Shown piece by piece: positions 1 through 64,000 of a DNA stretch of 64,000 nt; within the stretch, counting starts at the first letter, position 1, and every line of letters begins with the position of its first letter. The notes below the pieces were generated by a model. That model was not told the DNA's origin. It did not search any database and saw only the letters and a program-made list of their open reading frames with translations. The translations under genes and the position numbers were made by a program. The DNA comes from an uncultured Syntrophaceae bacterium. GTDB lineage: Bacteria > Desulfobacterota > Syntrophia > Syntrophales > UBA2185. The stretch is from positions 6,011 to 70,010 of the forward strand of contig CAZMBE010000012.1 of assembly GCA_964564625.1 (NCBI GenBank). Direction: 5' to 3'.

Positions 1-2
1 AG

Positions 3-89
3 GATGTACCAATCAATAATGTGGAAGTCTTGAATTTCATCAGGGAACATATCCAGGAGGGCCTGAAGGAAATAGGGATGGAAGCATGA
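3..89 (+). CDS. 3' end of an upstream gene (partial, unidentified)
   Basis: Open frame from window start reading DVPINNVEVLNFIREHIQEGLKEIGMEA* and ending at TGA 87-89; too short to assign a family. Confidence 0.4.
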   Translation, partial: DVPINNVEVLNFIREHIQEGLKEIGMEA

Positions 90-120
90 ACTATGTATTA
101 ACACAAGGAGGAATTAGTGC

Positions 121-627
121 ATGAAAGCAAAAGCGGGAAATGTTGATATTGATATATCAAAGGAATTTACACCGGAACAACTCAAAAAGCTAGACGAAAT
201 CATTGCCGAGAATAAAGACAAAGCGGGGGCATTGATTCCTGTTTTGGAGCAGGCGCAGATGGTACTTGAATTCCTGCCCATGCCCATCCTGAAAATCATC
301 GCCAGCGGGCTCAATCTGCCGTTAAGCAGAGTATATGGAGTGGTGACGTTCTATTCATTCTTTACGATGTCCCCCCGCGGCAAGCACACTATGCGCGTGT
401 GTCTGGGTACTGCCTGTTATGTCCGCGGCGGTAAATTAATATACGAGGCCATCAAGAAAGATCTCCATGTAGAGGAAGGCGAAACCACCCCTGACAGGCT
501 CTTCACACTGGAAACAGTGCGCTGCGTAGGCGCATGCGGACTCGGACCGGTCATTTTCGTCGGCGAGGATGTCCACGGAAGATTAAAACCAGCGAAGGTC
601 AAAGATGTAATAAAGCAATACAATTAA
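121..627 (+). CDS. NuoE/HydC-like [2Fe-2S] subunit of NAD(P)-linked FDH complex
   Basis: Motifs CLGTACYVRG and VRCVGACGLGP, LIPVLEQAQ, GVVTFYSFF; RBS AGGAGG upstream. Confidence 0.93.
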   Translation: MKAKAGNVDIDISKEFTPEQLKKLDEIIAENKDKAGALIPVLEQAQMVLEFLPMPILKIIASGLNLPLSRVYGVVTFYSFFTMSPRGKHTMRVCLGTACYVRGGKLIYEAIKKDLHVEEGETTPDRLFTLETVRCVGACGLGPVIFVGEDVHGRLKPAKVKDVIKQYN

Positions 628-650
628 TATAAAGGATGAGGGATAGAGCT

Positions 651-1019
651 ATGGCAAAATTATCGATAGCAGATTTGAAGAAAATCAAGGAAAAGGTACA
701 CTCGGAAACCTCTTTGAGAGAGGGCGGCCAGCGTGCGAAAATTACCGTGCACATGGGTACATGTGGTGTTGCCGCCGGCGCGAGAGCAGTGATGGATTCA
801 TTGATGAATGAAATTTCGGAAGCAGCGGTAACGGATGTCATTGTGACAACATCCGGCTGTGCAGGCATGTGCAGCAAAGAACCTATGGTCACGGTAGAAA
901 TACTCGGGAAGGAACCGATCGTGTACGGACAGATGGACGCAAACAAGATGCGCCAGGTGTTCAAACGGCACGTCCAGCAGGGAGAAGTGCAAACCATGTT
1001 TGCGATTGCCCGGGGCTAG
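651..1019 (+). CDS. Thioredoxin-like [2Fe-2S] ferredoxin subunit (HydD/HndB-like)
   Basis: HMGTCGVAAGA and SGCAGMCSKEP motifs; ORF track starts at 636, ATG 651 preferred. Confidence 0.85.
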   Translation: MAKLSIADLKKIKEKVHSETSLREGGQRAKITVHMGTCGVAAGARAVMDSLMNEISEAAVTDVIVTTSGCAGMCSKEPMVTVEILGKEPIVYGQMDANKMRQVFKRHVQQGEVQTMFAIARG

Positions 1020-1038
1020 GGCTATAGGGAAAACTGTG

Positions 1039-1066
1039 AAGGGGCGCGCGAATGCTCCCTTTTTGA
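1039..1066 (+). other. Intra-operon hairpin followed by T-run
   Basis: AAGGGGC-GCGCGAAT-GCTCCCTT then TTT, between two operon genes; attenuator or mRNA-stability element possible. Confidence 0.3.
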
Positions 1067-1103
1067 ATCATGATATAACTACGTGAAGGAGGATAATATC
1101 CAC

Positions 1104-4100
1104 ATGAAAGTGTTTCGTTCGCATTTTTTGATCTGTGGAGGAACCGGATGTCACGCTTCCGGAACCCTTAAAGTAAAACAGGCGTTGCAGGGAGAGATTG
1201 ATAAGCGGGGATTTTCAGATCAGGTAAGAATTGTTGAAACCGGATGCAACGGTTTCTGTGCCCTGGGTCCCATCATGGTGGCCTATCCGGAGGGCGTTAT
1301 TTACATGTCCATGAAACCGGAAGACATGCCCGAATTGGTGGAAGAGCATCTCGTGAAGGGGAGAATTCTGGAGCGGCTTCTCTACAGAGAACCGACGACT
1401 CAAGAACATCTGCCCACGATGCAGGACATTCCCTTTTTTGCTCTCCAGAAGTTGATTGTATTGAAAAACAGAGGGAAGATCGATCCGGAAAACATTGATG
1501 AGGCAATTGCCAGGGACGGTTACGCCGGAATGGCGAAAGCCCTGACGGAGATGACACCTGAACAGATCATCAAGGAAGTGCTGGATTCAGGTTTGCGAGG
1601 AAGAGGCGGCGCCGGCTTCCCTACGGGTCTTAAATGGAAGTTCTGTTCCCAGTCTCCCGGTGATGTAAAATACATCCTGTGCAACGCCGACGAGGGCGAC
1701 CCGGGTGCATTCATGGACAGAAGTGTTTTAGAGGCAGATCCCCATGCCCTTCTTGAAGGCATGGTCATTGGCGCCAAGGCGATCGGGGCGCATCAGGGTT
1801 ACATATACTGCCGCGCAGAGTACCCCCTGGCCCTTCATCGCTTGGAAATCGCCATCAAACAGGCAAAGGAATACGGGCTGTTGGGAAAGAATATCCTTGG
1901 CACGGGTTTTGATGTTGATATTGAAATCTATCAGGGCGCGGGCGCATTCGTCTGCGGTGAAGAGACTGCATTGATGACATCCATCGAGGGCAAGCGCGGC
2001 ATGCCGCGACCAAGACCGCCCTTCCCCGCCATTGCCGGTCTCTGGCAGAAACCGTCCGTTTTGAATAACGTTGAAACCTTTGCAAGCATCGGTCAGATTA
2101 TCCTTAACGGCGCATCCTGGTATAACGCGATAGGGACTGAACGGAGCAAGGGCACGAAGGTCTTCGCCCTCACCGGTGATGTGAACAATGTCGGCCTTGT
2201 GGAAGTTCCCATGGGGACCACCCTCGGACAGATCGTCTATGACATCGGCGGCGGTATCCCCGGGGGGAAGAAGTTCAAGGCCGCTCAGCTGGGCGGTCCT
2301 TCCGGCGGCTGCATTCCCGTAGAACACCTCAACGCGCCGGTCGATTTTGAAAGAGTTACAGAGCTGGGAGCCATCATGGGTTCCGGCGGTATGATCGTTC
2401 TCAACGAGGACAAGTGCGCTGTGGACATGGCCCGCTTCTTTATGGATTTCGTCCAGGATGAATCCTGCGGGAAGTGTACTCCCTGCCGGGAAGGAACAAA
2501 GAGGATGCTGGAGCTGCTCACCAACATCACCAAGGGCAAAGGAAGGGAAGGAGATATTGAACTCCTCCAAGAGATGGCCGGTATCATCAAAAATGCCTCT
2601 CTTTGCGGACTCGGCCAGACGGCCCCAAACCCGGTCCTCAGCACCATAAGGTACTTCAGGGATGAGTACGAGGCGCACATTAGAGATAAGAAATGCAAGG
2701 CTGTTGTGTGTTCGGCCCTCTTCAAATCACCGTGTCAGCATACATGTCCCGCGGGAATGGACGTACCTGCATACCTCGCTCTTATCCGGGCGGAACGTTT
2801 AAGCGATGCGTATAAAGTCATGTTAAGAACAAACCCCTTCCCCTCCGTATGCGGCAGAGTGTGTGACCATAAGTGCCAGGCAAAGTGCCGCAGGGGCAAT
2901 CTTGATGAGCCCCTTGCAATTAAATTCCTGAAGAGGTTCATCACCGATAACGCACCAAGACCCGAAACGAAGGCTGTTCCTGTTACCAGGAAAGAGAAGA
3001 TCGCCGTGATCGGTGCGGGGCCCGCGGGCTTGACGGCAGCGCGAGATCTTGCCCTTCGAGGATATAAGGTAACCGTCTTCGAAGAACTCTCTGAACCGGG
3101 CGGAATGCTCCGATGGGCCATTCCCTCGTACAGACTCCCCAGGAACACCCTGGCCAGTGAGATCAAAGACAATGTAGAATCACTTGGAGTGGAAATCAAG
3201 TGCAACACTCGTGTCGGCAAAGATATTTCCTTTGAAAAGGTAAACAAAGAGTTTGATTATATCTTCTTAGCTTCCGGTGCCCATAAGAGTCAGCCCATGG
3301 GCGTACCGGGAGAAAACCTGAAAGGCGTCTACGGCGGTGTTGAGTTCCTGCGAGATTTCAATGCCAACGAAGCAGCCTGGATAAGCGGTGAGAAATCGCT
3401 GGGTTCGAAAGTCGCCGTCATCGGCGGCGGCAATTCGGCGATTGATGCCGCCCGTGTCGCGCTTCGTCTCGGCGCGAACGTAACCATCCTCTATCGCCGT
3501 GAGAAAAAGGACATGCCTGCTGCAGAGGAAGAAATCATCGCTGCTGAGGAAGAAGGGATCAAAATTGATCTTCTCGTTGCCCCACTCAAGATTGAAGAGA
3601 AAGATGGCAAGGTAACGGGGATTACCTGTGAACGGATGAAACTCGGTGATTTTGACAGGAGCGGGAGGAAAAGACCTGTCGCAATTCCGGGGTCACAATT
3701 CACTCTCAGCGTGGATGCCGTAATTGCATCAATCGGTCAGGTGCCGGATATGACCTTTGTCCCCAAGGACAGCGGTGTTAGTGTCAACAAGTGGTCTACG
3801 TTTGATCTGGCCGCGGGATCCAAGTCTCAGACGACCAATCCGAAGTTCTTCACGGGTGGCGACGCCCTGACAGGACCGGATACCGTCATCGGCGCCATTG
3901 CTGCCGGACATCAGGCTGCAAACGATATGGATGCCTATATACGACAGCTCAATGGTGAGCCCGCATATGAGGCGCCGCCGGAAGAAGAGATAAAGATCCC
4001 CTTCATCATTGATGAAGAGTCCGAAGAAGCGCCTCAGGCAAAGATGCCTGAGTTGCACGGCCCAGACAGGAAGCGAAACTTCAAGGAAGTCGAGCTTGGA

Positions 4101-4166
4101 TATAAAAAGCTCGTAGCAGTCATGGAAGCAAGCCGCTGTCTGCGGTGTGATGCCGAAATAAGCTGA
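1104..4166 (+). CDS. NuoF/HydB-like FMN/NADH subunit fused to a C-terminal GltD/NfnB-like FAD/NADPH domain
   Basis: N-terminal CGGTGC..GCNGFC; GLRGRGGAGF, NADEGDPGAFMDR, GAGAFVCGEETAL, ESCGKCTPCREG..CGLG; then PCQHTCP..CGRVCDHKCQAKC, VIGAGPAGL, VIGGGNSAIDAA, YRR, TGGDALTGP, C-terminal RCLRCD. ATG 1104 follows AGGAGG. Confidence 0.93.
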   Translation: MKVFRSHFLICGGTGCHASGTLKVKQALQGEIDKRGFSDQVRIVETGCNGFCALGPIMVAYPEGVIYMSMKPEDMPELVEEHLVKGRILERLLYREPTTQEHLPTMQDIPFFALQKLIVLKNRGKIDPENIDEAIARDGYAGMAKALTEMTPEQIIKEVLDSGLRGRGGAGFPTGLKWKFCSQSPGDVKYILCNADEGDPGAFMDRSVLEADPHALLEGMVIGAKAIGAHQGYIYCRAEYPLALHRLEIAIKQAKEYGLLGKNILGTGFDVDIEIYQGAGAFVCGEETALMTSIEGKRGMPRPRPPFPAIAGLWQKPSVLNNVETFASIGQIILNGASWYNAIGTERSKGTKVFALTGDVNNVGLVEVPMGTTLGQIVYDIGGGIPGGKKFKAAQLGGPSGGCIPVEHLNAPVDFERVTELGAIMGSGGMIVLNEDKCAVDMARFFMDFVQDESCGKCTPCREGTKRMLELLTNITKGKGREGDIELLQEMAGIIKNASLCGLGQTAPNPVLSTIRYFRDEYEAHIRDKKCKAVVCSALFKSPCQHTCPAGMDVPAYLALIRAERLSDAYKVMLRTNPFPSVCGRVCDHKCQAKCRRGNLDEPLAIKFLKRFITDNAPRPETKAVPVTRKEKIAVIGAGPAGLTAARDLALRGYKVTVFEELSEPGGMLRWAIPSYRLPRNTLASEIKDNVESLGVEIKCNTRVGKDISFEKVNKEFDYIFLASGAHKSQPMGVPGENLKGVYGGVEFLRDFNANEAAWISGEKSLGSKVAVIGGGNSAIDAARVALRLGANVTILYRREKKDMPAAEEEIIAAEEEGIKIDLLVAPLKIEEKDGKVTGITCERMKLGDFDRSGRKRPVAIPGSQFTLSVDAVIASIGQVPDMTFVPKDSGVSVNKWSTFDLAAGSKSQTTNPKFFTGGDALTGPDTVIGAIAAGHQAANDMDAYIRQLNGEPAYEAPPEEEIKIPFIIDEESEEAPQAKMPELHGPDRKRNFKEVELGYKKLVAVMEASRCLRCDAEIS

Positions 4167-4201
4167 TATTCTTTGATCTAGAAATTTGAAAGGAGTGCAT
4201 A

Positions 4202-6898
4202 ATGTCAACAAACAAGGTTACATTGACTATTGATGGAAAGGAGATACAGGCAACCCCCGGGCAAACAATCCTGGAAGTCGCCCGTGACAACGGCATATAT
4301 ATACCGACTCTCTGTCAATATGGGAAAACCACAAACGTCGGCGCTTGCCGCGTATGTGTTGTTGAGGTTCAGGGAGCCAGAACACTGGTGGCTTCCTGCT
4401 GTATGCCCATCAACCAGGGTATGGTTATTAAGACTGAAACTCCGGCCGTCAAAGCTGCGCAGAAACTGGTGGTCGAACTTCTGTGGTCATCAGGAGATCA
4501 TAACTGCTTGACCTGCGAACAGAATGGAAATTGCGAGCTGCAGAATCTGGTATATTGGCTGGGAATCGAGAAACCCCGGTTTGAAATATCACCCCCCGGG
4601 TACCCCATTGAAACAACCAACTCGATGATCCAGCGGGATCTCAACAAGTGTATCCTCTGCGGCAGGTGCGTTAGGGCCTGCAACGAAATTCAGGTAAACG
4701 AAGTCCTTGATTTTTCGAGACGGGGTTACCGCGCGAAGGTTGGTCCCGCATTCGATACAGATTATATCGACTCTATATGTTTCTTCTGCGGTGAGTGCGT
4801 CGACTCCTGTCCCGTAGGAGCGATTACATTCAAACAGGCTCGATTTGGGGGCCGTCCGTGGGAACTCAAGAAGGTCCGTACAACGTGCACCTACTGCGGC
4901 GTGGGGTGCCAGATGGATCTTAATATACACGGCGGCAAAATCGTGAAGGTCACAGGGAATCGCGAATACGGCCAGCCAAACGAAGGCAGTCTCTGTGTCA
5001 AGGGCAGGTTCGGCATGGATTTTGTGCATAGCCCGGAACGCTTGAAGACCCCCCTGATCCGGAAAGAAGGGGAATTGAAAGAGGCAAGCTGGGATGAGGC
5101 GTACACCTACATTGCTGATAAATTATCGGCCATCAAGAAGGCAAATGGATCCGACAGCATTGCAGGCTTCTCTTCCGCGCGGGTTACCAATGAGGAAAAC
5201 TATCTTTTCCAGAAATTCATGAGGGCGGTGATCGGAACCAACAATGTCGATCACTGCGCCCGGCTTTGACACTCTTCCACAGTGGCCGGTCTGGCCGCTA
5301 CCTTTGGAAGTGGTGCAATGACTAATTCCATCGACGAAATTGAATACACGAACGCCATTTTCGCAATCGGCACCAACACGACGGAAAACCATCCCGTTAT
5401 AGGCGCCAAGATAAAAAGGGCCGTACGGCAGAGAGGGGCGAAGCTTATCGTCGCCGATCCGAGGGAAATCGATCTGGTGAAATACGCCACCATCTGGCTT
5501 CGCCAGAAGCCCGGCACTGACGTCGCCCTGCTGAACGGTATGATGAACGTCATAATTTCTGAAGGGCTCTACGCGAAGCAATACGTGGAAGATCGCACAG
5601 AAGGCTTCGAAGCAATGAAAAAAGTTGTGGAAAAATACACCCCTGAGTATGCTGAAAAAATCTGTGGCGTGCCGGCAGAAGATATCAAAGCGGCTGCAAG
5701 GATATACGCAGGGGCTGAAAAGGCATCTATTCTTTATACCATGGGAATCACCCAGCACACAACAGGAGTAGACAACGTCAAATCCTGCGCCAACCTGGCC
5801 ATGCTCTGCGGAAATGTGGGAGTTGAAGGGGGCGGCGTGAATCCCCTGAGGGGCCAGAACAACGTTCAGGGCGCCTGCGACATGGGCGCACTCCCCGTCG
5901 TTTTCACCGGGTATCAGCCGGTAGGGAATGACGAGGCAAGAGCAAAATTTGAAAAGGCCTGGGGGGTGACATTGCCCGCGAAACCCGGTATTACCATCGT
6001 GGAAACGCTGAATGCCGCCCATGAAGGAAAGATAAAAGCATTGTATGTATGCGGCGAGAACCCCATGCTTTCCGATCCGGATCTCACGCACGCGAAAGAG
6101 GCGTTAAGCCATCTGGACCTTCTCATAGTGCAGGATATCCTTCTTTCAGAAACGGCCCAGCTTGCCCACGTCGTCCTTCCTGCGGCATGTTTCGCGGAGA
6201 AGGAAGGCACCTTCTCCAATACAGAAAGAAGAGTACAGCGCGTAAGGAAGGCCGTGGAAGCCCCCGGCCAGGCAAAGGCCGACTGGGAAATCATTGCAGA
6301 GTTATCCACAAAGATGGGGTATCCCATGAACTATGCAAATCCGGAAGCAATCATGACGGAAATTAATGCATTGACTCCGAGCTATGCGGGGATAACCTAC
6401 GACAGACTTGAAACAAGCGGCATTCAGTGGCCCTGTCCCAATGCATCCCATCCGGGAACCAAATATCTCCATATAGACCGGTTCTCTCGTGGTCTTGGCC
6501 TCATGAGCGCCATTGAATACAAGCCACCGGCAGAAGTCCCTGATAAGGAATATCCATTTGTGATGACGACAGGGCGTGTGCTGTATCAGTATCATACAGC
6601 CACAATGTCACGGCTGTCCAAGGGGATCATGGAACGATGTCCGGAATCCCTCGTGGAGATCCATCCTGACGATGCAGAAAAACTCGGCATCAAAGATGGT
6701 CAGCCGGCAAAGGTTTCATCACGACGCGGTGTTGTCCAGGCGAAGTCTCAAGTAACGACGCGGGTTCCTAAAGGGACTATCTTTATGAATTTCCACTTCA
6801 GGGAAGCAGCGGTGAATTTAATTACAAATCCGGCCCTTGATCCGGTCTGCAAGATTCCGGAATACAAGGTGTGCGCGGTCAAAGTAGAAGCAGCATAA
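4202..6898 (+). CDS. fdhA: Selenocysteine-containing formate dehydrogenase alpha subunit (Mo/W-bisPGD) with NuoG-like Fe-S N-terminus, 898 aa
   Basis: ORFs 4202-5269 and 5282-6898 share a frame and are separated only by TGA 5267-5269 in the context [15 protein letters not shown]; [38 protein letters not shown] motifs; SECIS-like hairpin follows. Confidence 0.95.
5267..5299 (+). promoter_or_regulatory. Bacterial SECIS element after in-frame UGA
   Basis: TGA CAC TCT TCC AC then stem AGTGGCC/GGCCGCT (5281-5299) with GGTCT loop, starting 11 nt after UGA. Confidence 0.85.
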
Positions 6899-6920
6899 AA
6901 AGATAAGAACACTAATCACG

Positions 6921-6948
6921 TTGCCCCGCTTCATTGCGGGGCAATTTA
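6921..6948 (+). terminator. Intrinsic terminator after fdhA
   Basis: Perfect 9-bp stem TTGCCCCGC/GCGGGGCAA, loop TTCATT, followed by TTTA. Confidence 0.7.
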
Positions 6949-6991
6949 TAAAGTAGCAAACAATTATTAGAAGACGGAGGAATTTGTATTT

Positions 6992-8233
6992 ATGAGTAAC
7001 GAGAATTTAGAAGGAAAGAGATGGTTTATTGCCATAGGGGCAATCATTATGCAGTTGTGTTTGGGGACGGTCTACGCCTGGTCCGTCTTCAAGAAACCCC
7101 TCATGACGACCCACGGCTGGGGTGAAACTTCTGTCCAGGCAACGTTCATGATCTGTATCGGCATGATCGGTATCGCCGCCGCCTTCGGCGGTACCCTGGT
7201 GGATAAAAAAGGCCCCAAGTTTGTGGCCACCATCGGCGGTATTTTGTTCGGTATCGGAACACTCCTTGCGGGCCTTGGGGATTCCATCGGCAACATCTAT
7301 CTGATCTGGCTCGGATTCGGTTTCATTGGCGGTCTGGGAAACGGCTTCGGCTACATCACTCCCATCGCCACGCTGATCCGCTGGTTCCCTGACAAGCGCG
7401 GTCTCGTGACGGGCCTTGCCGTCATGGGATTCGGCGCCGGCGCGTTTTTCATGGGTAAGATCGCGCCTCCCATGGTCATTTCGATGGGTGTGGCAAATAC
7501 GTTCTACATCTGGGGCGTCATCTTCCTGGTTCTGTGCTTCGGAGCTGCCCAATTGTTCAAGAACCCCCCCAAGGGATGGCTCCCGGCGGGCTTCACCCCG
7601 AAAGCGGCAACCGGAGTTTCCGCCGCCGACTCGTTCACCTTTGACGAAGCCGTGAAGACACCCCAGTGGTGGATGCTTTGGGCCATGCTGTTTTTGAACG
7701 TGACCGCAGGCATCGGTTTGATTTCCCAACTATCCCCCATGGCCCAGGACGTGGTCCGAAAAGCCAATCCTGATATGGCCGCTGCCGCCCTTGCCGTCGT
7801 CGGTGGATCCATCCTTGCGTACGCGTCTATTTTCAATGGTTTGGGGCGTCTCTTCTGGGCATGGACATCCGATGCCATCGGAAGGAAGAATGTCTTCATC
7901 ACCATGTTCATCACCCAGGCGATTCTCTATTTTATTCTGCCGCAGATCAGCAGTCAGTTCATCTTCACCGTTATCGCCTGCTACCTGCTGGCCTGTTACG
8001 GCGGCGGCTTCGCCACCATGCCTGCATTCGCGGCGGACTCCTTCGGTCCCGGCTACATCGGGAAGGTGTACGGCATCATGCTGACGGCGTGGGGTGCGGC
8101 AGGTGTGGTTGGGCCCCTTGTATTTGCCGAAATTAAATCAATCGCTGTCTATGTTGCCGGTGCGATACTTGTCGTTGGCTTCATCATTGCGCTCAGCTAC
8201 AAGAGACCGGCGCCGAAATCGGCAAAGGCGTAG
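6992..8233 (+). CDS. OFA (oxalate/formate antiporter-like)/MCT family MFS carboxylate transporter
   Basis: 12 hydrophobic segments; GTVYAWSVF, RWFPDKRGLVTG, FNGLGRLFW, SDAIGRK, YGGGFATMP, YGIMLTAWG motifs. Confidence 0.9.
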   Translation: MSNENLEGKRWFIAIGAIIMQLCLGTVYAWSVFKKPLMTTHGWGETSVQATFMICIGMIGIAAAFGGTLVDKKGPKFVATIGGILFGIGTLLAGLGDSIGNIYLIWLGFGFIGGLGNGFGYITPIATLIRWFPDKRGLVTGLAVMGFGAGAFFMGKIAPPMVISMGVANTFYIWGVIFLVLCFGAAQLFKNPPKGWLPAGFTPKAATGVSAADSFTFDEAVKTPQWWMLWAMLFLNVTAGIGLISQLSPMAQDVVRKANPDMAAAALAVVGGSILAYASIFNGLGRLFWAWTSDAIGRKNVFITMFITQAILYFILPQISSQFIFTVIACYLLACYGGGFATMPAFAADSFGPGYIGKVYGIMLTAWGAAGVVGPLVFAEIKSIAVYVAGAILVVGFIIALSYKRPAPKSAKA

Positions 8234-8249
8234 CAGTACCTTTTTCAAA

Positions 8250-8310
8250 GAAACACCGGGGCGGGTTTTCTCTCGTATATCGTACATGAGAAGAAAATCC
8301 GCCTCGTTTC
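8250..8310 (+). terminator. Long hairpin downstream of the MFS gene
   Basis: GGCGGGTTTTCT (8260-8271) pairs with AGAAAATCCGCC (8292-8303), extended by GAAAC/GTTTC and CTC/GAG. Confidence 0.5.
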
Positions 8311-8494
8311 CTTACACATCCTCATGCCACCTTGGGCGCCACGAGGATTGAACGCTGTCCCCGTCCACGATACACACATTCGAGGGCAGGCTCCGGTGGG
8401 GAATGAGGATCCATACCTGACACATCTCCCTTTTCTCAAAAGGAGATGTGTGGTACTATGTTCGCACTAAAATTTCTATGGGAGGAATAGAGAA

Positions 8495-8959
8495 ATGGGA
8501 AACACACTGAACTCAGCAATTGCAATTGCGATTTCGAAGGAACAAGAGGCCTATGATTTTTATATGGACCTTTACAACAAGGTGGAAGACAAGGAGGCGA
8601 AGAGCACCCTGAAGTACATCGCCCAGGAAGAAGCCAAACACAAGGAATTTCTGACCACCTGTCAGGAAGGCCAGTTCTGCTCGGCAGTCTTGAAGCTTGA
8701 GACGCCCGTTGATTATAAAATCATAGAACACATGGAAAAACCGGATATTAAAAAGAACATAAAAAGCGCGGAAATCTATCTTATCGCCGCCGACAGGGAA
8801 CTTAACGCGTATAACTTTTACAAAAGTCTGGCGGACAGCCATCCCGCGGGCGATGTAAAAGATCTCTTGAACAAGATGGCAAGCGAAGAGATGAAACACA
8901 AGGAAAAGATGGAGTACCTTTACTCCAATACGGCCTTCCCGCAGACTGCAGGCGGTTGA
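8495..8959 (+). CDS. Ferritin-like/rubrerythrin-family diiron four-helix protein (no rubredoxin domain)
   Basis: Two E..E/EExxH repeats: KEQEAYDFY..EEAKHKE and RELNAYNFY..EEMKHKE; RBS GGAGG. Confidence 0.85.
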   Translation: MGNTLNSAIAIAISKEQEAYDFYMDLYNKVEDKEAKSTLKYIAQEEAKHKEFLTTCQEGQFCSAVLKLETPVDYKIIEHMEKPDIKKNIKSAEIYLIAADRELNAYNFYKSLADSHPAGDVKDLLNKMASEEMKHKEKMEYLYSNTAFPQTAGG

Positions 8960-9037
8960 TCGATTTTCTGAGATTTCATTATAGTTAAAGACTTATTATA
9001 ACCTGTATGGTGAAGTGTGTAAAAAAGAGGTAATGGC

Positions 9038-9652
9038 GTGATTGAAAAAAACGTAGTAACGGACTTTAGTGCAAGGATAACGGAGCCGGTTATCGATCCT
9101 ACCACCTATGTCCATCCTTTGGCAGCAGTGATCGGCAATGTCATCCTGGGAAAACATATCATGGTTTCCCCCATGGCATCCATCCGGGGCGATGAGGGGC
9201 AGCCGCTGCATGTCGGCGATCAGTCGAATGTCCAGGACGGAGTGGTAATCCACGCCCTGGAGACGGAGCTTGACGGGAAACCCGTGGAGAAAAATCTCTA
9301 TGAAGTCTCCGGCAGGAAATACGCCGTCTATGTGGGAAACCGCGTATCCCTGGCCCATCAGGTGCAGATTCACGGCCCTGCCGTGGTCATGGATGATACC
9401 TTTGTTGGCATGAAGACGTTAGTGTTCCGATCATCCGTGGGGAAGCAGTGTGTCATTGAACCGGGAGTCATTCTCATGGGGGTGTCCGTGCCCGATGGCC
9501 GCTACGTTCCCGCCGGATCCGTGATTAAGACTCAGGAGCAGGCTGATCAGCTCCCGGTAATTACTGACGACTATCCCATGAAAACCCTGAATAAGGGCGT
9601 CGTCCACGTCAATACAGCATTAGCGAAAGGGTATCTGGCGGTAAAGAAGTAA
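9038..9652 (+). CDS. Gamma-class carbonic anhydrase (Cam-like left-handed beta-helix)
   Basis: YVHPLAAVIGNV, SIRGDEG, SNVQDGVVIH, LAHQVQIHGP Zn-ligand His motifs, C-terminal VNTALAKGY; GTG start. Confidence 0.9.
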   Translation: MIEKNVVTDFSARITEPVIDPTTYVHPLAAVIGNVILGKHIMVSPMASIRGDEGQPLHVGDQSNVQDGVVIHALETELDGKPVEKNLYEVSGRKYAVYVGNRVSLAHQVQIHGPAVVMDDTFVGMKTLVFRSSVGKQCVIEPGVILMGVSVPDGRYVPAGSVIKTQEQADQLPVITDDYPMKTLNKGVVHVNTALAKGYLAVKK

Positions 9653-9805
9653 TCTTCTATAAAGTCACGAGTTGCGCGAAATTACAACCACGTAGACTTG
9701 ATAGTGGAACTGAACCAGGCAATGAGCGCCTTATTCTTCGTTTGCTGAGGGTTCAGCGAGGGAATGGGTAATAGTAGTATTCAGTGAGAATGTAAGATTC
9801 TCTTT

Positions 9806-9840
9806 AGTGAAGCTTCCCGCCTAAAGGGCGGGGCTTCACT
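9806..9840. repeat. Imperfect palindrome resembling IS200/IS605 terminal hairpins; may act as bidirectional terminator
   Basis: AGTGAAGC-TT-CCCGCC-TAAAG-GGCGGG-GCTTCACT between convergent genes. Confidence 0.55.
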
Positions 9841-9895
9841 TCCCTCTGTAGGATGTAAGCCCTTCCCCTCAGATTCCCTGGAAGATCTTTTCCTT

Positions 9896-10369
9896 TCAGA
9901 ATTCTATTCTTAAATTTACTTGCGGCTCAAAAATTCTGCCAACCGATTCAAAAGCATCCCTGTACGGCAAAGTGAGAAATGTCGAGGGGAAAGATTTTAA
10001 TTCATTGAATTTGTCACTTCCCTCCCCTGATGGTTCAAGTGCGCTTATGTGTGTTTGATGAACCGCCATACGAGAAAATGATATACTGACGTTATGAAAT
10101 TTTACTATATCCTGCATGTATGAATTTTTTTCATCCGTAGAATTAGGCTCAATCGGCACTGCTTGTTCTTTTTTGTAGATTTCATCATCCCGCAGCGGAA
10201 TAGCCCTATCTAACGGCACACTTGCCGCATGTAATTGAAGTTCTGTCTTTGAAATAAATGGTTCCCATCGAGCAACGATTCCCTTGGCAAGACATTTTCC
10301 CTCACTCATGAGTACTAAAAGGGATACCGCGACAATGAACATATAATGTGCTTTATATATCCTTCTCAT
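9896..10369 (-). CDS. Hypothetical exported protein
   Basis: 157-aa ORF 20 nt downstream of the amidase; N-terminal signal-like segment; ends PQVNLRIEF. Confidence 0.65.
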   Translation of the reverse strand: MRRIYKAHYMFIVAVSLLVLMSEGKCLAKGIVARWEPFISKTELQLHAASVPLDRAIPLRDDEIYKKEQAVPIEPNSTDEKNSYMQDIVKFHNVSISFSRMAVHQTHISALEPSGEGSDKFNELKSFPSTFLTLPYRDAFESVGRIFEPQVNLRIEF

Positions 10370-10389
10370 AGCTTTTCTTCTCTATCAGA

Positions 10390-12609
10390 TTATAGTGTTG
10401 GATTCGAGGGAAGTTTCAGTTTCTGGTTCACGTAGAGTACATCATGACGTTTGATTTTATTAAGCCTTCTCACTTCACTGACACTTATCTTACATCTCTG
10501 GGCAATTTTATCGAGGCTGTCTCCTTTTCTTACTTTGTATATATATGTTTTCACAGATTTCGCAACCACCGACTTTTTTTCTTTATCTTTACTATTTCCT
10601 GTCTCTGGTATTTTTAACTTTCGGCCTACATAGAGTACATCTCTCAACTCCATGTCATTCAGCTTCAGGAGAGTGTTAATCGTCGTGTTATGCTTTTTTG
10701 CTATTGTATCCAGGCTGTCACCCCTTTTTACCTTATATACAGCCACTGGGCGCACACCTTTCACAGATGAAGATTCCACGCGAGTACTCACAGCCTCAGT
10801 TTCTGTATCCCTCCTCTTTATCCTCGTAATGTCTTTTTCCCGTTCGGATACTCTCACCAGACGACCGACGTAGAGAGGTTTTTCCGGTTTTATGTTGTTC
10901 AGTTTTAGAAGATTGCTTAATGTCGTGTTGTGTTTTTTTGCTATTTTATCTAAACTGTCACCTTTCCTCACCTTATAATGAGTTACTGCCATTGCAGGTT
11001 TCGGCGATGATGATTCCACGCGGACAGGTGGTGTCGTGTCCTTCTCATCTTTCTTTTTTCCACCGACGATAACATCAGGCGTTGACATTTTTGATGCAGT
11101 CTCGACAAGATCACGAGGTGGTTGAACATCCATATCTTTCTTTTCACCGGTAATGTCTTTCTTAGCCGCCGGCACTTGTAATATACGCCCTTCTAAGAGA
11201 GTATCGTCAAGTTGCATGTCGTTGAGTTTCAGTAGTGTACCAATTTTTGTATTGTGCTTTGACGCAATGATTTCCAGAGTGTCGCCTTTTCTCACTAAAT
11301 ACACGGTGGTTTCTGGTTTTGTTGTATCTGCGTCAACCGTCTGAACCTTCGCCTCCTGCGGCAGTGACTGCCCGGCAGCGAGAGCCTCTTCACTATGCGG
11401 GCGCGGGTCTTTATCAGGTAATATATTTTTATCTTCTCTCTTTGTTAACAGAACCTTTGGTGCCCTTGAAGGCCGTAAAGGCTTCAGCGGCAGAAATTCA
11501 GTTATTGAACTTGCCAATGCCTTCGCGATGTCAGTTTGAAAGCGGCTGTTTCGCAACATTTTTTCTTCTCTTGGATTCGAAATATAGGCCGTTTCCACGA
11601 GCAGCGACGGAATTTCCGGAAGTTTCAGCACGATGAAAGGTGCTTCCTGTACACTTTTAAATTTTACATGGTTGACTCTATCAAGATGTTTGAGGACGGT
11701 ACTGCCAAAGATTTTTGATGAGTTGATTGTGTTGGTTTGAAACATATTCAGGATTATCGGATCCAGCTCATAGCTGCTTTCGCCATTGGGAGATCCTCCG
11801 ATGATATCGGCCAAATTTTCATTCCGTGCCAAAATCTTTGCTGCTTCACTGCTGGCTCCTCTGAGTGATAAACAATACACAGAGCTCCCACTCGCACCTC
11901 TCCGTCTGAATGCATCCGCATGGATACTGATAAACAGATCGGCCCCGTATTCTCGCGCAATTGTCATTCTCTTCTTGAATGGTACATAATAATCCCCATT
12001 TCTGGTAAGAAAGGCGCGGTAACCTTTTTTCTTGTTTAAAATATTTTTTAATTTCCTTCCGATATCGAGGACAACCTTTTTCTCTTGTGTTCCCCGTTTC
12101 CCTATTGCACCTGGGTCTTCACCGCCGTGTCCGGGGTCAATGATAATGATCTTTTCCTTTCCCAGAACCTTGACCTGCTCCCTCTCCTGCCCTTCCCGTT
12201 TTTCTACATCCGGGAACTGAATATCAATTACTATACGATAGGGCTTATCCTGAATTCTCCCTATGTGAAAGACTTTCGTTTCAACGTTTTCAGCAATCGA
12301 CAACTCAACTCTCACCGTGCTGTTTGGCAAGGGAATGACCACTATTTTTTCAATACCGGGTTTTGTTAAAATGATATCTGGCGGTAAGTCTTCTGAGGTT
12401 TCCGTATCTTTAAAATCGATGAGCAATTTATTTTCGGCTTTCTCCACCCTGTAAGGGACATCATCGCTCGCATCTATAACGACTCTCGTATGATCAGGAG
12501 CAGTCCAATGTCTGATATTAAAGATTTTGTTGAGTGCAAAGGCATGACTAGGAGAAAAGAGCAATAGTACCAGCACCGACCAAATGCAATATTTTTGTAT
12601 CCTCGCCAT
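10390..12609 (-). CDS. N-acetylmuramoyl-L-alanine amidase (AMIN + Amidase_3 + 4 LysM)
   Basis: Signal peptide; RHWTAPDHTRVVID AMIN domain; IDPGHGGEDPGA, EK, SIHAD, LVETAYISN catalytic motifs; four Y.V.KGD.L..IA LysM repeats. Confidence 0.93.
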   Translation of the reverse strand: MARIQKYCIWSVLVLLLFSPSHAFALNKIFNIRHWTAPDHTRVVIDASDDVPYRVEKAENKLLIDFKDTETSEDLPPDIILTKPGIEKIVVIPLPNSTVRVELSIAENVETKVFHIGRIQDKPYRIVIDIQFPDVEKREGQEREQVKVLGKEKIIIIDPGHGGEDPGAIGKRGTQEKKVVLDIGRKLKNILNKKKGYRAFLTRNGDYYVPFKKRMTIAREYGADLFISIHADAFRRRGASGSSVYCLSLRGASSEAAKILARNENLADIIGGSPNGESSYELDPIILNMFQTNTINSSKIFGSTVLKHLDRVNHVKFKSVQEAPFIVLKLPEIPSLLVETAYISNPREEKMLRNSRFQTDIAKALASSITEFLPLKPLRPSRAPKVLLTKREDKNILPDKDPRPHSEEALAAGQSLPQEAKVQTVDADTTKPETTVYLVRKGDTLEIIASKHNTKIGTLLKLNDMQLDDTLLEGRILQVPAAKKDITGEKKDMDVQPPRDLVETASKMSTPDVIVGGKKKDEKDTTPPVRVESSSPKPAMAVTHYKVRKGDSLDKIAKKHNTTLSNLLKLNNIKPEKPLYVGRLVRVSEREKDITRIKRRDTETEAVSTRVESSSVKGVRPVAVYKVKRGDSLDTIAKKHNTTINTLLKLNDMELRDVLYVGRKLKIPETGNSKDKEKKSVVAKSVKTYIYKVRKGDSLDKIAQRCKISVSEVRRLNKIKRHDVLYVNQKLKLPSNPTL

Positions 12610-12740
12610 ATTTCATCTTCCAAAATTCTCGCAAATCTACCAGATTTATATCATGATTTCAACAAGGATAGTGAAAATATATTGACAATCTCCTTTCATG
12701 ATGACAATTTACCACAGTAATCACGTTCAGGTTTCAGATA

Positions 12741-13610
12741 ATGAGAATCAAAGACATCTTCGCACAAAAAAAATTTTCCCTCTCTTTTGAAGTTTTTCCT
12801 CCCAAGAGAGAAGGCAATCTTGAGAACTTGTATACTACAATAAAAGAATTGGGGGAGGCAAAGCCAGATTTCATTTCAGTAACATATGGAGCGGGAGGAA
12901 GTACAAGGGAGAAGACAATAGAAATTTCTTCCACCGTCAGAAATGAATTTCACATGGAGGTCCTCGCACATTTAACCTGCGTACAGTCCACAAAGCATGA
13001 TATTGCATGTATTTTAGACGCACTAAAAGATCATAATGTTGAAAACATCCTCGCCCTGAGAGGAGATCCTCCTGAGGGAACAAATAAATTCACGAAGATA
13101 GCAGGTGGATTTGGATATGCGAATGAACTTGTTGAATTTATCAGAGCGCATAATGATTTTTCGATAGGTGTTGCCGGGTATCCCGAAAAACACAGTGAAG
13201 CCCCCAGCCATCATGCAGATATGGTGAATCTAAAGCGCAAGGTAGATGCGGGTGCTGATTTTATTATCACACAAATGTTCTTTATGAATGACTGTTTCTA
13301 TAATTTCCGTGATCGTGCAGAAGCTTTAAAAATTTCTGTCCCGATCATACCTGGAATCTTTCCAATTTTAAACCACAACCAATTTACACGCATTGTATCT
13401 CTTTCCGGTGCCCAAATACCGAACAAACTCGCAGAAAAGATAGAAAAAAACAAAGAGAATCCGGAAGAAATAGAAAAATATGGAATTGAATATGCGATCA
13501 ACCAGGTTGAAAATCTGATAAAAAATGAAATCGCCGGTTTGCACTTTTACTGCATGAACAGAAGCCAGCCGGTCAAGAAAATCCTTGGTGAACTCTCTCT
13601 TCACAGGTGA
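12741..13610 (+). CDS. metF: Methylenetetrahydrofolate reductase
   Basis: SFEVFPPK, FISVTYGAGGS, AHLTC, ILALRGDPP, VAGYPEKH, KVDAGADFIITQMFF, GLHFYCMN. Confidence 0.96.
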   Translation: MRIKDIFAQKKFSLSFEVFPPKREGNLENLYTTIKELGEAKPDFISVTYGAGGSTREKTIEISSTVRNEFHMEVLAHLTCVQSTKHDIACILDALKDHNVENILALRGDPPEGTNKFTKIAGGFGYANELVEFIRAHNDFSIGVAGYPEKHSEAPSHHADMVNLKRKVDAGADFIITQMFFMNDCFYNFRDRAEALKISVPIIPGIFPILNHNQFTRIVSLSGAQIPNKLAEKIEKNKENPEEIEKYGIEYAINQVENLIKNEIAGLHFYCMNRSQPVKKILGELSLHR

Positions 13611-13731
13611 AAGTTGTATCTTCATGCGGAAAATATATTGAGTATTTGTGTGATACAGTGTATCTAGCACGCCCTGATGAACACCGCTTCGTTTCAGAAA
13701 AATTTAAAAAGCCGAGAAACTCACATAAAGC

Positions 13732-13808
13732 GGGCGATTAGCTCAGGTGGATAGAGCGCTGGTCTCCGGAACCAGAGGCCCCGCGTTCGAGTCGCGGATC
13801 GCCCGCCA
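13732..13808 (+). tRNA. tRNA-Arg(CCG)
   Basis: Cloverleaf: GGGCGAT/ATCGCCC acceptor, GCTC/GAGC D arm, CTGGT-CTCCGGA-ACCAG anticodon arm, TTCGAGT T loop, encoded CCA. Confidence 0.95.
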
Positions 13809-13944
13809 AGTACAATCAAGTCTATATGTGCAAAAGATCCATATGATAGTATGATATATCCAAACTGCTATTCCCTATGTAAAAAATCTTGATTTTGTAA
13901 AAAGTATATTATACAAGACGGCCTCATCTAAAATTTACTACTGG

Positions 13945-13990
13945 ACTCCTTGTTCGAACTTACGTTTCGGACTTTAGAGCCATAAGGAGG
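13945..13990 (+). promoter_or_regulatory. rpsF leader, S6:S18 autoregulatory RNA candidate
   Basis: CTCCTTG (13946-13952) pairs with SD TAAGGAG (13983-13989); CCA (13980-13982) lies directly 5' of that stem; inner hairpin TTCGAAC/GTTTCGGA. Confidence 0.65.
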
Positions 13991-13995
13991 AAAAA

Positions 13996-14436
13996 TTGAA
14001 AAGATACGAAACCCTGTTCATTATCCAAGTTGACCTGCCCGACGACGAACTTACCAGCCTCATTGAACGATACGGAGCAATTATTACAGCCTATAAAGGC
14101 ACTATCGTGAAAATAGAGAAATGGGGCAAAAGAAAATTAGCCTACGAAATCAAAAAGCACAAAACCGGGTATTATGTCATGATTGATTATGCGGGTAAAA
14201 GCGCTATAATCAACGAACTGGAAAGAAATTTCAAAATAGATGATAAAATTTTGAAATTCATGACGATAATGAAGGATGACAATGTTGATCTGGCAAAGAT
14301 AGAAAAGGAAAAACAGGAAGAAATTGAGGAAAAGGCGCAACGTACAGCACCGAAAGCGGAAAGCAAAATCATTCCTGCAGAAACCTTGGAAGTGGATGCA
14401 GGAAAAGATTCCTCATCAGCACCTTCGCAAGAATAA
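13996..14436 (+). CDS. rpsF: 30S ribosomal protein S6 with acidic C-terminal extension
   Basis: MKRYETLFII, WGKRKLAYEIKK, ELERNFKIDDKILKF; TTG start after AAGGAGG. Confidence 0.96.
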   Translation: MKRYETLFIIQVDLPDDELTSLIERYGAIITAYKGTIVKIEKWGKRKLAYEIKKHKTGYYVMIDYAGKSAIINELERNFKIDDKILKFMTIMKDDNVDLAKIEKEKQEEIEEKAQRTAPKAESKIIPAETLEVDAGKDSSSAPSQE

Positions 14437-14464
14437 GTACAAGGAAGGGGGAAAGATATAAGAG

Positions 14465-14743
14465 ATGACAATATCAACACGAGATGCAAGACCACAAAGA
14501 CCCGATACCAGACCGCAAAAGAAATTTTACCATAAAAGAAAATTCTGCCGATTTTGTACAGATTCAGATATTAAAATTGAATATAAAGAACCTCAGATTT
14601 TAAAAGATTACGTAACCGATCGGGGAAAGATTATACCCAGAAGAATTACTGGGAATTGTGCAAAACATCAAAGAGAAGTTACCGTGGCGATTAAACGGGC
14701 AAGGACCATTGCCCTGCTGCCTTTTGTGGTATCTGAATGGTAA
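14465..14743 (+). CDS. rpsR: 30S ribosomal protein S18 (Zn-ribbon form)
   Basis: [42 protein letters not shown]. Confidence 0.97.
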
Positions 14744-14793
14744 AAAGAATTTCTAACACGGTTTTCTTTTGTCCTAAATGACGGATTTAGAAT

Positions 14794-15762
14794 TTGAAAG
14801 AAGAAAGGGGCTCATTCTTAAATAAAGATTTTTTCGCGGGCATAATCTTATCCTCCTTGACTTTTCTCGCTGCAATGCTCATTCCCTTAGGGGGAGCCGT
14901 TTTCTTCATCTTGACACCGTTGCCAATTCTTTATTACAATTCCATGCTAGGTAGAATGCAAGGATGGGGCGTCTTTATCATATCGTTCTCACTGGTCGCC
15001 TTGGTGCTTACATTTCTCGGTTCAATAACAAGCATCCCGGTCCTTTTGATATCCGGATTTATAGGAATACTACTTTCGGAAATTTTACGTAGAAATTATT
15101 CTATCGAAAAAACTGTCCTTTATCCTGTGACGGTTCTTATAACACTGTGGTTACTATTTATTGTTTCATTAAGCTTTATCACAGGAATACAACCGTGGCA
15201 TTTAATTGAGGATTATATAGGAAAAAATATTCAGGAAAGCATTAATTTCTACACTCAGCTGGATATTCCTTCGGAACAGATAGCCCCGATTAAGGATAAC
15301 GTCAAACAGATTACTGTTTTTTTTACAAACATATTTCCTGCTCTATTCCTTGTAAGTGTATCATTTACAGTGTGGATAAATACACTGGCCGCGAGGGAGA
15401 TTTTTCTCAAAAACGGTATTGCATATCCTGATTTTGGTAATCTTTCATGTTGGAAGGCACCGGAGAGGCTCATATGGCTTCTTATAACCGGTGGAGTGAT
15501 GCTCATAATCCCCATTGAATGGACAAAGTTTCTTGGGCTGAATATCCTGATCGTATGCTTGTTTATCTATCTGCTCCATGGTCTTTCCATTATAAGTTTT
15601 ATATTCAGAACAAAAAACGTTCACAGACTTTTCAGGATCCCATGTTATTTTCTTATTTTTGCTCATCAATATATCATCCTGGTCGTAATTGCCGCCGGCA
15701 TTGTTGATCTATGGATAGACTTCCGAAAGTTTGTGAAACCGATACCGAATGCGAATATATAA
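14794..15762 (+). CDS. YybS/DUF2232 family membrane protein
   Basis: Multi-TM protein at the conserved rpsR-rplI position; WKAPERLIW, HGLSIISF, GIVDLWIDFRK. Confidence 0.85.
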   Translation: MKEERGSFLNKDFFAGIILSSLTFLAAMLIPLGGAVFFILTPLPILYYNSMLGRMQGWGVFIISFSLVALVLTFLGSITSIPVLLISGFIGILLSEILRRNYSIEKTVLYPVTVLITLWLLFIVSLSFITGIQPWHLIEDYIGKNIQESINFYTQLDIPSEQIAPIKDNVKQITVFFTNIFPALFLVSVSFTVWINTLAAREIFLKNGIAYPDFGNLSCWKAPERLIWLLITGGVMLIIPIEWTKFLGLNILIVCLFIYLLHGLSIISFIFRTKNVHRLFRIPCYFLIFAHQYIILVVIAAGIVDLWIDFRKFVKPIPNANI

Positions 15763-15802
15763 AAAAACAATTATTAAAACCAGATTACTATAAGGAGTAA
15801 GT

Positions 15803-16249
15803 ATGAAGATTATATTGAAAGAAAATGTTGATTCTCTTGGAAAAGCAGGAGAAATGATTAAAGTTGCCGACGGCTATGCAAGGAACTATTTGATCCCCAA
15901 GGGGCTTGCGGTAGAGGCAAGCAGTCGATCCATGAAGGCGTTGGAACACGAAAAAAGCCGCATCATGAAGAAAAACGAATCTGATCGGAAAAAAGCCGAA
16001 GCTATGGTTGAGAAACTACAAGGAGTAACCTGCACTATTTCCAGACGTGTCGGAGAACAGGACAAGTTATTTGGTTCCGTCACTACGAAAGATATTGAGC
16101 AGTCGCTCATTGAGCAGGGAATGGAGATTGATAGAAAAATGATAATCCTTGAAGAGCCGATTAAATCTCTCGGCGAATTTCCTGTCAAGATTAAATTTCA
16201 GCCTGGTATTACAACCGAGATAACAATAACGGTTGTTGGTGAATCCTAG
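15803..16249 (+). CDS. rplI: 50S ribosomal protein L9
   Basis: MKIILKENVDSLGKAG..VADGYARNYLIPKG, KLFGSVT, IKSLGEF. Confidence 0.97.
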   Translation: MKIILKENVDSLGKAGEMIKVADGYARNYLIPKGLAVEASSRSMKALEHEKSRIMKKNESDRKKAEAMVEKLQGVTCTISRRVGEQDKLFGSVTTKDIEQSLIEQGMEIDRKMIILEEPIKSLGEFPVKIKFQPGITTEITITVVGES

Positions 16250-16257
16250 AATACTAC

Positions 16258-17616
16258 ATGAAAAACATGGATATTTCATTACATAAAGTTCCTCCCCAGA
16301 ATCTCGAAGCTGAGCAGTCCGTGATAGGGGGAATTATGCTCGATAACCAGGCCCTCAACAGCGCGCTGGAAATACTCAACGTCGATGACTTTTACAGTGA
16401 AGCGCACCGTAAAATATTCGCTGCGATTATCGAACTTTATGATAGAAGTGAACCGTGTGACCTTATCACGCTCAGCAATATCTTAAAAAACAAGACCCAA
16501 CTCGATCAAGCCGGCGGGGTATCTTACCTGTCTTCTCTCTCCGACAGCGTACCGTCAGCCGCGAATATATCGCATTACGCAAAAATCGTGAAGGAAAAGT
16601 CCATTCTTCGCAAGCTTATCGGTACAGCCACTGAAATTTTGCACAAGAGCTATACCTCATCGACTGATATCGATACTGTCCTTGATGAGGCGGAACACGC
16701 CATATTTGAAATATCCGAAAATAAGATACGGCCAGCGTTCAGTCCTTTCAAAGATTTGATCAAAGACAGCGTCAGAACAATTGAAAAACTGTACGAGAGA
16801 AAAGAACTTGTTACGGGTGTTCCCACAGGGTTTGAAAAGATTGACGACATCACTTCTGGCCTGCAAAAGTCAGATTTAATAATCATCGCAGGCCGGCCAA
16901 GTATGGGGAAAACGGCATTTGCCCTGAATATAGCCCAATACGCAGCGCTTGAAGCGGGGATTCCAGTGGCAATATTTTCACTTGAAATGTCTAAAGAACA
17001 ACTCGCCTTGCGTATGCTTTCCTCAGAGGCAAGGGTAGATTCCCAGAGGATTCGCAGGGGCTTTCTGGGAGAAGCTGATTGGCCGAAATTGATTACAGCA
17101 GCTGGAAGACTTTCCGAAGCATTGATATTTATCGACGATACGCCGGCAATTAGCGCACTGGAGATGAAGGCGAAGGCACGACGATTAAAATCCGAGGTGG
17201 ACCTCGGCTTGATTATCCTTGATTATCTGCAACTTATGAGAAGCGGCGGCCATAAGGAGTCGAGAGAACAGGAAATATCGGAAATCAGCCGCTCCCTGAA
17301 AACACTCGCAAAGGAACTAAATGTTCCTGTAATAGCACTTTCCCAGTTGAACCGGAAGGTGGAGGACAGGACTAACAAACGTCCCCAAATGGCAGATTTG
17401 AGGGATTCCGGGGCGATTGAACAGGATGCAGATCTCATAGCATTCATATACAGGGATGATGTCTACGACAAGTCAGAAGAAAATCCCGAGAAAGGCATGG
17501 CCGAGATTATTGTCGGCAAACAGAGAAACGGCCCAACCGGTATGGTTAAACTGGCTTTTCAGGATAAATTCGCGCGTTTTGAAAACCTGGCCCGAGGGAT
17601 TGATATGGATGGGTAG
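16258..17616 (+). CDS. dnaB: Replicative DNA helicase
   Basis: PPQNLEAEQSVIG, AGRPSMGKT, FSLEM, IILDYLQLM, ALSQLNR, DLRDSGAIEQDAD, KQRNGPTG. Confidence 0.97.
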   Translation: MKNMDISLHKVPPQNLEAEQSVIGGIMLDNQALNSALEILNVDDFYSEAHRKIFAAIIELYDRSEPCDLITLSNILKNKTQLDQAGGVSYLSSLSDSVPSAANISHYAKIVKEKSILRKLIGTATEILHKSYTSSTDIDTVLDEAEHAIFEISENKIRPAFSPFKDLIKDSVRTIEKLYERKELVTGVPTGFEKIDDITSGLQKSDLIIIAGRPSMGKTAFALNIAQYAALEAGIPVAIFSLEMSKEQLALRMLSSEARVDSQRIRRGFLGEADWPKLITAAGRLSEALIFIDDTPAISALEMKAKARRLKSEVDLGLIILDYLQLMRSGGHKESREQEISEISRSLKTLAKELNVPVIALSQLNRKVEDRTNKRPQMADLRDSGAIEQDADLIAFIYRDDVYDKSEENPEKGMAEIIVGKQRNGPTGMVKLAFQDKFARFENLARGIDMDG

Positions 17617-17627
17617 CTACATCAAAG

Positions 17628-18503
17628 TTACGCCTCTATCAATGCCTGCTCTTTTGTGAAATAGGGAATAGCCAGTCTCAGTTTTTTGAGTGCCTGCTTC
17701 TCGATCTGTCTTGCCCTTTCTCTTGTAATGTTATATTTATTTCCAATTTCCTGAAGGGTTATGGGGTTGTCCGTCATAATGCGATGTTTGACGATATAAC
17801 TTTCCCGTTCATTGAGATTAATCAAGGCACCCGCAATGTTCCTTTTCACCAGATCCATTTCTTCTTTTTTAATAAGAGCCATTTCTTGATCCTCGCCCTT
17901 GTAAGTGAGATAGTCGATATGCGATGTCTCACCCTCATCACTGATGTACGCATCAAGCGAAAGATCGCGATGACTGAGCCTTAGGTCCATTTCCTCAATC
18001 TCATGTTCTTTAACACCCAGAGATTCCGCTATTTCCCCGAATTCAGGGTTTTTCTGCGAAAGGGTTTCGAGTTTTTTCTTTGCCTGACTCAGCTTGAAAA
18101 AAAGTTTTCTTTGCGCCTGGGTGGTCCCTATTTTTACGAGACTCCATGTCTTGATGATGTAATTCTGTATATATGCCCTGATCCACCACACGGCATAGGA
18201 TATTATTCTGTAGCCCTTATAGGGATCAAACTTTTTGACAGCATGCATGAGGCCGATATTGCCCTCCTGGATCAGATCCGAAAGCTTCACCCCGTAATTC
18301 CTATACTCATGGGCAATCTTGACCACAAATCTAAGATTCGAGACAACCAGCCTCTCCGCTGCCTCCACATCGTTATACTTCTTGAACCTTACGGCCAATT
18401 TGAATTCTTCCTCAGCGCTCAGCACGGGGAATCGATTAATCTCCGATATGTAAATGTCAAGAGTACTGGTGATTAACGGCAGTTCCACCCAATATTCCTC
18501 CAC
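17628..18503 (-). CDS. rpoH: RNA polymerase sigma-32 factor
   Basis: LVVSNLRFVVKIA, DLIQEGNIGLM, YAVWWIRA, RpoH box QRKLFFKL, TRERARQIE; GTG start. Confidence 0.93.
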   Translation of the reverse strand: MEEYWVELPLITSTLDIYISEINRFPVLSAEEEFKLAVRFKKYNDVEAAERLVVSNLRFVVKIAHEYRNYGVKLSDLIQEGNIGLMHAVKKFDPYKGYRIISYAVWWIRAYIQNYIIKTWSLVKIGTTQAQRKLFFKLSQAKKKLETLSQKNPEFGEIAESLGVKEHEIEEMDLRLSHRDLSLDAYISDEGETSHIDYLTYKGEDQEMALIKKEEMDLVKRNIAGALINLNERESYIVKHRIMTDNPITLQEIGNKYNITRERARQIEKQALKKLRLAIPYFTKEQALIEA

Positions 18504-18726
18504 TTTTCATCTATCTTTTACCGATTGAAATTACTATACTATTAAATATCATGACATAGTCAAGAGTATTTTATCATGAAGACATCAAGTCACGATATTC
18601 ATTGTACCGTGCCTTGACATACCCCTTATCTATTGTTAATTTAACACATAATTTCATGGTTGATTGAAGCTGTCTCGCATCAATCAGTATATAAAAGCCG
18701 AAAAACTGACAATCGGGAGAAGACAC

Positions 18727-19596
18727 ATGAAGGACATTAACAAGATTATTCTTGATCATGCCTGTCGCATTGCGAAAGAACTTAAGGTAAAGGCTCTCAT
18801 GCTCTATGCGGACTCTGCGTCTGAGTTGCCAATTGCCGAAGATGAAAAACCGTGTTTCAATCTTGTCCTGGTTACCAAGGGTGAAGAAGAGCTGCCGGAA
18901 GAATTGAAGACATTAGGAACCGTCATCAATGTTCCCGACGTTAACCTTTCGCGGGTCGGACAGATAAAGATAGCCATCACCAAAGGTATCGCCACAGGTC
19001 TTTTCAAGAGGGGGGACAAGCTCGTCTGCATCAGCGGGCTTCCCAAACTTGGATATGTGGACAGCATCTTGGTGATCGATGTAGGCAAGGAATTCGAGAT
19101 CTTAACATCGCAGAGTATCACAGACATAACACAGGGGGTGCATCCGGAAGTATTCAGTGAAGCGCTTAATATTATCCTCGAACTCGCAGCTCAGGGCAGA
19201 GAAGGAAGAAAAGTCGGAACCATTTTCATTCTGGGGGATCATGAAAAGGTGCTTCAGCTCTCCCGGCAGATGGTCATCAATCCTTTCCTGGGATATAGCG
19301 AAGAGGAAAGGAATATTCTTAATCCTGATTTACTGGAAACAATAAAAGAGTTTTCGGCAATCGACGGCGCGTTCATCATCAAAGACAATGGCGCAATCGT
19401 AACCGCGGGAAGACACCTCAATGCAGCCACAGAAAGCAAGGATTTTCCGCAGGGATTGGGGAGCAGACATATCGCTGCTGCAGGGATTACGGATGTTACA
19501 CATGCCGTTGCAATAGTCCTTTCCGAATCTACCGGAAACGTCAGTGTTTTCAAAAATGGGAAGCTCTTTGTGAGCATTTTGAAGCCAATACCATAA
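18727..19596 (+). CDS. Diadenylate cyclase (DisA_N/DAC domain) with N-terminal pyruvate-kinase-C-like domain, DacZ-type
   Basis: AQGREGRKVGTIFILGD, SAIDGAFII, GLGSRHIAAAGIT, AIVLSESTG DAC motifs; N-terminal GIATGLFKRGDKLVCISG segment; no TM helices. Confidence 0.88.
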   Translation: MKDINKIILDHACRIAKELKVKALMLYADSASELPIAEDEKPCFNLVLVTKGEEELPEELKTLGTVINVPDVNLSRVGQIKIAITKGIATGLFKRGDKLVCISGLPKLGYVDSILVIDVGKEFEILTSQSITDITQGVHPEVFSEALNIILELAAQGREGRKVGTIFILGDHEKVLQLSRQMVINPFLGYSEEERNILNPDLLETIKEFSAIDGAFIIKDNGAIVTAGRHLNAATESKDFPQGLGSRHIAAAGITDVTHAVAIVLSESTGNVSVFKNGKLFVSILKPIP

Positions 19597-19608
19597 TCAG
19601 GAGAAACT

Positions 19609-22197
19609 ATGAGATTCGACAAATTTACATTAAAGGTCCAGGAAGCGCTGCAGGAAGCGCAAGCACTGGCAAATCACTACGGGCATCAGGCTGTCGACGT
19701 GGAGCATGTTCTGGCGTCACTGCTGGCCCAGCCGGAAGGTATCACCGGAGAAACATTCAAAATAATGGGAATAGATCCCAAGAGCATTGAAGATGAACTT
19801 AAAAAATCACTGGGAAAGCTGCCGAAAGTGGAAGGTTCAGGCACAGGCCAGGCATACATGACTCCCAGATTAAATAAAGTATTTGATAACGCCCTTGTTG
19901 AGGCAGCACGTCTCAAGGACGAATACGTGAGCGCCGAGCATATTCTGCTCGCCATCGTGGAAGAAAAGGAAGGGTCTGCCGGAAAGATCCTGCGGGACAA
20001 AGGCATCACAAAAAATAATATTTTCAAAGTTCTCGTAGAAATCAGGGGAAGCCAGAGAATTACCGACCCGAACCCTGAAGAGAAGTATCAGGCACTGAAA
20101 CGTTATGCCAGAGATTTCAATGAGCTGGCCCGAAAGGGAGCTTTCGATCCTGTCATCGGGCGTGATGACGAAATCAGGAGAATCATGCAGGTTCTCTCCC
20201 GGAGAACAAAGAATAATCCTGTTCTTATAGGGGAACCGGGTGTAGGAAAGACGGCTATCGTAGAAGGACTCGCCCAGCGCATCGTCAACGGTGACGTACC
20301 GGAAACCTTGAAAGATAAACGCGTTATCGGTCTGGACATCGGGGCTCTGGTCGCTGGAGCAAAATACCGGGGAGAGTTCGAAGACAGGCTCAAAGCGGTA
20401 CTCAAAGAAATTACAGGAGCCGAGGGAGAAATAATTCTTTTTATTGATGAAATACACACAGTAGTGGGAGCCGGCGCAGCGGAAGGGGCTGTTGACGCAT
20501 CCAATATGTTGAAACCGGCTCTGGCAAGAGGAGAATTGCGCTGCATAGGCGCAACGACATTAAATGAGTACCGGAAGCATATAGAAAAAGACCCGGCCCT
20601 GGAACGGAGATTTCAACCGATCATCGTGAGGGAACCGACGGTGGAAGATACCATCGCCATTCTCCGGGGTCTAAAAGAACGATATGAGGTACACCATGGA
20701 GTACGGATTAAGGATTCCGCGATCATTGCGGCGGCAACACTTTCCAGCCGCTACATAAGCGACAGGTTTTTGCCGGATAAGGCCGTAGATCTTGTAGATG
20801 AGGCTGCCTCACGCCTGCGCATCGAGTTGGACAGCATGCCGTCGGAGATTGACATAATAGAGAGAAAAATAATGCAACTGGAAATTGAACGGCAGTCTCT
20901 GAAGAACGATATGGAGAAAACCACGCAGGAGAGGAGAAGCAAGATCGATAAGGAACTCTCGGAACTGAGGGAGTCCATGGAAACAATGAAGGCGCACTGG
21001 GCCGGGGAAAAAGAAATAATCCGGCAAATACAGAGCATCAAGAGTAAGATCGAAGACTACAAAACAGACGAGCTTCATGCCCAGAGGGAGGGAAACCTCG
21101 CCAGGGCGGCGGAGATCCGATACGGGAAACTTGTCGAGCTGAATAAAGAGCTGGACCAAAAACATGCCAGACTTTCCGAAATCCAGAAAGATAATAAAAT
21201 GCTGAAAGAGGAAGTTGACGCTGAAGACGTGGCGGAGGTTGTCGCAAACTGGACAGGCATTCCCGTATCTCGCATGCTGGAAAGCGATATCCAGAAACTC
21301 ATCCATATGGAAGAGAGGTTGAAGAAAAGAGTCATTGGTCAGGATGAGGGCATTGTCGCAGTCTCAAGCGCCCTGCGCAGGGCCCGATCCGGACTCCAGG
21401 ATCCGAACAGGCCCATCGGATCTTTCATATTCCTGGGACCGACGGGCGTCGGGAAAACGGAACTCGCAAGAGCACTTGCTGAATTCATGTTCGACAATGA
21501 GCAGGCCATGATCAGAATCGACATGTCCGAATATATGGAAAAACATTCCGTCGCGAGACTGATCGGTGCGCCTCCCGGCTATGTGGGGTACGATGAGGGC
21601 GGATTCCTCACGGAGGCTGTGCGCAGAAGGCCATATACTGTGGTTCTTTTCGACGAAATTGAAAAGGCGCACATGGATGTGTTCAACATCCTGCTTCAGA
21701 TTCTCGATGACGGCCGCTTGACCGATGGGCATGGGAGGACCGTAGATTTTAAAAATACCATCATCATTATGACTTCAAATATAGGCGGGCACTTGATACA
21801 TGAGATTGCTCTCAGCGATGAAGAAAAACGTACGAGAACCATGGACCTGCTCAGGTCTACCTTCAGACCGGAGTTTCTGAACCGCATAGACGATATTGTC
21901 ACCTTCAGATCATTAACCACTCATGATATCGACAGGATTATCGATATTCAGATCGATCTGATACAAAAAAGACTCAAGGAACGCAAGTTGACACTCGAAT
22001 TGACAGAAAATGCAAAAAAATATATAGCTAAAACCGGATACAGTCCCGTGTATGGTGCACGGCCACTCAAAAGGGCGCTCCAAAAACTGCTTCTGGACAA
22101 TCTTTCCCTGAAGCTTCTGGATGGAACGTTTACGGAAGGAAACCACATTATGGTTGATGCGACAGACAGCGGTGAAATGATGTTTGAAAAAAGATAA
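19609..22197 (+). CDS. clpB: ATP-dependent chaperone ClpB
   Basis: Two AAA modules ([15 protein letters not shown]; [17 protein letters not shown]), coiled-coil M domain, YGARPLKR. Confidence 0.97.
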
Positions 22198-22209
22198 TCA
22201 AGGAGGATT

Positions 22210-23061
22210 TTGATGAATACAATTAAGACAGGTGTATTGCTCGGAGCCTTGACGGGCCTCTTGATGCTTATAGGAGGATATTTTGGAGGAAAAAGCGGCG
22301 TTGTCATGGCGTTTATGTTCGCCATGCTGATGAACTTCGGGGCCTACTGGTTCTCTGACAAGATCGTATTACGCATGTACAGCGCACAAAAAGTTTCGGA
22401 AAGCGAAGCCCCCGATCTTTACCGAATGGTGAAGGATCTGGCATTAAAAGCGGGACTCCCCATGCCCAAGGTCTATATTGTCCCCGGGGACACACCGAAT
22501 GCCTTCGCCACTGGCCGGAATGAAAACCATGCTGTCGTCGCTGTCACGGAAGGAATCCTGAGAATGCTCAACAGAGACGAACTGGAAGGAGTTCTCGCCC
22601 ATGAATTGACCCATATCAAGAATAAAGATATGCTCATCGGATCCATTGCGGCAACCATTGCCGGAGCAATTGTAATGCTGGCACACATGGCGCAATGGGC
22701 GGCAATCTTCGGAGGAGGAAGCCGTGGTGAGGATGAAGAAGGCGGCGGTGTGATTGGGCTTATTCTTATGGCGATTCTCGCCCCTATTGCCGCGACAATT
22801 ATTCAAATGGCAATTTCCCGTTCTCGCGAATACCTTGCCGATGAAGGCGGTGCACAGGTATCCGGCAAACCTTACGGGCTGGCAGGCGCTCTCGAAAAGC
22901 TATCAAGGGCATCTCAGGCAATCCCGATGAATGCGAATCCGTCTACGGCTCATATGTTTATTGTAAACCCCCTGACGGGAAAATCCCTCATGAATCTCTT
23001 CAGCACCCATCCCCCCATAGAGGAGCGTATTGCAAGGCTGAGGAGCATGAAACCGCGATAA
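22210..23061 (+). CDS. htpX: Zinc metalloprotease HtpX
   Basis: [16 protein letters not shown] (HExxH), [22 protein letters not shown]. Confidence 0.96.
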
Positions 23062-23287
23062 AAACATTCTCCTATATCCACTCGCGGGAGGCAGACGGAG
23101 AAATGGCGCAAGAGGCAGTTAACTGGAAGGAAATTCTTTCTAATATTGAGTATTCAGCAAACTATTCATTCTACTATGCGATAGCAGGGACGTCCATATA
23201 GTCAGGATTGAGCCGGGATAGGACAGGAAAATCTCTTTCATCTCCTTTCTGTTTCAATTCTGAATACTTATTGAGAAGGAGACAAAT

Positions 23288-23695
23288 ATGGAAGACGAGA
23301 AAAAAGAAAAGGGATTCGTGATTAAGGATAAACGACTTTTTGATGAGTCTGGAGAAACTCGCCAGGAAGAGTTAAAAAAAGAAGAATCAACGATAGAGGA
23401 CAAGCCTCCGGAAGAGAAGAGTGAGGAAACATCCCGGGAGGAATATTTTCCCGAAGTCACCTTTTCCACCTTCGTACTTTCACTCAGTACAACCGCCATG
23501 TATCACTTTGGAGATTTTCCTGATCCCGTGACAAAGAAAGCGGAAAAAAATCTTACGGCAGCAAAACAAACCATTGATATGTTGAACATGATAAAGATTA
23601 AGACGGCTGGAAATCTTGATAATAATGAAAAATCCCTTCTGGAGGGAATCCTGTATGAATTAATGATGAGGTATGTGAAAGAAAAGGCCCAGTGA
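23288..23695 (+). CDS. DUF1844 domain protein
   Basis: GFVIKDKR N-terminus; FSTFVLSLS..AKQTIDML..KTAGNL..LYELMMRYV pattern. Confidence 0.8.
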   Translation: MEDEKKEKGFVIKDKRLFDESGETRQEELKKEESTIEDKPPEEKSEETSREEYFPEVTFSTFVLSLSTTAMYHFGDFPDPVTKKAEKNLTAAKQTIDMLNMIKIKTAGNLDNNEKSLLEGILYELMMRYVKEKAQ

Positions 23696-24537
23696 TGATG
23701 CAGAAATTATCACCGGCAAAAATTAATCTTCACTTGCGCGTTCTTGGAAAGCGGAGAGATGGTTATCATGACATAGCAACATTACTGCACCCCATTAGTC
23801 TATATGACGAAATGATATTCCGCCCCGCCGATCACGGAATCACTATACGCTGCCCGGATAGCTCTATTCCAGAAAATGAAGATAACCTTGTGTACAAAGC
23901 TGCGGATGCCCTTCTATCCCAGGCATCATGTTCATCGGGAATTCATATTACTATCACCAAGAGAATCCCCGTGGGGGCAGGACTGGGGGGGGGCAGTTCC
24001 AATGCCGCAACAACCCTGACAACCATAAACGATTTAATGGGACTTCATTATACACGTGAGGAACTCATGCAAATAGGTGCGAATATAGGCGCGGATATTC
24101 CATTTTTTATATTTGGAAAATCGGCATGGGCATTTGGCATCGGTGACCAACTCCAAGCCATTGAATATATTCCATTATTGTGGTTTGTCCTGATAAATCC
24201 CGGTTTCGAAGTCTCCACAAGAATGATTTATGAAAATTTTAATTTAAGATTGACAAAACAGGCAGTAAAGTATACATGTCCAGCACTTTACACGGTTGAA
24301 GAATTGATAAAGGGACTCCACAATGACTTGGAAATGGTTACCCTGGGTCTCTATCCTGAATTGCAGTATATAAAGAATTATCTCATGCAGAATGGCGCTT
24401 TGGGCTCTTTAATGTCCGGCAGCGGCCCGACCGTGGCGGGGATTTTCACAGAAGAAAAAGAAGCACTCAAGGCGAAAGAAGCCATAGAAAGCATCAGGGA
24501 GAAGAACTGGTCCGTAGTTGTCGCTCATTCTTTATGA
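23692..24537 (+). CDS. ispE: 4-diphosphocytidyl-2-C-methyl-D-erythritol kinase
   Basis: SPAKINLHLRV, RDGYHDI, KRIPVGAGLGGGSSNAA, LMSGSGPTV. Confidence 0.96.
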   Translation: MMMQKLSPAKINLHLRVLGKRRDGYHDIATLLHPISLYDEMIFRPADHGITIRCPDSSIPENEDNLVYKAADALLSQASCSSGIHITITKRIPVGAGLGGGSSNAATTLTTINDLMGLHYTREELMQIGANIGADIPFFIFGKSAWAFGIGDQLQAIEYIPLLWFVLINPGFEVSTRMIYENFNLRLTKQAVKYTCPALYTVEELIKGLHNDLEMVTLGLYPELQYIKNYLMQNGALGSLMSGSGPTVAGIFTEEKEALKAKEAIESIREKNWSVVVAHSL

Positions 24538-24662
24538 GAGGCGCAGAGCAGACTTTCCACGACCCAAAATATCATGTTCTTTTTACAACACGGCTGCAGT
24601 GTTTCTTCTCTTAGTGTCAATGGCACGCAATAGAGCTTTTGAACTTTTTTTATACTGAAGAT

Positions 24663-24737
24663 TGGGGCGTCGTCAAGCGGTAAGACACAAGATTTTGGTT
24701 CTTGCATACGGAGGTTCGAATCCTCCCGCCCCAGCCA
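24663..24737 (+). tRNA. tRNA-Gln(TTG)
   Basis: TGGGGCG/CGCCCCA acceptor, CAAGA-TTTTGGT-TCTTG anticodon arm, TTCGAAT T loop, CCA; conserved ispE-tRNAGln-prs position. Confidence 0.95.
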
Positions 24738-24791
24738 TAAAAAATCATCGAATGAACTTGTCACCCGCCAACAGCGGGAGAAAGGGTCAAC

Positions 24792-25733
24792 ATGCTCGAT
24801 AGAATAAGAATATTTACGGGTAATGCGAATATATCTCTTGCCCAAAATATATGTGAAAAACTGGGGGTATCATTAGGCAAGGCCAATGTTTCAACATTCA
24901 GTGATGGCGAAACGAGGGTGGAAATCAACGAGAATGTGCGGGGTATGGACGTCTTCATTATCCAGTCTACATGCCCTCCCGTTAATATCACGCTTGTGGA
25001 GCTTCTGATCATGATCGATGCCATGAAGAGGGCATCTGCAGACAGGATCACAGCGGTCATACCTTATTACGGCTATGCAAGGCAGGATAGAAAGGTGGCA
25101 CCGAGGGCGCCGATTTCGGCGAAACTTGTCGCGGACCTTATCACAACAGCGGGGGCAAACCGCGTACTTTCAATAGATCTCCACGCCGGACAGATACAGG
25201 GTTTTTTTAACATTCCCGTCGATAACCTTTATGCAACACCAGTTCTCTTAGAGTACATCAGGAAAAATTATCAGGGAAATATTGTCATCGTTTCACCTGA
25301 TACGGGCGGTGTCGAAAGGGCAAGGGCGTTCGGTAAACGCTTAGGACTTAACATTGCCATTGTCGATAAAAGAAGAGAAGGACCTAACGAATCTACAGTT
25401 ATGAATATTATCGGTGATGTAAAAGGAGCAAGAGTAATAGTTCTTGACGACATGATTGATACCGCAGGAACCATAGCACATGCAGCCGATGCTCTCCAAC
25501 AGGCAGGAGCCTTGGAAGTTTCCGTCTGTTGCACCCATCCCGTTCTTTCAGGACCTGCTATCGAGAGACTTGAAAACTCAAATCTTAAGGAGATTATCGT
25601 CACAGATACGATACCCTTGCATGATAAAGCACGGGCATGTAACCGCATTAAAGTTCTTTCCGTGGCGGGTCTAATTAGTGAAGCCGTTCGGCGTATCTAT
25701 TATAACGATTCAGTACATTCGCTTTTTATATAG
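24792..25733 (+). CDS. prs: Ribose-phosphate pyrophosphokinase
   Basis: [51 protein letters not shown]. Confidence 0.97.
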
Positions 25734-25742
25734 GAGGATTAA

Positions 25743-26372
25743 ATGGAAGTAAATGAATTAAAGGCCACTCTCCGTAATACTACCGGAAAAGGTGTTGCTC
25801 GAAGATTGAGAAAAAGCGGTTTGGTTCCCGCAGTCGTTTACGGTAATAATAAGGACACTCTCCTGTTAGCCGTAAACACTAATGAATTAACAAAACTCTT
25901 AAGGGGCAAAGAAGAAAATGTATTCATCAACTTGCGCGTTGAGAACGGGAAAATAATTGAAAAATTTACCCTTATCAAGGAACTGCAGTTAAATCCTGTC
26001 ACTGGAAAATTCCTTCATGTCGACTTTTGCGAAATCGATAAACAACAAGCCATTACCCTTGATATACCGATTCACTTCACAGGAGAGGCCGTGGGTGTCG
26101 AAATGGGCGGCGATCTTCATCATGTGAAGAGAGAAATAAAGGTATCATGCCTCTTTGCAGTGTTACCCGATTTTTTTGAGGTAGATGTGAGCCATCTTAA
26201 TATCGGTGATTCAATAAAGGTACAAGACTTGAAGCTGCCTGAGGGTATTACCATACTTGACTCTGAGGATACAATTTTAGCATCAGTTACCGCACCAAAA
26301 ACTACCGTACAAGCTGAACAGATAGAAGCAGTGGAACCGGTAGTGGAGGAGGAATCGAAGGAACAGAGCTGA
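25743..26372 (+). CDS. rplY: 50S ribosomal protein L25/general stress protein Ctc
   Basis: GKGVARRLRK..VPAVVYG, LHVDF, DVSHLNIGDSIKVQDL. Confidence 0.95.
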   Translation: MEVNELKATLRNTTGKGVARRLRKSGLVPAVVYGNNKDTLLLAVNTNELTKLLRGKEENVFINLRVENGKIIEKFTLIKELQLNPVTGKFLHVDFCEIDKQQAITLDIPIHFTGEAVGVEMGGDLHHVKREIKVSCLFAVLPDFFEVDVSHLNIGDSIKVQDLKLPEGITILDSEDTILASVTAPKTTVQAEQIEAVEPVVEEESKEQS

Positions 26373-26417
26373 TAAAATTTAAATGAACGATATCTAAGCA
26401 TCGCAAGGGGTTATTGT

Positions 26418-27023
26418 TTGAAACTTATAGTCGGGCTTGGAAATCCTGGTTTTAAGTACCAGGCCACAAGACACAATATTGGCTTCCTTGCCCTTGATAA
26501 GATTGCTGATACCTATGGCATCTCTATAATCATGAAAAGCTTTAATTCCTGCGTTGGAAGAGGCAAGATCGGTGATATTCCGGTTTTACTGGCCAAGCCA
26601 CAGACTTTCATGAATTTAAGTGGTGTTTCAGTAAGAAAGTGTTCAGATTATTATAAAATTGATCTTGCAGATTTGATTATAGTTCATGACGACATTGATC
26701 TTCCGTTTGGAATGATACGAATAAAAGCTGGCGGAGGCCATGCGGGACACAAAGGCTTAATCTCGATAATAGAATATTTAGGCAATGCGGAATTTATCAG
26801 GTTGAGAGTTGGCATAGGGAAACCGCCTGATAAGTCACTGGTAGAAAAGTATGTTCTTGAAACATTCACTGATGAAGAAGTGAAACTGCTTCCCTTCATT
26901 ACCAACACAGCAAGTAATGCATTAACGGCAATTATTGTGTCTGGTATTCAAGCTGCCATGAACCAGTACAACTGCAAAGGCACTAATCAATCCGCCAAAG
27001 GAGATGATACTCTGCCCTGCTGA
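26418..27023 (+). CDS. pth: Peptidyl-tRNA hydrolase
   Basis: LIVGLGNPG..TRHNIGF, AKPQTFMNLSG, VHDDIDL, GHAGHKGL, RLRVGIG; TTG start. Confidence 0.96.
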   Translation: MKLIVGLGNPGFKYQATRHNIGFLALDKIADTYGISIIMKSFNSCVGRGKIGDIPVLLAKPQTFMNLSGVSVRKCSDYYKIDLADLIIVHDDIDLPFGMIRIKAGGGHAGHKGLISIIEYLGNAEFIRLRVGIGKPPDKSLVEKYVLETFTDEEVKLLPFITNTASNALTAIIVSGIQAAMNQYNCKGTNQSAKGDDTLPC

Positions 27024-27077
27024 TCGTAACTTAATTTCATGTGCGGTTTATCATAACAATATCTTTTCGTACCATAA

Positions 27078-27112
27078 AAGAAGCGTCTCTTCATGAGATG
27101 CTTCTTTTTTTA
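27078..27112 (+). terminator. Intrinsic terminator after pth
   Basis: 12-bp stem AAGAAGCGTCTC/GAGATGCTTCTT, loop TTCAT, then T-run. Confidence 0.8.
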
Positions 27113-27115
27113 TGC

Positions 27116-27144
27116 TTGACAGTAGTAGTAAAAAAACTTAGCGT
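27116..27144 (+). promoter_or_regulatory. sigma70-type promoter candidate for ychF
   Basis: TTGACA-N17-TAGCGT 35 nt upstream of ychF ATG. Confidence 0.5.
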
Positions 27145-27179
27145 TCACATGGAAGCAATTATAATGATGGGATATTACT

Positions 27180-28274
27180 ATGGGATTTCGATGCGGCATT
27201 ATAGGACTTCCGAACGTTGGGAAATCCACTATTTTCAATGCCCTCACGGCCGCAGGCGCTGAGGTTGCCAACTATCCCTTCTGCACTATTGATCCAAACA
27301 TAGGAATTGTACCTGTACCTGACGCAAGACTTGAAACAATCGCGAAAATCATAAAACCTCCCAAGATTACTTACACCACTATAGAATTTCTCGATATAGC
27401 CGGTCTTGTGAGGGGTGCAAGCCGGGGGGAAGGATTGGGAAACAAGTTTCTCGGACACATCAGGGAAGTCGATGCCATTGTGCACATTGTTCGATGCTTT
27501 GACCATCCCTCTGTTTCCCACATATACGGAGCTGTCGATCCCGCCCGCGACATAGAGATAATAAATACCGAATTAATCATTGCTGATTTAGAAACAGTTG
27601 AAAAGAGGATTGCAAAGATCGAAAGGCTTGCAAAAACGGGAGACAGGCTCGCCCGTAAAGAGTTCGACATATGTCTCCATATCAGGGATACTCTGGGAAA
27701 GGGTACCCCTGCACGTAAAAGTATTTTTTCATTGGAAGAGCAACATACCCTTAGCGACCTCCACCTGCTGACAGTTAAAAAAATTCTGTACGTTGCGAAT
27801 GTCAGTGAGGCTGTCCTTAAGGGAAATAATGACTATATTAAGAAAGTAGAATTAATAGCAGAGCAGGAAGGCTTGAAGGTAATCGTCATATGCGGTGATC
27901 TGGAAGCTGAAATAGCAGAACTTCCAAAGGAAGAACAGAGAGAATTTATTCGTGATCTCGGTCTTCAGGAATCTGGTCTCCAGAAATTAATAAAAGAGGG
28001 CTATGAGCTTTTAGGTTTGATTACTTTTTATACTACCGTCGGAACAGAACTTCGGGCCTGGACGATTCCCGACGGAACAAAAGCTCCCGCAGCAGCGGGA
28101 AAAATACATGGAGATATGGAACGAGGTTTTATCAAAGCTGAAATTATTCATTATAACGAATTTATTAAAATTGGCAGTTTGTCAAAAGCGAAAGAACATG
28201 GACTCATTCACTTAGAAGGGAAAGACTATATCCTGCAGGACGGTGATATTGCCTTTTTTCGGTTCAATGTATAA
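27180..28274 (+). CDS. ychF: Redox-regulated ATPase YchF
   Basis: GIIGLPNVGKST, ANYPFCTIDPN, DIAGLVRGASRGEGLGNKFL, GKIHGDMERGFIKAE. Confidence 0.97.
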   Translation: MGFRCGIIGLPNVGKSTIFNALTAAGAEVANYPFCTIDPNIGIVPVPDARLETIAKIIKPPKITYTTIEFLDIAGLVRGASRGEGLGNKFLGHIREVDAIVHIVRCFDHPSVSHIYGAVDPARDIEIINTELIIADLETVEKRIAKIERLAKTGDRLARKEFDICLHIRDTLGKGTPARKSIFSLEEQHTLSDLHLLTVKKILYVANVSEAVLKGNNDYIKKVELIAEQEGLKVIVICGDLEAEIAELPKEEQREFIRDLGLQESGLQKLIKEGYELLGLITFYTTVGTELRAWTIPDGTKAPAAAGKIHGDMERGFIKAEIIHYNEFIKIGSLSKAKEHGLIHLEGKDYILQDGDIAFFRFNV

Positions 28275-28304
28275 ATATTTGTCGGAAGTTACCGTCTTTT
28301 GAAC

Positions 28305-28448
28305 AAAATAAAAGTGGATGGTTAAAGGAGGGAAAACAAACCATCCACCTCTATGTAAACTGAAAGGGACCATACATGCTCGTCCTCTTCAGATTATCTG
28401 TTCAGGGGGCCGGTGGATGGCAAAGGAGGGAATGGAAACCACCCACCG
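28305..28448 (-). ncRNA. Three-hairpin cassette with two anti-SD (CCCUCCUUU) loops ending in a U-tract; candidate sRNA/3'UTR
   Basis: Hairpins at 28314-28348 (perfect 10 bp), 28361-28391 and 28411-28448 (9/10 bp); on the minus strand hairpins 1 and 3 have CCCTCCTTT in the loop; TTTTATTTT follows the last hairpin. Confidence 0.55.
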
Positions 28449-28484
28449 ATTTAACATCAGAAAAACTTTCCAACGTCAGCAGGA

Positions 28485-28742
28485 CTAATCCTCGTGGATA
28501 AAAAAGTCAGGAAGAAAAAAAGTCTTACTTTGGTCTTCTGTAGCTTCTTCTTGTTCCTTTTTCCTTGGTTTTAGTACGGATAATTTTTTTTCTATATTTT
28601 CATTACTCGGTGTAATGAAAAAATCATATTCAAAACCGTATTCATCATTACCGAAATCCGCATCTGGCAAGGAATCTTCCAGACCTTTTGTTTTTTTTAT
28701 TTTATCTTTGCGGTGTTTCCCCTCCTTCTTCATGGAACACAT
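28485..28742 (-). CDS. Orphan small charged protein (85 aa), downstream of sigma54 promoter
   Basis: Open frame; Lys-rich ends, acidic/aromatic core (EYGFEYDFF, TFFLPDFF); no clear RBS upstream of the ATG. Confidence 0.4.
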   Translation of the reverse strand: MCSMKKEGKHRKDKIKKTKGLEDSLPDADFGNDEYGFEYDFFITPSNENIEKKLSVLKPRKKEQEEATEDQSKTFFLPDFFIHED

Positions 28743-28869
28743 TGCCGTTATTGAATATCAATTTTAAGAGACCTCTGAGATCTACCTTTCATATATGCTC
28801 TATCGGCTATTATTCCTAAAGGTCTCTTACGTTCTCGAGAGGTCTCTTATTAAAACTGTTGTTTCTATA

Positions 28870-28887
28870 TTGCAATATTACTGCCAC
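28870..28887 (-). promoter_or_regulatory. sigma54 (-24/-12) promoter
   Basis: Minus strand GTGGCAGTAATATTGCAA = TGGCA-G-N5-TTGCA with exact GG-N10-GC spacing. Confidence 0.8.
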
Positions 28888-29050
28888 TTTTATTTAGAAT
28901 TTTATATTTTGCGTACACACATACCCCAATTCTCCTATATGTACATCAATAACAACTAGTTATATTTTTATTTTAAAAACTATAATATTGTGGTGGGGCT
29001 ATAAGCATAATGTAAAGCATAGGGTTTCACAGGCTTTTTCATACAATGAT

Positions 29051-29157
29051 TTGTGCGACATTCGCACAATACATACGGGATGACATTGGGGGATGCTAAG
29101 CTATTGAGGGCTTTAAGTTGTGTGCAATATCCGCACTTATCGTGCTTAATACGCACA
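29051..29157. promoter_or_regulatory. Three candidate upstream activator sites for the adjacent bEBP
   Basis: TGTGCG-ACATT-CGCACA (29052-29068), TGTGCA-ATATC-CGCACT (29121-29137), CGTGCT-TAATA-CGCACA (29141-29157). Confidence 0.65.
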
Positions 29158-29173
29158 CATTTAGTATAATTAA

Positions 29174-31306
29174 TCAGTTGCTATGCTTACTGATCTTCTT
29201 CTGTTCACGGATAAATTTATATCGCGATATGCTCAATTGTTTCGCTGCCACAGTTTTATTGCCGCCACTCATTTCAAGAGCATTTTCGAGTATTTTCTCT
29301 TTGATATCGTTCATGATTTTTTCCGTTACGGATGTGTAATGTATTTCACCGGAAAATAATGGAGGGAGAAATTTTTCAATTTCAACGTTAAGATACTTCT
29401 GCGTGGGAATCACTTTTATTTCCGCAGGAAGATCATCAGGTGTAATCGTTGTACCGATTCGCTGTAATATCATTACCCGTTCAATAATATTTTTTAACTC
29501 ACGAACATTGCCTGGCCAAGAATAGTTTTTCAGAATATTTTCGGCTTCTTTACTGAAGCCTCTCACTTTTTTTCCGAATTTCTTATTAAACTCTTCTATA
29601 TAATGTCGTGATAGAAGAAGGATGTCGTCAGATCTATCCCGAAGTGGCGGTATCACAATAGGAACAACCCTTATCCTGTAAAAAAGATCTTCCCGAAAGG
29701 AACCTTCACTTACCATTTTAGCTAGATCCATATTTGTAGAGAAAATGAATCTCACATCTATAGGTATATTTTCTGTACCTCCTAGTCGTCTGACATAACC
29801 ATTTTCCAGCATTCTGAGGAATTTTACTTGCAACTGGATACTCATATCACCCACTTCATCTAACAGCAATGTTCCACCATTAGCATATTCCAGAAGCCCT
29901 ATTTTTCTTTTTCTTGCGTCCGTAAATGCTCCTGCTTCATAGCCGAAAAGTTCACTTTCTAAAAGCGTTCCGGGAATAGCAGCACAATTTACATCGACAA
30001 AAGGTTTTGAATGCCGGTTGCTCTGTCTATGAATTGCGCGCGCAATCAATTCTTTACCAGTACCGCTTTCACCCTGAATTAATATATTTGTATTATGTGA
30101 GGCTACTTCTTCTACCACATGGAATATGCCAATCATCTTTTTCGACTTGCCGATAATATTATGAAATCCTAATAAAATATCTTCCCGCTCCTTGAGTTTT
30201 TCAACTTCCGTTTTGAGAGATTCCGCTTCGAGGGATAGCATGGAATGCATAATCGCATTATCATATGATGTAACTGCATTTTTAACTAATATGTCGAGAA
30301 TATTTATTTGATCCTGTGAGTAGCCGTCTGACAGCTTGGCGAGATATAATGCACCTTTAAACTTGTTTTTTATATGAAGGGGGAAGGCTATCTCTGAGGA
30401 ACATCCTTCATAAATGGGATAGATTGCAGCGCTGTCATCAGAATTACGACGCACCACAATACTCCCTGTATCCATTGTTCGTTTAATGATACTTTGCCCT
30501 ATTTTTTTATCATACGCTTTTCTATCTTCGATGAACACCTTTCCACCATCGGTAACGAGACAGCGATCCTTTTCTATGTCAAGAAAATATACAAGTACCT
30601 TATCAGCGTTTGCAATCCTCAGGGCACTATTACTCAGAACATAGAGTATGTGATTATCAAGGACGCGGCTTATGTTTATCTCAGAAACAGCCTCCTGAAG
30701 AATCATGAGCTGACGTATCTTTTCCGCATTCGTTTCAAAAAGCCTCGTATTGTGAATAACGATGCTCATCTGACTCGCAAATGTCAGGAAGATGTTAATC
30801 TCTTCGGTGAAATATTTTATCTCCTCTTTGCACCACGCAGCAATAGTGCCAATCACTTCATCACCGATTTTCAGGGGCGCGCACATAATAGATCCCCTAT
30901 TATAGACCTTTGTGAGCATACGATCGGTTTCGGTGATCCTGGGATCAGTATTCATATTTTCAATGGCTATGGGTAGACCTGATTTAGCCACTTTTGTAGA
31001 CAGACAATCATGTTCTCTAATATTAAGCGCAACGGAAAAGGCTATTTTTGTCTCTTCTGGATTATAATTTTTCACAACTTTTGTTTCCAGATATTGTTTC
31101 GTTTCATCAACCAGACGAATGATCCCCATGTCGAAACCCATTGTATCGACGACTTCGTCTAATATTTTGGCCATGAGTTCATCCACATTGGACGGTGCCG
31201 TGAGGAAGGTGCTTATACGAAATATACTTTTCAGTAGTTTTTCTTTATCAAGCAAAGGAGCTGCTGATACTTTTAAGTAATCATTCTCATTATCTATTGT
31301 TACCAT
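29174..31306 (-). CDS. sigma54-dependent Fis-family enhancer-binding protein with N-terminal GAF domains
   Basis: GAF-like SIMCAPLKIGDEVIGTI and AFPLHIKNKFKGALYL; GESGTGKE, ESELFGYEAGAFTDA, LLLDEVGDM, WPGNVRELKN, C-terminal HTH GNKTVAAKQLSISR. Confidence 0.94.
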   Translation of the reverse strand: MVTIDNENDYLKVSAAPLLDKEKLLKSIFRISTFLTAPSNVDELMAKILDEVVDTMGFDMGIIRLVDETKQYLETKVVKNYNPEETKIAFSVALNIREHDCLSTKVAKSGLPIAIENMNTDPRITETDRMLTKVYNRGSIMCAPLKIGDEVIGTIAAWCKEEIKYFTEEINIFLTFASQMSIVIHNTRLFETNAEKIRQLMILQEAVSEINISRVLDNHILYVLSNSALRIANADKVLVYFLDIEKDRCLVTDGGKVFIEDRKAYDKKIGQSIIKRTMDTGSIVVRRNSDDSAAIYPIYEGCSSEIAFPLHIKNKFKGALYLAKLSDGYSQDQINILDILVKNAVTSYDNAIMHSMLSLEAESLKTEVEKLKEREDILLGFHNIIGKSKKMIGIFHVVEEVASHNTNILIQGESGTGKELIARAIHRQSNRHSKPFVDVNCAAIPGTLLESELFGYEAGAFTDARKRKIGLLEYANGGTLLLDEVGDMSIQLQVKFLRMLENGYVRRLGGTENIPIDVRFIFSTNMDLAKMVSEGSFREDLFYRIRVVPIVIPPLRDRSDDILLLSRHYIEEFNKKFGKKVRGFSKEAENILKNYSWPGNVRELKNIIERVMILQRIGTTITPDDLPAEIKVIPTQKYLNVEIEKFLPPLFSGEIHYTSVTEKIMNDIKEKILENALEMSGGNKTVAAKQLSISRYKFIREQKKISKHSN

Positions 31307-31405
31307 TGAATCTAGTCCTTCTCTAAATTAAACTTCATGCACTATAATGCTGTGAGACGTCGTATGTCTGATGGTGTATTCATCGCGATCTGCCGCATAC
31401 ACACA

Positions 31406-33439
31406 TCAACTCTTATCATACGCATGAAACTGCATGGAAAATATGGCTCTACCCTGAGTTGCAGAACGAAGGTCGGTTGAATATCCAAACATTTCCTTCA
31501 GAGGAACCCTGGCCTTTATTTCGCTTATTGTTCCTTTCGTTGTGATGGCTTGAATTTCTCCCCGTCGTGCATTTATATCTCCAATGACTTCACCCATAAA
31601 TTCACCTGGCGTGATAATATCTACCATCATGATCGGTTCAAGCAATACAGGATCAGCCTGCATACATCCATTTTTTACCGCAGATGAAGCAGCTATTTTA
31701 TACCCAAGTGTTGTAGATTCCCCGTCCCTAAACGATCCTCCTGTTATTGTCACCTTTATATCCACAATGGGGTAGCCGCTTATAACCCCGCTCAGAGATG
31801 CTTCTTCCACGCCCTCTTCTATCGCGGTATGGTATTCTGCCGGAATTACTGTTTCATCAATTTTTCTCACAAGCTCATTGCCCTCACCCCTGCTCTTAGG
31901 TTCAAGCAATAATCTCACATGGCCGTAATGTTTTCTTTCGCCAAGTTCCTTGTCAAAAAGTCCTTCGATCTCTATTCTTTTTTGAATAGTTTCCCGATAT
32001 ACAACCCTGGGTTTACCTACATTGACGCGCGCATTAAACTCTCGCTGTAATCTGTCAATGAGGATTTCCAGATGAAGTTCCCCCATACCTGAAACAACAG
32101 TTTGGGAAGTCTCATCATTGTACTTTACTTTGATTGTAGGATCCTCTTCCATAAGTTTTGCCAATGCCACTGTCAGCTTTTCCTGATCTGCCGGAGTTTT
32201 GGCCTCGATAGCCTGACTTATCACCGGTTCATAGAACTCTATTGGTTCAAGAAGGATCGGACAAGATTCATCACATATTGTATTTCCAGTGGTTGTATCT
32301 TTGAGGCCCATAATGGCGACAATCCCGCCTGCCCCGCACCGCTCAATCCTCTCCCGTTTATTCGCATGCATTTTTAACAGACGGGCGATTTTCTCTTTCT
32401 TCCCGATGCTGGCATTATATACATCATCGCCTGCCTTGATCTGTCCCGAATACACTCTCAGATACGTCAACTTCCTTCCTTCATCTTGCATGATTTTGAA
32501 TGCGAGAGCGGCTAGGGGTTCATCGTCGCTGCTAAGTCGTATTTCTTCTTCTCTGGTCAAGGGATTGATACCGTTAACAGGGGGGATGTCTTCCGGTGAT
32601 GGTAAAAAATGGACAATCGCATCGAGTAATATTTGAATGCCCTTGTTTCTCAAAGCAGTACCGCACATGACTGGCACGGCTTTCAGAGAGATTGTTGCGT
32701 CCCTGATCGCCTGGATTATTTCTTTCTCCTGAATCTCGGTCCCCTCCAAATACTTCTCTGCAATATAATCATCCATCTCGGCGAGCGATTCTATAAGCTT
32801 CTCCCGGTACTCCCTGACCTCTTGAGCGATATCTGCCGGAATATCCGTAACTGTGAAAGACACGCCAAGTTTGCTGTCATCCCAGGTCACTGCTTTCTGT
32901 TTGATTAAGTCTATTATTCCTTTAAAATGTTCCTCCTGTCCAAAGGGTATTTGAATAGGTAGAGGCCTTGAATTAAACCTCTCACTCATTGTTTTTATGG
33001 TTCCAAAATAATCGGCGCCTATCCTGTCCATCTTATTGATGAAAGCAATCTTGGGAACCCCATATTTATCTGCCTGATGCCAGACCGTTTCTGATTGGGG
33101 TTCTACACCGCCGACGGCACAAAACACCACCAAGGCCCCATCAAGAACTCTCAGAGAGCGCTCAACTTCCATGGTAAAATCAACATGGCCAGGTGTGTCA
33201 ATGATCTGGATCTCATGATTAGCCCACGTACAGGCTGTCACGGCAGATGTTATTGTAATCCCTCTCTCCTGTTCCTGGGGCATCCAATCCATCGTGGCTT
33301 CACCATTATGAACCTCACCCATCTTATACAATCTCCCCGCATAAAACAGGATCCTCTCCGTCACAGTAGTTTTACCGGCATCAATATGGGCAATGATCCC
33401 TATATTTCTTGTTCTGGAAAGTTTTTTTCTTGAAGCCAT
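31406..33439 (-). CDS. fusA: Elongation factor G paralog (outside str operon)
   Basis: [61 protein letters not shown]. Confidence 0.93.
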
Positions 33440-33481
33440 AACTTTATATTCAGCGAGATAAACGTCTTGATATCTAAGTTA

Positions 33482-34099
33482 TCATCCCTCTCTTGAACCA
33501 GGTGCCAACATTTCTTTATTCATACTAAACGGATGCCTCGTATCAATATGCCCTTTAATGGATTCCACTTCTTTTCCATCCACCAGTAATTTTACTTTTT
33601 TTATCCCGTTGATATTGCGTATGAGCGTATTGGTAAGCGAATATATCGTTGTCATTTCGCTGGCGCTGCTTCCCGGATGATATTGCGTTAGATTATTATC
33701 GAAACTGACATACGCTGTTTTCTTGTCATCTATTTTGATGCTTTCCAGGGAAACCTTTTCCGGAAAAGTATTCACCAGTTTCGTCTTTGAACCATCGAGT
33801 AATGCTTTTACGATTTCCCCCGCCTGACCTTCCACACTTTCTTCTTTGGGGACATACCTCTTTTCCGCTACTAAAAACCGTTCATTCATATCGGAAAAAT
33901 AGAGAACCACCTCCTGCTTCTCTCTTTTTGCAACGCTGCCTTTAGTTGGCGGAAATACATATTCAAAGAGTACGACAAAGAAAATGATCAAGAATGCGAC
34001 TATGGAAACAACTATCAAAAAAAGAACAGATTTCCTCATGCGTTTTTTCTTCTTCTTTACCTTTATCTCGTCGGTTCTTATCTTTCTCTTTGTAACCAT
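33482..34099 (-). CDS. GerMN domain protein
   Basis: N-terminal basic stretch + TM; VLYFSD..LVAEKR, IYSLTNTL, VKLLVDG..SIKGHID. Confidence 0.85.
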   Translation of the reverse strand: MVTKRKIRTDEIKVKKKKKRMRKSVLFLIVVSIVAFLIIFFVVLFEYVFPPTKGSVAKREKQEVVLYFSDMNERFLVAEKRYVPKEESVEGQAGEIVKALLDGSKTKLVNTFPEKVSLESIKIDDKKTAYVSFDNNLTQYHPGSSASEMTTIYSLTNTLIRNINGIKKVKLLVDGKEVESIKGHIDTRHPFSMNKEMLAPGSREG

Positions 34100-34512
34100 T
34101 GTCCGTTTTTCTCCTTAATTGATATCCGAGTGACAAAAGCCGCTCCCCCCTGACTCCTTACATAGAAAATTTAGCTCAAGCGATTGTTGGTTATGCAGTA
34201 ATACTCATCTTTGTCCTGTAAGATTCCCCAAAAGATCCCTTGCTCAGGGATTTAAAAGGAAATGTCACTTTTACGCCCTTATGAAAACCGACTCGCGATG
34301 CTTCTCTTCTCAAACAAGGCGTGTTCTTCCAGTCTTCATAAAAACGGCGATAATGTAGGGTATTTTCACAACAGTGTCAAGTGCGATGAAGTCATCAAAA
34401 GGCGATAATTCGGTCGAATATGAGAGGCGTCGCACTCAAGGAAGGATACTGTCATAATACAACACTAGCAGCAATGAGACCTTCATACAATGGGTCAGGC
34501 TCTCGTCAGTTG

Positions 34513-35097
34513 CTATACATTATTATTGCTGCCGCCATTAATCCACCAGTCGCTTTTACCTTTGAACCACCATTGTGACGAATCTGTGTTGATAATGCTG
34601 ACCGCAAGTTTTTTCGCTGTCTCGGTACAGAGTCGTTTGCTGGCAAATTCAATCCAGTCTTTAGTATATTTATTCCCCAGATCCCCGTATTCCTTTAACT
34701 GAAGAATAAGAGATAGCTGGTCGGCGTCATGGGCAATAAGAGCCTCTTTTGTTTTTTTTTCATTAAATTCATGAATGGCAGCTTTAATTTCCTCGCCAAA
34801 GAAAAGGGTCTCCGTCAGCTCTCTTATCGCTTTCTCTTCATTTACGGTAACATATTTCTTATACATATAGTTCATATCCCCGGTCCTGGCTTCGGGGAGA
34901 TCATGGACAAGACATATTTTCAGTACTTTTAGTTCATCAACTTCTGTTTCAAGCTTGCTTAACGCAAATCCTATGAATATCGTTCTCAACACATGTTCTG
35001 CCACTGATTCGCAACCGGAACCTAAAAAACGAAAACCCGTTCTCGGGGTTTTCTTCAACATACCAACCTCAAATAAAAAATTAGCTATGTCTCTCAT
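34513..35097 (-). CDS. HD-domain phosphohydrolase (YfbR-like)
   Basis: LKKTPRTG, ESVAEHVLR, LVHDLPEARTGD, AHDADQL. Confidence 0.88.
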   Translation of the reverse strand: MRDIANFLFEVGMLKKTPRTGFRFLGSGCESVAEHVLRTIFIGFALSKLETEVDELKVLKICLVHDLPEARTGDMNYMYKKYVTVNEEKAIRELTETLFFGEEIKAAIHEFNEKKTKEALIAHDADQLSLILQLKEYGDLGNKYTKDWIEFASKRLCTETAKKLAVSIINTDSSQWWFKGKSDWWINGGSNNNV

Positions 35098-35098
35098 T

Positions 35099-35320
35099 TT
35101 ACCCCTTTTTTAATATTTTAATCCTGTTTTCCATCATATCTGAGATCTTCCTTATTTGCAACTGAAGCGAGGCAATCCCTTCAGGCTTCATTGATAATAC
35201 TTTATCAAGATGTGACTTCCAGTATTCCAATAGAGATATTTCGTTCTCTTTCACCTTTTTATCAAATTTTGTCTGGATCTCTTTTATAAGTGCTTTATGG
35301 TTTTCCATGCCAATTATCAT
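35099..35320 (-). CDS. Hypothetical 73-aa helical protein
   Basis: Ends 1 nt before the HD gene start; RBS GAGGTGG upstream; amphipathic/coiled-coil composition. Confidence 0.6.
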   Translation of the reverse strand: MIIGMENHKALIKEIQTKFDKKVKENEISLLEYWKSHLDKVLSMKPEGIASLQLQIRKISDMMENRIKILKKG

Positions 35321-35550
35321 CCACCTCTATTAGTTAGCTCACATTGCGCTTCATTATATCACGTATCATAGTTGTTGCAACCGGTGATATTTTAAAACAT
35401 AGATTGAATCAGAGATTTAAAAATGATAAGCAACTACATCCGCGTAATGCTATTGATACATTTTACTTTGCACCACAATCCAATTATGCTAATCATCTAA
35501 ATGTTCTGTTTTTTATATCTACACTGTGGCCCATAAGATGAGGTATTACT

Positions 35551-37188
35551 ATGAACTATCTCCGATCATCAGCTTTTTTTCTCATTCTTATATCATGTAT
35601 CTTTCTATCTGACAGCTTCAACGTCGTTCTTGCGAAAGACGAAACGGCTCATCTCGAATTTCGAAAATCAGCTACATCCCTTTCAAAAAAGCGTCCCTAT
35701 GTTGTCAAAAAAGGTGAGTGGCTCTTTGATATATTACGAACACAGGCTGGCATTACATCAGGTCGATATACCTTAATAAAGGCTCTTAATCCCCAAATAC
35801 AAGATATAGATAAAATTGAACCAGGCGATGTAATATATCTCCCCGACATAGATCCTCGCGGCGATGGGTCAGCGAATTATATTATCAGGAAAGGTGATTC
35901 CATAACCAGAATTGCTATCCGTCATTTACATGTTAACTCTTCAGAATTGCACAAGACCATAAATCTTATTAAACGACTGAATCCCTATATTAAAAACTAT
36001 GACCTGATTTATCCCGGACATGCCTTGCGGCTGCCACGAAAAGGGATTTTCCTTGGCAAACAGGAAGCTGGGGTTTCAGAGCCTGAGACATTGTTTCAAA
36101 TCAAAGATGATCCCAAAGAAACGCAGGCTATATTGCCGGCACTACATCTCGCAATCGTTGGACATGTGATCAACCGTATGAACGGAACCTTTTTAACAGC
36201 AGGCAAATATTATATACCTCTTCCTCAAGCAAGACAGGTAACTATTGACTGCTCTACAATTCCGGTTGCTGAACTTGACGATGGAAGCGTGATTTTCCTG
36301 GATTTTGCTGATCGAATACCGGATGCTCTCAATACCATTATCAAAGCGAACTGGAAAAATTACACATTTCTGAAAGTCAATAGACTTGAGAGCACGGCAG
36401 CCATTCTTATGAAAATAATCGACACATCAAATGCCTATGCAATGACAAAAAGCACGAATCCACTCATAGTGGGAGAATTCCCACGGACAACCATTGCCGT
36501 CGATTGGCTAATCACGAAGAAGAACCCCTCTGACAAATCGTATTCACAGGGGCTGTCCTTTATCAGGGATATATCACATCTCTTGCCCAGAAATTTGATT
36601 GTGTACGCGGAAAAACACGGTTTGATCGTTACAGAAATCCTGGATGGCCAAGGTGTTATAAGTGCCCCGTTTGAACAATATGCAATGCCACAGTTATCTA
36701 CCCTACCCTCTGGCACAAACATTGAACTTGCCGATGCGCTTTTTATTTTGCTTGGTTACTCAACAGCGAAAGATTCTGAGATTGTTGCAGGTGAAAAAGG
36801 CAAAGAAAATTTTAACCTGTCCATGAAAACTGACCTGCTTGCAACAAAAGGGAATAAAATTGTCGCAGTATTTCACCCACGGAAGATATCCCAGCAAAAC
36901 ATAGACAATCTGAAAAACAGTGGAACGGAGGTCGTCTTATTTGAGGATGGAGACCCTCTCAAATCCGTTATTGGGAAAATTCTACAGGCTGCACATATTC
37001 CTTTCTCGCATGAAAACTTTTTGTTTTCATTTCCTGAAAAGACCTCTTACCCAAAGGGTACCATCAGTTTCCCCGCCTTTAAAATAGCACAGGACAAAGG
37101 ATATATCTATCTGACTGAATTCGACATTGATCGTGATATCTATGGACTGCTCAATAACAAGTCGGGCGTAACCATAGTCAGGTATTGA
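35551..37188 (+). CDS. Exported LysM peptidoglycan-binding domain protein
   Basis: Signal peptide; two LysM repeats (YVVKKGEWL..IEPGDVIYLP; YIIRKGDSI..IYPGHALRLP); large uncharacterised C-terminus. Confidence 0.8.
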   Translation: MNYLRSSAFFLILISCIFLSDSFNVVLAKDETAHLEFRKSATSLSKKRPYVVKKGEWLFDILRTQAGITSGRYTLIKALNPQIQDIDKIEPGDVIYLPDIDPRGDGSANYIIRKGDSITRIAIRHLHVNSSELHKTINLIKRLNPYIKNYDLIYPGHALRLPRKGIFLGKQEAGVSEPETLFQIKDDPKETQAILPALHLAIVGHVINRMNGTFLTAGKYYIPLPQARQVTIDCSTIPVAELDDGSVIFLDFADRIPDALNTIIKANWKNYTFLKVNRLESTAAILMKIIDTSNAYAMTKSTNPLIVGEFPRTTIAVDWLITKKNPSDKSYSQGLSFIRDISHLLPRNLIVYAEKHGLIVTEILDGQGVISAPFEQYAMPQLSTLPSGTNIELADALFILLGYSTAKDSEIVAGEKGKENFNLSMKTDLLATKGNKIVAVFHPRKISQQNIDNLKNSGTEVVLFEDGDPLKSVIGKILQAAHIPFSHENFLFSFPEKTSYPKGTISFPAFKIAQDKGYIYLTEFDIDRDIYGLLNNKSGVTIVRY

Positions 37189-37310
37189 GGTTCATCCCCT
37201 AAAATGTTGACAGCGCCTTATATGTTCAAGGGATTACGCATGTCAGTGGATGATGCAGACATTTAAATCCGTTACGTCATTTTCACAACAGACTGGGAGC
37301 ATCACTATTA

Positions 37311-38288
37311 TTGAAAGTAAAAGGAATAGCTTTATTTTCCGGAGGTCTGGATAGCATACTTGCAGTAAAGATCATTATGTCGCAAGGTATTGAAGTCATG
37401 GGGCTCACGTACAAAACCCCTTTTTTCGGCGATACAAAGGCCAGGACTGCGGCAAAGAAAATCGGTCTTCCCCTCACACTACAAGACATCACTGAGGAAC
37501 ACCTCGAAATGGTAAAGGCCCCTAGGCATGGTTATGGAAAGAACATGAATCCATGCATAGATTGTCATACGCTCATGTTGAAAATTGCCGGAGGCATGAT
37601 GAAAGATACAGGGGCTGATTTTATATTTACAGGGGAAGTACTTGGCCAGCGTCCCATGTCCCAGACGAAACAGTCCCTCCATGTAGTCGCAAAAAATTCA
37701 GGTTGCCAGGACTATATTATAAGACCTTTAAGCGCAAAGCTCCTCCCTGAAACAAAACCGGAAATTGAAGGAAAAGTGGATCGCCAAAGACTTCTTGCCA
37801 TCCGCGGAAAAGGCAGAAAAGATCAGATTGAGCTTGCACGTTATTATGGTATTACAGATTACGCTGCCCCCGCAGGAGGATGTCTGCTTACCGATCCCAT
37901 GTTTTCAAAAAGGCTTAGGGATCTGTTCACGCATAACAAGGATTTCCGTATCAGAGATGTAGAACTTCTTAAATATGGCAGACAATTTCGCATAGACCCT
38001 TCTTCCAAGATCGTTGTTGGGCGGAATATATTTGAAAACGACGCGCTCCAGAAATTGTCTGAGGGGGGAGACGCGTTACTTCGCGTGGCACATTTTCCCG
38101 GACCGACCGTACTCGTTCCCTATAAACGCGATGATGCAACACTCCTCTATGCCGCCTCTCTCTGCGCTCTCTATAGTGATGCCCCAAAAGACGAGGAAGT
38201 CATTGTTCTTTGCAGGGAAGGAGATACCAGCCATACCATCAGGATAAAAGCGGCAAAGAAAGAAGAGGCTGAGCGATGGATGACATGA
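37311..38288 (+). CDS. PP-loop tRNA thiouridylase-like protein (ThiI/MnmA-like, no THUMP; C-terminal DUF814-like region)
   Basis: LFSGGLDS PP-loop, MNPCIDC, TGEVLGQRPMSQ, RPLSAKLL, PAGGCLLT, GRQFR, VVGRN. Confidence 0.8.
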   Translation: MKVKGIALFSGGLDSILAVKIIMSQGIEVMGLTYKTPFFGDTKARTAAKKIGLPLTLQDITEEHLEMVKAPRHGYGKNMNPCIDCHTLMLKIAGGMMKDTGADFIFTGEVLGQRPMSQTKQSLHVVAKNSGCQDYIIRPLSAKLLPETKPEIEGKVDRQRLLAIRGKGRKDQIELARYYGITDYAAPAGGCLLTDPMFSKRLRDLFTHNKDFRIRDVELLKYGRQFRIDPSSKIVVGRNIFENDALQKLSEGGDALLRVAHFPGPTVLVPYKRDDATLLYAASLCALYSDAPKDEEVIVLCREGDTSHTIRIKAAKKEEAERWMT

Positions 38289-38296
38289 TACTTATG

Positions 38297-39841
38297 TCAC
38301 GGCAGATGCTGCGGCCTTAGCAAATCATAGACCGTCTTTACTGGGTTAAAAGTTTCGATGGGTACTTCCACAAAAATAGTATTCCAGAAAGCCATGGAAC
38401 CATTCCAAAGACCCGGAAGTTCGAGTGCTCTGAGGTCCCTGCCCTTCTCCGATTTCTGTGATATAAAATACGATTTGTTATCCACAAACTCATGCAAATC
38501 AAATTTCTGTGCACGGTAGTCTCTTACCCCACACACAAGATCTACCGGATTGAAATGGGTTGCCGAATTCCATATATCCTTCTGCTCTTTGGAATTTGAG
38601 TCTATCTGTGATTGTTCCAGTATCTGGAGAGATTGTGTACCATCTTCTTCGTCTACCCAAAATGGCCCCCCCCCCGGCTCTCCTTCATTTTTAACCATGC
38701 CGCATACCCGAATAGGTCTGTTCAGCTTTGCAACAACACACCCGCATTTCTCCGGAAGAGATAAATTTTTAAATAACGGCGGGAACACAATGTGAAGCAT
38801 CTTTTCACAAAACAATACTATCTCCGCTATTTCATCTTCACCCGGTTCTTGTTTAGCCAAGAGGCGCAGATACCTGAATATTGTATTCTGAAGGTATATG
38901 AGATAGCCCCCCAGAATCTTTTTATACACTATTGTAACCGGCTTCAATCTGTCAGAAACTATATTGTCAATATTCTTCAGAAATATTATGTCACCGTCAA
39001 TGCTGTTTAAATTCTCAAGAAGTGCCCCATGTCCACCAGGCCTGAATACAAGTCCGCCTTGCTGATCACGAAACGGATGGTTATCCAAATCCACCGCGAT
39101 GGTATTAGTTGAAGATTTCTGAATTGAAAGAGTAGTGCAATATTTCACGTCATAACGCTTTTCATAGATATTGGTAATCCGGGACAGATAATCTTCTACC
39201 TGCTTTTGATGTTCTTCAGAAACGGTATAATGGAGACGACACATAGTGTGTGCATCTTTCACATAGAGAGCTGCTTCAACAAGATGTTCTTCCAGGGCAG
39301 TTCGGTTGCCGTCCGGATATGAATGAAATTTCAGGAGCGCCTTAGGGAGATTCCCGTAATTCAATCCTTTCGAGGTTAATATAAACTCCAATATCTCGAT
39401 TTTTTTCTTTTCTTCTATGAGGCTCTCTATGTCTCCGCCCTTGCCGGAGATCTCATCCCTTAAATCATTAAAAAATGCGAAACTCTTCAAGCACTCGATG
39501 AATACTGCACCGGCTTCATCTGAATAAAAATTGCCTTCCTCAAAACATTTGTACCAGTCTTTAAACATGCGGCTCGCCGCACCGGAAGCAGGCACAAACT
39601 TCAGCATTCTTCCTTTCTGTACCTCCGCTTCGTACAACGCAGTTATTTTTTTTAGATCTCCCTCAGGAATGGTTACAATTCCATCATTGATAGTACAAGG
39701 TCTGTTCAATTTGATCGGGGAAGTACCTTTCTTAAAGCGGTCTATCTGCGCCAACACTTGATCAACGCTCTGCCCCTCTTTTTCGATTTGTTTTATATCA
39801 GCATAGGTAAATGTCATTTTAAACAACCGTGAATCACTCAT
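38297..39841 (-). CDS. DUF4301 family protein
   Basis: KFVPASGAASRMFK, YGNLPKALLKFH, RPGGHGALL, KNIDN, KNEGEPGGGPF, THFNPVD, LPGLWNGSMA, FNPVKT; alternative ATG at 39817. Confidence 0.88.
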   Translation of the reverse strand: MSDSRLFKMTFTYADIKQIEKEGQSVDQVLAQIDRFKKGTSPIKLNRPCTINDGIVTIPEGDLKKITALYEAEVQKGRMLKFVPASGAASRMFKDWYKCFEEGNFYSDEAGAVFIECLKSFAFFNDLRDEISGKGGDIESLIEEKKKIEILEFILTSKGLNYGNLPKALLKFHSYPDGNRTALEEHLVEAALYVKDAHTMCRLHYTVSEEHQKQVEDYLSRITNIYEKRYDVKYCTTLSIQKSSTNTIAVDLDNHPFRDQQGGLVFRPGGHGALLENLNSIDGDIIFLKNIDNIVSDRLKPVTIVYKKILGGYLIYLQNTIFRYLRLLAKQEPGEDEIAEIVLFCEKMLHIVFPPLFKNLSLPEKCGCVVAKLNRPIRVCGMVKNEGEPGGGPFWVDEEDGTQSLQILEQSQIDSNSKEQKDIWNSATHFNPVDLVCGVRDYRAQKFDLHEFVDNKSYFISQKSEKGRDLRALELPGLWNGSMAFWNTIFVEVPIETFNPVKTVYDLLRPQHLP

Positions 39842-39858
39842 ACTACATGTAAGTGTGA

Positions 39859-39906
39859 CTAAAAAGGTGCTCTTCCCTTTCCGTTCTGCCGTGGTCGGAG
39901 CACCTT
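39859..39906 (-). terminator. Intrinsic terminator of the PP2C-FHA transcript
   Basis: Perfect 9-bp stem AAGGTGCTC/GAGCACCTT followed by a T-run on the minus strand. Confidence 0.6.
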
Positions 39907-39950
39907 CAATGTTTGATTAATAATCCTACGTATGGGAATTTTTGTGCGCA

Positions 39951-40055
39951 TTATTTCTTTTTTATCTTTTTCGTTACACCCTTGCGAAGCCGATTCTTTT
40001 CACGCAGTAATCGCGCTATATCTTTTTGTCTTCTCGTAACTATCTCTTTGGACAT
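39951..40055 (-). CDS. Candidate 34-aa highly basic small protein
   Basis: MSKEIVTRRQKDIARLLREKNRLRKGVTKKIKKK*; starts 7 nt after the FHA stop and ends before the terminator; below the ORF-track cutoff. Confidence 0.35.
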   Translation of the reverse strand: MSKEIVTRRQKDIARLLREKNRLRKGVTKKIKKK

Positions 40056-40062
40056 CGTTAAT

Positions 40063-40764
40063 TCAGTCTTTTATATAAAATTGCATCTTTAGGCCGCCGG
40101 TCTCTACTATATCACCATCTTTCAAATCATGCTTACTATCAATTTCTTGACCGTTTACCTTAAGCGATTTTCCTCCCGCAGGCGTAATGAAATAACCATC
40201 TTTTCTCCTGTTTACAAGTGCAGCTACCTTAGGGGCAAAAAAGCCTTTTAAATGTATCCCTGCAGCATCCTCTTTGCCAATAGTTGTAACTCTCTCTTTA
40301 AGGAGATAGTCCCTTTTGTCAGTCGATCCTTCAATGACAAGGAAACCACCCATGACATCTGTTTTCTCTTTATCAACAGCTGCCAGTATCTTCTTCTGGT
40401 CTTGCGGAGCAATCACCATAGTTTCATCCATGGAGCGGCCCCGTACGGCAAAGCTTTTTGAGTCTGTATCCCTGACTTTATCGGATACGATCTCAAGAGT
40501 ATGGACACCAATCAGGATGATATCGCCGTTATACAATTCGCATTTCTGAATTTTCTGGCCATTTACATACGTACCGTTAAGGCTGTTAGCATCCTCAATG
40601 AACAGGGAATCACCCGCCTTATTGATCTGAGCATGGCGGCCCGATACAGCTTGATTATCGATAACAATCCCATTTTCCGCTTTTCTCCCGATAGTGATAA
40701 GATCCTCATCAAGCGGTATCTCCTTTACCACGGCTTCTTTAAATTTCAGTAAAACCTTTGCCAT
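40063..40764 (-). CDS. Tandem FHA domain protein
   Basis: FHA1: ITIGRK..VSGRHA..DANSLNGTYVNG; degenerate FHA2: VTTIGKE..LKVNG..LKDGDIV. Confidence 0.9.
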   Translation of the reverse strand: MAKVLLKFKEAVVKEIPLDEDLITIGRKAENGIVIDNQAVSGRHAQINKAGDSLFIEDANSLNGTYVNGQKIQKCELYNGDIILIGVHTLEIVSDKVRDTDSKSFAVRGRSMDETMVIAPQDQKKILAAVDKEKTDVMGGFLVIEGSTDKRDYLLKERVTTIGKEDAAGIHLKGFFAPKVAALVNRRKDGYFITPAGGKSLKVNGQEIDSKHDLKDGDIVETGGLKMQFYIKD

Positions 40765-40767
40765 ATT

Positions 40768-41580
40768 TTACCTCCTGAACCATTCTTTTATGTTTAATAA
40801 AAAGGAATACCAACATTTATTTCGCATATATCCTGTAATAACTGTTATGTTGTCCTTGCCACCATTATTATTGGCCATATTGATCAGTGTTTCGCACGCT
40901 GACGCAGGATCGTTTGTTGACGCCACGACAGAGAGAATATCATCATCAGAAACCATGGAATTGAGACCGTCTGTACATAGTATCAAAATATCGCCGCCCG
41001 CCAGAGTCAACTCATCAACATCCACATCCACATCTGACCTTGTACCAAGGGCTCTTGTTAACACATGCTTCATCTCAGATTTTTGCGCTTCTTCTTTTGT
41101 CAATAACTCACGCTTCATCTGCTCATAGACAACCGAGTGATCATCGGTCAACTGTTCGATATTGCCGGCCCTCACAAGATACACCCTGCTGTCACCAACA
41201 TGGGCGATGCTGAGTCTATTTCCATTCAGTAAAGCCGCCGCGACAGTAGTCCCCATTCCCTGCCAGGCGGAATTGCTCTTGGCCGCTTCATAGATAGCCT
41301 TATTGGCAAGGCTCACCGCGGATCCAACATCGATCGTTGTTTCGGAATACTCTTCCTGATAGTTGCCTACCGCTGCCGCCCCTTTCTCTTTACACACTGT
41401 AAAGTAGTCCCGGATAACATCTATGGCTATCTTGCTCGCGATTTCTCCTGATGCATGCCCCCCCATACCGTCCGCCACGACCAGAAGTCCTGTCTTATTA
41501 TCAAGGAAAAAATTGTCCTCGTTGTTGGCTCTTACAAGTCCTTTATCCGTTTGACCATGAAGAAATATTTCCAACGGCAT
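40768..41580 (-). CDS. Stp1/IreP-family PP2C Ser/Thr phosphatase
   Basis: TDKGLVRANNEDN, VADGMGGHASGEIAS, GMGTT, AHVGDSRVY, LCTDGL, GGKDNIT. Confidence 0.94.
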   Translation of the reverse strand: MPLEIFLHGQTDKGLVRANNEDNFFLDNKTGLLVVADGMGGHASGEIASKIAIDVIRDYFTVCKEKGAAAVGNYQEEYSETTIDVGSAVSLANKAIYEAAKSNSAWQGMGTTVAAALLNGNRLSIAHVGDSRVYLVRAGNIEQLTDDHSVVYEQMKRELLTKEEAQKSEMKHVLTRALGTRSDVDVDVDELTLAGGDILILCTDGLNSMVSDDDILSVVASTNDPASACETLINMANNNGGKDNITVITGYMRNKCWYSFLLNIKEWFRR

Positions 41581-41583
41581 CTC

Positions 41584-41872
41584 CTACGCATTTATGCTTT
41601 CAGCAAGATCACGAACTAACTCACGACCCTGCTGGTATCTTATATCCACATCCTTGACAAGAAGTTTTTCCAGAATTGAACCCACTCGCCCCGTGAAATC
41701 AGACATTAAGTTTTAATATGCTCACGCACCTTGCGCAATCCCTGATTAAAATCACTTTGCATTCAAGAATGTGCGTGGGAGTCCATTCGAAATAGAAAGC
41801 GGCGAGTGTGGCCAGGGTTAGTGCGAGACCGATTGCAAAATCTATAATACCTGATTTCTTGCGTTTATTCAT
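41584..41872 (-). pseudogene. Remnant of a membrane-anchored (CHASE2-type) Ser/Thr protein kinase, middle deleted
   Basis: 41872-41699 encodes MNKRKKSGIIDFAIGLALTLATLAAFYFEWTPTHILECKV.. (basic N-terminus + TM); 41706-41584, in another frame, encodes ..GSILEKLLVKDVDIRYQQGRELVRDLAESINA*, matching kinase subdomain XI, and ends 3 nt before the PP2C ATG. Confidence 0.65.
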
Positions 41873-41987
41873 ACAGTTCTCTTTTTTTCACCTGCCAGTG
41901 TATCAAGTCCGTAATCGCTTCTTGCAGGGGAACGAGCGCTCATGTGACCGCCTGTAACGTATCATTTCCTAATAGCAACTATTTCGG

Positions 41988-42050
41988 TCAAATTCTACAG
42001 AATATTAAGAAATATGATAAAAAATATTTCTCATTGAGAAACATCTTCAT
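41988..42050 (-). CDS. Candidate 20-aa small ORF with strong RBS after the RND gene
   Basis: AAGGAGGG-N9-ATG; MKMFLNEKYFLSYFLIFCRI*. Confidence 0.3.
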   Translation of the reverse strand: MKMFLNEKYFLSYFLIFCRI

Positions 42051-42080
42051 TATTTCAGTCCCTCCTTAGTTTAACTGGCA

Positions 42081-45000
42081 TTATTGAACGGGAGTTACAG
42101 GTGATTTTTTGTCCTTTCGCCAGAAGAACTTTATCTTGTTCTTCCCCTTAAATATTTCCAGCAAATCATCAGAGAGGTCATAGGCCGCCGGAACAACCAC
42201 GAGCGTCAGAAAGAGCGAGGTAAGAAGACCGCCGATGACGGCGATACCCATTGGCGAGCGTGTTTCAGCACCTTCACCCAAGCCCAGGGCTACGGGGAGC
42301 ATACCAAAGACCATGGCAAAGGTGGTCATCAGGATCGGCCTCAATCTGACTGGTCCGGCCTGAAGAATGGCTTCTCTCCTCGACATACCTCTCTCCCTCA
42401 ACGTATTGGTATAGTCCACAAGAAGGATCGCATTCTTCTTTACCAAACCCATCAGCAGGATAAGCCCGATAAAGCTGAAGATGCTGATTGTTTTTCCCAT
42501 AAGCAACAGGGCTCCGAAGGCACCGATAAATGACAGGGGCATGGAGAGAAGCACGATACATGGATGGAGAAAGCTCTCAAACTGTGCGGCGAGAATCATA
42601 TAGGCCATGATGACCCCGAGTATCAGGGCAAACATGAGATATTGGAAGGATTCTCCCATTGTTTCCGCCATTCCTTTATACTTTGGTATGTAATCCATAG
42701 GCAGCACTTTGTCTGAGATAGCATTGAGCTCATTTATGGCTGTTCCAAGAGGCTTTCCTTCAAGACTGGCAAAGACGGTAATAGCGCGCTGCCGGTCCAC
42801 CCGGTTGATGACGCTGGGGCCTCCCCCTTCCTGAATCCGGACAACATTGGCAAGTTGAATTAGCCTTCCATCCTTTGCCCGGACATAAATCTTCCCAAGA
42901 TCATCGGGATTGGTGCGGTCCGCAGCACTAAGCCTTACACGAACATCATAACGCCTCCCCCTCTGCTCATCTTTGTACTTGGTTACATCAACCTCTCCGC
43001 TGACCAGGAGATTCACTGCCTCCGCGATGGAAGCCACGCTGACGCCAAGATCGGCCGCCTTGTCGCGGTCGATAAACACTTTCAGTTCCGGTTTCCCTGC
43101 TTCAAGCGATGTATCAACATCAACAATACCGGGGAGTTTGGCGAATTCACCGACGATCTGCTTTGTATAGGACTGGAGCGCGGAAAGATCAAGACCCCGG
43201 ATGCTGTACTGAATCGGCACATTTCTTATTCCCCCACCGACAAGGGAAATATCCTCTGCCGTTCCTTTCAGACCAGGGATTTCAAAAAACTTCCGCCTCA
43301 ATTCTTTTTTGATCTGCTCCTGGCTCTTCGTTCGTTCCGACTTCTTCTGCAAGCTGACAAGGAGAATCCCTTTGTTTATCTGCACGGTGCGTCCATAACC
43401 CTGGATATATAATGCAGACACCACTTCCGGTATGTTCTTGATTATATTCTCCGCGTTTCTGAACATGCTGTCAGCCTGGTCCACGGAGTAATCGACGGGG
43501 GCTTCAAGGCGCACTATAAACCGGCTCTGATCCTCCGGAGGAATGAACTCTTTGCCTATGAACTTTGTTATGAAAATGCTGACGGCAAAAATCACAACGG
43601 CAAGGACGAGAACTATTCCACGGTGGCGGAGTGACACTTCAAGAAGTTTCCGATAGGCTATCTCCGTTTTCTTATAGCCTCTTTCCCACCAATCCCGGAC
43701 ATGAAATACAGGAGCAAACCTCAATGGATTTCCCACATTATTACTCGTGTCCTTTTTCCGTGTTGTCAGGAAAATAGACGCCATCATAGGTGTTAAAGTA
43801 AACGAGACGATGAGTGAAACGAGGATGGCAAACACCACCGTAAGGGCAAACTGGAGGAAGAATCTTCCTATAATCCCTTTCATGAAAGCAACAGGAAGAA
43901 AAATCGCGACTATTGCAAATGTCGTGGCCATGACCGCGAGCCCTATCTCGGAAGTAGCAAAAGAGGCTGCTTCTCTGGGTGCCATGCCTTCCTCGATATG
44001 GCGATGAATGTTTTCGATGACGATAATGGCATCGTCAATGAGAATCCCTATTGAAAGCGAAAGGGCGAGCATGGTCATGTTGTTGAAGGTAAACCCGAAT
44101 ACCCGGAGCAGCGCGAAGGTTGCTATTACCGAGACAGGGAGGGCGACCGCGCTGATGAGTGTCGTCCTTACGTTTTGGAGAAAAATAAAAACTGCGAGGA
44201 CGGCCAGAAAACCGCCGAAGATCAGGTGGTGTTGTACTTCATTAATGGATCTATTGATGAAGGTAGACTGGTCAAAGGAAATGCCGAGTTCCATGCCGGG
44301 CGGGAGAGTTTTTTTGATATTTTCCAACTCCGCCTTCACACGGTTCACGACCTCTACCGTGTTCGTTCCCGATTGCTTCTGTATCCCCAGGCCAACAGCA
44401 GTCATGCCGTTGAACCGGACAACGGTTCTTTTTTCCTCCATCCCATCTTCGGCCTTCCCGATATCCCGAAGCCTTACCGGTGCGCCATTGTAATAGGTTA
44501 CGACAAGGTCGTTAAAATCATGTACTTTAGAAAATTCCCCCTTAATCTTAACCTCATACTCCTTGGAAATAGTCTCGATTCGGCCTCCCGGAAGTTCGAG
44601 ATTTTCCCGCTGCAGGGCCTGAATGATATCACTGGGCGCAACCCCGTACGCCCTCATTCGGTCCGCATCGATCCAGACCCTTACCTGGCGTAGCCTCAAT
44701 CCATACATACGTACAGCACCGACTTCATTAATCCGTTGCAGCTTTTCTTTCAGCACTTCGTCGGCATACATGGAGAGTTCCCGTATAGGTCTTTTGCCCA
44801 CGAGATTGAGCCAGATCACGGGATTGGCATCGGGATCAACCTTCTGGATGATAGGCTCGTCAATATCCGTCGGAAGTTTCGATCGGATCATGGATATTTT
44901 TTCCCGCACATCCTGAACGGCAAGATCAATATCCCGCTCCAAAACAAATTCGACTGTGACCACGGATGCGCCTTCCACACTCATCGAGGTGATCGTCTTC

Positions 45001-45230
45001 ACACCATTGATGGTATTGACCGTTTCCTCAATTTTGTCGGTTACGTCGATGTCCATGATCTCCGGGCTTGCGCCTTTGAGGGTCGTGGTGATATTCACAA
45101 TAGGGAAATCAACCTTGGGAAAGAGGTCCACGCCGATCTCCGGATAACTCACCGCCCCTAACACGACCAGAGCCAAAATAAACATGGTCGCAAAAACGGG
45201 ACGCTTAATCGAGGTATTAGCGAGCCACAT
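42081..45230 (-). CDS. RND efflux permease (AcrB/AcrD/AcrF family)
   Basis: IKRPVFATM, VDLFPKVDFP, GILIDDAIIVIENI, GLVKKNAILLVD, RLRPILMTT, RSPMGIAVIGG. Confidence 0.96.
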   Translation of the reverse strand: MWLANTSIKRPVFATMFILALVVLGAVSYPEIGVDLFPKVDFPIVNITTTLKGASPEIMDIDVTDKIEETVNTINGVKTITSMSVEGASVVTVEFVLERDIDLAVQDVREKISMIRSKLPTDIDEPIIQKVDPDANPVIWLNLVGKRPIRELSMYADEVLKEKLQRINEVGAVRMYGLRLRQVRVWIDADRMRAYGVAPSDIIQALQRENLELPGGRIETISKEYEVKIKGEFSKVHDFNDLVVTYYNGAPVRLRDIGKAEDGMEEKRTVVRFNGMTAVGLGIQKQSGTNTVEVVNRVKAELENIKKTLPPGMELGISFDQSTFINRSINEVQHHLIFGGFLAVLAVFIFLQNVRTTLISAVALPVSVIATFALLRVFGFTFNNMTMLALSLSIGILIDDAIIVIENIHRHIEEGMAPREAASFATSEIGLAVMATTFAIVAIFLPVAFMKGIIGRFFLQFALTVVFAILVSLIVSFTLTPMMASIFLTTRKKDTSNNVGNPLRFAPVFHVRDWWERGYKKTEIAYRKLLEVSLRHRGIVLVLAVVIFAVSIFITKFIGKEFIPPEDQSRFIVRLEAPVDYSVDQADSMFRNAENIIKNIPEVVSALYIQGYGRTVQINKGILLVSLQKKSERTKSQEQIKKELRRKFFEIPGLKGTAEDISLVGGGIRNVPIQYSIRGLDLSALQSYTKQIVGEFAKLPGIVDVDTSLEAGKPELKVFIDRDKAADLGVSVASIAEAVNLLVSGEVDVTKYKDEQRGRRYDVRVRLSAADRTNPDDLGKIYVRAKDGRLIQLANVVRIQEGGGPSVINRVDRQRAITVFASLEGKPLGTAINELNAISDKVLPMDYIPKYKGMAETMGESFQYLMFALILGVIMAYMILAAQFESFLHPCIVLLSMPLSFIGAFGALLLMGKTISIFSFIGLILLMGLVKKNAILLVDYTNTLRERGMSRREAILQAGPVRLRPILMTTFAMVFGMLPVALGLGEGAETRSPMGIAVIGGLLTSLFLTLVVVPAAYDLSDDLLEIFKGKNKIKFFWRKDKKSPVTPVQ

Positions 45231-46347
45231 TGATTTTCACCCCTTCTGCGAGGTTGTTCTGACCGACGACGACAACTGTTTCACCTTTTTGCAACCCCTC
45301 TACTATTTCCAGATATTCACCATATTTTGAACCGATTTTCACAGGTTTCTCCTTCGCCCGATCTCCCTCCGCGATAAAAACCTTAACCAGGGAATCTTCA
45401 TAAAGGACTGCTGTAATGGGCACGACCACAAGATCCCTTGACTGGCCCGTATAGAGCGTCACCTTGGCGAAAAGGCCAGGTTTTAATTTCGCATCGCGAT
45501 TGGGAACAAGGGCCTCAACCTGAAGTGTCCTCGTTTTCTCTTCCAGGCTTGGGTAGATCGTGCTTAGGTGCCCTGTGAATTCTTTATAGGGAAACGAATC
45601 TACCTTGAACATAACATCCTGGCCTGTCTTAAGCTTCCCCACTTCCTTTTCAGGAACAGTGAAACTCAGCTTAATAGGATCCGATTTGACGATCCATAAG
45701 AGCTGTGAACCGTTTTTCACGTAATCTCCCGTTGTCACTTTTTTGTCTCTCACGGCACCCTGCAATGGAGAAAGAATTTTTGTTTTTGCAAGTTTTTCTT
45801 TCGCGAGAGACAGGCTCGCCCTGGCCCGGTCTAAATCGCCCTCCGCGAGGGCCAGGCGGGCGGATATATCATCAAATTGCTGCTTGGTCACCAGTTCCTC
45901 TTTGTAAAGGGCAGATTTTCTTTCATGCTCCAGTTTCGCATTGGCCAGAGACGCCTCCGTCTGCCTCAACGAAGCCACTGCCCTTCTCACCTCTAAATGA
46001 TAATCGGTATCGTTGATTTCGACAAGGGTCATCCCCTTCGTGACTGGCGACCCTTCACTGACTTTGAGATTCTTCACAATACCGTCAACTTCAGAGCTTA
46101 TAATCACCTCTTCGAATGGCTTTAATGTCCCTATTGTTTCCACATAAGGTCTGAGGGATTTTTGTTCCACAGTCCAGATTTTCACATTCATGACTTTTTC
46201 CTCTGGAACCTTCGCTTCATTTTTCCCGCATCCTGAGCTCATGAAAATACCGCCGAGTAATAAAAGAAAAATAATGAGCGATGCGGTTTCAAACTTGTTC
46301 ACACATATGGTATTGCACGGTCCCGATAGCGAATGCCGCGTTGACAT
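45217..46347 (-). CDS. RND periplasmic adaptor (MFP) lipoprotein
   Basis: Lipobox-like MSSGC; EGSPVTKG lipoyl half-motif, alpha hairpin, SPLQG, LKPGLFAKV. Confidence 0.93.
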   Translation of the reverse strand: MSTRHSLSGPCNTICVNKFETASLIIFLLLLGGIFMSSGCGKNEAKVPEEKVMNVKIWTVEQKSLRPYVETIGTLKPFEEVIISSEVDGIVKNLKVSEGSPVTKGMTLVEINDTDYHLEVRRAVASLRQTEASLANAKLEHERKSALYKEELVTKQQFDDISARLALAEGDLDRARASLSLAKEKLAKTKILSPLQGAVRDKKVTTGDYVKNGSQLLWIVKSDPIKLSFTVPEKEVGKLKTGQDVMFKVDSFPYKEFTGHLSTIYPSLEEKTRTLQVEALVPNRDAKLKPGLFAKVTLYTGQSRDLVVVPITAVLYEDSLVKVFIAEGDRAKEKPVKIGSKYGEYLEIVEGLQKGETVVVVGQNNLAEGVKINVAR

Positions 46348-46362
46348 GAATGATTCCTCCTT

Positions 46363-47676
46363 TTATGATTGATCACCTACGACCGTTTTCAGCAACGTTC
46401 CTGTCGCTTTTTTCATCCTCAAAATGGCAACCTGATAATTGTACACAGCCGCCGATAGTTCCCTCTCTGCTGTAACCAGCAATGTATTCGCATCCATCAC
46501 GTCGAGGCTTTGAGATAATCCAAATTCAAACTGTTTGGCAACTGCGTTGTAATTATCCCTGGCATAGACAAGCTGATCTTCCAAAAATTTAAGTATCCCC
46601 TTTTGTGTCACAAGATCCAGATATGCACTCTCTACCTCCACACCTATTGATTTTTTATAGTCTTCGTAAAGAAGTGCCGATTGCCTCTCCTTTGCCCGGG
46701 CTTCTTTTACTTCTGCTACCCTCAAGCCACCCTCGAAAAACGGGAAATTTAACGTGACCAGTCCATACGTCCTTTCCTTTACCAGGTTCGGCGTTTCCGG
46801 AGACTGATCGGCCTTCGCATATACCCCTGACACTGAAAGGGTCGGCCAGTACGCTCCCTTTGTAAACTGAACCAGGTCTTCAGCAATCTTTTTCTGTATT
46901 TCGAGACTCTTCAGGTCTGCTCTTCCGGATAATGCCATTTCAAAGTAAGAAGACTCTGACGGTATTGTAATGTCCTCTATGAGTTCTTCCTTAAGCTGAA
47001 AACCCGTTTTCATTCCCACAATCCTTGCAAGTACCGCTTTTGCAAGCTCCAGGGCATTTTTCATTTTTACATAGTCAGAACGTGCACCGGAAAGTTCGCC
47101 TTCCGCCCGAAGGAGAACTGTTTTGGTCACCTCGCCTACTTTCAGCCGCTTCTGTGCGGCATCCCTGTATTTGGTAAGTCTCTCCAAATTTGACCCGGTG
47201 ATATCAAGGGCTTTTTTCACCCTTAACACATCATAATATGCCAGCGCGATGTTCATAAGGTAGGCCTCACGCACAGCATAAAGGTCGTAACGGCTCTTTA
47301 TGATATTTTCTCTCGATATACCCAGCGCGGTTAATTCACGCCCGCTCAAAGAAAGTGACTCATCGGCCCTCAATCCCCAGGCAGTATCCTTGTCCGGTTG
47401 AATGACTGCACCCGTGGCACCGCGTTTATCTTCATTGTATTTTGTGTAATAGCCAAAGGCAGATACTTTGGGAAGCAAAAGGGACATCGCTTTATCTTTT
47501 CCCCTTTCGGCAATATAAAGATCTTCCTCAGATATCTTGATCCTTTCTGCACGCTCCAAGCCAATACGATACAGGTCCCCGAGAGAATACTCTTCAGCAT
47601 AAAGGCAAACCGGCATAATCACCACGTTCACAAGCAAAGAAATCCAGACAATTGACGATAGATTCCGGCAATTCAT
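46363..47676 (-). CDS. TolC-family outer membrane efflux protein
   Basis: Signal peptide; two OEP repeats (LLPKVSA; YWPTLSVSG, PFFEGG, FEFGLSQSLDVMDA); ATG 47676 preferred to ORF-track 47724. Confidence 0.92.
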   Translation of the reverse strand: MNCRNLSSIVWISLLVNVVIMPVCLYAEEYSLGDLYRIGLERAERIKISEEDLYIAERGKDKAMSLLLPKVSAFGYYTKYNEDKRGATGAVIQPDKDTAWGLRADESLSLSGRELTALGISRENIIKSRYDLYAVREAYLMNIALAYYDVLRVKKALDITGSNLERLTKYRDAAQKRLKVGEVTKTVLLRAEGELSGARSDYVKMKNALELAKAVLARIVGMKTGFQLKEELIEDITIPSESSYFEMALSGRADLKSLEIQKKIAEDLVQFTKGAYWPTLSVSGVYAKADQSPETPNLVKERTYGLVTLNFPFFEGGLRVAEVKEARAKERQSALLYEDYKKSIGVEVESAYLDLVTQKGILKFLEDQLVYARDNYNAVAKQFEFGLSQSLDVMDANTLLVTAERELSAAVYNYQVAILRMKKATGTLLKTVVGDQS

Positions 47677-48296
47677 TCTCTCACCCCCGCCCTGACTCCA
47701 TTCAAAAAAATATCCAGGACACAATGGACTTTATCACGTAGGGGGGTGCCCTGAGCTGTGAGCATCCATCCATAAATGAACGACCGGATGATGCCGAGGA
47801 GAGCATAGGCCATCACTCGTGGTTCCATTATTTTGAAAGCCTTCGTCTGTGTCCCCCAGCGCATCATATATTCTACATACCCAATGTGGTTGAGATGATC
47901 CGCGATAATCTTATCTCTCAAAGCCTTTTCACCTTTGGAAAGGGTTGCTCCTTCGCCCCTGATTAGCAAGTTGCAGAAATCGGCATTATTTTCCACAAAG
48001 CGAAAATGTGAACGCACCAGTTCTTCAAGCTTATCAAATATCGCACTCTCCCTGTTCACGGACTGCCTGATTTCAGCATACATCTTGTCCAGTTTTTCGC
48101 TCACCATTGTTGTGTATAAATTTTCTTTTCCCTCAAAAAATTGATACAGTGTGCCAATGGCAAAACCGGAGGCATTCGCAATCTCCGCCATGGTAGAATT
48201 ATGAAATCCTTTTGAGGCAAATATCTTTTCCGCTGCAGCAAGGATTTCACCACGGCGCACCTGAAATTCCATCTCTTTTCTTTTTGTTTTTTCCAT
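47673..48296 (-). CDS. TetR/AcrR family transcriptional regulator
   Basis: RGEILAAAEKIFASKGFHNSTMAEIANASGFAIGTLYQFFEGKENL HTH; ATG 48296 preferred. Confidence 0.93.
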   Translation of the reverse strand: MEKTKRKEMEFQVRRGEILAAAEKIFASKGFHNSTMAEIANASGFAIGTLYQFFEGKENLYTTMVSEKLDKMYAEIRQSVNRESAIFDKLEELVRSHFRFVENNADFCNLLIRGEGATLSKGEKALRDKIIADHLNHIGYVEYMMRWGTQTKAFKIMEPRVMAYALLGIIRSFIYGWMLTAQGTPLRDKVHCVLDIFLNGVRAGVRE

Positions 48297-48298
48297 TC

Positions 48299-48343
48299 TT
48301 GAACCTCTGTTCAATTAGTAGAATTAATATTCAAATATTGAAT
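48299..48343. promoter_or_regulatory. Candidate TetR operator palindromes
   Basis: TTGAAC-N4-GTTCAA (48299-48314) and ATTCAA-N3-TTGAAT (48329-48343) just upstream of the tetR ATG. Confidence 0.45.
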
Positions 48344-48582
48344 TACCGTTCGCAATAGTATGTGTAAACAGATTGATGTCAAGAAATATTTTATGCTTAC
48401 AGTATTGAAATTTGCAAAGGTTTGATATTTTTGCTAAGAGAACCCATGAAAAATGTCGACCTTCGCTGTTGGGTGGGCGGTGAACCTTTTCCCTTATAGC
48501 ATTAGTCATGCGGTATCAGACATTTTTTACAGCTACTACACGCATAACAGAATTTTTATACATCATTACCTGGTGAAACTAC

Positions 48583-49536
48583 ATGAAGAGAGTTTTCCTG
48601 CTGTGTGTCGCGCTTACCGTATTCACAACATTGTTCCTGCAAGCATGCCAAAAAAACGAGAAAGCGGTGGGAGAGCGGAACAGGCTGCAGGTTGTGACCA
48701 CCCTTTTCCCGCTCTACGACTTTGCGATAAATGTCGGTCAACAAAGGGCAGAGGTGAGTTTGCTGTTGCCGCCCGGCGTAGAACCTCATGCGTTCGAACC
48801 AAGTCCTGCCGACATGAAACGTGTTCATGGATCTGACCTCCTTATCTTCACCGGCAAGTACATGGAACCATGGGTTGACACGCTGTTAAAAGGCATTGAC
48901 ACAAAAAGCCTGAGTGTTGTGGATACTAGCCATAATATCAACCTTATACAAGGTCACCATGTCCATGACAAGTCTGAACACACCCATACAGACACTTTGG
49001 TAAGTCCGGATCCGCATGTATGGCTTGATTTCTCCAATGCTATGAAAATAGTAGACAGTATTGCTGCCGCGTATATGGCCAGAGACCCTCAAAATACAGA
49101 TTTCTACAGAAAGAACGCTGAAGAATATAAAAAAAAGCTTGAGGAGCTTGACGGAAAGTATAAAGATACATTGTCACAATGCAGGAACAGGGTCATTATC
49201 CACGCGGGGCATTTTGCCTTTGGTTACCTCGCGAAAAGATACAATTTGAAGTATGTATCTGCGTTCAGGGGCTTCGCGTCGGATGCGGAGCCTACACCGA
49301 AAAGAATGTTTGAGCTTGTTGAGATTGTGAAGAAACACAATGTTCGCTCAATCTATTATGAGGAGCTCATTACACCCAAGGTCGCTGAGGCGATCTCGAA
49401 TGAGACGGGATGCACCCTGTTGATGCTTCATGGCGCTCACAATATAACCAGAGAAGAAAAAGCAGGGGGCGTTACTTTTCTTCAATTAATGGAAAATAAT
49501 TTAAAAAATCTGAAAATGGGATTGCAATGCCGGTAG
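48583..49536 (+). CDS. znuA: Zn/Mn ABC transporter substrate-binding lipoprotein
   Basis: Lipobox LQAC; PPGVEPHAFEP, His-rich loop GHHVHDKSEHTH, DPHVWLD, HFAFGYLA. Confidence 0.9.
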   Translation: MKRVFLLCVALTVFTTLFLQACQKNEKAVGERNRLQVVTTLFPLYDFAINVGQQRAEVSLLLPPGVEPHAFEPSPADMKRVHGSDLLIFTGKYMEPWVDTLLKGIDTKSLSVVDTSHNINLIQGHHVHDKSEHTHTDTLVSPDPHVWLDFSNAMKIVDSIAAAYMARDPQNTDFYRKNAEEYKKKLEELDGKYKDTLSQCRNRVIIHAGHFAFGYLAKRYNLKYVSAFRGFASDAEPTPKRMFELVEIVKKHNVRSIYYEELITPKVAEAISNETGCTLLMLHGAHNITREEKAGGVTFLQLMENNLKNLKMGLQCR

Positions 49537-50321
49537 ATGTCCTTGCAGTGGAAAATCTTTCTTTTCGATACAACTCCACTGATGTTCTGAGCAATATCTC
49601 CTTCTCCGTTCAAACCGGTGATTATATCGGCCTTGTGGGGCCCAATGGATCAGGAAAAACAACCTTAATAAAGATCATCCTTGGTTTGCTGACACCATTC
49701 AGCGGGGACGTGAAACTTTTCGGTGATCACATCAACACCTTCTCGGGATGGGATCGTATTGGGTACCTGCCGCAGAAGATTTCTTCTTTAAATCCCCGTT
49801 TTCCGGCGACAGTAAGGGAAATTGTCGCGATGGGGCTCCTTTCTAAAAAAGGCTTTCCGAAATATTTCAACAGCGCTGACAATACTGCCGTCGATACCGC
49901 ACTATCACTGCTCGATATCAGGGACCTCAAAAACAATCCCATAGGAGAACTCTCAGGCGGGCAGCAGCAAAGAGTTCTCGTGGCCAGGGCTATTGTGAAT
50001 AACCCGGAATTTCTGATTCTCGATGAGCCGACAGCCGCCCTGGACCCGGAGATGAGGGACCGATTCTTCTCGCTCCTTGAGGAACTTAACAGAACAAATA
50101 ACATCACCATTGTAATCATTACCCATGATGTAGGTAATATCGGGAGATACACATCGAAGATGCTTTATATAGATAAAAAGGTGGTTTTTTACGGAAGTTT
50201 CGATGAATTCTGCAGCTCTGGCGAGATCACTCAAATTTTTGGGGCATTCGCGCAGCACATCATCTGCCACAGACATGATCCGAATCTGGATTTTTCCTCT
50301 CGTAAACATGGAACTGACTGA
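49527..50321 (+). CDS. znuC: Metal ABC transporter ATP-binding protein
   Basis: GPNGSGKTT, IGYLPQ, LSGGQQQR, LILDEPT, ITHD; C-terminal HIICHRH. Confidence 0.9.
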   Translation: MPVDVLAVENLSFRYNSTDVLSNISFSVQTGDYIGLVGPNGSGKTTLIKIILGLLTPFSGDVKLFGDHINTFSGWDRIGYLPQKISSLNPRFPATVREIVAMGLLSKKGFPKYFNSADNTAVDTALSLLDIRDLKNNPIGELSGGQQQRVLVARAIVNNPEFLILDEPTAALDPEMRDRFFSLLEELNRTNNITIVIITHDVGNIGRYTSKMLYIDKKVVFYGSFDEFCSSGEITQIFGAFAQHIICHRHDPNLDFSSRKHGTD

Positions 50322-51120
50322 TTTTCTCCAATACGGATTTATTCAAAGGGCGCTCATTGCCGGTTCTTTCATCGGAATTCTCTGCTCTACTTTAGGAGTC
50401 TTTCTTGTGTTGAGGAGATTTTCCCTGATAGGGGATGGCCTTGCCCATGCAACGTTTGGAAGTGTCGCGCTGGCCATGCTGTTGAAGATTTCGCCCTTAT
50501 ATATATCCATCCCCCTTGTCATGATATGCTCCCTCGGTATTCTTAAACTGACCGAAAAGGCAAGACTATATGGAGATGCCGCCATTGGTGTAGTTTCATC
50601 CTTAGGCATTGCCGGGGGTGTCATGCTGGCGAGTATTGCCGGCGGCTTTAATGTTGATCTTTTCAGCTATTTATTCGGCAGCATACTCTCAATCAGCAAA
50701 GCCGAGGTTATCATCTCGATCGTGCTTTCAGTAGTGGTCATCATGATTATCTTTTTTTATTACCATGAGCTTCTCTCCATCACTTTTGACGAAGACTCCG
50801 CAAAAGCCTCGGGCATAAATACAAAACTGATCAATACGATTTTTGTTCTGCTTACGGCAGTAACAGTGGTCCTGTCCATGAAAGTGGTGGGTATCATGCT
50901 CATCTCCGCATTGCTCATTTTCCCCGCGGTGACTGCCCTCCAGATCGCAAAAAGCTTCAGGGCGCTGATGATAGCCGCCTCAGTCTCGGCCGTTATTTCT
51001 GTAGTTGCAGGGGTTATTGTTTCGCTCTACTTCGATCTTCCAACAGGGGCAACCATTGTCATTATAAATTTCATTTTTTTCATCTTAGGTCTCGCGCACA
51101 AAAGAATCATCAAAGTGTGA
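50308..51120 (+). CDS. znuB: Metal ABC transporter permease
   Basis: LVLRRFSLIGDGLAHATF, SYLFGSIL, FDEDSAKASG, VVGIMLISALLIFPA; ATG 50308 preferred. Confidence 0.9.
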   Translation: MELTDFLQYGFIQRALIAGSFIGILCSTLGVFLVLRRFSLIGDGLAHATFGSVALAMLLKISPLYISIPLVMICSLGILKLTEKARLYGDAAIGVVSSLGIAGGVMLASIAGGFNVDLFSYLFGSILSISKAEVIISIVLSVVVIMIIFFYYHELLSITFDEDSAKASGINTKLINTIFVLLTAVTVVLSMKVVGIMLISALLIFPAVTALQIAKSFRALMIAASVSAVISVVAGVIVSLYFDLPTGATIVIINFIFFILGLAHKRIIKV

Positions 51121-51308
51121 CATAAGAAAGCATCTTTGCCGGCAACGGTATTGATGACATTTGTGATCTTACATAAAGCCTGGCTGTACTTTATAAGGCG
51201 CCGGGCATGACGTAATACTTTGATTAATGCATAGGCAGGGACACATGATCAATTCGACCTTTCCCTTGTTCGGTTTCTGTTCCCGAAAGAAGGCAAAGCC
51301 TCATTCCT

Positions 51309-53285
51309 TTAATCCAACACTTTTCTTATTTTATCAGACAAGTCATTAATCTGAAAGGGTTTCTGTATAAATACTCTACAACCACGGTCCATTATTTCTT
51401 TCGCCTTACCGTTTATACTGTACCCGCTCGAGAGGATCACTTTTACATCATGGTTCATTGACTTGAGAAAATCGAATGTCTCACCGCCACCCATACCGGG
51501 CATTATCATATCCAGAATAACAAGATCAATTTCATTCATCTTCTCTTTATATAATTCAATAGCCCCTCGCCCGCCATTCGCCATGTATACTTTATAGCCT
51601 AACATTTCTAAAAGCTCACGACTGACATCGAGAATAATATCCTCATCGTCCACTAGAAGGATAGTCCCCTCTCCCTTCATAATATCTATGGGGACAGTCT
51701 CTTCCTTTATAACTTCCTTTTTTGATGCCGGCAGATAGACGGTGAATGTGGTGCCGTTTCCTTTTTCGCTATATACATTGATCATCCCTTTGTGCCCCTT
51801 GATAATACCATACGTGGATGCGAGCCCCAGACCTGTTCCTCTCCCCATCTCCTTCGTAGTAAAGAATGGATCAAAGACACGCTCTCTGGTCTTCTCATCC
51901 ATTCCCACACCTGTATCGGTTACAGAAACTTTCACATATCTTCCGACTTTCACAGAATAGGGTTTCACATATCCCTTATCAATAACAATGTTTGCCGTCT
52001 CCAGATACAAACTGCCTCCATTTGGCATGGCCTGCCATGCGTTTACATACAGATTGAGAAGCACCTGCTCAATCTGCCCACGATCTACTTCCACTGCCCA
52101 GAGATTCTCATCCAACCTTCTGTGAATAGATATTTCTTTCTTCGTTCTTCCAAACATTATAGACGTTTTATCTATGATTTCGTTCATGTCGACAACTTTT
52201 ACTTCATAACGCCCGCCACGGGCAAAACCCAGAAGCTGCTTGGTTAATTCTGCACCGCTTCTCACCTGCTCCTCTATTCTTCTCAATTTGTCATAGTAGG
52301 GATGGTTTGTATTCATGTCAAAAAGGATCAGCGACGTATACCCCTGGATACCCATCAGGAGATTGTTGAAGTCGTGGGCAATGCCGCCAGCCAGGGTACC
52401 TATGGCCTCTATTTTATGCGCTTGTCTCAATTCTATTTCCAGACGCCTTCGATCGCTGATGTCATTAATGATGAGGACTGATTTGTTCTCTGCATCATGA
52501 ATCGGCAACACATTGAGAGAAACTTCTTTTCCGTTTGCAAGGCGAAATGAATCACCGTTTGTGTTTTGCGTAACATCGGTAATGTTGTTCACAAGGTTGT
52601 CCACTCTTCCCCGGTCAATCTCATGAAACAGATCAAGTATATGTGACGCCAAGAGATCTTCCTCCGCGATACCGGCAATAGAAATAGCCGTCGGGTTTGC
52701 ATACACAATCCTTGCCTCAGAGGTGATTTCAAAGATACCTTCCGATATGCTGGAGAGAACAACCTCCAAATGCTTTTTTACAAACAGCAATTCTTTGACG
52801 ATGTCACGAGAATTTGTCTCTTCAAGACCTACTACTTCATCTTTAAAATCATTTGCTGCTGATGATTCCAATTTATCCAGCGTTTCTATCACTCGTTGGG
52901 ACATTTTGTTAAACGGGCCTTTTGCAATACAGGCATTGGCGCCAAGGGCCACTAGGTTTGTTTTATATTCGGCAGCCACAGCTGACAGGATCACTACTCG
53001 AGTATTTTTCATGCGCGGCATTCTTCGTATCATCTGGCACAGCTTCTCACCATTAATATTCGGCATAATCAAATCCATGAAGATGATATCCGGTGTGGTT
53101 GTTTCTAATATCTTTAAAACAGTCACACCGTCTTCTGCTGTTGTTACCTGGTAACCATGTTTCACAAGCAGATTATTCATAAAGTTCAACACGACGGGAT
53201 TATTGTCTACGACCAACACCTTTTTCTCTCCACCTGATCCCTTTTCTGCAGTCACAAGTACTTTTTTCTCTGTAAGGCTAATCAT
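51309..53285 (-). CDS. Hybrid sensor kinase REC-PAS-HisKA-HATPase-REC (CckA-like)
   Basis: N-terminal REC (IIFMDLIMP), PAS (YANPTA), AGGIAHDFNNLL, FDPFFTTKEMGRGTGLGL, C-terminal REC (LVILDMIMP). Confidence 0.93.
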   Translation of the reverse strand: MISLTEKKVLVTAEKGSGGEKKVLVVDNNPVVLNFMNNLLVKHGYQVTTAEDGVTVLKILETTTPDIIFMDLIMPNINGEKLCQMIRRMPRMKNTRVVILSAVAAEYKTNLVALGANACIAKGPFNKMSQRVIETLDKLESSAANDFKDEVVGLEETNSRDIVKELLFVKKHLEVVLSSISEGIFEITSEARIVYANPTAISIAGIAEEDLLASHILDLFHEIDRGRVDNLVNNITDVTQNTNGDSFRLANGKEVSLNVLPIHDAENKSVLIINDISDRRRLEIELRQAHKIEAIGTLAGGIAHDFNNLLMGIQGYTSLILFDMNTNHPYYDKLRRIEEQVRSGAELTKQLLGFARGGRYEVKVVDMNEIIDKTSIMFGRTKKEISIHRRLDENLWAVEVDRGQIEQVLLNLYVNAWQAMPNGGSLYLETANIVIDKGYVKPYSVKVGRYVKVSVTDTGVGMDEKTRERVFDPFFTTKEMGRGTGLGLASTYGIIKGHKGMINVYSEKGNGTTFTVYLPASKKEVIKEETVPIDIMKGEGTILLVDDEDIILDVSRELLEMLGYKVYMANGGRGAIELYKEKMNEIDLVILDMIMPGMGGGETFDFLKSMNHDVKVILSSGYSINGKAKEIMDRGCRVFIQKPFQINDLSDKIRKVLD

Positions 53286-53373
53286 CGATATAATCCACCC
53301 TTCAATATTTTCTCAGATGATCCTTTCTTTATGAACTTTTGGCAGACCACAATTAATTTGGATACTCCTTCTC

Positions 53374-53712
53374 CTAATGGATAATTCTCATAAGATGTGT
53401 GAGCTCTTTCATCAGGCATTCAGCGGCTTCTTCCGCGCCTTCCAGAATGTTTCGGTGTGCTCGCAGCTCCAGTTCTTTCGCTACTACCGACATTTCCGGA
53501 ATACAAAGGTTCTCGGCGGCACCTCGTATAGTATGAATTGTTTCATACACACTCTTTGCATCCCCATTATGTATCGCCGTCTGCAATTCCTTAACATACG
53601 CCATGCTGGTTGTAATGAAGAGTTCCAGCAACGGTAAATAGTCATCCTCTTCCAGGCCAACATTTTCTGCCATTTGTTTCAGAGTGATGCCTGCTTCTCT
53701 CGTAGTGCCCAT
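53374..53712 (-). CDS. Hpt domain phosphotransfer protein
   Basis: [24 protein letters not shown] Hpt pattern; alternative ATG 53673. Confidence 0.85.
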
Positions 53713-55883
53713 TTTTCCAGTACCCCCTTTAAAAACGCCATTCTCACCGGTTTTGCCAGATAATCATCCATTCCTGCTTTCAAACACTTCACGCGATCTT
53801 CTTCCATCGCACTTGCAGTTAAGGCAATAATAGGGATGTCTCCGTAGCCCCTGTCTCTTATTTCCCTCGTTGCCTCCATGCCATCCATCTCGGGCATATG
53901 CACATCCATGAAAATCAGATCAAAGGAGTCATTTGTCAGGTGCAGCTTTTCAATTGCCTCACGGCCGTTATTTGCCAGCTCTACCTTATGCCCGGCTTTG
54001 TGCAACATTATTTTCACCAAATTCTGATTCACTATATTGTCTTCAGCCAATAGTATTTTCAGTGAGCAATTTGACGTTTGAGACACATGATTTTTATTGA
54101 CCGGTGTCTGACTACGTTTGTAATGAAACCTGCCTGTGCTATGCAGTATCTCTTCCATGGCCTGAAGCAACTTTTGTTTTCTGACTGGCGCCTTAATGAA
54201 GATACTATGTCTGGACGCTTCGTGCTTCAGGATAACTCTATCCTTGAGCAGGCCAAATACTAGGACATGCACTACGCCAGTTTTTGCTGACCGGATACTT
54301 TCAATAACCTTATTAATGTCCATATGCGGCAATGTAACTTTCAGCATGCAAAAATCAAAAGGATCCCCGTCACCGTCCGCATGGATCAACGCCGGTAAAA
54401 TATCAGCCCCTTTTTCCGCTGTCACAGCTCGCATACCAGAAGATTCAGCCATGCGCGACAATATATGCAGGCTTTTCCTGTTATCATCAACTATAAGCAG
54501 CTTCTTTTTATCAAGAGATGAATATTCTTGGTGTCCTTCACATGCAGCCTCATCCAGCACGGCCGTAAAGTGAAACGCGGAGCCCTTATCTACCTTGCTT
54601 TCAGCCCACACATCACCGTTCATTAACTTTGATAACTGCTTGCATATGGTGAGCCCGAGTCCGGAACCACCATACTTCCTGGTAGAAGAACAATCGACCT
54701 GCTGAAAGGAATCAAATATCGCCGCTAATTTATCTTGCGGTATACCAATACCGGTATCTCTTACTGTTATGTCGATCTTTACTTGATGGTTCTTCTTCTC
54801 TCCCCCATTCATACAGAGCTCTATTTCACCTGCTTTTGTAAACTTCACGGCATTTTCCATCAGGTTTATAAGAACCTGCCTAAATCTGTAAGGATCTCCC
54901 CTCACACGGGAAGGAAGACCGTCGCCAATATTGCACAATAGATCGATAGACTTGTTCCCAAGCTTAGGCTGAATAAGATCGCATACATCATATGCAACTT
55001 CTTCGGGATTAAAATCGATATATTCAAGCTTCAACTGTCCGGCTTCAACCTTTGAGAAATCCAGAATATCATTGATTATGGATAACAGCGCATCACCACT
55101 TTTTTTAATTGTATCAATGTAACTGAACTGTTCTTCATTCAGGTCGGTATCTATCATCAGATCGGCAAACCCGATGATTCCATTCATTGGCGTCCTGATC
55201 TCATGGCTCATATTTGCCAGAAATTGAGTTTTTGCGATATTCAATACATTTGCGGCTTCCAGGGCCTTTTGCAGAGCTGCCGTACGCTTCTTGACAACGT
55301 CCTCAAGATATATATTCGTGTCATGTATTTTCTTATACAAAATGGCGTTTTCAAGCGCCCGGGCAGTGTTAAAGAGTATTATGGTAAGCAGGTTTGACAA
55401 CATATTGTTGACGGAAAGTTCATCATTCTCAAGAATTCCCACAACCATCCCTATCACTTGTGTCCTTGTCACCAGGGGATGAAAGACCACTGTATGATCA
55501 AAATATTTCGCCGGCACCGTAACCGCCCGGCTTTGATGCAATGCCCACGCGAATACTCCCTCGTCAATCTGGAAATCAACCTCTTTTTCGATCAGTAGTG
55601 AATCTTTTTCAGGATCACAGTCGATGAGAACAAAATCCGAGTTTGCCTCTTCAATCATGTATAGCGCGAGCACCTCACATGGCACCAGGCGCTCCAGGTG
55701 AGTTTTGGCCATGCGAAAAATCGCCGTGGGCTCTTGGTCAGGAGGATTAATACTGCTTTTAAAATCACCAAGAGACACAACCATGTCCAGGGCATCCAGG
55801 GTCCACCTGTTTACTTCTTCCAAATGTTTTATCTGTTCCTCAAGTTCAGACAGATACTTTTTTCTTTTTACATTCTTTGTCAT
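53679..55883 (-). CDS. Hybrid sensor kinase GAF-like-HisKA-HATPase-pseudoREC-REC
   Basis: [37 protein letters not shown]; first REC has K in place of the acceptor D (CMLKVTLP); second is intact ([11 protein letters not shown]). Confidence 0.92.
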
Positions 55884-56739
55884 TGTCTGGATTTCCGAAC
55901 AACGATTGCACAACGTCGCTGACCTCTCGTTCCATCTGATCAATCGTGGGAGAGACAGCACTCACGGGAATACCGACAAGTTCCCACGCTTTCTCGTCTA
56001 AAGAGGGAATGTAATGTTCTCCGCTGCTTCCTAATTGCATGGCATGGGCAATAAGGTCAGCTATGTGCACCACGGCAGTCTCTATAGGATATCTTCGCGC
56101 GTTCCGCGGCGCATGATGATATGCTACAACCTCTTCAAGGGACGGCGGTAGATTCCAGAATCCCACCAACACCCGGCCTAAATCAGAATGGTCATACCCC
56201 ATATTTTCCTTTTCCACCGTATAGAGTAATTTGCCTTCGGCTCTGCTGCGCAAAATCATTTCCCGGGCCTTCTCCGGTATTTTTTTGTACAGTACGAGAC
56301 GTCCAATATCATGAATGATACCCGCGGCAAAAAAACGCTCCACATTCATTTCACACCTTCTATAGGTGGCAAGTATTTTGGCGCCGATACCGCACGCCAC
56401 ACTATGTCTCCAGAAAGATTCCATATTGACGAGATCTTCCGGTATCCCTTTAAAGAGACTCATCACGGATGTAGCCAATGCGAGATCACGTACCTGCTGC
56501 GTCCCTACGATGAAAAGGGCTCGACTGACCGTTTCGATTTTTGATGGAAAACTGTAAAACGCACTGTTCACAATCTGGAGCAGCCGCGAGGTTAGGCCAG
56601 GATCATCGCTAATGATATTGCTGATGTCCTTCATTGAAGAGCGGGGGTTGCTCACGGCCTCGTTGATTTTGGAGTATATAACCGGCAAAGATGACAACTG
56701 CACTAACCCTTTTAAAAGATCTTCCGGTCTGTTGTTCAT
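55846..56739 (-). CDS. HDOD domain protein
   Basis: [50 protein letters not shown]; RBS GAGG before ATG 56739. Confidence 0.92.
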
Positions 56740-56789
56740 GGTTACCTCACATAATTGTATAATCTTAGCAGTTACGAAACACAGTCCCG

Positions 56790-57143
56790 TCAATCATTGA
56801 TATGACCGTGCGCACAACCCTGTTTCACACTACGAATTGTAACCAGTCGAAACAATTCCTTGTTGAATGGATTTTCCATGTTTGCGTCAAGGAAACGTTC
56901 ACGAGTCTTATTTTCCATCTCCTCTAAAAGAAGAGGATCAAGCCTGGCGGCAATATTTGCGGTTAGTTCATCTTTTTCGATACCCTGAATATCTGCTTCG
57001 GTGACGCCCCACATTCTGAATACTCTCAAGTGCTTTTCATTTATCTTACTGCCCCCGGCCAGTAATACCCGGCCGCTTCGATCTTTTATGTCCTTCGCCA
57101 GAACCATATTCACTTGAATATCTGCGAGATTAATTATCCCCAT
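56790..57143 (-). CDS. Hypothetical protein upstream of HDOD gene
   Basis: MVLAKDIKDRSGRVLL..HLRVFRMWGV pattern resembling N-terminal modules seen with HD-GYP/HDOD proteins. Confidence 0.7.
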   Translation of the reverse strand: MGIINLADIQVNMVLAKDIKDRSGRVLLAGGSKINEKHLRVFRMWGVTEADIQGIEKDELTANIAARLDPLLLEEMENKTRERFLDANMENPFNKELFRLVTIRSVKQGCAHGHIND

Positions 57144-57463
57144 CTTTTCGCCCCATAATTAATGATACATTATTTATATATTCAGAATTAAAGAAATTCT
57201 CATACCTGTTATCGTCATTTTCGTTGAAAACTTTATTATTTAAAACCCTCCGCGGTGAACTGAGGAGAATGTACGATTCATAGGGAACAATAACTTTCCC
57301 CGTTCACTCGCTACCGGATTCAACGAAAACGACCGACACATTCATTCATCTGAATCAATGAAAAATGGGGATTCTGAAAATACCACACGTTCGTTAATGA
57401 GGTTATTACGCGGATTACATTTATTCCTAGTGGGGGAATGAGTGCTTGGGGGAGATTGTTGAA

Positions 57464-58132
57464 TTATAAGGATTTGGACAGATGTGTTCTCTCCATTGCA
57501 AGGATTTTACCGCTCAATACATGGCTGCATATTTTATCCAGCTTTAAAAAACGAACAGACACATATTCCAGATCGCTCCTCCTGGGGGCATCATAAGGAT
57601 GCCAGACTTTTACTGCCTTTGCATCAACATTGAACGTTTGGTCGTCAAGAGCTAACACAATTTGAATTATCGTGCCTGTTCCCACAGGATTATCTTTTGC
57701 ATGGCAAAAACGTGCACCGCCGATGGAAATATCTATCAGACTGGCCCTTTCATTTCCAAAAAAAAGGCTAATGCCGCTGTCTGATCTCGGTTTTACGCGG
57801 TAGTGCATTCTTATATTAGACCTTGAAAGAGCACTTTGCCGAGTTACGGACAGGGCCTGAACTGTTTTCATTGAATAGAGGCGATAATCATTGAGTATTG
57901 TATTGATCTTTCCTGTAAAACCGACGCGGCTTAAACTTTCTTTTTTCTTGATCAGGTATGTGACCGTTATTTCTTTCCCGACATAATACTTTGTAAGGGG
58001 AGGTGATGTCTGAGACAGAATAATTTTAGTTCCCTCAACGTCGTATACCAGGGCATTTCTCACATCCGTAATTTCGTTTCCCGTATCGACATGAGTGACG
58101 ATATTGACGCTCATTCCAGGTCTGATTTCCAT
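57464..58132 (-). CDS. PilZ domain protein (c-di-GMP receptor)
   Basis: RSNIRMHYR (RxxxR) and LIDISIGGA (DxSxxG) motifs after an N-terminal YcgR-like region. Confidence 0.88.
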   Translation of the reverse strand: MEIRPGMSVNIVTHVDTGNEITDVRNALVYDVEGTKIILSQTSPPLTKYYVGKEITVTYLIKKKESLSRVGFTGKINTILNDYRLYSMKTVQALSVTRQSALSRSNIRMHYRVKPRSDSGISLFFGNERASLIDISIGGARFCHAKDNPVGTGTIIQIVLALDDQTFNVDAKAVKVWHPYDAPRRSDLEYVSVRFLKLDKICSHVLSGKILAMERTHLSKSL

Positions 58133-58323
58133 GAGTGTTTCCAGACTACACCTCTAGGTCATGAAATGCCGTGCATCCTGTGAAAATTTACCCAGTAGAA
58201 TACCATTATTTGCATGTTTTTTCATATGGACTTGCAGTTTTACAATGGCACCAAGCATACTAAAATATTTCTTCCAGAGCGAGCACTTTTCATGTTTGGA
58301 TCTATGCTTGTTTACGTGCAAAA

Positions 58324-58345
58324 AGGATTCGAGGGTTCAAGGGTT
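58324..58345. repeat. REP-like GGGTTCRA-periodic element, copy 1
   Basis: AGGATTCGAGGGTTCAAGGGTT; 20/22 identical to the reverse complement of part of 62547-62575. Confidence 0.55.
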
Positions 58346-58578
58346 TATTTTAGAATTGCGGAGATAGCAACTTTTTCGGAGGTACACGTGATTCCTTACA
58401 CATCCCCATTTCTATTCCACATAAATGTACCTGCATATGCTTCTTATATCTTTTCTGGTGGAACTATCCTGTTACATACCTTCAAACATTTCAAATATGC
58501 TTGAAATCGTAAGAAATTCAGAGTATATATGGCGAAAATCATTCTTATGCAGAATGAGGGACAGACAGGAAGGAACCA

Positions 58579-59931
58579 TTGAAACAACAAGTTGCTGTAA
58601 GCTTTGAGGATAACGTTGTAAAGGTGGTGTACTCATCTTCCCGTAAGGGAAGGACAATTGTTCAAAAGACGATGATTTTCAAGGAAGAAGATTTTGATTC
58701 ATTCTTAAAAACCACTAAATTACCTGATCTTACTGTAATATGTCATTTTAAAAAATTCTACAGCGACCTCATGACAGCTCCTCCAACGAAACCTGCGTAT
58801 CTCAAAAAAATTGTTGAAGCCGAAATCAGAAAACGTTTCCCAGATCTGAAGGACTTCTCCTTTTTTTTCAGCATGCTCACGGGAAAAGCAGCCGGCGAGA
58901 AGGGCACCAGGGAAGTATTTTTCTTCGCTGTCGATAATAGTGAACTTACTGAAATCATAGAACGCTTTAACAAGTTCGATAAATCCGTTCGCTACATATA
59001 CCCTGATATTCTCATATTTTCCCGCCTCATTACATCATCGGGCGAGTTCAACAGCAAAACCGTCCTTCCCATGTTTACTTCAGGAACAGACCGGACCCTT
59101 TTTCTTGTCCGCGAAGGACAGATATGTTTTATCAGAGTAACGCCATCTTCGGTTCATAATCTCACTGATGTTGATGTCGATAATATGAACATGACGGTCA
59201 GTTACTGCAGGCAGAAATTGCGGGTGAATCCCGAATCCATTATTCTTATGAATGCCGAAAATAACGAAGGGCCGTTTAACACTATTATTCCGACAGTACC
59301 TGTCACATATCCTAAGGGTGTCCTTGCCCCCGAAGAAACGTTACAAAATTTCATCGCGCCAATATCAGCAATCATTTTCCAACAAAATCTCAAAAACGAA
59401 AACCTTCTGCCCCTCAAGTATAAGACTCTTTATAACTATAGGAGTATTGCCTCGTATGCCAGCATTCTATTTCTCATGCTTTCGCTCCTTGGGCTGGTTC
59501 ACATCTGCATCAATCTTTCACAAATTTCCATAGTGAACGAAAAGATTAATCTACTGAGGAAAGAACTTACAGGAATAGATGCAATCACCGCTGCATATGA
59601 TAAAGATACGGAAAAGATGCAGCAAATTGTACCTCTGATTAATTTCGTCAATGATGCTCATGCAACTCCTGATATACGGAGAGCATTGGCTTCGCTTACG
59701 TTTCTTCCCATGGAAAACGTGCATATTAAAGTCATACAAATAACCAACAGAAGAGATGCGTTACTGATACAGGTAACTGGTTTTGTACATGCAAAGAAAT
59801 ACGGTGATATGCACAGAATTTTTGTAAGTCTCCTCAACAATTTTCAAAATATTTCAGGCATGGCAATTGTTTCGAAGAATATTGAGATAGGAAATGGACA
59901 TTTCCAAATTGATGTCGAAAATAGGGGCTGA
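58579..59931 (+). CDS. PilM/PilN (MshI/GspL)-like assembly protein
   Basis: Actin-like N-terminal region, one TM (ILFLMLSLLGLVHICI), coiled coil and C-terminal periplasmic domain; first gene of a secretin/ATPase operon; TTG start. Confidence 0.7.
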   Translation: MKQQVAVSFEDNVVKVVYSSSRKGRTIVQKTMIFKEEDFDSFLKTTKLPDLTVICHFKKFYSDLMTAPPTKPAYLKKIVEAEIRKRFPDLKDFSFFFSMLTGKAAGEKGTREVFFFAVDNSELTEIIERFNKFDKSVRYIYPDILIFSRLITSSGEFNSKTVLPMFTSGTDRTLFLVREGQICFIRVTPSSVHNLTDVDVDNMNMTVSYCRQKLRVNPESIILMNAENNEGPFNTIIPTVPVTYPKGVLAPEETLQNFIAPISAIIFQQNLKNENLLPLKYKTLYNYRSIASYASILFLMLSLLGLVHICINLSQISIVNEKINLLRKELTGIDAITAAYDKDTEKMQQIVPLINFVNDAHATPDIRRALASLTFLPMENVHIKVIQITNRRDALLIQVTGFVHAKKYGDMHRIFVSLLNNFQNISGMAIVSKNIEIGNGHFQIDVENRG

Positions 59932-60493
59932 TTCGAAAGATCGCTCTCCCATGGATGCAAAGCTCAAAAAGCTGTTGCGGTACTATGCTGTTTCTGCACT
60001 TTGCGCCACAGTGCTCATCTCCGGCGCATTGCTCACGGAGAATTACATGACAAGCCTTTCAGACACATTGGATAAATTTCAGACTTTAAAAATTAACAGC
60101 GTGAAAATGAAAGAGGCGTCAAGAAAGGCGGGGGAAACATTCGCAACCATCAGATCAGCTTTTTCATCATACGACAAAACTGAAGCTATGGAAGGCACTA
60201 TATTAACTACTTTAGATTCAATTAAAGACCGCATGAAGAACTCTGACATTACCGTGACAAAATTTGAAAAAAAGGGAAACGAAATTGAATTGCCCGTTAC
60301 CGTGAACGGAACAATTCAAGATTATGCATATTTCATCAACAACATAGGCTATTTGCAATCACTCCCATCACCTGTTTTTTATATCAGCGGCGTCACAATC
60401 TCAGATCAGTCAGATGAAAAAAATGCTGTGATTAATTTCGAAATCAGGGGGGCATTAAAAATGCAAACAGCCCCTGCAGGTGGAAGCTCATGA
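59894..60493 (+). CDS. PilO/MshJ-like protein
   Basis: N-terminal TM, coiled coil, IELPVTVNGT..YFINNIGYLQSL ferredoxin-like pattern. Confidence 0.65.
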   Translation: MDISKLMSKIGADSKDRSPMDAKLKKLLRYYAVSALCATVLISGALLTENYMTSLSDTLDKFQTLKINSVKMKEASRKAGETFATIRSAFSSYDKTEAMEGTILTTLDSIKDRMKNSDITVTKFEKKGNEIELPVTVNGTIQDYAYFINNIGYLQSLPSPVFYISGVTISDQSDEKNAVINFEIRGALKMQTAPAGGSS

Positions 60494-60936
60494 ACGAGAA
60501 TTATAAGATTATCATAATCCTTGTATTGGTGCCTGTTGTTGCGCTCCTGATAATGTATATGATTTCCAGCGTGAAATTTTCTCCCTCTTTTTCTGCGGAG
60601 GAGCAAAAAGTCTTCAACTTCAGCGACGAGCAAACCCCTCAATTTGCTCATAGGAAGCAATCACCGGTGATCTGGATAAAGAGCCCAATATCCCTGTCAC
60701 AAAACGCTGAGCGCGGATTTCCAAAGACTTCCCTCGTGGAAATGTCACCACCACCGGATGCCACAGGAAGAAGGGTTTCCTTCATTCTGCTTCATAAAAA
60801 AAGAAATTTGGCGATTGTTGACGGCAAGCTCGTACATGAAGGCGATCACCTTGGTAACCAGAAAATCGCAAAGATTGAAAAAGACAAAGTTTTATTAAAA
60901 GGCAGAGAAGGTGAAAAATGGCTGAATTTAGATTAA
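60490..60936 (+). CDS. PilP/MshK-like protein
   Basis: N-terminal TM; LAIVDGKLVHEGD..KIAKIEKDKVLL beta domain. Confidence 0.65.
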   Translation: MNENYKIIIILVLVPVVALLIMYMISSVKFSPSFSAEEQKVFNFSDEQTPQFAHRKQSPVIWIKSPISLSQNAERGFPKTSLVEMSPPPDATGRRVSFILLHKKRNLAIVDGKLVHEGDHLGNQKIAKIEKDKVLLKGREGEKWLNLD

Positions 60937-62468
60937 GTAAATTTACCATAGTGATAGTACTTTTACTTCCGATTCTTTCCATATGCTTGATATCTTGTAA
61001 TAGCAGCACTCTCGATATTAAAAGGGAAATCCAGATACCCCCGGAAGCCAAAACAACGAAAGGCGCTGATTTTACCACTGTCGCTCCCGTGAAAACACCT
61101 GATTTCGTTCCTGTGCATGAAGACATATCACCACTTAAGACGCGAATTGTTGACATCTCCGCAAGGAATACCCCTCTGAGGGATGTCCTCTTTATCATAT
61201 CAGAAGCAACAGACCTAAACCTGATTATGGAAAAAGAGATAGCGCCCGAACTCCCCATAACCCTTACTTTAAAAAATGTCACCGCAGAAGAGGCCCTGAA
61301 CAGAGTTTGCGCTTCCGTCGACTATTACTACACGGTACAGGATAACATGTTATATATAAAAGCCACCACCACCAGGACATACGAACTTGGGATTCCCGCC
61401 ATTATACAAACCTATCACACAGACCTGGGTGGCGACATGCTTGGCGGCGCTGTTGCGGGGACGAGTGGAAGCACCACAGTGAAAGGTAATATTTCACAAA
61501 AAGCGGAGATCGATAAATCTGCCTACAACTTCTGGGATGTTATTGAGAAATCCCTGGAGAAAATCATTGGCGCCTCGGCAGGATCATATTCCACCTCGCC
61601 ACAGACTCTCACGGTCAACAGGATGACAGGAACCATCATTGTCACCGCCACAAAAAAAGACATTGAAAAAGTTGAACACTATCTTACTACGATAAAAAAA
61701 GTCATGAACAGGCAGGTTCTGGTGGAAGCAAAGATTATTGAGGTTAACCTCTCTGACGGTCTGCAATTTGGGATTGACTGGAGTTTTGTCTTAAATACCG
61801 GTGACGGCCAAAGCGCCACCTTCTCAACACAAAAATTTGCCGATATAGTTTCCACGGCAAATCCCAATTTCAGCATCACCACCGTAGCTTCTGATTTTGC
61901 TTCCCTGCTGAGAGCCATACAAACACAGGGAGAGACAAGAATCCTCTCTAACCCGCGAGTAAGCATCATGAATGGGCAGACAGCGCTCCTCAGTGTAGGG
62001 CAGGACAGAAATTATATTTCCAAAATTGAAACAACTACCACTGCGGGTACCACACCCATAACCACTTTTACGGTAAACACAAGCAGCCTTCTTTCCGGCA
62101 TTATGATTGGAATCGTACCGTTTATCAGCGAAAGCGGCGAGATATCCCTCAATATTACTCCCATTACTTCAGACCTCGTCAAGATCGATTCGCAGAAGCT
62201 CGGCACACCCGATACTGCAGGCAATTATCCCTATCTTATTCAACTTCCTACAATAAACCTTCGACAAATGAATACGACGGTAAAAGTGAGAAACGGACAT
62301 ATGGTCATTATAGGGGGGCTGATCTCCAACCGGGAAGAATTCTCAGACAGCCAAATACCATTTTTGGGAGATATTCCCATGTTAGGTTACTTGTTTAAAA
62401 GCAGGTCAAAGACGGTGACGAAAACAGAACTGGTTGTATTACTTCAGCCCGTGATTATTTCCAAGTAA
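60918..62468 (+). CDS. MshL-type secretin lipoprotein
   Basis: Lipobox LISC; STN domain, RQVLVEAKIIEV, GIDW, ILSNPRV..MNGQTA, IPFLGDIPMLGYLFKS, TELVVLLQP. Confidence 0.9.
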   Translation: MAEFRLSKFTIVIVLLLPILSICLISCNSSTLDIKREIQIPPEAKTTKGADFTTVAPVKTPDFVPVHEDISPLKTRIVDISARNTPLRDVLFIISEATDLNLIMEKEIAPELPITLTLKNVTAEEALNRVCASVDYYYTVQDNMLYIKATTTRTYELGIPAIIQTYHTDLGGDMLGGAVAGTSGSTTVKGNISQKAEIDKSAYNFWDVIEKSLEKIIGASAGSYSTSPQTLTVNRMTGTIIVTATKKDIEKVEHYLTTIKKVMNRQVLVEAKIIEVNLSDGLQFGIDWSFVLNTGDGQSATFSTQKFADIVSTANPNFSITTVASDFASLLRAIQTQGETRILSNPRVSIMNGQTALLSVGQDRNYISKIETTTTAGTTPITTFTVNTSSLLSGIMIGIVPFISESGEISLNITPITSDLVKIDSQKLGTPDTAGNYPYLIQLPTINLRQMNTTVKVRNGHMVIIGGLISNREEFSDSQIPFLGDIPMLGYLFKSRSKTVTKTELVVLLQPVIISK

Positions 62469-62508
62469 AGGAATAATAGTTACATCCGGAACATTTGCTA
62501 TTTTCTGC

Positions 62509-62575
62509 AGGGGTGAAGGGGCCAGGGTTTCCAGTATTTAAAATATTCACTCGAACCCTCGAACCCTTGAATCCT
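62509..62575. repeat. REP-like palindromic element, copy 2
   Basis: Degenerate left arm AGGGGTGAAGGGGCCAGGGTTTCCAGT, AT spacer, right arm TCACTCGAACCCTCGAACCCTTGAATCCT with 8-nt periodicity. Confidence 0.6.
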
Positions 62576-62626
62576 GCTACAACCAAACAGAAGAATCACA
62601 TAAAATACATTGGGGATGAAAGACAT

Positions 62627-64000
62627 ATGGCAATAGTAAAGATTGGGGAAATCCTTCAGTCAAAAAGTCTCATCAATAATAACCAGCTTCAGATTGCGCT
62701 CATCCAGCAGAAAATTACCGGCGAACTTCTTGGTGACACGGTTGTAAAACTCGGTTTTGTATCATCGAAAGAACTCGGTCAGGCCTTGGCTGAGCAGGCG
62801 GGTGTGGACTATATTGACCTAAGCCAGCACCCCGTCTCTGAAGAGGCCCTGAAAGTAATTCCAAAAGAAACAGCAGAAGCGACAAGCTTTATTCCCATCG
62901 AACTAACGGGCAGCAGGATGAGTATAGGCGTCATTGACCCAAGCAACATTATCGCTATTGACAAGGTGACATCGATTACCAAGACTCAGCCGAAAGTCTA
63001 TATGGTGGACCCCGATAATTTCCGCGAGTCTCTGGAGAAGGGCTATTTTTTTCTTGAGAATCCAATTCAGCAGGGCCGAGACAAAATCATTGCAGATATC
63101 AAAGAGACAAAAACAGCAGGCGGTCCCGTGGTAACATCCTTAACAGACCTTATCTTTATTGACGGAATCAGAAGAAACGCGACAGATATACACATTTCAC
63201 CATCGTCGGATATTGTACACATATTCTACAGGATTGACGGAGTATTGCAATACGGGCATGGCCTTCCCCGGCTCTCTCACGCGGGAATCGTATCAAGAAT
63301 TAAAATCCTCTCTAAACTCGATATCGCGGAAACACGTCTTCCGCAGGACGGTTCCTTTACATTCGACTTTCTCCAGAAGGGCTACGACATCCGTGTATCA
63401 ACCGTGCCTACCATATACGGCGAAAACGTGGTGATGCGCATTCTCGCGGGTACCGGCCCCCTTCTCAGAATCGACAAGCTCGGCTTTGATGAACAGAATG
63501 TAAAAACAATCAAGTCACTGTTTCAAAAGCCGTACGGTGTCATTCTTATTGCCGGTCCAACCGGTTCCGGGAAAACAACAACATTGTATGCAGCCCTCAG
63601 AGAACTCAATCTACTGGAAAGAAATGTCATTACCGTAGAGGATCCCGTTGAATACAAATTAAGCCTCATAAAACAAAGCCAGGTGAATGAAAAGACCGGA
63701 TATAATTTTGCCTTTGCGGCAAGAAATTTTATGAGGCAGGATCCGGATGTCATGCTCATAGGAGAGATAAGGGATGAAGAAACAGCAAAAATTGCTGTGC
63801 GTACATCCATTACGGGACACCTTGTTCTTTCCACCATCCATTCAAATGACGCAGTGACTTCTATCCCCCGGCTTCTGGATTTGAAGGTTGACAAATTTCT
63901 CGTATCCTCGTCATTGCTGGCTATTATTGCCCAGAGGCTGGCCAGGAAGATATGCCAGTTTTGCTCGCAAGAGCATACTCTCAGTGATGAAGAGCATAAA
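62627..64000 (+). CDS. GspE/PilB/MshE-family assembly ATPase with N-terminal MshEN domain (3' truncated by window)
   Basis: Own translation from ATG 62627: KIGEILQSKSLI..QLQIALIQQ..LLGDTVVKLGFV..ELGQALAEQ; ATDIHISP, RIDGVL, LDIAETRLPQDG, GPTGSGKTTTLY, VEDPVEY, RQDPDVMLIGEIRD, AQRLARKICQFC; open to window end. Confidence 0.94.
   Translation, partial: MAIVKIGEILQSKSLINNNQLQIALIQQKITGELLGDTVVKLGFVSSKELGQALAEQAGVDYIDLSQHPVSEEALKVIPKETAEATSFIPIELTGSRMSIGVIDPSNIIAIDKVTSITKTQPKVYMVDPDNFRESLEKGYFFLENPIQQGRDKIIADIKETKTAGGPVVTSLTDLIFIDGIRRNATDIHISPSSDIVHIFYRIDGVLQYGHGLPRLSHAGIVSRIKILSKLDIAETRLPQDGSFTFDFLQKGYDIRVSTVPTIYGENVVMRILAGTGPLLRIDKLGFDEQNVKTIKSLFQKPYGVILIAGPTGSGKTTTLYAALRELNLLERNVITVEDPVEYKLSLIKQSQVNEKTGYNFAFAARNFMRQDPDVMLIGEIRDEETAKIAVRTSITGHLVLSTIHSNDAVTSIPRLLDLKVDKFLVSSSLLAIIAQRLARKICQFCSQEHTLSDEEHK

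Follow-up and report, generated by a model that had tools for sequence, protein, structure and literature searches.

In Myxococcus xanthus, the activator PxrR (Nla19) has a dedicated sigma-54 sRNA, Pxr, downstream of it (PMC5568312). A ~260-nt intergenic region carrying enhancer sites and a sigma-54 promoter is followed by an sRNA of ~108 nt with three stem-loops, the first loop being essential (PMC5568312, PMC5684412). In Desulfovibrio vulgaris, the only mapped target of the activator DVU0679 is Dv_sRNA2, an sRNA located just downstream of the activator's own gene, where three CGTGCG-N4-CGCACG sites precede a sigma-54 promoter; DVU0653, DVU1419 and DVU2359 with their ncRNAs are grouped with this pair (PMC3333781, PMC4641369). 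By their organization, these two systems appear to be the closest analogues of a locus present in a 64,000-nt stretch of DNA from an uncultured Syntrophaceae bacterium (the window). This locus is probably a sigma-54 module dedicated to its own activator and with a dual-function RNA as output, the loops of which would pair with GGAGG ribosome-binding sites. In peat, fens and digesters, methanogens have key partners in the Syntrophales, which are hard to culture; to our knowledge, essentially no RNA regulators have been described in this group. The locus was compared with about 140 related loci from Syntrophales genomes and metagenomes; 14 Syntrophales genomes were retrieved with the activator alone, and 120 metagenome loci with a scan for the hairpin only.

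An initial annotation had described, on the minus strand, a GAF-domain enhancer-binding protein followed by three palindromes (the last two 20 bp apart), an AT-rich spacer, a -24/-12 promoter and, near 28305, a hairpin with a U-tract. All of these elements were recovered (Table 1): the protein by its Pfam domains, the palindromes by pattern counts, the spacer by its GC content, the promoter by its position and its conservation in related loci, and the hairpin as SL3. The activator matches the Pfam families GAF, Sigma54_activat (E 4.5e-68), AAA_lid_14 and HTH_8. Its sigma-54 contact loop reads GAFTDA rather than GAFTGA, a variant kept in all 65 orthologues and counted among those expected to stay active (PMC4641369). 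Against NCBIfam, the protein fell below all equivalog cut-offs, the best match being NifA-like, and identification with a named regulator was dropped on this ground.

Table 1. Features of the locus, from the activator gene to the 3' hairpins, in window coordinates.
Feature	Position	Strand	Description
Activator gene	29174..31306	-	710 aa; GAF-GAF sensor, AAA+ sigma-54 interaction domain, Fis-type HTH (ORF list, Pfam)
Enhancer site A	29141..29157	.	Minus-strand sequence TGTGCGTATTAAGCACG; aligned in orthologous loci, where it is conserved
Enhancer site B	29121..29137	.	AGTGCGGATATTGCACA; 20 bp centre-to-centre from site A; conserved in orthologous loci
Enhancer site C	29052..29068	.	Perfect palindrome TGTGCGAATGTCGCACA; conserved in orthologous loci
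AT-rich spacer	28887..29051	.	GC 0.28 against 0.446 for the window
Sigma-54 -24/-12 element	28871..28886	-	TGGCAG-N5-TTGCA = TGGCAGTAATATTGCA; same place in orthologous loci
Leader hairpin, 87 nt	28763..28849	-	Outer stem GAGACCUC/GAGGUCUC, inner stem GAGA/UCUC
Small gene, 82 codons	28485..28733	-	MKKEGKHRK...EYGFEYDFFI...DQSKTFFLPDFFIHED; stop TAG at 28487..28485
Invariant GGAGG, +9..+13 of small gene	28721..28725	-	Complementary to SL1 and SL3 loops
SL1	28411..28448	-	Stem CGGUGGGUGG / CCAUCCACCG; 18-nt loop ending in CCCUCCUUU (28430..28422); conserved in orthologues
C-rich linker	28404..28410	-	GCCCCCU, directly after SL1
SL2	28360..28392	-	CUGAAGAGGAC / GUCCCUUUCAG (folding)
SL3	28302..28350	-	Second hairpin copy, GGUGGAUGG / CCAUCCAC; loop motif CCCUCCUUU at 28332..28324, then UUUUAUUUU

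The motif GTGC-N7-GCAC occurs exactly three times in the 64 kb (29053-29067, 29122-29136 and 29142-29156), whereas 0.43 copies are expected by chance and none of 100 shuffles reached three; with the 17-nt palindrome pattern initially proposed, the same three sites are the only matches of the window with at most two mismatches (0, 2 and 2). The palindromes span 175-270 bp upstream of the promoter, the centre of site C lying ~175 bp upstream of the -24 GG, and thereby fall in the range of ~100-300 bp expected of enhancer sites for a sigma-54 promoter. Two to three enhancer-like sites are present in 81 of the 89 distinct promoter regions of related loci, clustered at two upstream distances from the promoter (140-190 and 200-270 nt). 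The spacer carries a block, TGTAAATTATTGAT, conserved in the alignment of orthologous loci, and, at 28950-28962, an IHF-like box (plus strand, TAACAACTAGTTA) with one mismatch to WATCAANNNNTTR. An exact IHF consensus is absent from the window, which has just this one-mismatch box; it is found in 25/89 related promoter regions compared to 3/89 control windows.

The promoter sequence TGGCAGTAATATTGCA, at 28886..28871 on the minus strand, is the sole exact TGGCA-N6-TTGCW of the window and has the ten-base GG/GC spacing of the TGGCAC-N5-TTGCW consensus. The motif alone is not significant within the window (0.36 copies expected, at least one in 33 of 100 shuffles), and the promoter call gains weight because of its position beside the enhancer sites and its conservation: of 101 related loci, 77 have TGGC-N7-TTGC on the same strand, no more than 600 nt upstream of the RNA, compared to none in the reverse-strand and downstream controls. 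From the usual promoter spacing, transcription would start near 28860, and the predicted transcript of ~555 nt (about 28860 to 28304) should comprise a leader, the 82-codon gene and the 3' RNA domain. A hairpin of 16 bp (28349..28314) and the UUUUAUUUU after it would form its 3' end. With a loop longer than 8 nt, SL3 escaped a simple terminator scan and was recovered by folding; it reads as an intrinsic terminator. The gene ychF (27180..28274, plus strand) is convergent with the locus and faces SL3.

The initial view of this region as one structured transcript holding no recognisable gene has to be revised: three separable modules (leader, ORF and hairpins) replace the single undifferentiated RNA, and the region does contain a gene, the conserved ORF of 82 codons. 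The listed ORF starts at 28742, three codons upstream of the conserved ATG, and in most loci an in-frame stop is present just ahead of this ATG. Indels in the small gene are multiples of three, synonymous changes occur at invariant Phe, Gly, Asp and Leu residues, and differences by codon position amount to 25787, 22448 and 33553, the third position being the most variable. These patterns clearly indicate selection on the ORF at the protein level, and its translation is predicted. In the family, 158 homologous clusters were counted, with lengths of 54-109 aa and nearly always of 74-82 aa; all are unannotated, and the small protein had no match in Pfam or NCBIfam. It is acidic, has two conserved aromatic motifs and is predicted to be disordered (AlphaFold model, pLDDT 61, pTM 0.13).

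The two hairpin copies of the 3' RNA domain, SL1 and SL3, share the loop motif CCCUCCUUU, which is invariant across 103 distinct hairpins and has the same eight bases as the anti-Shine-Dalgarno tail at the 3' end of 16S rRNA. In 45 distinct hairpins, 7 of the 11 stem pairs were changed on both sides and 99% of cells were paired, a percentage inflated by the choice of hairpins for having a stem. Because the stems covary, their sequence is not strictly fixed. Fold z-scores were -5.5, -4.8 and -5.2, the value of -4.8 being that of the leader. SL1 is not followed by a U-tract; ACCCCC comes after it in nearly all loci, and among 211 hairpins of related loci, a C-rich tail is found on 96 and a U-tract on 62. 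The arms of SL2 recur in L025, L026, L036, L044 and L103. The loop CCCUCCUUU and the C-run after SL1 provide the conserved single-stranded seed expected of a base-pairing sRNA. The eight-nt anti-SD core would fit most ribosome-binding sites and so does not account for target specificity; sense AAGGAGGG sites number only two in the 64 kb of the window, one of them in the family's own small gene. Rfam 15 gave no match over the leader or the hairpins, either in the window (E <= 10) or in four related loci (E <= 1). A dispersed REP-like repeat was considered and rejected, as the hairpin has just two copies in 64 kb and, in related contigs, is confined to this locus.

The same order of sites, AT-rich block, promoter, leader, ORF and hairpins is found in the 14 Syntrophales genomes. 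A full-length orthologous activator lies directly upstream in 25 of the 40 loci with enough upstream DNA, and the other 15 have no adjacent activator. Distant relatives L015, L084 and L111 lack the ORF, and the same activator, sites and promoter precede a hairpin RNA only. Such stand-alone forms, with a promoter, 30-130 nt, the hairpin and a terminator, were found in 15 loci and have what defines an sRNA, namely a promoter and an intrinsic terminator of their own around a non-coding RNA; the RNA domain of the window is the 3' end of an mRNA. L044 has the leader and hairpins without the ORF, L099 keeps the hairpin with only a decayed ORF, and in the class of L046/L065 a different small ORF follows the hairpin. 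Every combination occurs in the family: the RNA alone, with the ORF, or with leader and ORF. Since distant relatives drive the hairpin RNA alone, this RNA appears to be the core output and the leader and gene add-ons. In L016 and L067, also distant relatives, the same kind of promoter precedes a universal-stress-protein (Usp) gene; apart from these two, no further pair of sites and promoter was found in the compared DNA. The sites, the promoter and the downstream RNA were thus found conserved together beside orthologous activators, a comparison that the initial annotation had suggested. Its proposal that the output of the activator is not an enzyme but a regulatory RNA, a small protein or both, made from the adjacent sigma-54 promoter, is supported by the ORF-less relatives and by the conserved 82-aa protein.

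At the sequence level, the parts of the module, their conservation and their linkage are established, and a scheme can be proposed for their operation. A ligand would trigger the GAF sensor, and the activator would bind the three GTGC-N7-GCAC sites that lie immediately downstream of its coding sequence and, through DNA bending across the AT-rich spacer, open the promoter at 28886..28871 for RpoN-dependent transcription. The transcript would carry the 87-nt leader, the 82-codon gene and a 3' domain of three stem-loops. This domain would be the ancestral constant part, made alone in distant relatives as an RNA of about 100-170 nt. As a selected small ORF lies on what is predicted to be one transcript with the RNA domain, and is predicted to be translated, the output would qualify as a dual-function RNA. 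The CCCUCCUUU loops of SL1 and SL3 would base-pair with GGAGG-type ribosome-binding sites and block translation initiation. Other mRNAs could be reached in trans, possibly once the RNA is cut at an A/U-rich UAAAU immediately 5' of SL1; the small gene's own GGAGG (+9..+13) could be reached in cis or in trans. Any processing, the targets of pairing and what the leader and the small protein do are what we infer from this arrangement.

The last of these interactions might by itself be the function of the RNA, the 3' loops folding back on the AUG and GGAGG to gate translation of the small gene, with no targets in trans. This GGAGG is the only candidate target. Its invariance is at the level of nucleotides: it is present at +9..+13 in 44 of 53 distinct ORF starts though residues 2, 3 and 5 vary, and its codon use is contrary to the ORF's own preference for GAA/AAA. 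No Shine-Dalgarno sequence is present upstream of the small-gene ATG; a start codon 5-12 nt past the +9 GGAGG was also considered and found in no lineage. In the minimum-energy fold of the window's RNA, the SL1 loop pairs with both the AUG and GGAGG (duplex energies, -17.7 and -24.2 kcal/mol), and the +9 GGAGG is the best intramolecular partner of the SL1/SL3 loops. Co-evolution, however, does not extend beyond the invariant cores: own and foreign duplex energies of start region and loop do not differ (47 loci, p = 0.49), so that the pairing, which involves two invariant motifs, is without covariation support. Moreover, the loops are unchanged in ORF-less versions, and the L046/L065 class has its hairpin upstream of another ORF. 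Control purely in cis is unlikely.

The resemblance to the 16S tail suggests a more speculative scheme, which we regard as distinctly unlikely. The hairpin RNA would be a stress-induced mimic of the 16S 3' tail, competing with the 30S subunit for strong SD sites or acting as a decoy for an anti-SD-binding factor, and would thereby hold translation down in syntrophs, which grow slowly; one dormancy programme would co-induce the small protein and, in certain lineages, Usp, and the +9 GGAGG would make the small gene the one message tuned by the mimic. In a related but very unlikely alternative, the hairpins imitate the 16S tail or a pyrimidine tract and titrate a ribosome-maturation or initiation factor, a nuclease or an S1-like protein. 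The unusual conservation of both stem (GGUGGAUGG/CCAUCCACC) and loop and the duplication of the unit recall protein-sponge RNAs, the 3' half of the loop equals the anti-SD tail, and the neighbouring genes (L25/Ctc, Pth, YchF and EF-G) belong to translation. Against this, the locus has no linked candidate for a protein partner, the stems covary, and pairing of C-rich loops with ribosome-binding sites is the commoner precedent.

The leader could also be the key element, as a riboswitch or protein-binding switch gating the downstream ORF and RNA after initiation and not via the activator. The leader is nearly invariant among orthologues and far more conserved than its flanks, and its covariance model found one copy per locus in 53 loci. 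Its pairing is supported (95% of cells paired, 6 of 18 pairs changed on both sides, a covariation score reached by none of 500 shuffles); the outer stems covary, and a purine-rich, invariant internal loop adjoins the P2 stem, beside an invariant ACCUUU/AAAGG stem. The leader also matches no Rfam family. Yet no expression platform can be drawn next to a possible aptamer, neither an alternative terminator/anti-terminator nor masking of the start site; many loci have the ORF and hairpins without the leader (L036, L103), the leader is present without the ORF in L044 and survives alone in L014, and no link to metabolic genes is seen, which makes such a switch highly improbable. A uORF in the leader (AUGAAAGG...) was rejected, its internal AUG being replaced by AAG, ACG, UUG or UAG in several lineages.

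Finally, that this is an ordinary small-protein mRNA, with the protein as sole functional output and the 3' hairpins just terminators or stability elements, would suit the widespread, selected ORF and the terminator at SL3 but deserves little credence, as the hairpin is kept without the ORF (L015, L084, L111, L044) or with a decayed one (L099), its invariant loop is needless for a terminator, and SL1 has no U-tract.

The dual-function module that we favour would constitute a conserved circuit from signal to RNA. Its parts are well defined (sensor, promoter, three DNA sites and an RNA whose seed is obvious), and it could be rebuilt in a model host. Within a single family, a stand-alone sRNA gains or loses a small gene and a leader, a pattern that informs the origin of dual-function and 3'-UTR-derived sRNAs. 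The combination of anti-SD-like loops with a fixed GGAGG just past an SD-less start codon is a testable oddity of translation control.

Among the described systems, PxrR/Pxr shares its plan with the stand-alone relatives L084, L111 and L015, with activator, sites, promoter and sRNA in the same orientation. However, PxrR is a receiver-domain response regulator whereas the activator here has GAF-GAF sensors, and Pxr stands alone whereas the RNA of the window sits behind a leader and a small gene; Pxr positions 13-33, the only part compared (a primer, PMC5568312), include a C-run and a GGUGG arm and lack CCUCCUUU. The half-sites of DVU0679 nearly match those found here (GTGCG/CGCAC), with a spacing of GTGC-N6-GCAC instead of GTGC-N7-GCAC; DVU0679 is a response regulator with an HTH unrelated in sequence, and the RNAs are likened by description. 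In LuxO-Qrr, GlrR-GlmY, CbrB-CrcZ and NtrC-NrsZ, an enhancer-binding protein likewise has a regulatory RNA as its main output, and NrsZ has repeated similar stem-loops. These belong to other RNA families and organisms, none matches here in Rfam, and we know of no conserved small gene on any of them. Several C-rich loops or linkers per RNA pair with GGAGG-type Shine-Dalgarno sequences in RsaE/RoxS, the hairpins of S. aureus RNAIII and CyaR; these share no sequence or structural family with the RNA described here, have other regulators, and use short CCC/UCCC motifs in contrast to eight bases of the 16S tail. A base-pairing domain and a small conserved ORF, which can be lost separately in evolution, share one transcript in SgrS/SgrT, RNAIII/delta-haemolysin and SR1/SR1P. 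These have no sequence relationship to the present RNA, in which the ORF is located 5' of the RNA domain. The locus would thus add a new and widely conserved example of an RNA-based switch whose general kind is already known.

The elements described in the initial annotation downstream of the activator gene (palindromes, AT-rich spacer, sigma-54 promoter, hairpin with U-tract) were all confirmed in the sequence. The pattern GTGC-N7-GCAC occurs exactly three times in the 64 kb, all inside 105 bp directly past the activator stop codon; the expectation by chance is 0.43 and none of 100 shuffles attains three occurrences. These palindromes are also the only matches in the window with at most two mismatches to the 17-nt pattern originally proposed. 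The GC content of the spacer is 0.28, compared to a window mean of 0.446. The promoter element is the only exact match to TGGCA-N6-TTGCW in the window, and since 0.36 such matches are expected there, which is not significant alone, its weight comes from context and conservation rather than from the single match.

Features of the module and its neighbours in the window
Feature	Position	Strand	Remarks
EF-G gene	33439..31406	-	just upstream of activator
Activator ORF	31306..29174	-	710 aa; Pfam domains
Sigma-54 promoter element	28886..28871	-	TGGCAGTAATATTGCA; only exact TGGCA-N6-TTGCW
Leader	28849..28763	-	single covariance-model match in window
Small gene	28733..28485	-	82 codons; conserved ATG at 28733
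SL1	28448..28411	-	loop ends in CCCUCCUUU
C-run	between SL1 and SL2	-	
SL2	28392..28360	-	
SL3	28350..28313	-	second SL1 copy, same loop motif, then U-tract
Terminator	28350..28302	-	16-bp hairpin and UUUUAUUUU; faces convergent ychF
ychF		+	convergent to module

In Pfam, the activator matched GAF domains (two GAF_2 stretches), a sigma-54 interaction domain (E 4.5e-68), an AAA+ lid and a Fis-type HTH; in NCBIfam it fell below every equivalog cut-off, NifA-like being the best match. Throughout the family (the window activator and 65 orthologues), GAFTDA replaces the canonical GAFTGA sigma-54 contact loop, whereas unrelated activators of the same data set carry GAFTGA or GSFTGA. The module is surrounded by translation genes, with L25/Ctc, peptidyl-tRNA hydrolase (Pth) and YchF on the plus strand (25743-28274) and EF-G on the minus strand. 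The convergent ychF is retained in most related loci and the gene upstream of the activator is variable; in two loci (L026 and L028) a cNMP-binding protein and a K+ channel are found at this place.

A protein search with the activator, limited to one genome per species, identified 18 close orthologues, all from Syntrophales or Syntrophaceae MAGs save one contig binned as Eubacteriaceae; the MAGs derive from fen, peat and digester samples. The palindromes and the promoter were sought beside these activators and were found, with the order of elements and their distances unchanged in 14 of the 18 loci: three palindromes, an AT-rich block, TGGCA-N6-TTGCA, a nearly invariant block of ~87 nt, a variable stretch and a highly conserved hairpin. 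The AT-rich block is conserved and reads TGTAAATTATTGAT, which resembles an IHF box when read on the opposite strand. Natural deletions downstream of the activator were also observed: in L007 the module is gone except for half of the first site, and in L014 the sites, promoter and leader are retained and the ORF and hairpins are lost. The exceptional contig (L017, JAAXUP010000222.1) is 2.2 kb long and carries the full module with an activator 93% identical to that of the window; its Eubacteriaceae label is probably a MAG binning error.

The region downstream of the promoter had been described as holding no recognisable gene, which is incorrect: the variable stretch is a conserved ORF, 82 codons long in the window. 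This follows from indels that are all multiples of three in the alignment of orthologous loci, an in-frame stop that in most loci directly precedes the conserved ATG, two conserved protein motifs (GE(F/Y)GxEY(D/E)FFI and DQSKTFFLPDFF) and a third codon position that is the most variable (25787, 22448 and 33553 pairwise differences at positions 1, 2 and 3). Synonymous variation was also seen at columns with invariant Phe, Gly, Asp, Gln, Ser and Leu. ORF finding placed the start at an ATG at 28742, which was rejected as it is not the conserved one. A profile search recovered 158 clusters of the small protein; those listed are 54-109 aa long, nearly all 74-82 aa, and originate from Syntrophales, Deltaproteobacteria or unlabelled metagenomes. 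Where the source gives a name, it is hypothetical, bar two evident mislabels. No match to the small protein was found in Pfam or NCBIfam, and the AlphaFold model built from a 52-sequence alignment is disordered (pLDDT 61, pTM 0.13). In-frame TAG codons interrupt otherwise conserved ORFs in two unrelated lineages, at codon 14 in L005 and just before VFFLPD in L103 and L114, and in L002 the ATG is replaced by ATT and one nucleotide is missing near the 3' end; errors in the MAGs, recent decay or read-through could explain these observations. In 42 of 44 sequences the Pro of FFLPD (window ~28520-28506) is encoded by CCT, and CCC, CCG and CCA occur at another Pro column; a constraint at the RNA level may also act on the pyrimidine run UUUUUUCUUCCUGA in the FFLPD codons.

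All intact small genes start with ATG-N5-GGAGG, the GGAGG lying at +9..+13 (44 of 53 distinct starts). Codon 4 is invariably GAG and codon 3 invariably ends in G, whereas GAA for Glu and AAA for Lys prevail in the rest of the ORF; residues 2, 3 and 5 vary (MKKEE, MEKEE, MFKED, MKGEG, MSQEA and others). At these starts the ATG is not preceded by a Shine-Dalgarno sequence, nor does a start codon follow the GGAGG. The loops of SL1 and SL3 are complementary to the +9..+13 GGAGG; in the full-length minimum-energy fold of the window transcript, the AUG and the GGAGG are paired with the SL1 loop, and the duplex energies of the start region with the loops are -17.7 kcal/mol (SL1) and -24.2 kcal/mol (SL3). 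A co-evolution test comparing own and foreign combinations of start region and loops in 47 loci was negative (p = 0.49), and the link between GGAGG and loops therefore rests on two invariant motifs. Sense AAGGAGGG occurs at only one other place in the window, as the ribosome-binding site (42049-42067, minus strand) of an ORF of 20 codons that directly follows the gene for an RND efflux pump (45230..42081).

The RNA beyond the stop codon, comprising SL1, the C-run, SL2 and SL3, is structured (fold z = -5.5), and the whole 566-nt stretch folds better than every shuffle (z = -5.2). Among 45 distinct versions of the SL1-type hairpin, 99% of cells are paired, a value inflated by retrieval of the set by pattern and by stem filtering, and 7 of 11 pairs show changes on both sides; no shuffle reached these pairing and covariation values. 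Compensatory variants include GGUGGAUGG/CCAUCCACC, GGUGGGUGG/CCACCCACC, GGCGGAUGG/CCAUCCGCC and GGCGGAAG/CUUCCGCC, and the compensatory pairs in loci found via the activator alone are independent of the stem filter. The leader is a second structured element: in each of 53 loci its covariance model matched once and no more, and every match lay on the strand of the RNA. Pairing reaches 99.5% in the outer stem, where four pairs covary, and 83% in the second stem, where two do; no covariation is seen in the ACCUU/AAGG stem, in which four of five pairs are invariant and the fifth varies on one side only. None of 500 shuffles equalled the covariation score of the leader. An upstream ORF in the leader was excluded because its AUG is not conserved, and no expression platform could be drawn for the leader. 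Comparison of the RNA from the window region and four related loci with Rfam gave no family match.

A metagenome scan with the hairpin alone recovered at least 120 loci. Among the matches listed, TGGC-N7-TTGC was present on the same strand within 600 nt upstream in 77 of the 101 loci with at least 600 nt of upstream sequence, and in none of the reverse-strand and downstream controls of the same loci. Enhancer-like sites clustered 140-270 nt upstream, with three in 58 and two in 23 of the 89 distinct promoter regions listed; an exact IHF consensus occurred in 25 of these 89 regions compared to 3 control windows. A full-length orthologous activator, encoded on the same strand and ending no more than 1.5 kb upstream, was found in 25 of the 40 listed loci with at least 2.8 kb upstream, the proteins being 50-93% identical, GAF region included. 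In other loci (L025, L048 and L061, for example) no activator is adjacent, and sites, promoter and RNA occupy another place in the genome.

The organisation of the transcript varies between loci. Regex-based classification of the 77 strict-promoter loci among the matches listed gave 15 stand-alone RNAs (promoter and hairpin separated by less than 150 nt, as in L084 and L111), 39 loci with an ORF and no leader by simple pattern, several of which carry a diverged leader according to the covariance model, 18 with leader and ORF, and 3 with a leader and no ORF. L015 (activator 61% identical) lacks leader and ORF: behind the same sites and promoter come ~45 nt and then SL1, C-run and terminator. 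L036 has the ORF only, and L103 the same layout with its interrupted ORF; L044 carries leader and hairpins only, and L099 a leader and a decayed ORF that lost its ATG and kept AAAGGAGGAGGG. A high-GC class (L046, 5900-6210; L065, 7290-7600) carries an additional hairpin between the sigma-54 promoter and SL1, with a C-rich loop (CCCAAGACCCUGACAGACCCC). SL1 itself precedes a hydrophobic ORF of 48 codons, which is conserved and has AAGGAAG as a ribosome-binding site of its own, and the 6 kb upstream contain no activator gene in either locus. In the two most distant lineages (L016, 6338-7080; L067, 2125-2750), a universal stress protein (Usp) gene of ~175 aa lies behind activator-adjacent sites and a predicted sigma-54 promoter, followed in L067 by a small ...FFLPDFPEN ORF and two SL1-type hairpins. 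[quoted passage not shown] The initial proposal that the activator's output is a regulatory RNA and/or small protein is thus supported, with the correction that the transcript is modular and includes a real small gene. The association with Usp and the translation-gene neighbourhood hint at a stress or slow-growth response, and no further.

The sequence comparisons establish the anatomy of the module, its conservation and the linkage of its parts. The best supported mechanism that they suggest is that the GAF-sensing activator would bind its three predicted sites and activate the sigma-54 promoter, giving a transcript whose RNA domain would repress initiation by pairing, through its loops and C-run, with ribosome-binding sites of the GGAGG type. 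In the lineage of the window the same transcript would encode a small disordered protein as well, the start region of the small gene being a likely target of the RNA domain. An A/U-rich UAAAU just 5' of SL1 is conserved in the stand-alone and 3'-UTR forms and would be a suitable place for an endonuclease to free the RNA domain. Transcription, RpoN dependence, processing, targets, signal and the roles of leader and protein are what we infer from this arrangement.

By its layout the window RNA resembles the dual-function RNAs SgrS and RNAIII, and by its proposed action the sRNAs with C-rich loops RsaE/RoxS, RNAIII and CyaR. The type of circuit is not new: in the former Deltaproteobacteria, activators with a dedicated sigma-54 sRNA just downstream of their own gene are established (PMC5568312, PMC5684412, PMC3333781, PMC4641369). 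In Myxococcus, PxrR/Pxr combines a 262-nt intergenic region with a 108-nt sRNA of three stem-loops, the first loop being essential (PMC5568312, PMC5684412), and in Desulfovibrio vulgaris, DVU0679/Dv_sRNA2 has three CGTGCG-N4-CGCACG sites and three further activator-ncRNA pairs are reported (PMC3333781, PMC4641369). The GTGCG/CGCAC half-sites of the window are like those of DVU0679, but their spacing is one base longer. The module probably represents a new RNA and protein family in a known type of circuit, Pxr and Dv_sRNA2 being compared by description. What it adds to these systems is the breadth of conservation, an evolutionary series running from an sRNA on its own to a transcript that joins leader, gene and sRNA, and loops resembling the 16S rRNA tail together with a fixed post-AUG GGAGG, all of which are concrete and testable.

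Follow-up and report, generated by a model that had tools for sequence, protein, structure and literature searches.

Within the 64-kb window, which is the whole stretch of DNA analyzed here, two similar hairpins separated by a third one display the same C/U-rich sequence in their minus-strand loops, and the question raised by this locus is what kind of RNA they belong to. The first-pass annotation, made from the letters of the DNA, regarded them as a candidate multi-seed small RNA (sRNA) exposing anti-Shine-Dalgarno (anti-SD) motifs, which was possibly processed from the 3′ end of a sigma54 transcript. Comparative analysis indicated that the hairpins are instead the conserved 3′ untranslated region (3′UTR) of a predicted small-protein mRNA in syntrophic deltaproteobacteria, and that the element is probably an undescribed regulator of translation. 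The features discussed below are listed in Table 1.

Table 1. Features of the locus, ordered from the upstream to the downstream end of the minus strand (positions of the window).
Feature	Position	Strand	Description
Candidate enhancer (UAS) sites for a sigma54 activator	29052..29156	minus	Three GTGC-N7-GCAC palindromes: 29156-29142, 29136-29122, 29068-29052 (TGTGCGAATGTCGCACA)
Sigma54-type -24/-12 promoter	28872..28886	minus	TGGCAGTAATATTGC
Structured 5′ leader	28766..28848	minus	P1 (GAGACCUC/GAGGUCUC) encloses P2 (CCUUU/AAAGG)
Small ORF, 82 aa	28485..28733 (incl. stop)	minus	MKKEGKHRK...EYGFEYDFF...DQSKTFFLPDFFIHED
SD-like sequence	28719..28727	minus	AAGGAGGGG, codons 3-5; complementary to both hairpin loops
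Hairpin 0	28453..28477	minus	Directly 3′ of the stop codon; absent from the first-pass list
Hairpin C	28411..28448	minus	10-bp stem, CGGUGGGUGG/CCAUCCACCG
C-rich linker	28402..28410	minus	GCCCCCUGA; (A/G)CCCCCUU in most loci, nearly invariant
Middle hairpin	28360..28392	minus	CUGAAGAGGAC...GUCCCUUUCAG; no anti-SD loop
Hairpin A	28312..28350	minus	AGGUGGAUGGUU, loop with UUCCCUCCUUU, AACCAUCCACUU; doubles as terminator stem
U-run	28305..28313	minus	UUUUAUUUU; after hairpin A, read as intrinsic terminator tail

Structure and Strand of the Hairpin Element

The tandem hairpins and the U-tail are present just as the first-pass annotation described them, and on the minus strand both outer loops of the window (those of hairpins C and A) read UUCCCUCCUUU. 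The loop of hairpin C is 18 nt long (UUUCCAUUCCCUCCUUUG, 28438-28421), and hairpin A has a stem of 11-12 bp, (A)GGUGGAUGGU/ACCAUCCAC(U), with a loop of 15 nt. Hairpin 0 is confined to loci of the window's type and is missing from the paralogous loci; in the paralogs, the C-rich linker can pair with GAGAGGGGG, forming an alternative to the middle hairpin. The G+C-rich stem of hairpin A followed by the U-run has the make-up of an intrinsic terminator, and a T-run is found 3′ of this hairpin in 32 out of 32 aligned loci. The terminator scan accepts loops of 3-8 nt only, and the absence of hairpin A from its output is due to the 15-nt loop, which exceeds the 8-nt limit.

The expected minus-strand location of the RNA was borne out by folding and by the covariance model. 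For the 210-nt intergenic stretch, the minus strand has a folding energy of -71.2 kcal/mol (z -4.91), which 0 of 200 shuffles equalled, compared to -58.1 kcal/mol for the plus strand (z -1.57), which 14 of 200 equalled, and the element scores 162 bits on the minus strand versus 26 bits on the plus strand. In addition, hairpin C contains one G-U pair on the minus strand, which corresponds to A-C on the plus strand.

The covariance model detects a single copy in the window, with the runner-up at 15 bits, and one copy per 8-kb locus elsewhere, while the 21-nt stem-plus-loop motif occurs once in 64 kb (0.01 expected). Thus, the hairpin element is not a dispersed REP within the window, and each copy with available upstream sequence is found behind the same promoter. 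A search of Rfam yielded no match to the element: only two tRNAs and noise were obtained for the whole window at gathering score and for 28100-28900 at E-values up to 10.

Promoter, Activator, Leader and Small ORF

The predicted promoter contains the -24 GG and -12 GC elements at canonical spacing (TGGCAC-N5-TTGC), from which we infer a transcription start near 28861. Taken alone, the -24/-12 element is not above chance (4 found versus 3.8 expected); among the relatives, TGGCA-N6-TTGC is present in all 35 related loci having upstream DNA, as well as in three further loci. Loci with a full ORF place the -24/-12 element 514-555 nt ahead of the loop of hairpin A; the spacing is 474 nt in L035, whose ORF contains an interruption by N, and falls to 293-371 nt in loci that lack the ORF or have it in a reduced or interrupted form.

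Wherever the upstream DNA is long enough, nearly all loci have palindromes like those upstream of the window's promoter at approximately -170/-182 and -230/-270 relative to the -24 element, and these offsets are kept across all three locus types. The adjacent gene encoded upstream specifies a protein of 710 aa with GAF, Sigma54_activat and HTH_8 domains (Pfam/NCBIfam search), which is a sigma54-dependent activator (GAF-AAA+-HTH). The predicted enhancer sites are therefore accompanied by a gene for a putative cognate enhancer-binding protein. Its scores remain under every equivalog cut-off of NCBIfam (373 versus 529 for NifA and 311 versus 476 for NorR).

These results do not agree with the proposed origin of the hairpins in the 3′ end of a sigma54 transcript: the upstream gene encodes an activator and not sigma54, and a separate sigma54 promoter and the 82-aa ORF intervene between that gene and the hairpins. 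Neither does the locus resemble a separate sRNA gene, as a consensus scan for a sigma70 promoter just upstream of the hairpins gave results at chance level with nothing conserved, and this region varies between locus types.

The leader shares 65-98% identity with its orthologs, which is higher than that of the ORF, and has no match in Rfam. Within the 29 sequences of alignment A3, its P1 helix shows a compensatory change from G-C to A-U in three and a change from U-A to U-G in 11. As for the 82-aa protein, 31 homologs sharing 44-100% identity and 19 invariant columns were identified, and the EYGFEYDFF block shows synonymous codon differences. The protein belongs to no Pfam or NCBIfam family. 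Its N-terminus is rich in Lys and Arg, two aromatic-acidic motifs are invariant, and the chain is predicted to be disordered; the AlphaFold model based on the 31-sequence alignment is of low confidence (pLDDT 60, pTM 0.13).

The ORF has no upstream SD sequence. In all of the 23 distinct ORF starts, AAGGAGG (AAGGGAGG in three loci) is instead found at codons 3-5, where codon 4 is invariably GAG; the three AAGGGAGG loci have AGG as codon 3, and the others AAG. It could be supposed that this tract serves a downstream start codon, but no ATG, GTG or TTG is located within reach in any frame.

Distribution, Conservation and Covariation of the Element

The layout from promoter to terminator was found again in about 55 distinct Syntrophales loci, often two per genome (seven MAGs carry two copies each). 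All of the family sources are MAGs or metagenomes, and the Syntrophales MAGs among them agree with the deltaproteobacterial organism presumed in the first-pass annotation. Genome-derived loci were retrieved by the loop pattern of hairpin A and metagenome-derived loci by those of both loops, and therefore loop conservation in these sets is circular; unbiased loop statistics are provided only by the loci selected by protein and by hairpin C of the genome-derived loci. In the loci found by protein only (16 loci, L001-L011 and L166-L168; 12 distinct RNA sequences plus the window), the order of activator, ORF and hairpins is preserved in 16 out of 16 wherever the contig reaches far enough, and the CCCUCCUUU loops are identical throughout, even at 44% protein identity. 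The exposed loops noticed at first pass are thus unchanged in loci chosen by their proteins. The loop core CCCUCCUUU of hairpin C is likewise present in 30 of the 32 loci not chosen by that loop, and the members have only two loop variants, CUCCUCCUUUU and CUUCUCCUUUU.

Of 120 matches to the loops-only metagenome pattern, about 25 were true members, and the matches were mostly CT-rich low-complexity DNA. Nine single matches from the pattern search of genomes (in Halobacillus, Ilyobacter and others) lack a second hairpin and fail the model, and are therefore regarded as chance hits.

The covariation of stems in relatives, by which the first-pass annotation had proposed to judge the hairpins, was analyzed in 54 distinct sequences. 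The predicted pairs are formed in 94.3% of cases, compared to 36-60% in slid controls, and 11 pairs and 64 cells are changed on both sides, values reached by 0 of 500 shuffles. In hairpin C, 98.9% of the cells are paired, with a change from G-C to A-U in 20 sequences and from A-U to G-C in six. Hairpin A is 98% paired, its closing pairs covary (A-U, G-C, U-A), and the ORF-less loci L033 and L045 differ in this hairpin by a double change from U-A to C-G. The middle hairpin, which is 86% paired, exhibits compensatory change at four pairs; G-U pairs are frequent in the element and outnumber all others at two positions of this hairpin, which means that the helix works on the minus strand only. RNAalifold overlooked this hairpin, as the MAFFT alignment was one base out of register there, but a manual structure and the model alignment recovered it.

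Relative to the window, the 3′ element shares 75-96% identity, the ORF 63-91%, and the flanking non-coding DNA 47-83%. Within the stem of hairpin A, five out of 11 pairs are invariant in the 54 sequences, and the core of the stems, GGUGGAUGG/CCAUCCACC, is conserved far beyond the needs of pairing.

The composition of the copies varies. The ORF is lacking in L033, L045 and L058, an internal deletion affects L034, and only an ORF remnant is left in L024 and L038; the hairpins are kept in all six. Three anti-SD modules are present in L097, and the C-run after each module is lengthened to C8-C9 in L097 and L149. Members of the main group share the leader and, in most cases, the ORF; other leaders are found in the L091 and L149/L097 subfamilies, and diverged ORFs are present in the L091, L149 and L138 subfamilies. 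The paralogous loci have different neighbors from those of the window locus, and some copies adjoin genes for cytochrome bd oxidase, Usp and cNMP-binding proteins.

Predicted Pairing and the Proposed Mode of Action

According to the predictions, AAGGAGG is the best within-transcript partner of both loops, with energies of -17.7 and -24.2 kcal/mol and 11-15 bp in the window, and no transcript with an ORF offers the loops a better partner (-14 to -24 kcal/mol). Among 51 start regions of the 64-kb window, as delimited by a crude gene caller, the same tract is the best partner of loop A, and in the full-length fold the SD-like site has an unpaired probability of 0.05. In L038, an altered loop C (CUUCUCCUUUU) matches an altered 5′ site (AAAGGAGAAGA) over 11 bp, a co-variation of loop and site that rests on this single locus. 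The diverged subfamily of L091, L086, L107 and L151 has a different leader and no AAGGAGG after the AUG, and so cis pairing is not universal.

The explanation that we hold with moderate confidence is a sigma54-controlled dual-function RNA, similar to CcsR/cuckoo, RNAIII and the icaR 3′UTR, that pairs with its own start and probably with other ribosome binding sites (RBSs). A minus-strand transcript of about 560 nt would begin at the sigma54 promoter, with the GAF-domain activator encoded just upstream acting from the GTGC-N7-GCAC sites, and would carry, in this order, the leader, the 82-aa ORF and, as its 3′ domain, two anti-SD hairpins that flank the C-rich linker and a spacer hairpin, with the downstream one of the two also acting as the terminator. 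The UUCCCUCCUUU loops are a copy of the anti-SD end of 16S rRNA and may base-pair with purine-rich SD-like tracts, the first of which would be AAGGAGG at codons 3-5 of their own ORF and its paralogs. Such pairing would make the small gene's translation or stability depend on what state the 3′UTR is in, as in icaR, and the same loops, whether the RNA is full-length or present as a processed 3′ fragment, may occlude RBSs of other mRNAs in the manner of CcsR/cuckoo and RNAIII. Because nearly every strong SD should be complementary to a mimic of the 16S anti-SD, the dual-function RNA leaves target specificity unexplained.

It is conceivable, if rather unlikely, that the 3′UTR acts purely in cis, the loops pairing only with their own AAGGAGG so as to loop the mRNA and set its translation or decay, with no targets in trans. 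After all, the predictions rank the own site first among loop partners in the window and in all transcripts with an ORF, it is paired in the full-length fold and fixed at the nucleotide level, loop and site are altered together in L038, and icaR provides a precedent (PMC3868564). However, both hairpins are still structurally constrained in L033, L045 and L058, which have neither ORF nor site, and they are kept in L034, from which the site is deleted; two to three identical loops would face one site, and the L091 subfamily lacks a post-AUG site altogether. As ORF-less copies exist, cis pairing cannot be the whole function.

The conservation of the stem core beyond pairing could mean that a protein reads the stem. 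If so, stems and loops would be recognition sites, and the RNA would be a sponge, scaffold or processing signal that does not act by base-pairing; candidate binders include the peptide itself, through its basic N-terminus, as well as RNA chaperones, RNase III and factors associated with the ribosome. This possibility, which we consider unlikely, is favored by the five invariant pairs of hairpin A, by the disorder, basic N-terminus and two invariant aromatic-acidic motifs predicted for or seen in the peptide, and by the CcsR system, in which the co-encoded small protein binds its RNA (PMC8034643). Pfam and NCBIfam searches, though, detected no RNA-binding domain in the peptide, ORF-less copies occur, and the stem changes are compensatory with the loop retained, which is the pattern to be expected of a functional loop.

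An ordinary terminator or stability element with a functionless loop sequence, possibly bidirectional with the convergent ychF, is very unlikely. Hairpin A with its U-run is a textbook intrinsic terminator and lies about 40 nt past the ychF stop; yet termination does not call for a pair of hairpins sharing the same 11-nt loop, kept constant among paralogs with a protein identity of only about 40%, the element is conserved more than the coding region, the neighbors at paralogous loci are other ones, and no U-run follows the stem on the plus strand.

The plus-strand alternative also put forward at first pass, a CsrA-binding sponge with AAGGAGGGA loops, can practically be dismissed. CsrA does bind GGA motifs in hairpin loops, but GGA loops of the CsrB/RsmY type exist here on the plus strand only, where the fold does not surpass that of shuffled sequence (z -1.6), A-C mismatches take the place of the frequent G-U pairs without covariation support, the model gives 26 against 162 bits, and promoter, ORF and U-run all belong to the opposite strand.

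Comparison with Known Systems

CcsR sRNAs, which carry anti-SD loops, derive from the 3′UTR of an mRNA for a small protein (PMC4615179, PMC8034643). The analogy with cuckoo/CcsR and RNAIII that was drawn at first pass proved to be closer than could be known at the time, because the present element is also the 3′UTR of a small-protein gene. As in cuckoo/CcsR, one transcript, here a predicted one, contains a small protein gene followed by two to four adjacent hairpins (PMC4615179, PMC8034643), here two with UUCCCUCCUUU in the window and three modules in L097; the same C/U-rich anti-SD motif occupies every anti-SD loop, and the stems vary by compensation. Both have a closing terminator hairpin and an alternative sigma factor for transcription, occur in several copies per genome with a varying number of hairpins, and include copies without the small gene. 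The differences are nevertheless substantial. The loop motif of cuckoo/CcsR is CCUCCUCCC, whereas that of the Syntrophales element is CCCUCCUUU; the promoter depends on RpoHI/HII in the former and, by prediction, on sigma54 with an enhancer-binding activator in the latter; the small protein of the CIN1 loci is a DUF1127 protein, while the Syntrophales one matches nothing in Pfam or NCBIfam. Between the modules lie a hairpin lacking the motif and a C-run, in contrast to the cuckoo arrangement, and the lineage is Syntrophales and not Alphaproteobacteria. As the loop motif differs, co-transcription with DUF1127 is not found, and RF02344 has no match either at gathering score in the whole window or at E-values up to 10 in 28100-28900, the element is an analogue of the cuckoo family and not its member.

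The icaR 3′UTR of Staphylococcus aureus pairs with its own SD (PMC3868564). The element shares with it a C/U-rich 3′UTR motif with, as predicted here, complementarity to the SD-type start sequence of its own mRNA (PMC3868564), and a long-range pairing, likewise predicted, that would sequester the initiation region. The purine tract of icaR is positioned before the AUG, that of the Syntrophales ORF after it (codons 3-5), and, unlike icaR, the element has two to three motif copies in hairpin loops and ORF-less copies.

RNAIII, an RNA of several hundred nt found in Firmicutes, encodes delta-haemolysin, is transcribed from the agr P3 promoter and has the loop motif UCCC. The hairpins of its 3′ domain in Staphylococcus bind target SDs by C-rich loops (PMC4615179). 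The element resembles RNAIII in being a small-peptide-encoding RNA of several hundred nt with a multi-hairpin 3′ domain, and no sequence or Rfam relationship was found between the two.

In RsaE/RoxS of Firmicutes, repeated C-rich regions pair with G-rich SDs (PMC6158497, PMC5419742). The C-run after each Syntrophales hairpin (CCCCC to C9) is similar to these regions; RsaE/RoxS, however, are short stand-alone sRNAs with no ORF, other promoters and no homology to the element.

Pxr of Myxococcus is a sigma54-dependent sRNA located next to an activator gene. In the Qrr/LuxO system of Vibrio, an RNA gene with a -24/-12 promoter adjoins the gene for the enhancer-binding protein, and several paralogs exist (10.1101/2021.07.01.450815). 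Qrr/Pxr and the present locus have in common that the gene for a regulatory RNA is preceded by a -24/-12 promoter, lies beside an activator gene and exists in several paralogous copies, but Qrr and Pxr are short and non-coding, with other seeds and structures, and the element has no Rfam match to either.

Biological Implications

Syntrophales of the Smithella and Syntrophus type are slow-growing syntrophs that break down fatty acids, aromatics and alkanes in methanogenic systems. No regulatory RNA of Syntrophales was found described in the searchable literature, including sRNAs of Syntrophus and Smithella. The locus offers a complete testable module, consisting of an activator, enhancer sites, a sigma54 promoter, a leader, a small protein and anti-SD hairpins. 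A fixed AAGGAGG just past the start codon of an ORF without an upstream SD is unusual, and makes it a clean system for the study of 3′UTR control of initiation. Furthermore, the layout of a small-protein gene with a 3′UTR of repeated anti-SD hairpins arose here with another protein, another motif and another sigma factor, and its recurrence in a lineage unrelated to the alphaproteobacterial CcsR/cuckoo points to a general design.

A broader interpretation, which is speculative and has a low probability in our estimation, is that Syntrophales possess a sigma54 regulon of multicopy dual-function RNAs, each encoding a disordered peptide of 80 aa, in which an anti-SD mimic is held by the SD-like tract behind its own start codon and, once freed by translation or processing, titrates strong RBSs throughout the cell. 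If this is true, the regulon would constitute a switchable brake on translation initiation, and, given the GAF domain of the activator and the copies beside cytochrome bd oxidase, Usp and cNMP-binding genes, the brake may respond to redox or oxygen stress.

Hairpin element and gene context

Folding of the window sequence revealed four minus-strand hairpins (0, C, middle and A) in the space separating the stop codons of a small ORF and the convergent ychF. The loops of C and A, which carry an anti-Shine-Dalgarno (anti-SD) motif, both contain UUCCCUCCUUU; hairpins C, middle and A and the motif shared by the outer loops are as described in the first-pass annotation, which had proposed a candidate multi-seed sRNA here. 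The minus strand of this 210-nt stretch folds at −71.2 kcal/mol (z −4.91; 0 of 200 shuffles as good), the plus strand at −58.1 kcal/mol (z −1.57). The stem-plus-loop motif was found once in the 64-kb window by pattern search. The Rfam scan that the annotation had called for matched no family to the hairpin element, either at the gathering score (whole window) or at E ≤ 10 (28100–28900), and the element has no Rfam entry. Two mechanical ORFs across the hairpins (56 aa at 28318–28488, plus; 53 aa at 28212–28373, minus) have no support as genes.

Features of the window around the hairpin element
Feature	Position	Strand	Remarks
pth	26418-27023	+	
ychF	27180-28274	+	TIGR00092, 469 bits
Hairpins	28304-28477	-	
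Hairpin A	28350-28312	-	fold; then UUUUAUUUU at 28313-28305
Middle hairpin	28392-28360	-	fold
Hairpin C	28448-28411	-	fold
Hairpin 0	28477-28453	-	fold
82-aa ORF	28733-28485	-	
Start region with AAGGAGG, without upstream SD	28714-28733	-	23 distinct homologous starts
Structured 5′ leader	28766-28848	-	conserved
-24/-12 element TGGCAGTAATATTGC	28886-28872	-	between activator stop and small ORF
Three GTGC-N7-GCAC palindromes	29156-29142, 29136-29122, 29068-29052	-	between activator stop and small ORF
710-aa protein	31306-29174	-	GAF, Sigma54_activat, AAA_lid_14, HTH_8 domains
EF-G	33439-31406	-	full-length, 950 bits

The upstream gene had been read as sigma54; by its domains, the 710-aa product is a sigma54-dependent activator and not sigma54. 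It carries GAF sensor domains and reaches no NCBIfam equivalog cut-off, its NorR score also being below cut-off. EF-G lies directly upstream of it in the window, the place taken in several other window-type loci by genes for a cNMP-binding protein and an ion channel.

Judged in the window alone, the −24/−12 match is no better than chance, and it is conservation across related loci that gives it weight. TGGCA-N6-TTGC was found in every related locus with upstream DNA, 514–555 nt before the hairpin-A loop where the ORF is full, 293–371 nt where it is absent, reduced or interrupted, and 474 nt in L035, a locus whose ORF is interrupted by N. The palindromes lie at about −170/−182 and −230/−260 from this element in all three kinds of locus described below. 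Promoter element and palindromes together define a single transcription unit, and the GAF activator probably serves the copies as one regulon. In layout, the palindromes and promoter of the window seem to resemble NorR-type promoters with their three GT-N7-AC sites.

Related loci and the small protein

A protein search with the 82-aa ORF retrieved 31 clusters (44–100% identity), those with a source name being Syntrophaceae MAGs. Among the 19 invariant columns of the alignment are EYGFEYDFF and DQSKTFFLPDFF.HED; comparing the window with L010, a protein-selected locus, shows synonymous changes in the EYGFEYDFF block. The start is fixed by a stop codon directly 5′ of the ATG in several loci. These features mark the small ORF as a genuine gene. 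The protein matched no Pfam or NCBIfam family, and disorder is predicted for it (pLDDT 60, pTM 0.13).

Retrieval by protein only gave 16 loci (L001–L011, L166–L168), corresponding to 12 distinct RNA sequences and the window, which served as the unbiased set for loop conservation. As far as each contig reaches, the order is activator, ORF, about 210–295 nt and convergent ychF, and the spacer holds hairpin C, a middle region and hairpin A, with the CCCUCCUUU loops unchanged even at 44–46% protein identity.

The hairpin-A DNA pattern, searched in species-representative genomes, gave 34 stretches, of which 25 belong to MAGs of Syntrophales, Syntrophaceae or 'delta proteobacterium' and nine are single chance matches that fail the covariance model. 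Seven MAGs hold two copies at different places. One of the 25, a 2.2-kb contig labelled as a Eubacteriaceae MAG (L043, JAAXUP010000222.1), carries an activator, small ORF, hairpins and ychF of Syntrophales type, and is probably mis-binned, since it matches the window at 93% identity in the activator and 84% in ychF.

Three kinds of locus were sorted by tblastn: the window's type; paralogs with an ORF about 40% identical (MEKEEKKQ...FFLPDFFTDET) and different neighbours; and loci where the ORF is absent (L033, L045), internally deleted (L034) or a remnant only (L024, L038). Scanning metagenomes with the loops alone brought in about 25 more members, among them diverged subfamilies with stems GGUGGGUGG/CCACCCACC (L091, L086, L107, L151) or GGUGGGUGG/CCGCUCACC (L149 and its relative L097). 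In L097 (8186–8523), three anti-SD modules stand in tandem with a C8–C9 run after each, and a motif-free terminator hairpin comes last; its diverged upstream ORF ends in ...EFFLSDLSGD. In the first four and in L138, the small ORF is shorter or altered (...EYEFFVS...DQSASFFLSE; AFFLS and DFFLTEF in L138) and the leader differs. Sigma54 promoter and anti-SD hairpins persist in those four; L138 has retained the hairpins, and no −24/−12 match was found upstream of them. Tandem repeats in three metagenome contigs (L055, L087, L095), with TTCCCTCCTTT, then its complement AAAGGAGGG and a GGGAGGATT-like sequence a few bases on, belong to a different, unrelated repeat family.

Structural constraint on the RNA

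A three-helix structure on 32 distinct sequences (94.9% paired, eight compensatory pairs) was used to build covariance model R1, which matches exactly once in the window and once per Syntrophales locus. Covariation, a check named in the first-pass annotation, was borne out with 54 distinct sequences: pairing in the structure reaches 94.3%, compared with 36–60% in slid controls, and 11 pairs (64 cells) changed on both sides, matched by 0 of 500 shuffles. G-U is common, being the commonest pair at two middle-helix positions, and thus fixes the strand of the RNA. Identity of orthologs to the window is 75–96% in the 3′ element, 65–98% in the leader, 63–91% in the ORF and 47–83% in DNA upstream of the promoter. 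These comparisons indicate that selection acts on the RNA. Because of the search patterns, loop conservation is pre-selected for hairpin A among the genome-derived loci and for both loops among the metagenome-derived ones; unbiased evidence comes from the unchanged loops of the protein-selected loci and from the hairpin-C loop, which is CCCUCCUUU in 30 of 32 aligned loci, all picked without regard to it. The core of both anti-SD stems is almost invariant, for which pairing alone does not account. In hairpin A, a double change (U-A to C-G) separates the ORF-less L033 and L045, so the hairpins are kept even where the ORF is missing.

Leader and pairing in cis

The leader (P1 GAGACCUC/GAGGUCUC around P2 CCUUU/AAAGG) lies on the same predicted transcript as the hairpins; copies lacking the ORF retain it too, and Rfam gave no match for it. 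Its tract AUGAAAGG is complementary to the middle-hairpin arm CCUUUCA. At all 23 distinct ORF starts, the ATG lacks an upstream SD. In each of them, AAGGAGG occupies +6 to +12 (codons 3–5; AAGGGAGG in three), with no other start codon within reach downstream; GAG is invariant at codon 4, and codon 3 reads AAG except in the three AAGGGAGG loci, where it reads AGG. The tract is absent after AUG in the diverged L091, L086, L107, L151 and L138.

This tract is complementary to the hairpin loops, and in all ORF-bearing transcripts it is the top partner of both loops within their own upstream RNA (−14 to −24 kcal/mol). The predicted values in the window are −17.7 with loop C and −24.2 kcal/mol with loop A, the latter over 15 bp. 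Among 51 crudely called window start regions, it is the strongest loop-A partner (−23.7), none of the others being stronger than −18.9 with either loop. Folding the inferred 558-nt transcript places the tract in a helix with loop C, the tract's unpaired probability being 0.05. In L038, loop C has become CUUCUCCUUUU and the 5′ tract AAAGGAGAAGA, an 11-bp match and an apparent loop/tract co-variation at this one locus. The cis interaction with codons 3–5 has good support from prediction and conservation, and resembles that of the icaR 3′UTR, which pairs with the SD (PMC3868564).

Proposed mode of action

The best-supported reading is a dual-function RNA dependent on sigma54 and its activator. 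Sigma54 and the GAF activator would drive the predicted transcript, whose 3′ domain would present two anti-SD mimic copies (elsewhere three) plus a C-run; the loops would pair in cis with the tract at codons 3–5 and occlude ribosome-binding sites in trans. Both functions are proposed because cis action alone seems insufficient, and we lean modestly towards this combination. An element acting only in cis would agree with the pairing at codons 3–5, but is rather unlikely: structural constraint persists in copies that lack both ORF and tract, the motif occurs more than once and module number varies. There is a small chance that the near-invariant stem cores belong to a protein-binding RNA, and a plain terminator is very improbable. 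A CsrA sponge read from the plus strand, opposite to that fixed by the G-U pairs, is scarcely credible.

The element is proposed to work like cuckoo/CcsR, yet it falls outside that family: its loop motif and sigma factor are different, its small protein is not DUF1127, its lineage is unrelated and it has no covariance match to RF02344. Literature searches found no account of a regulatory RNA from Syntrophus or Smithella.

Cytochrome bd oxidase genes (cydAB-like; Cyt_bd_oxida_I and II) are the divergent neighbours of five paralogous units (L012, L014, L022, L034, L042), and L023 and L033 lie near Usp and/or cNMP-binding genes, L023 also having a second sigma54 activator. Together with the GAF domains of the activator and the cNMP-binding and ion channel genes of several window-type loci, these neighbours hint, speculatively, that the module may receive a redox, oxygen or second-messenger input.
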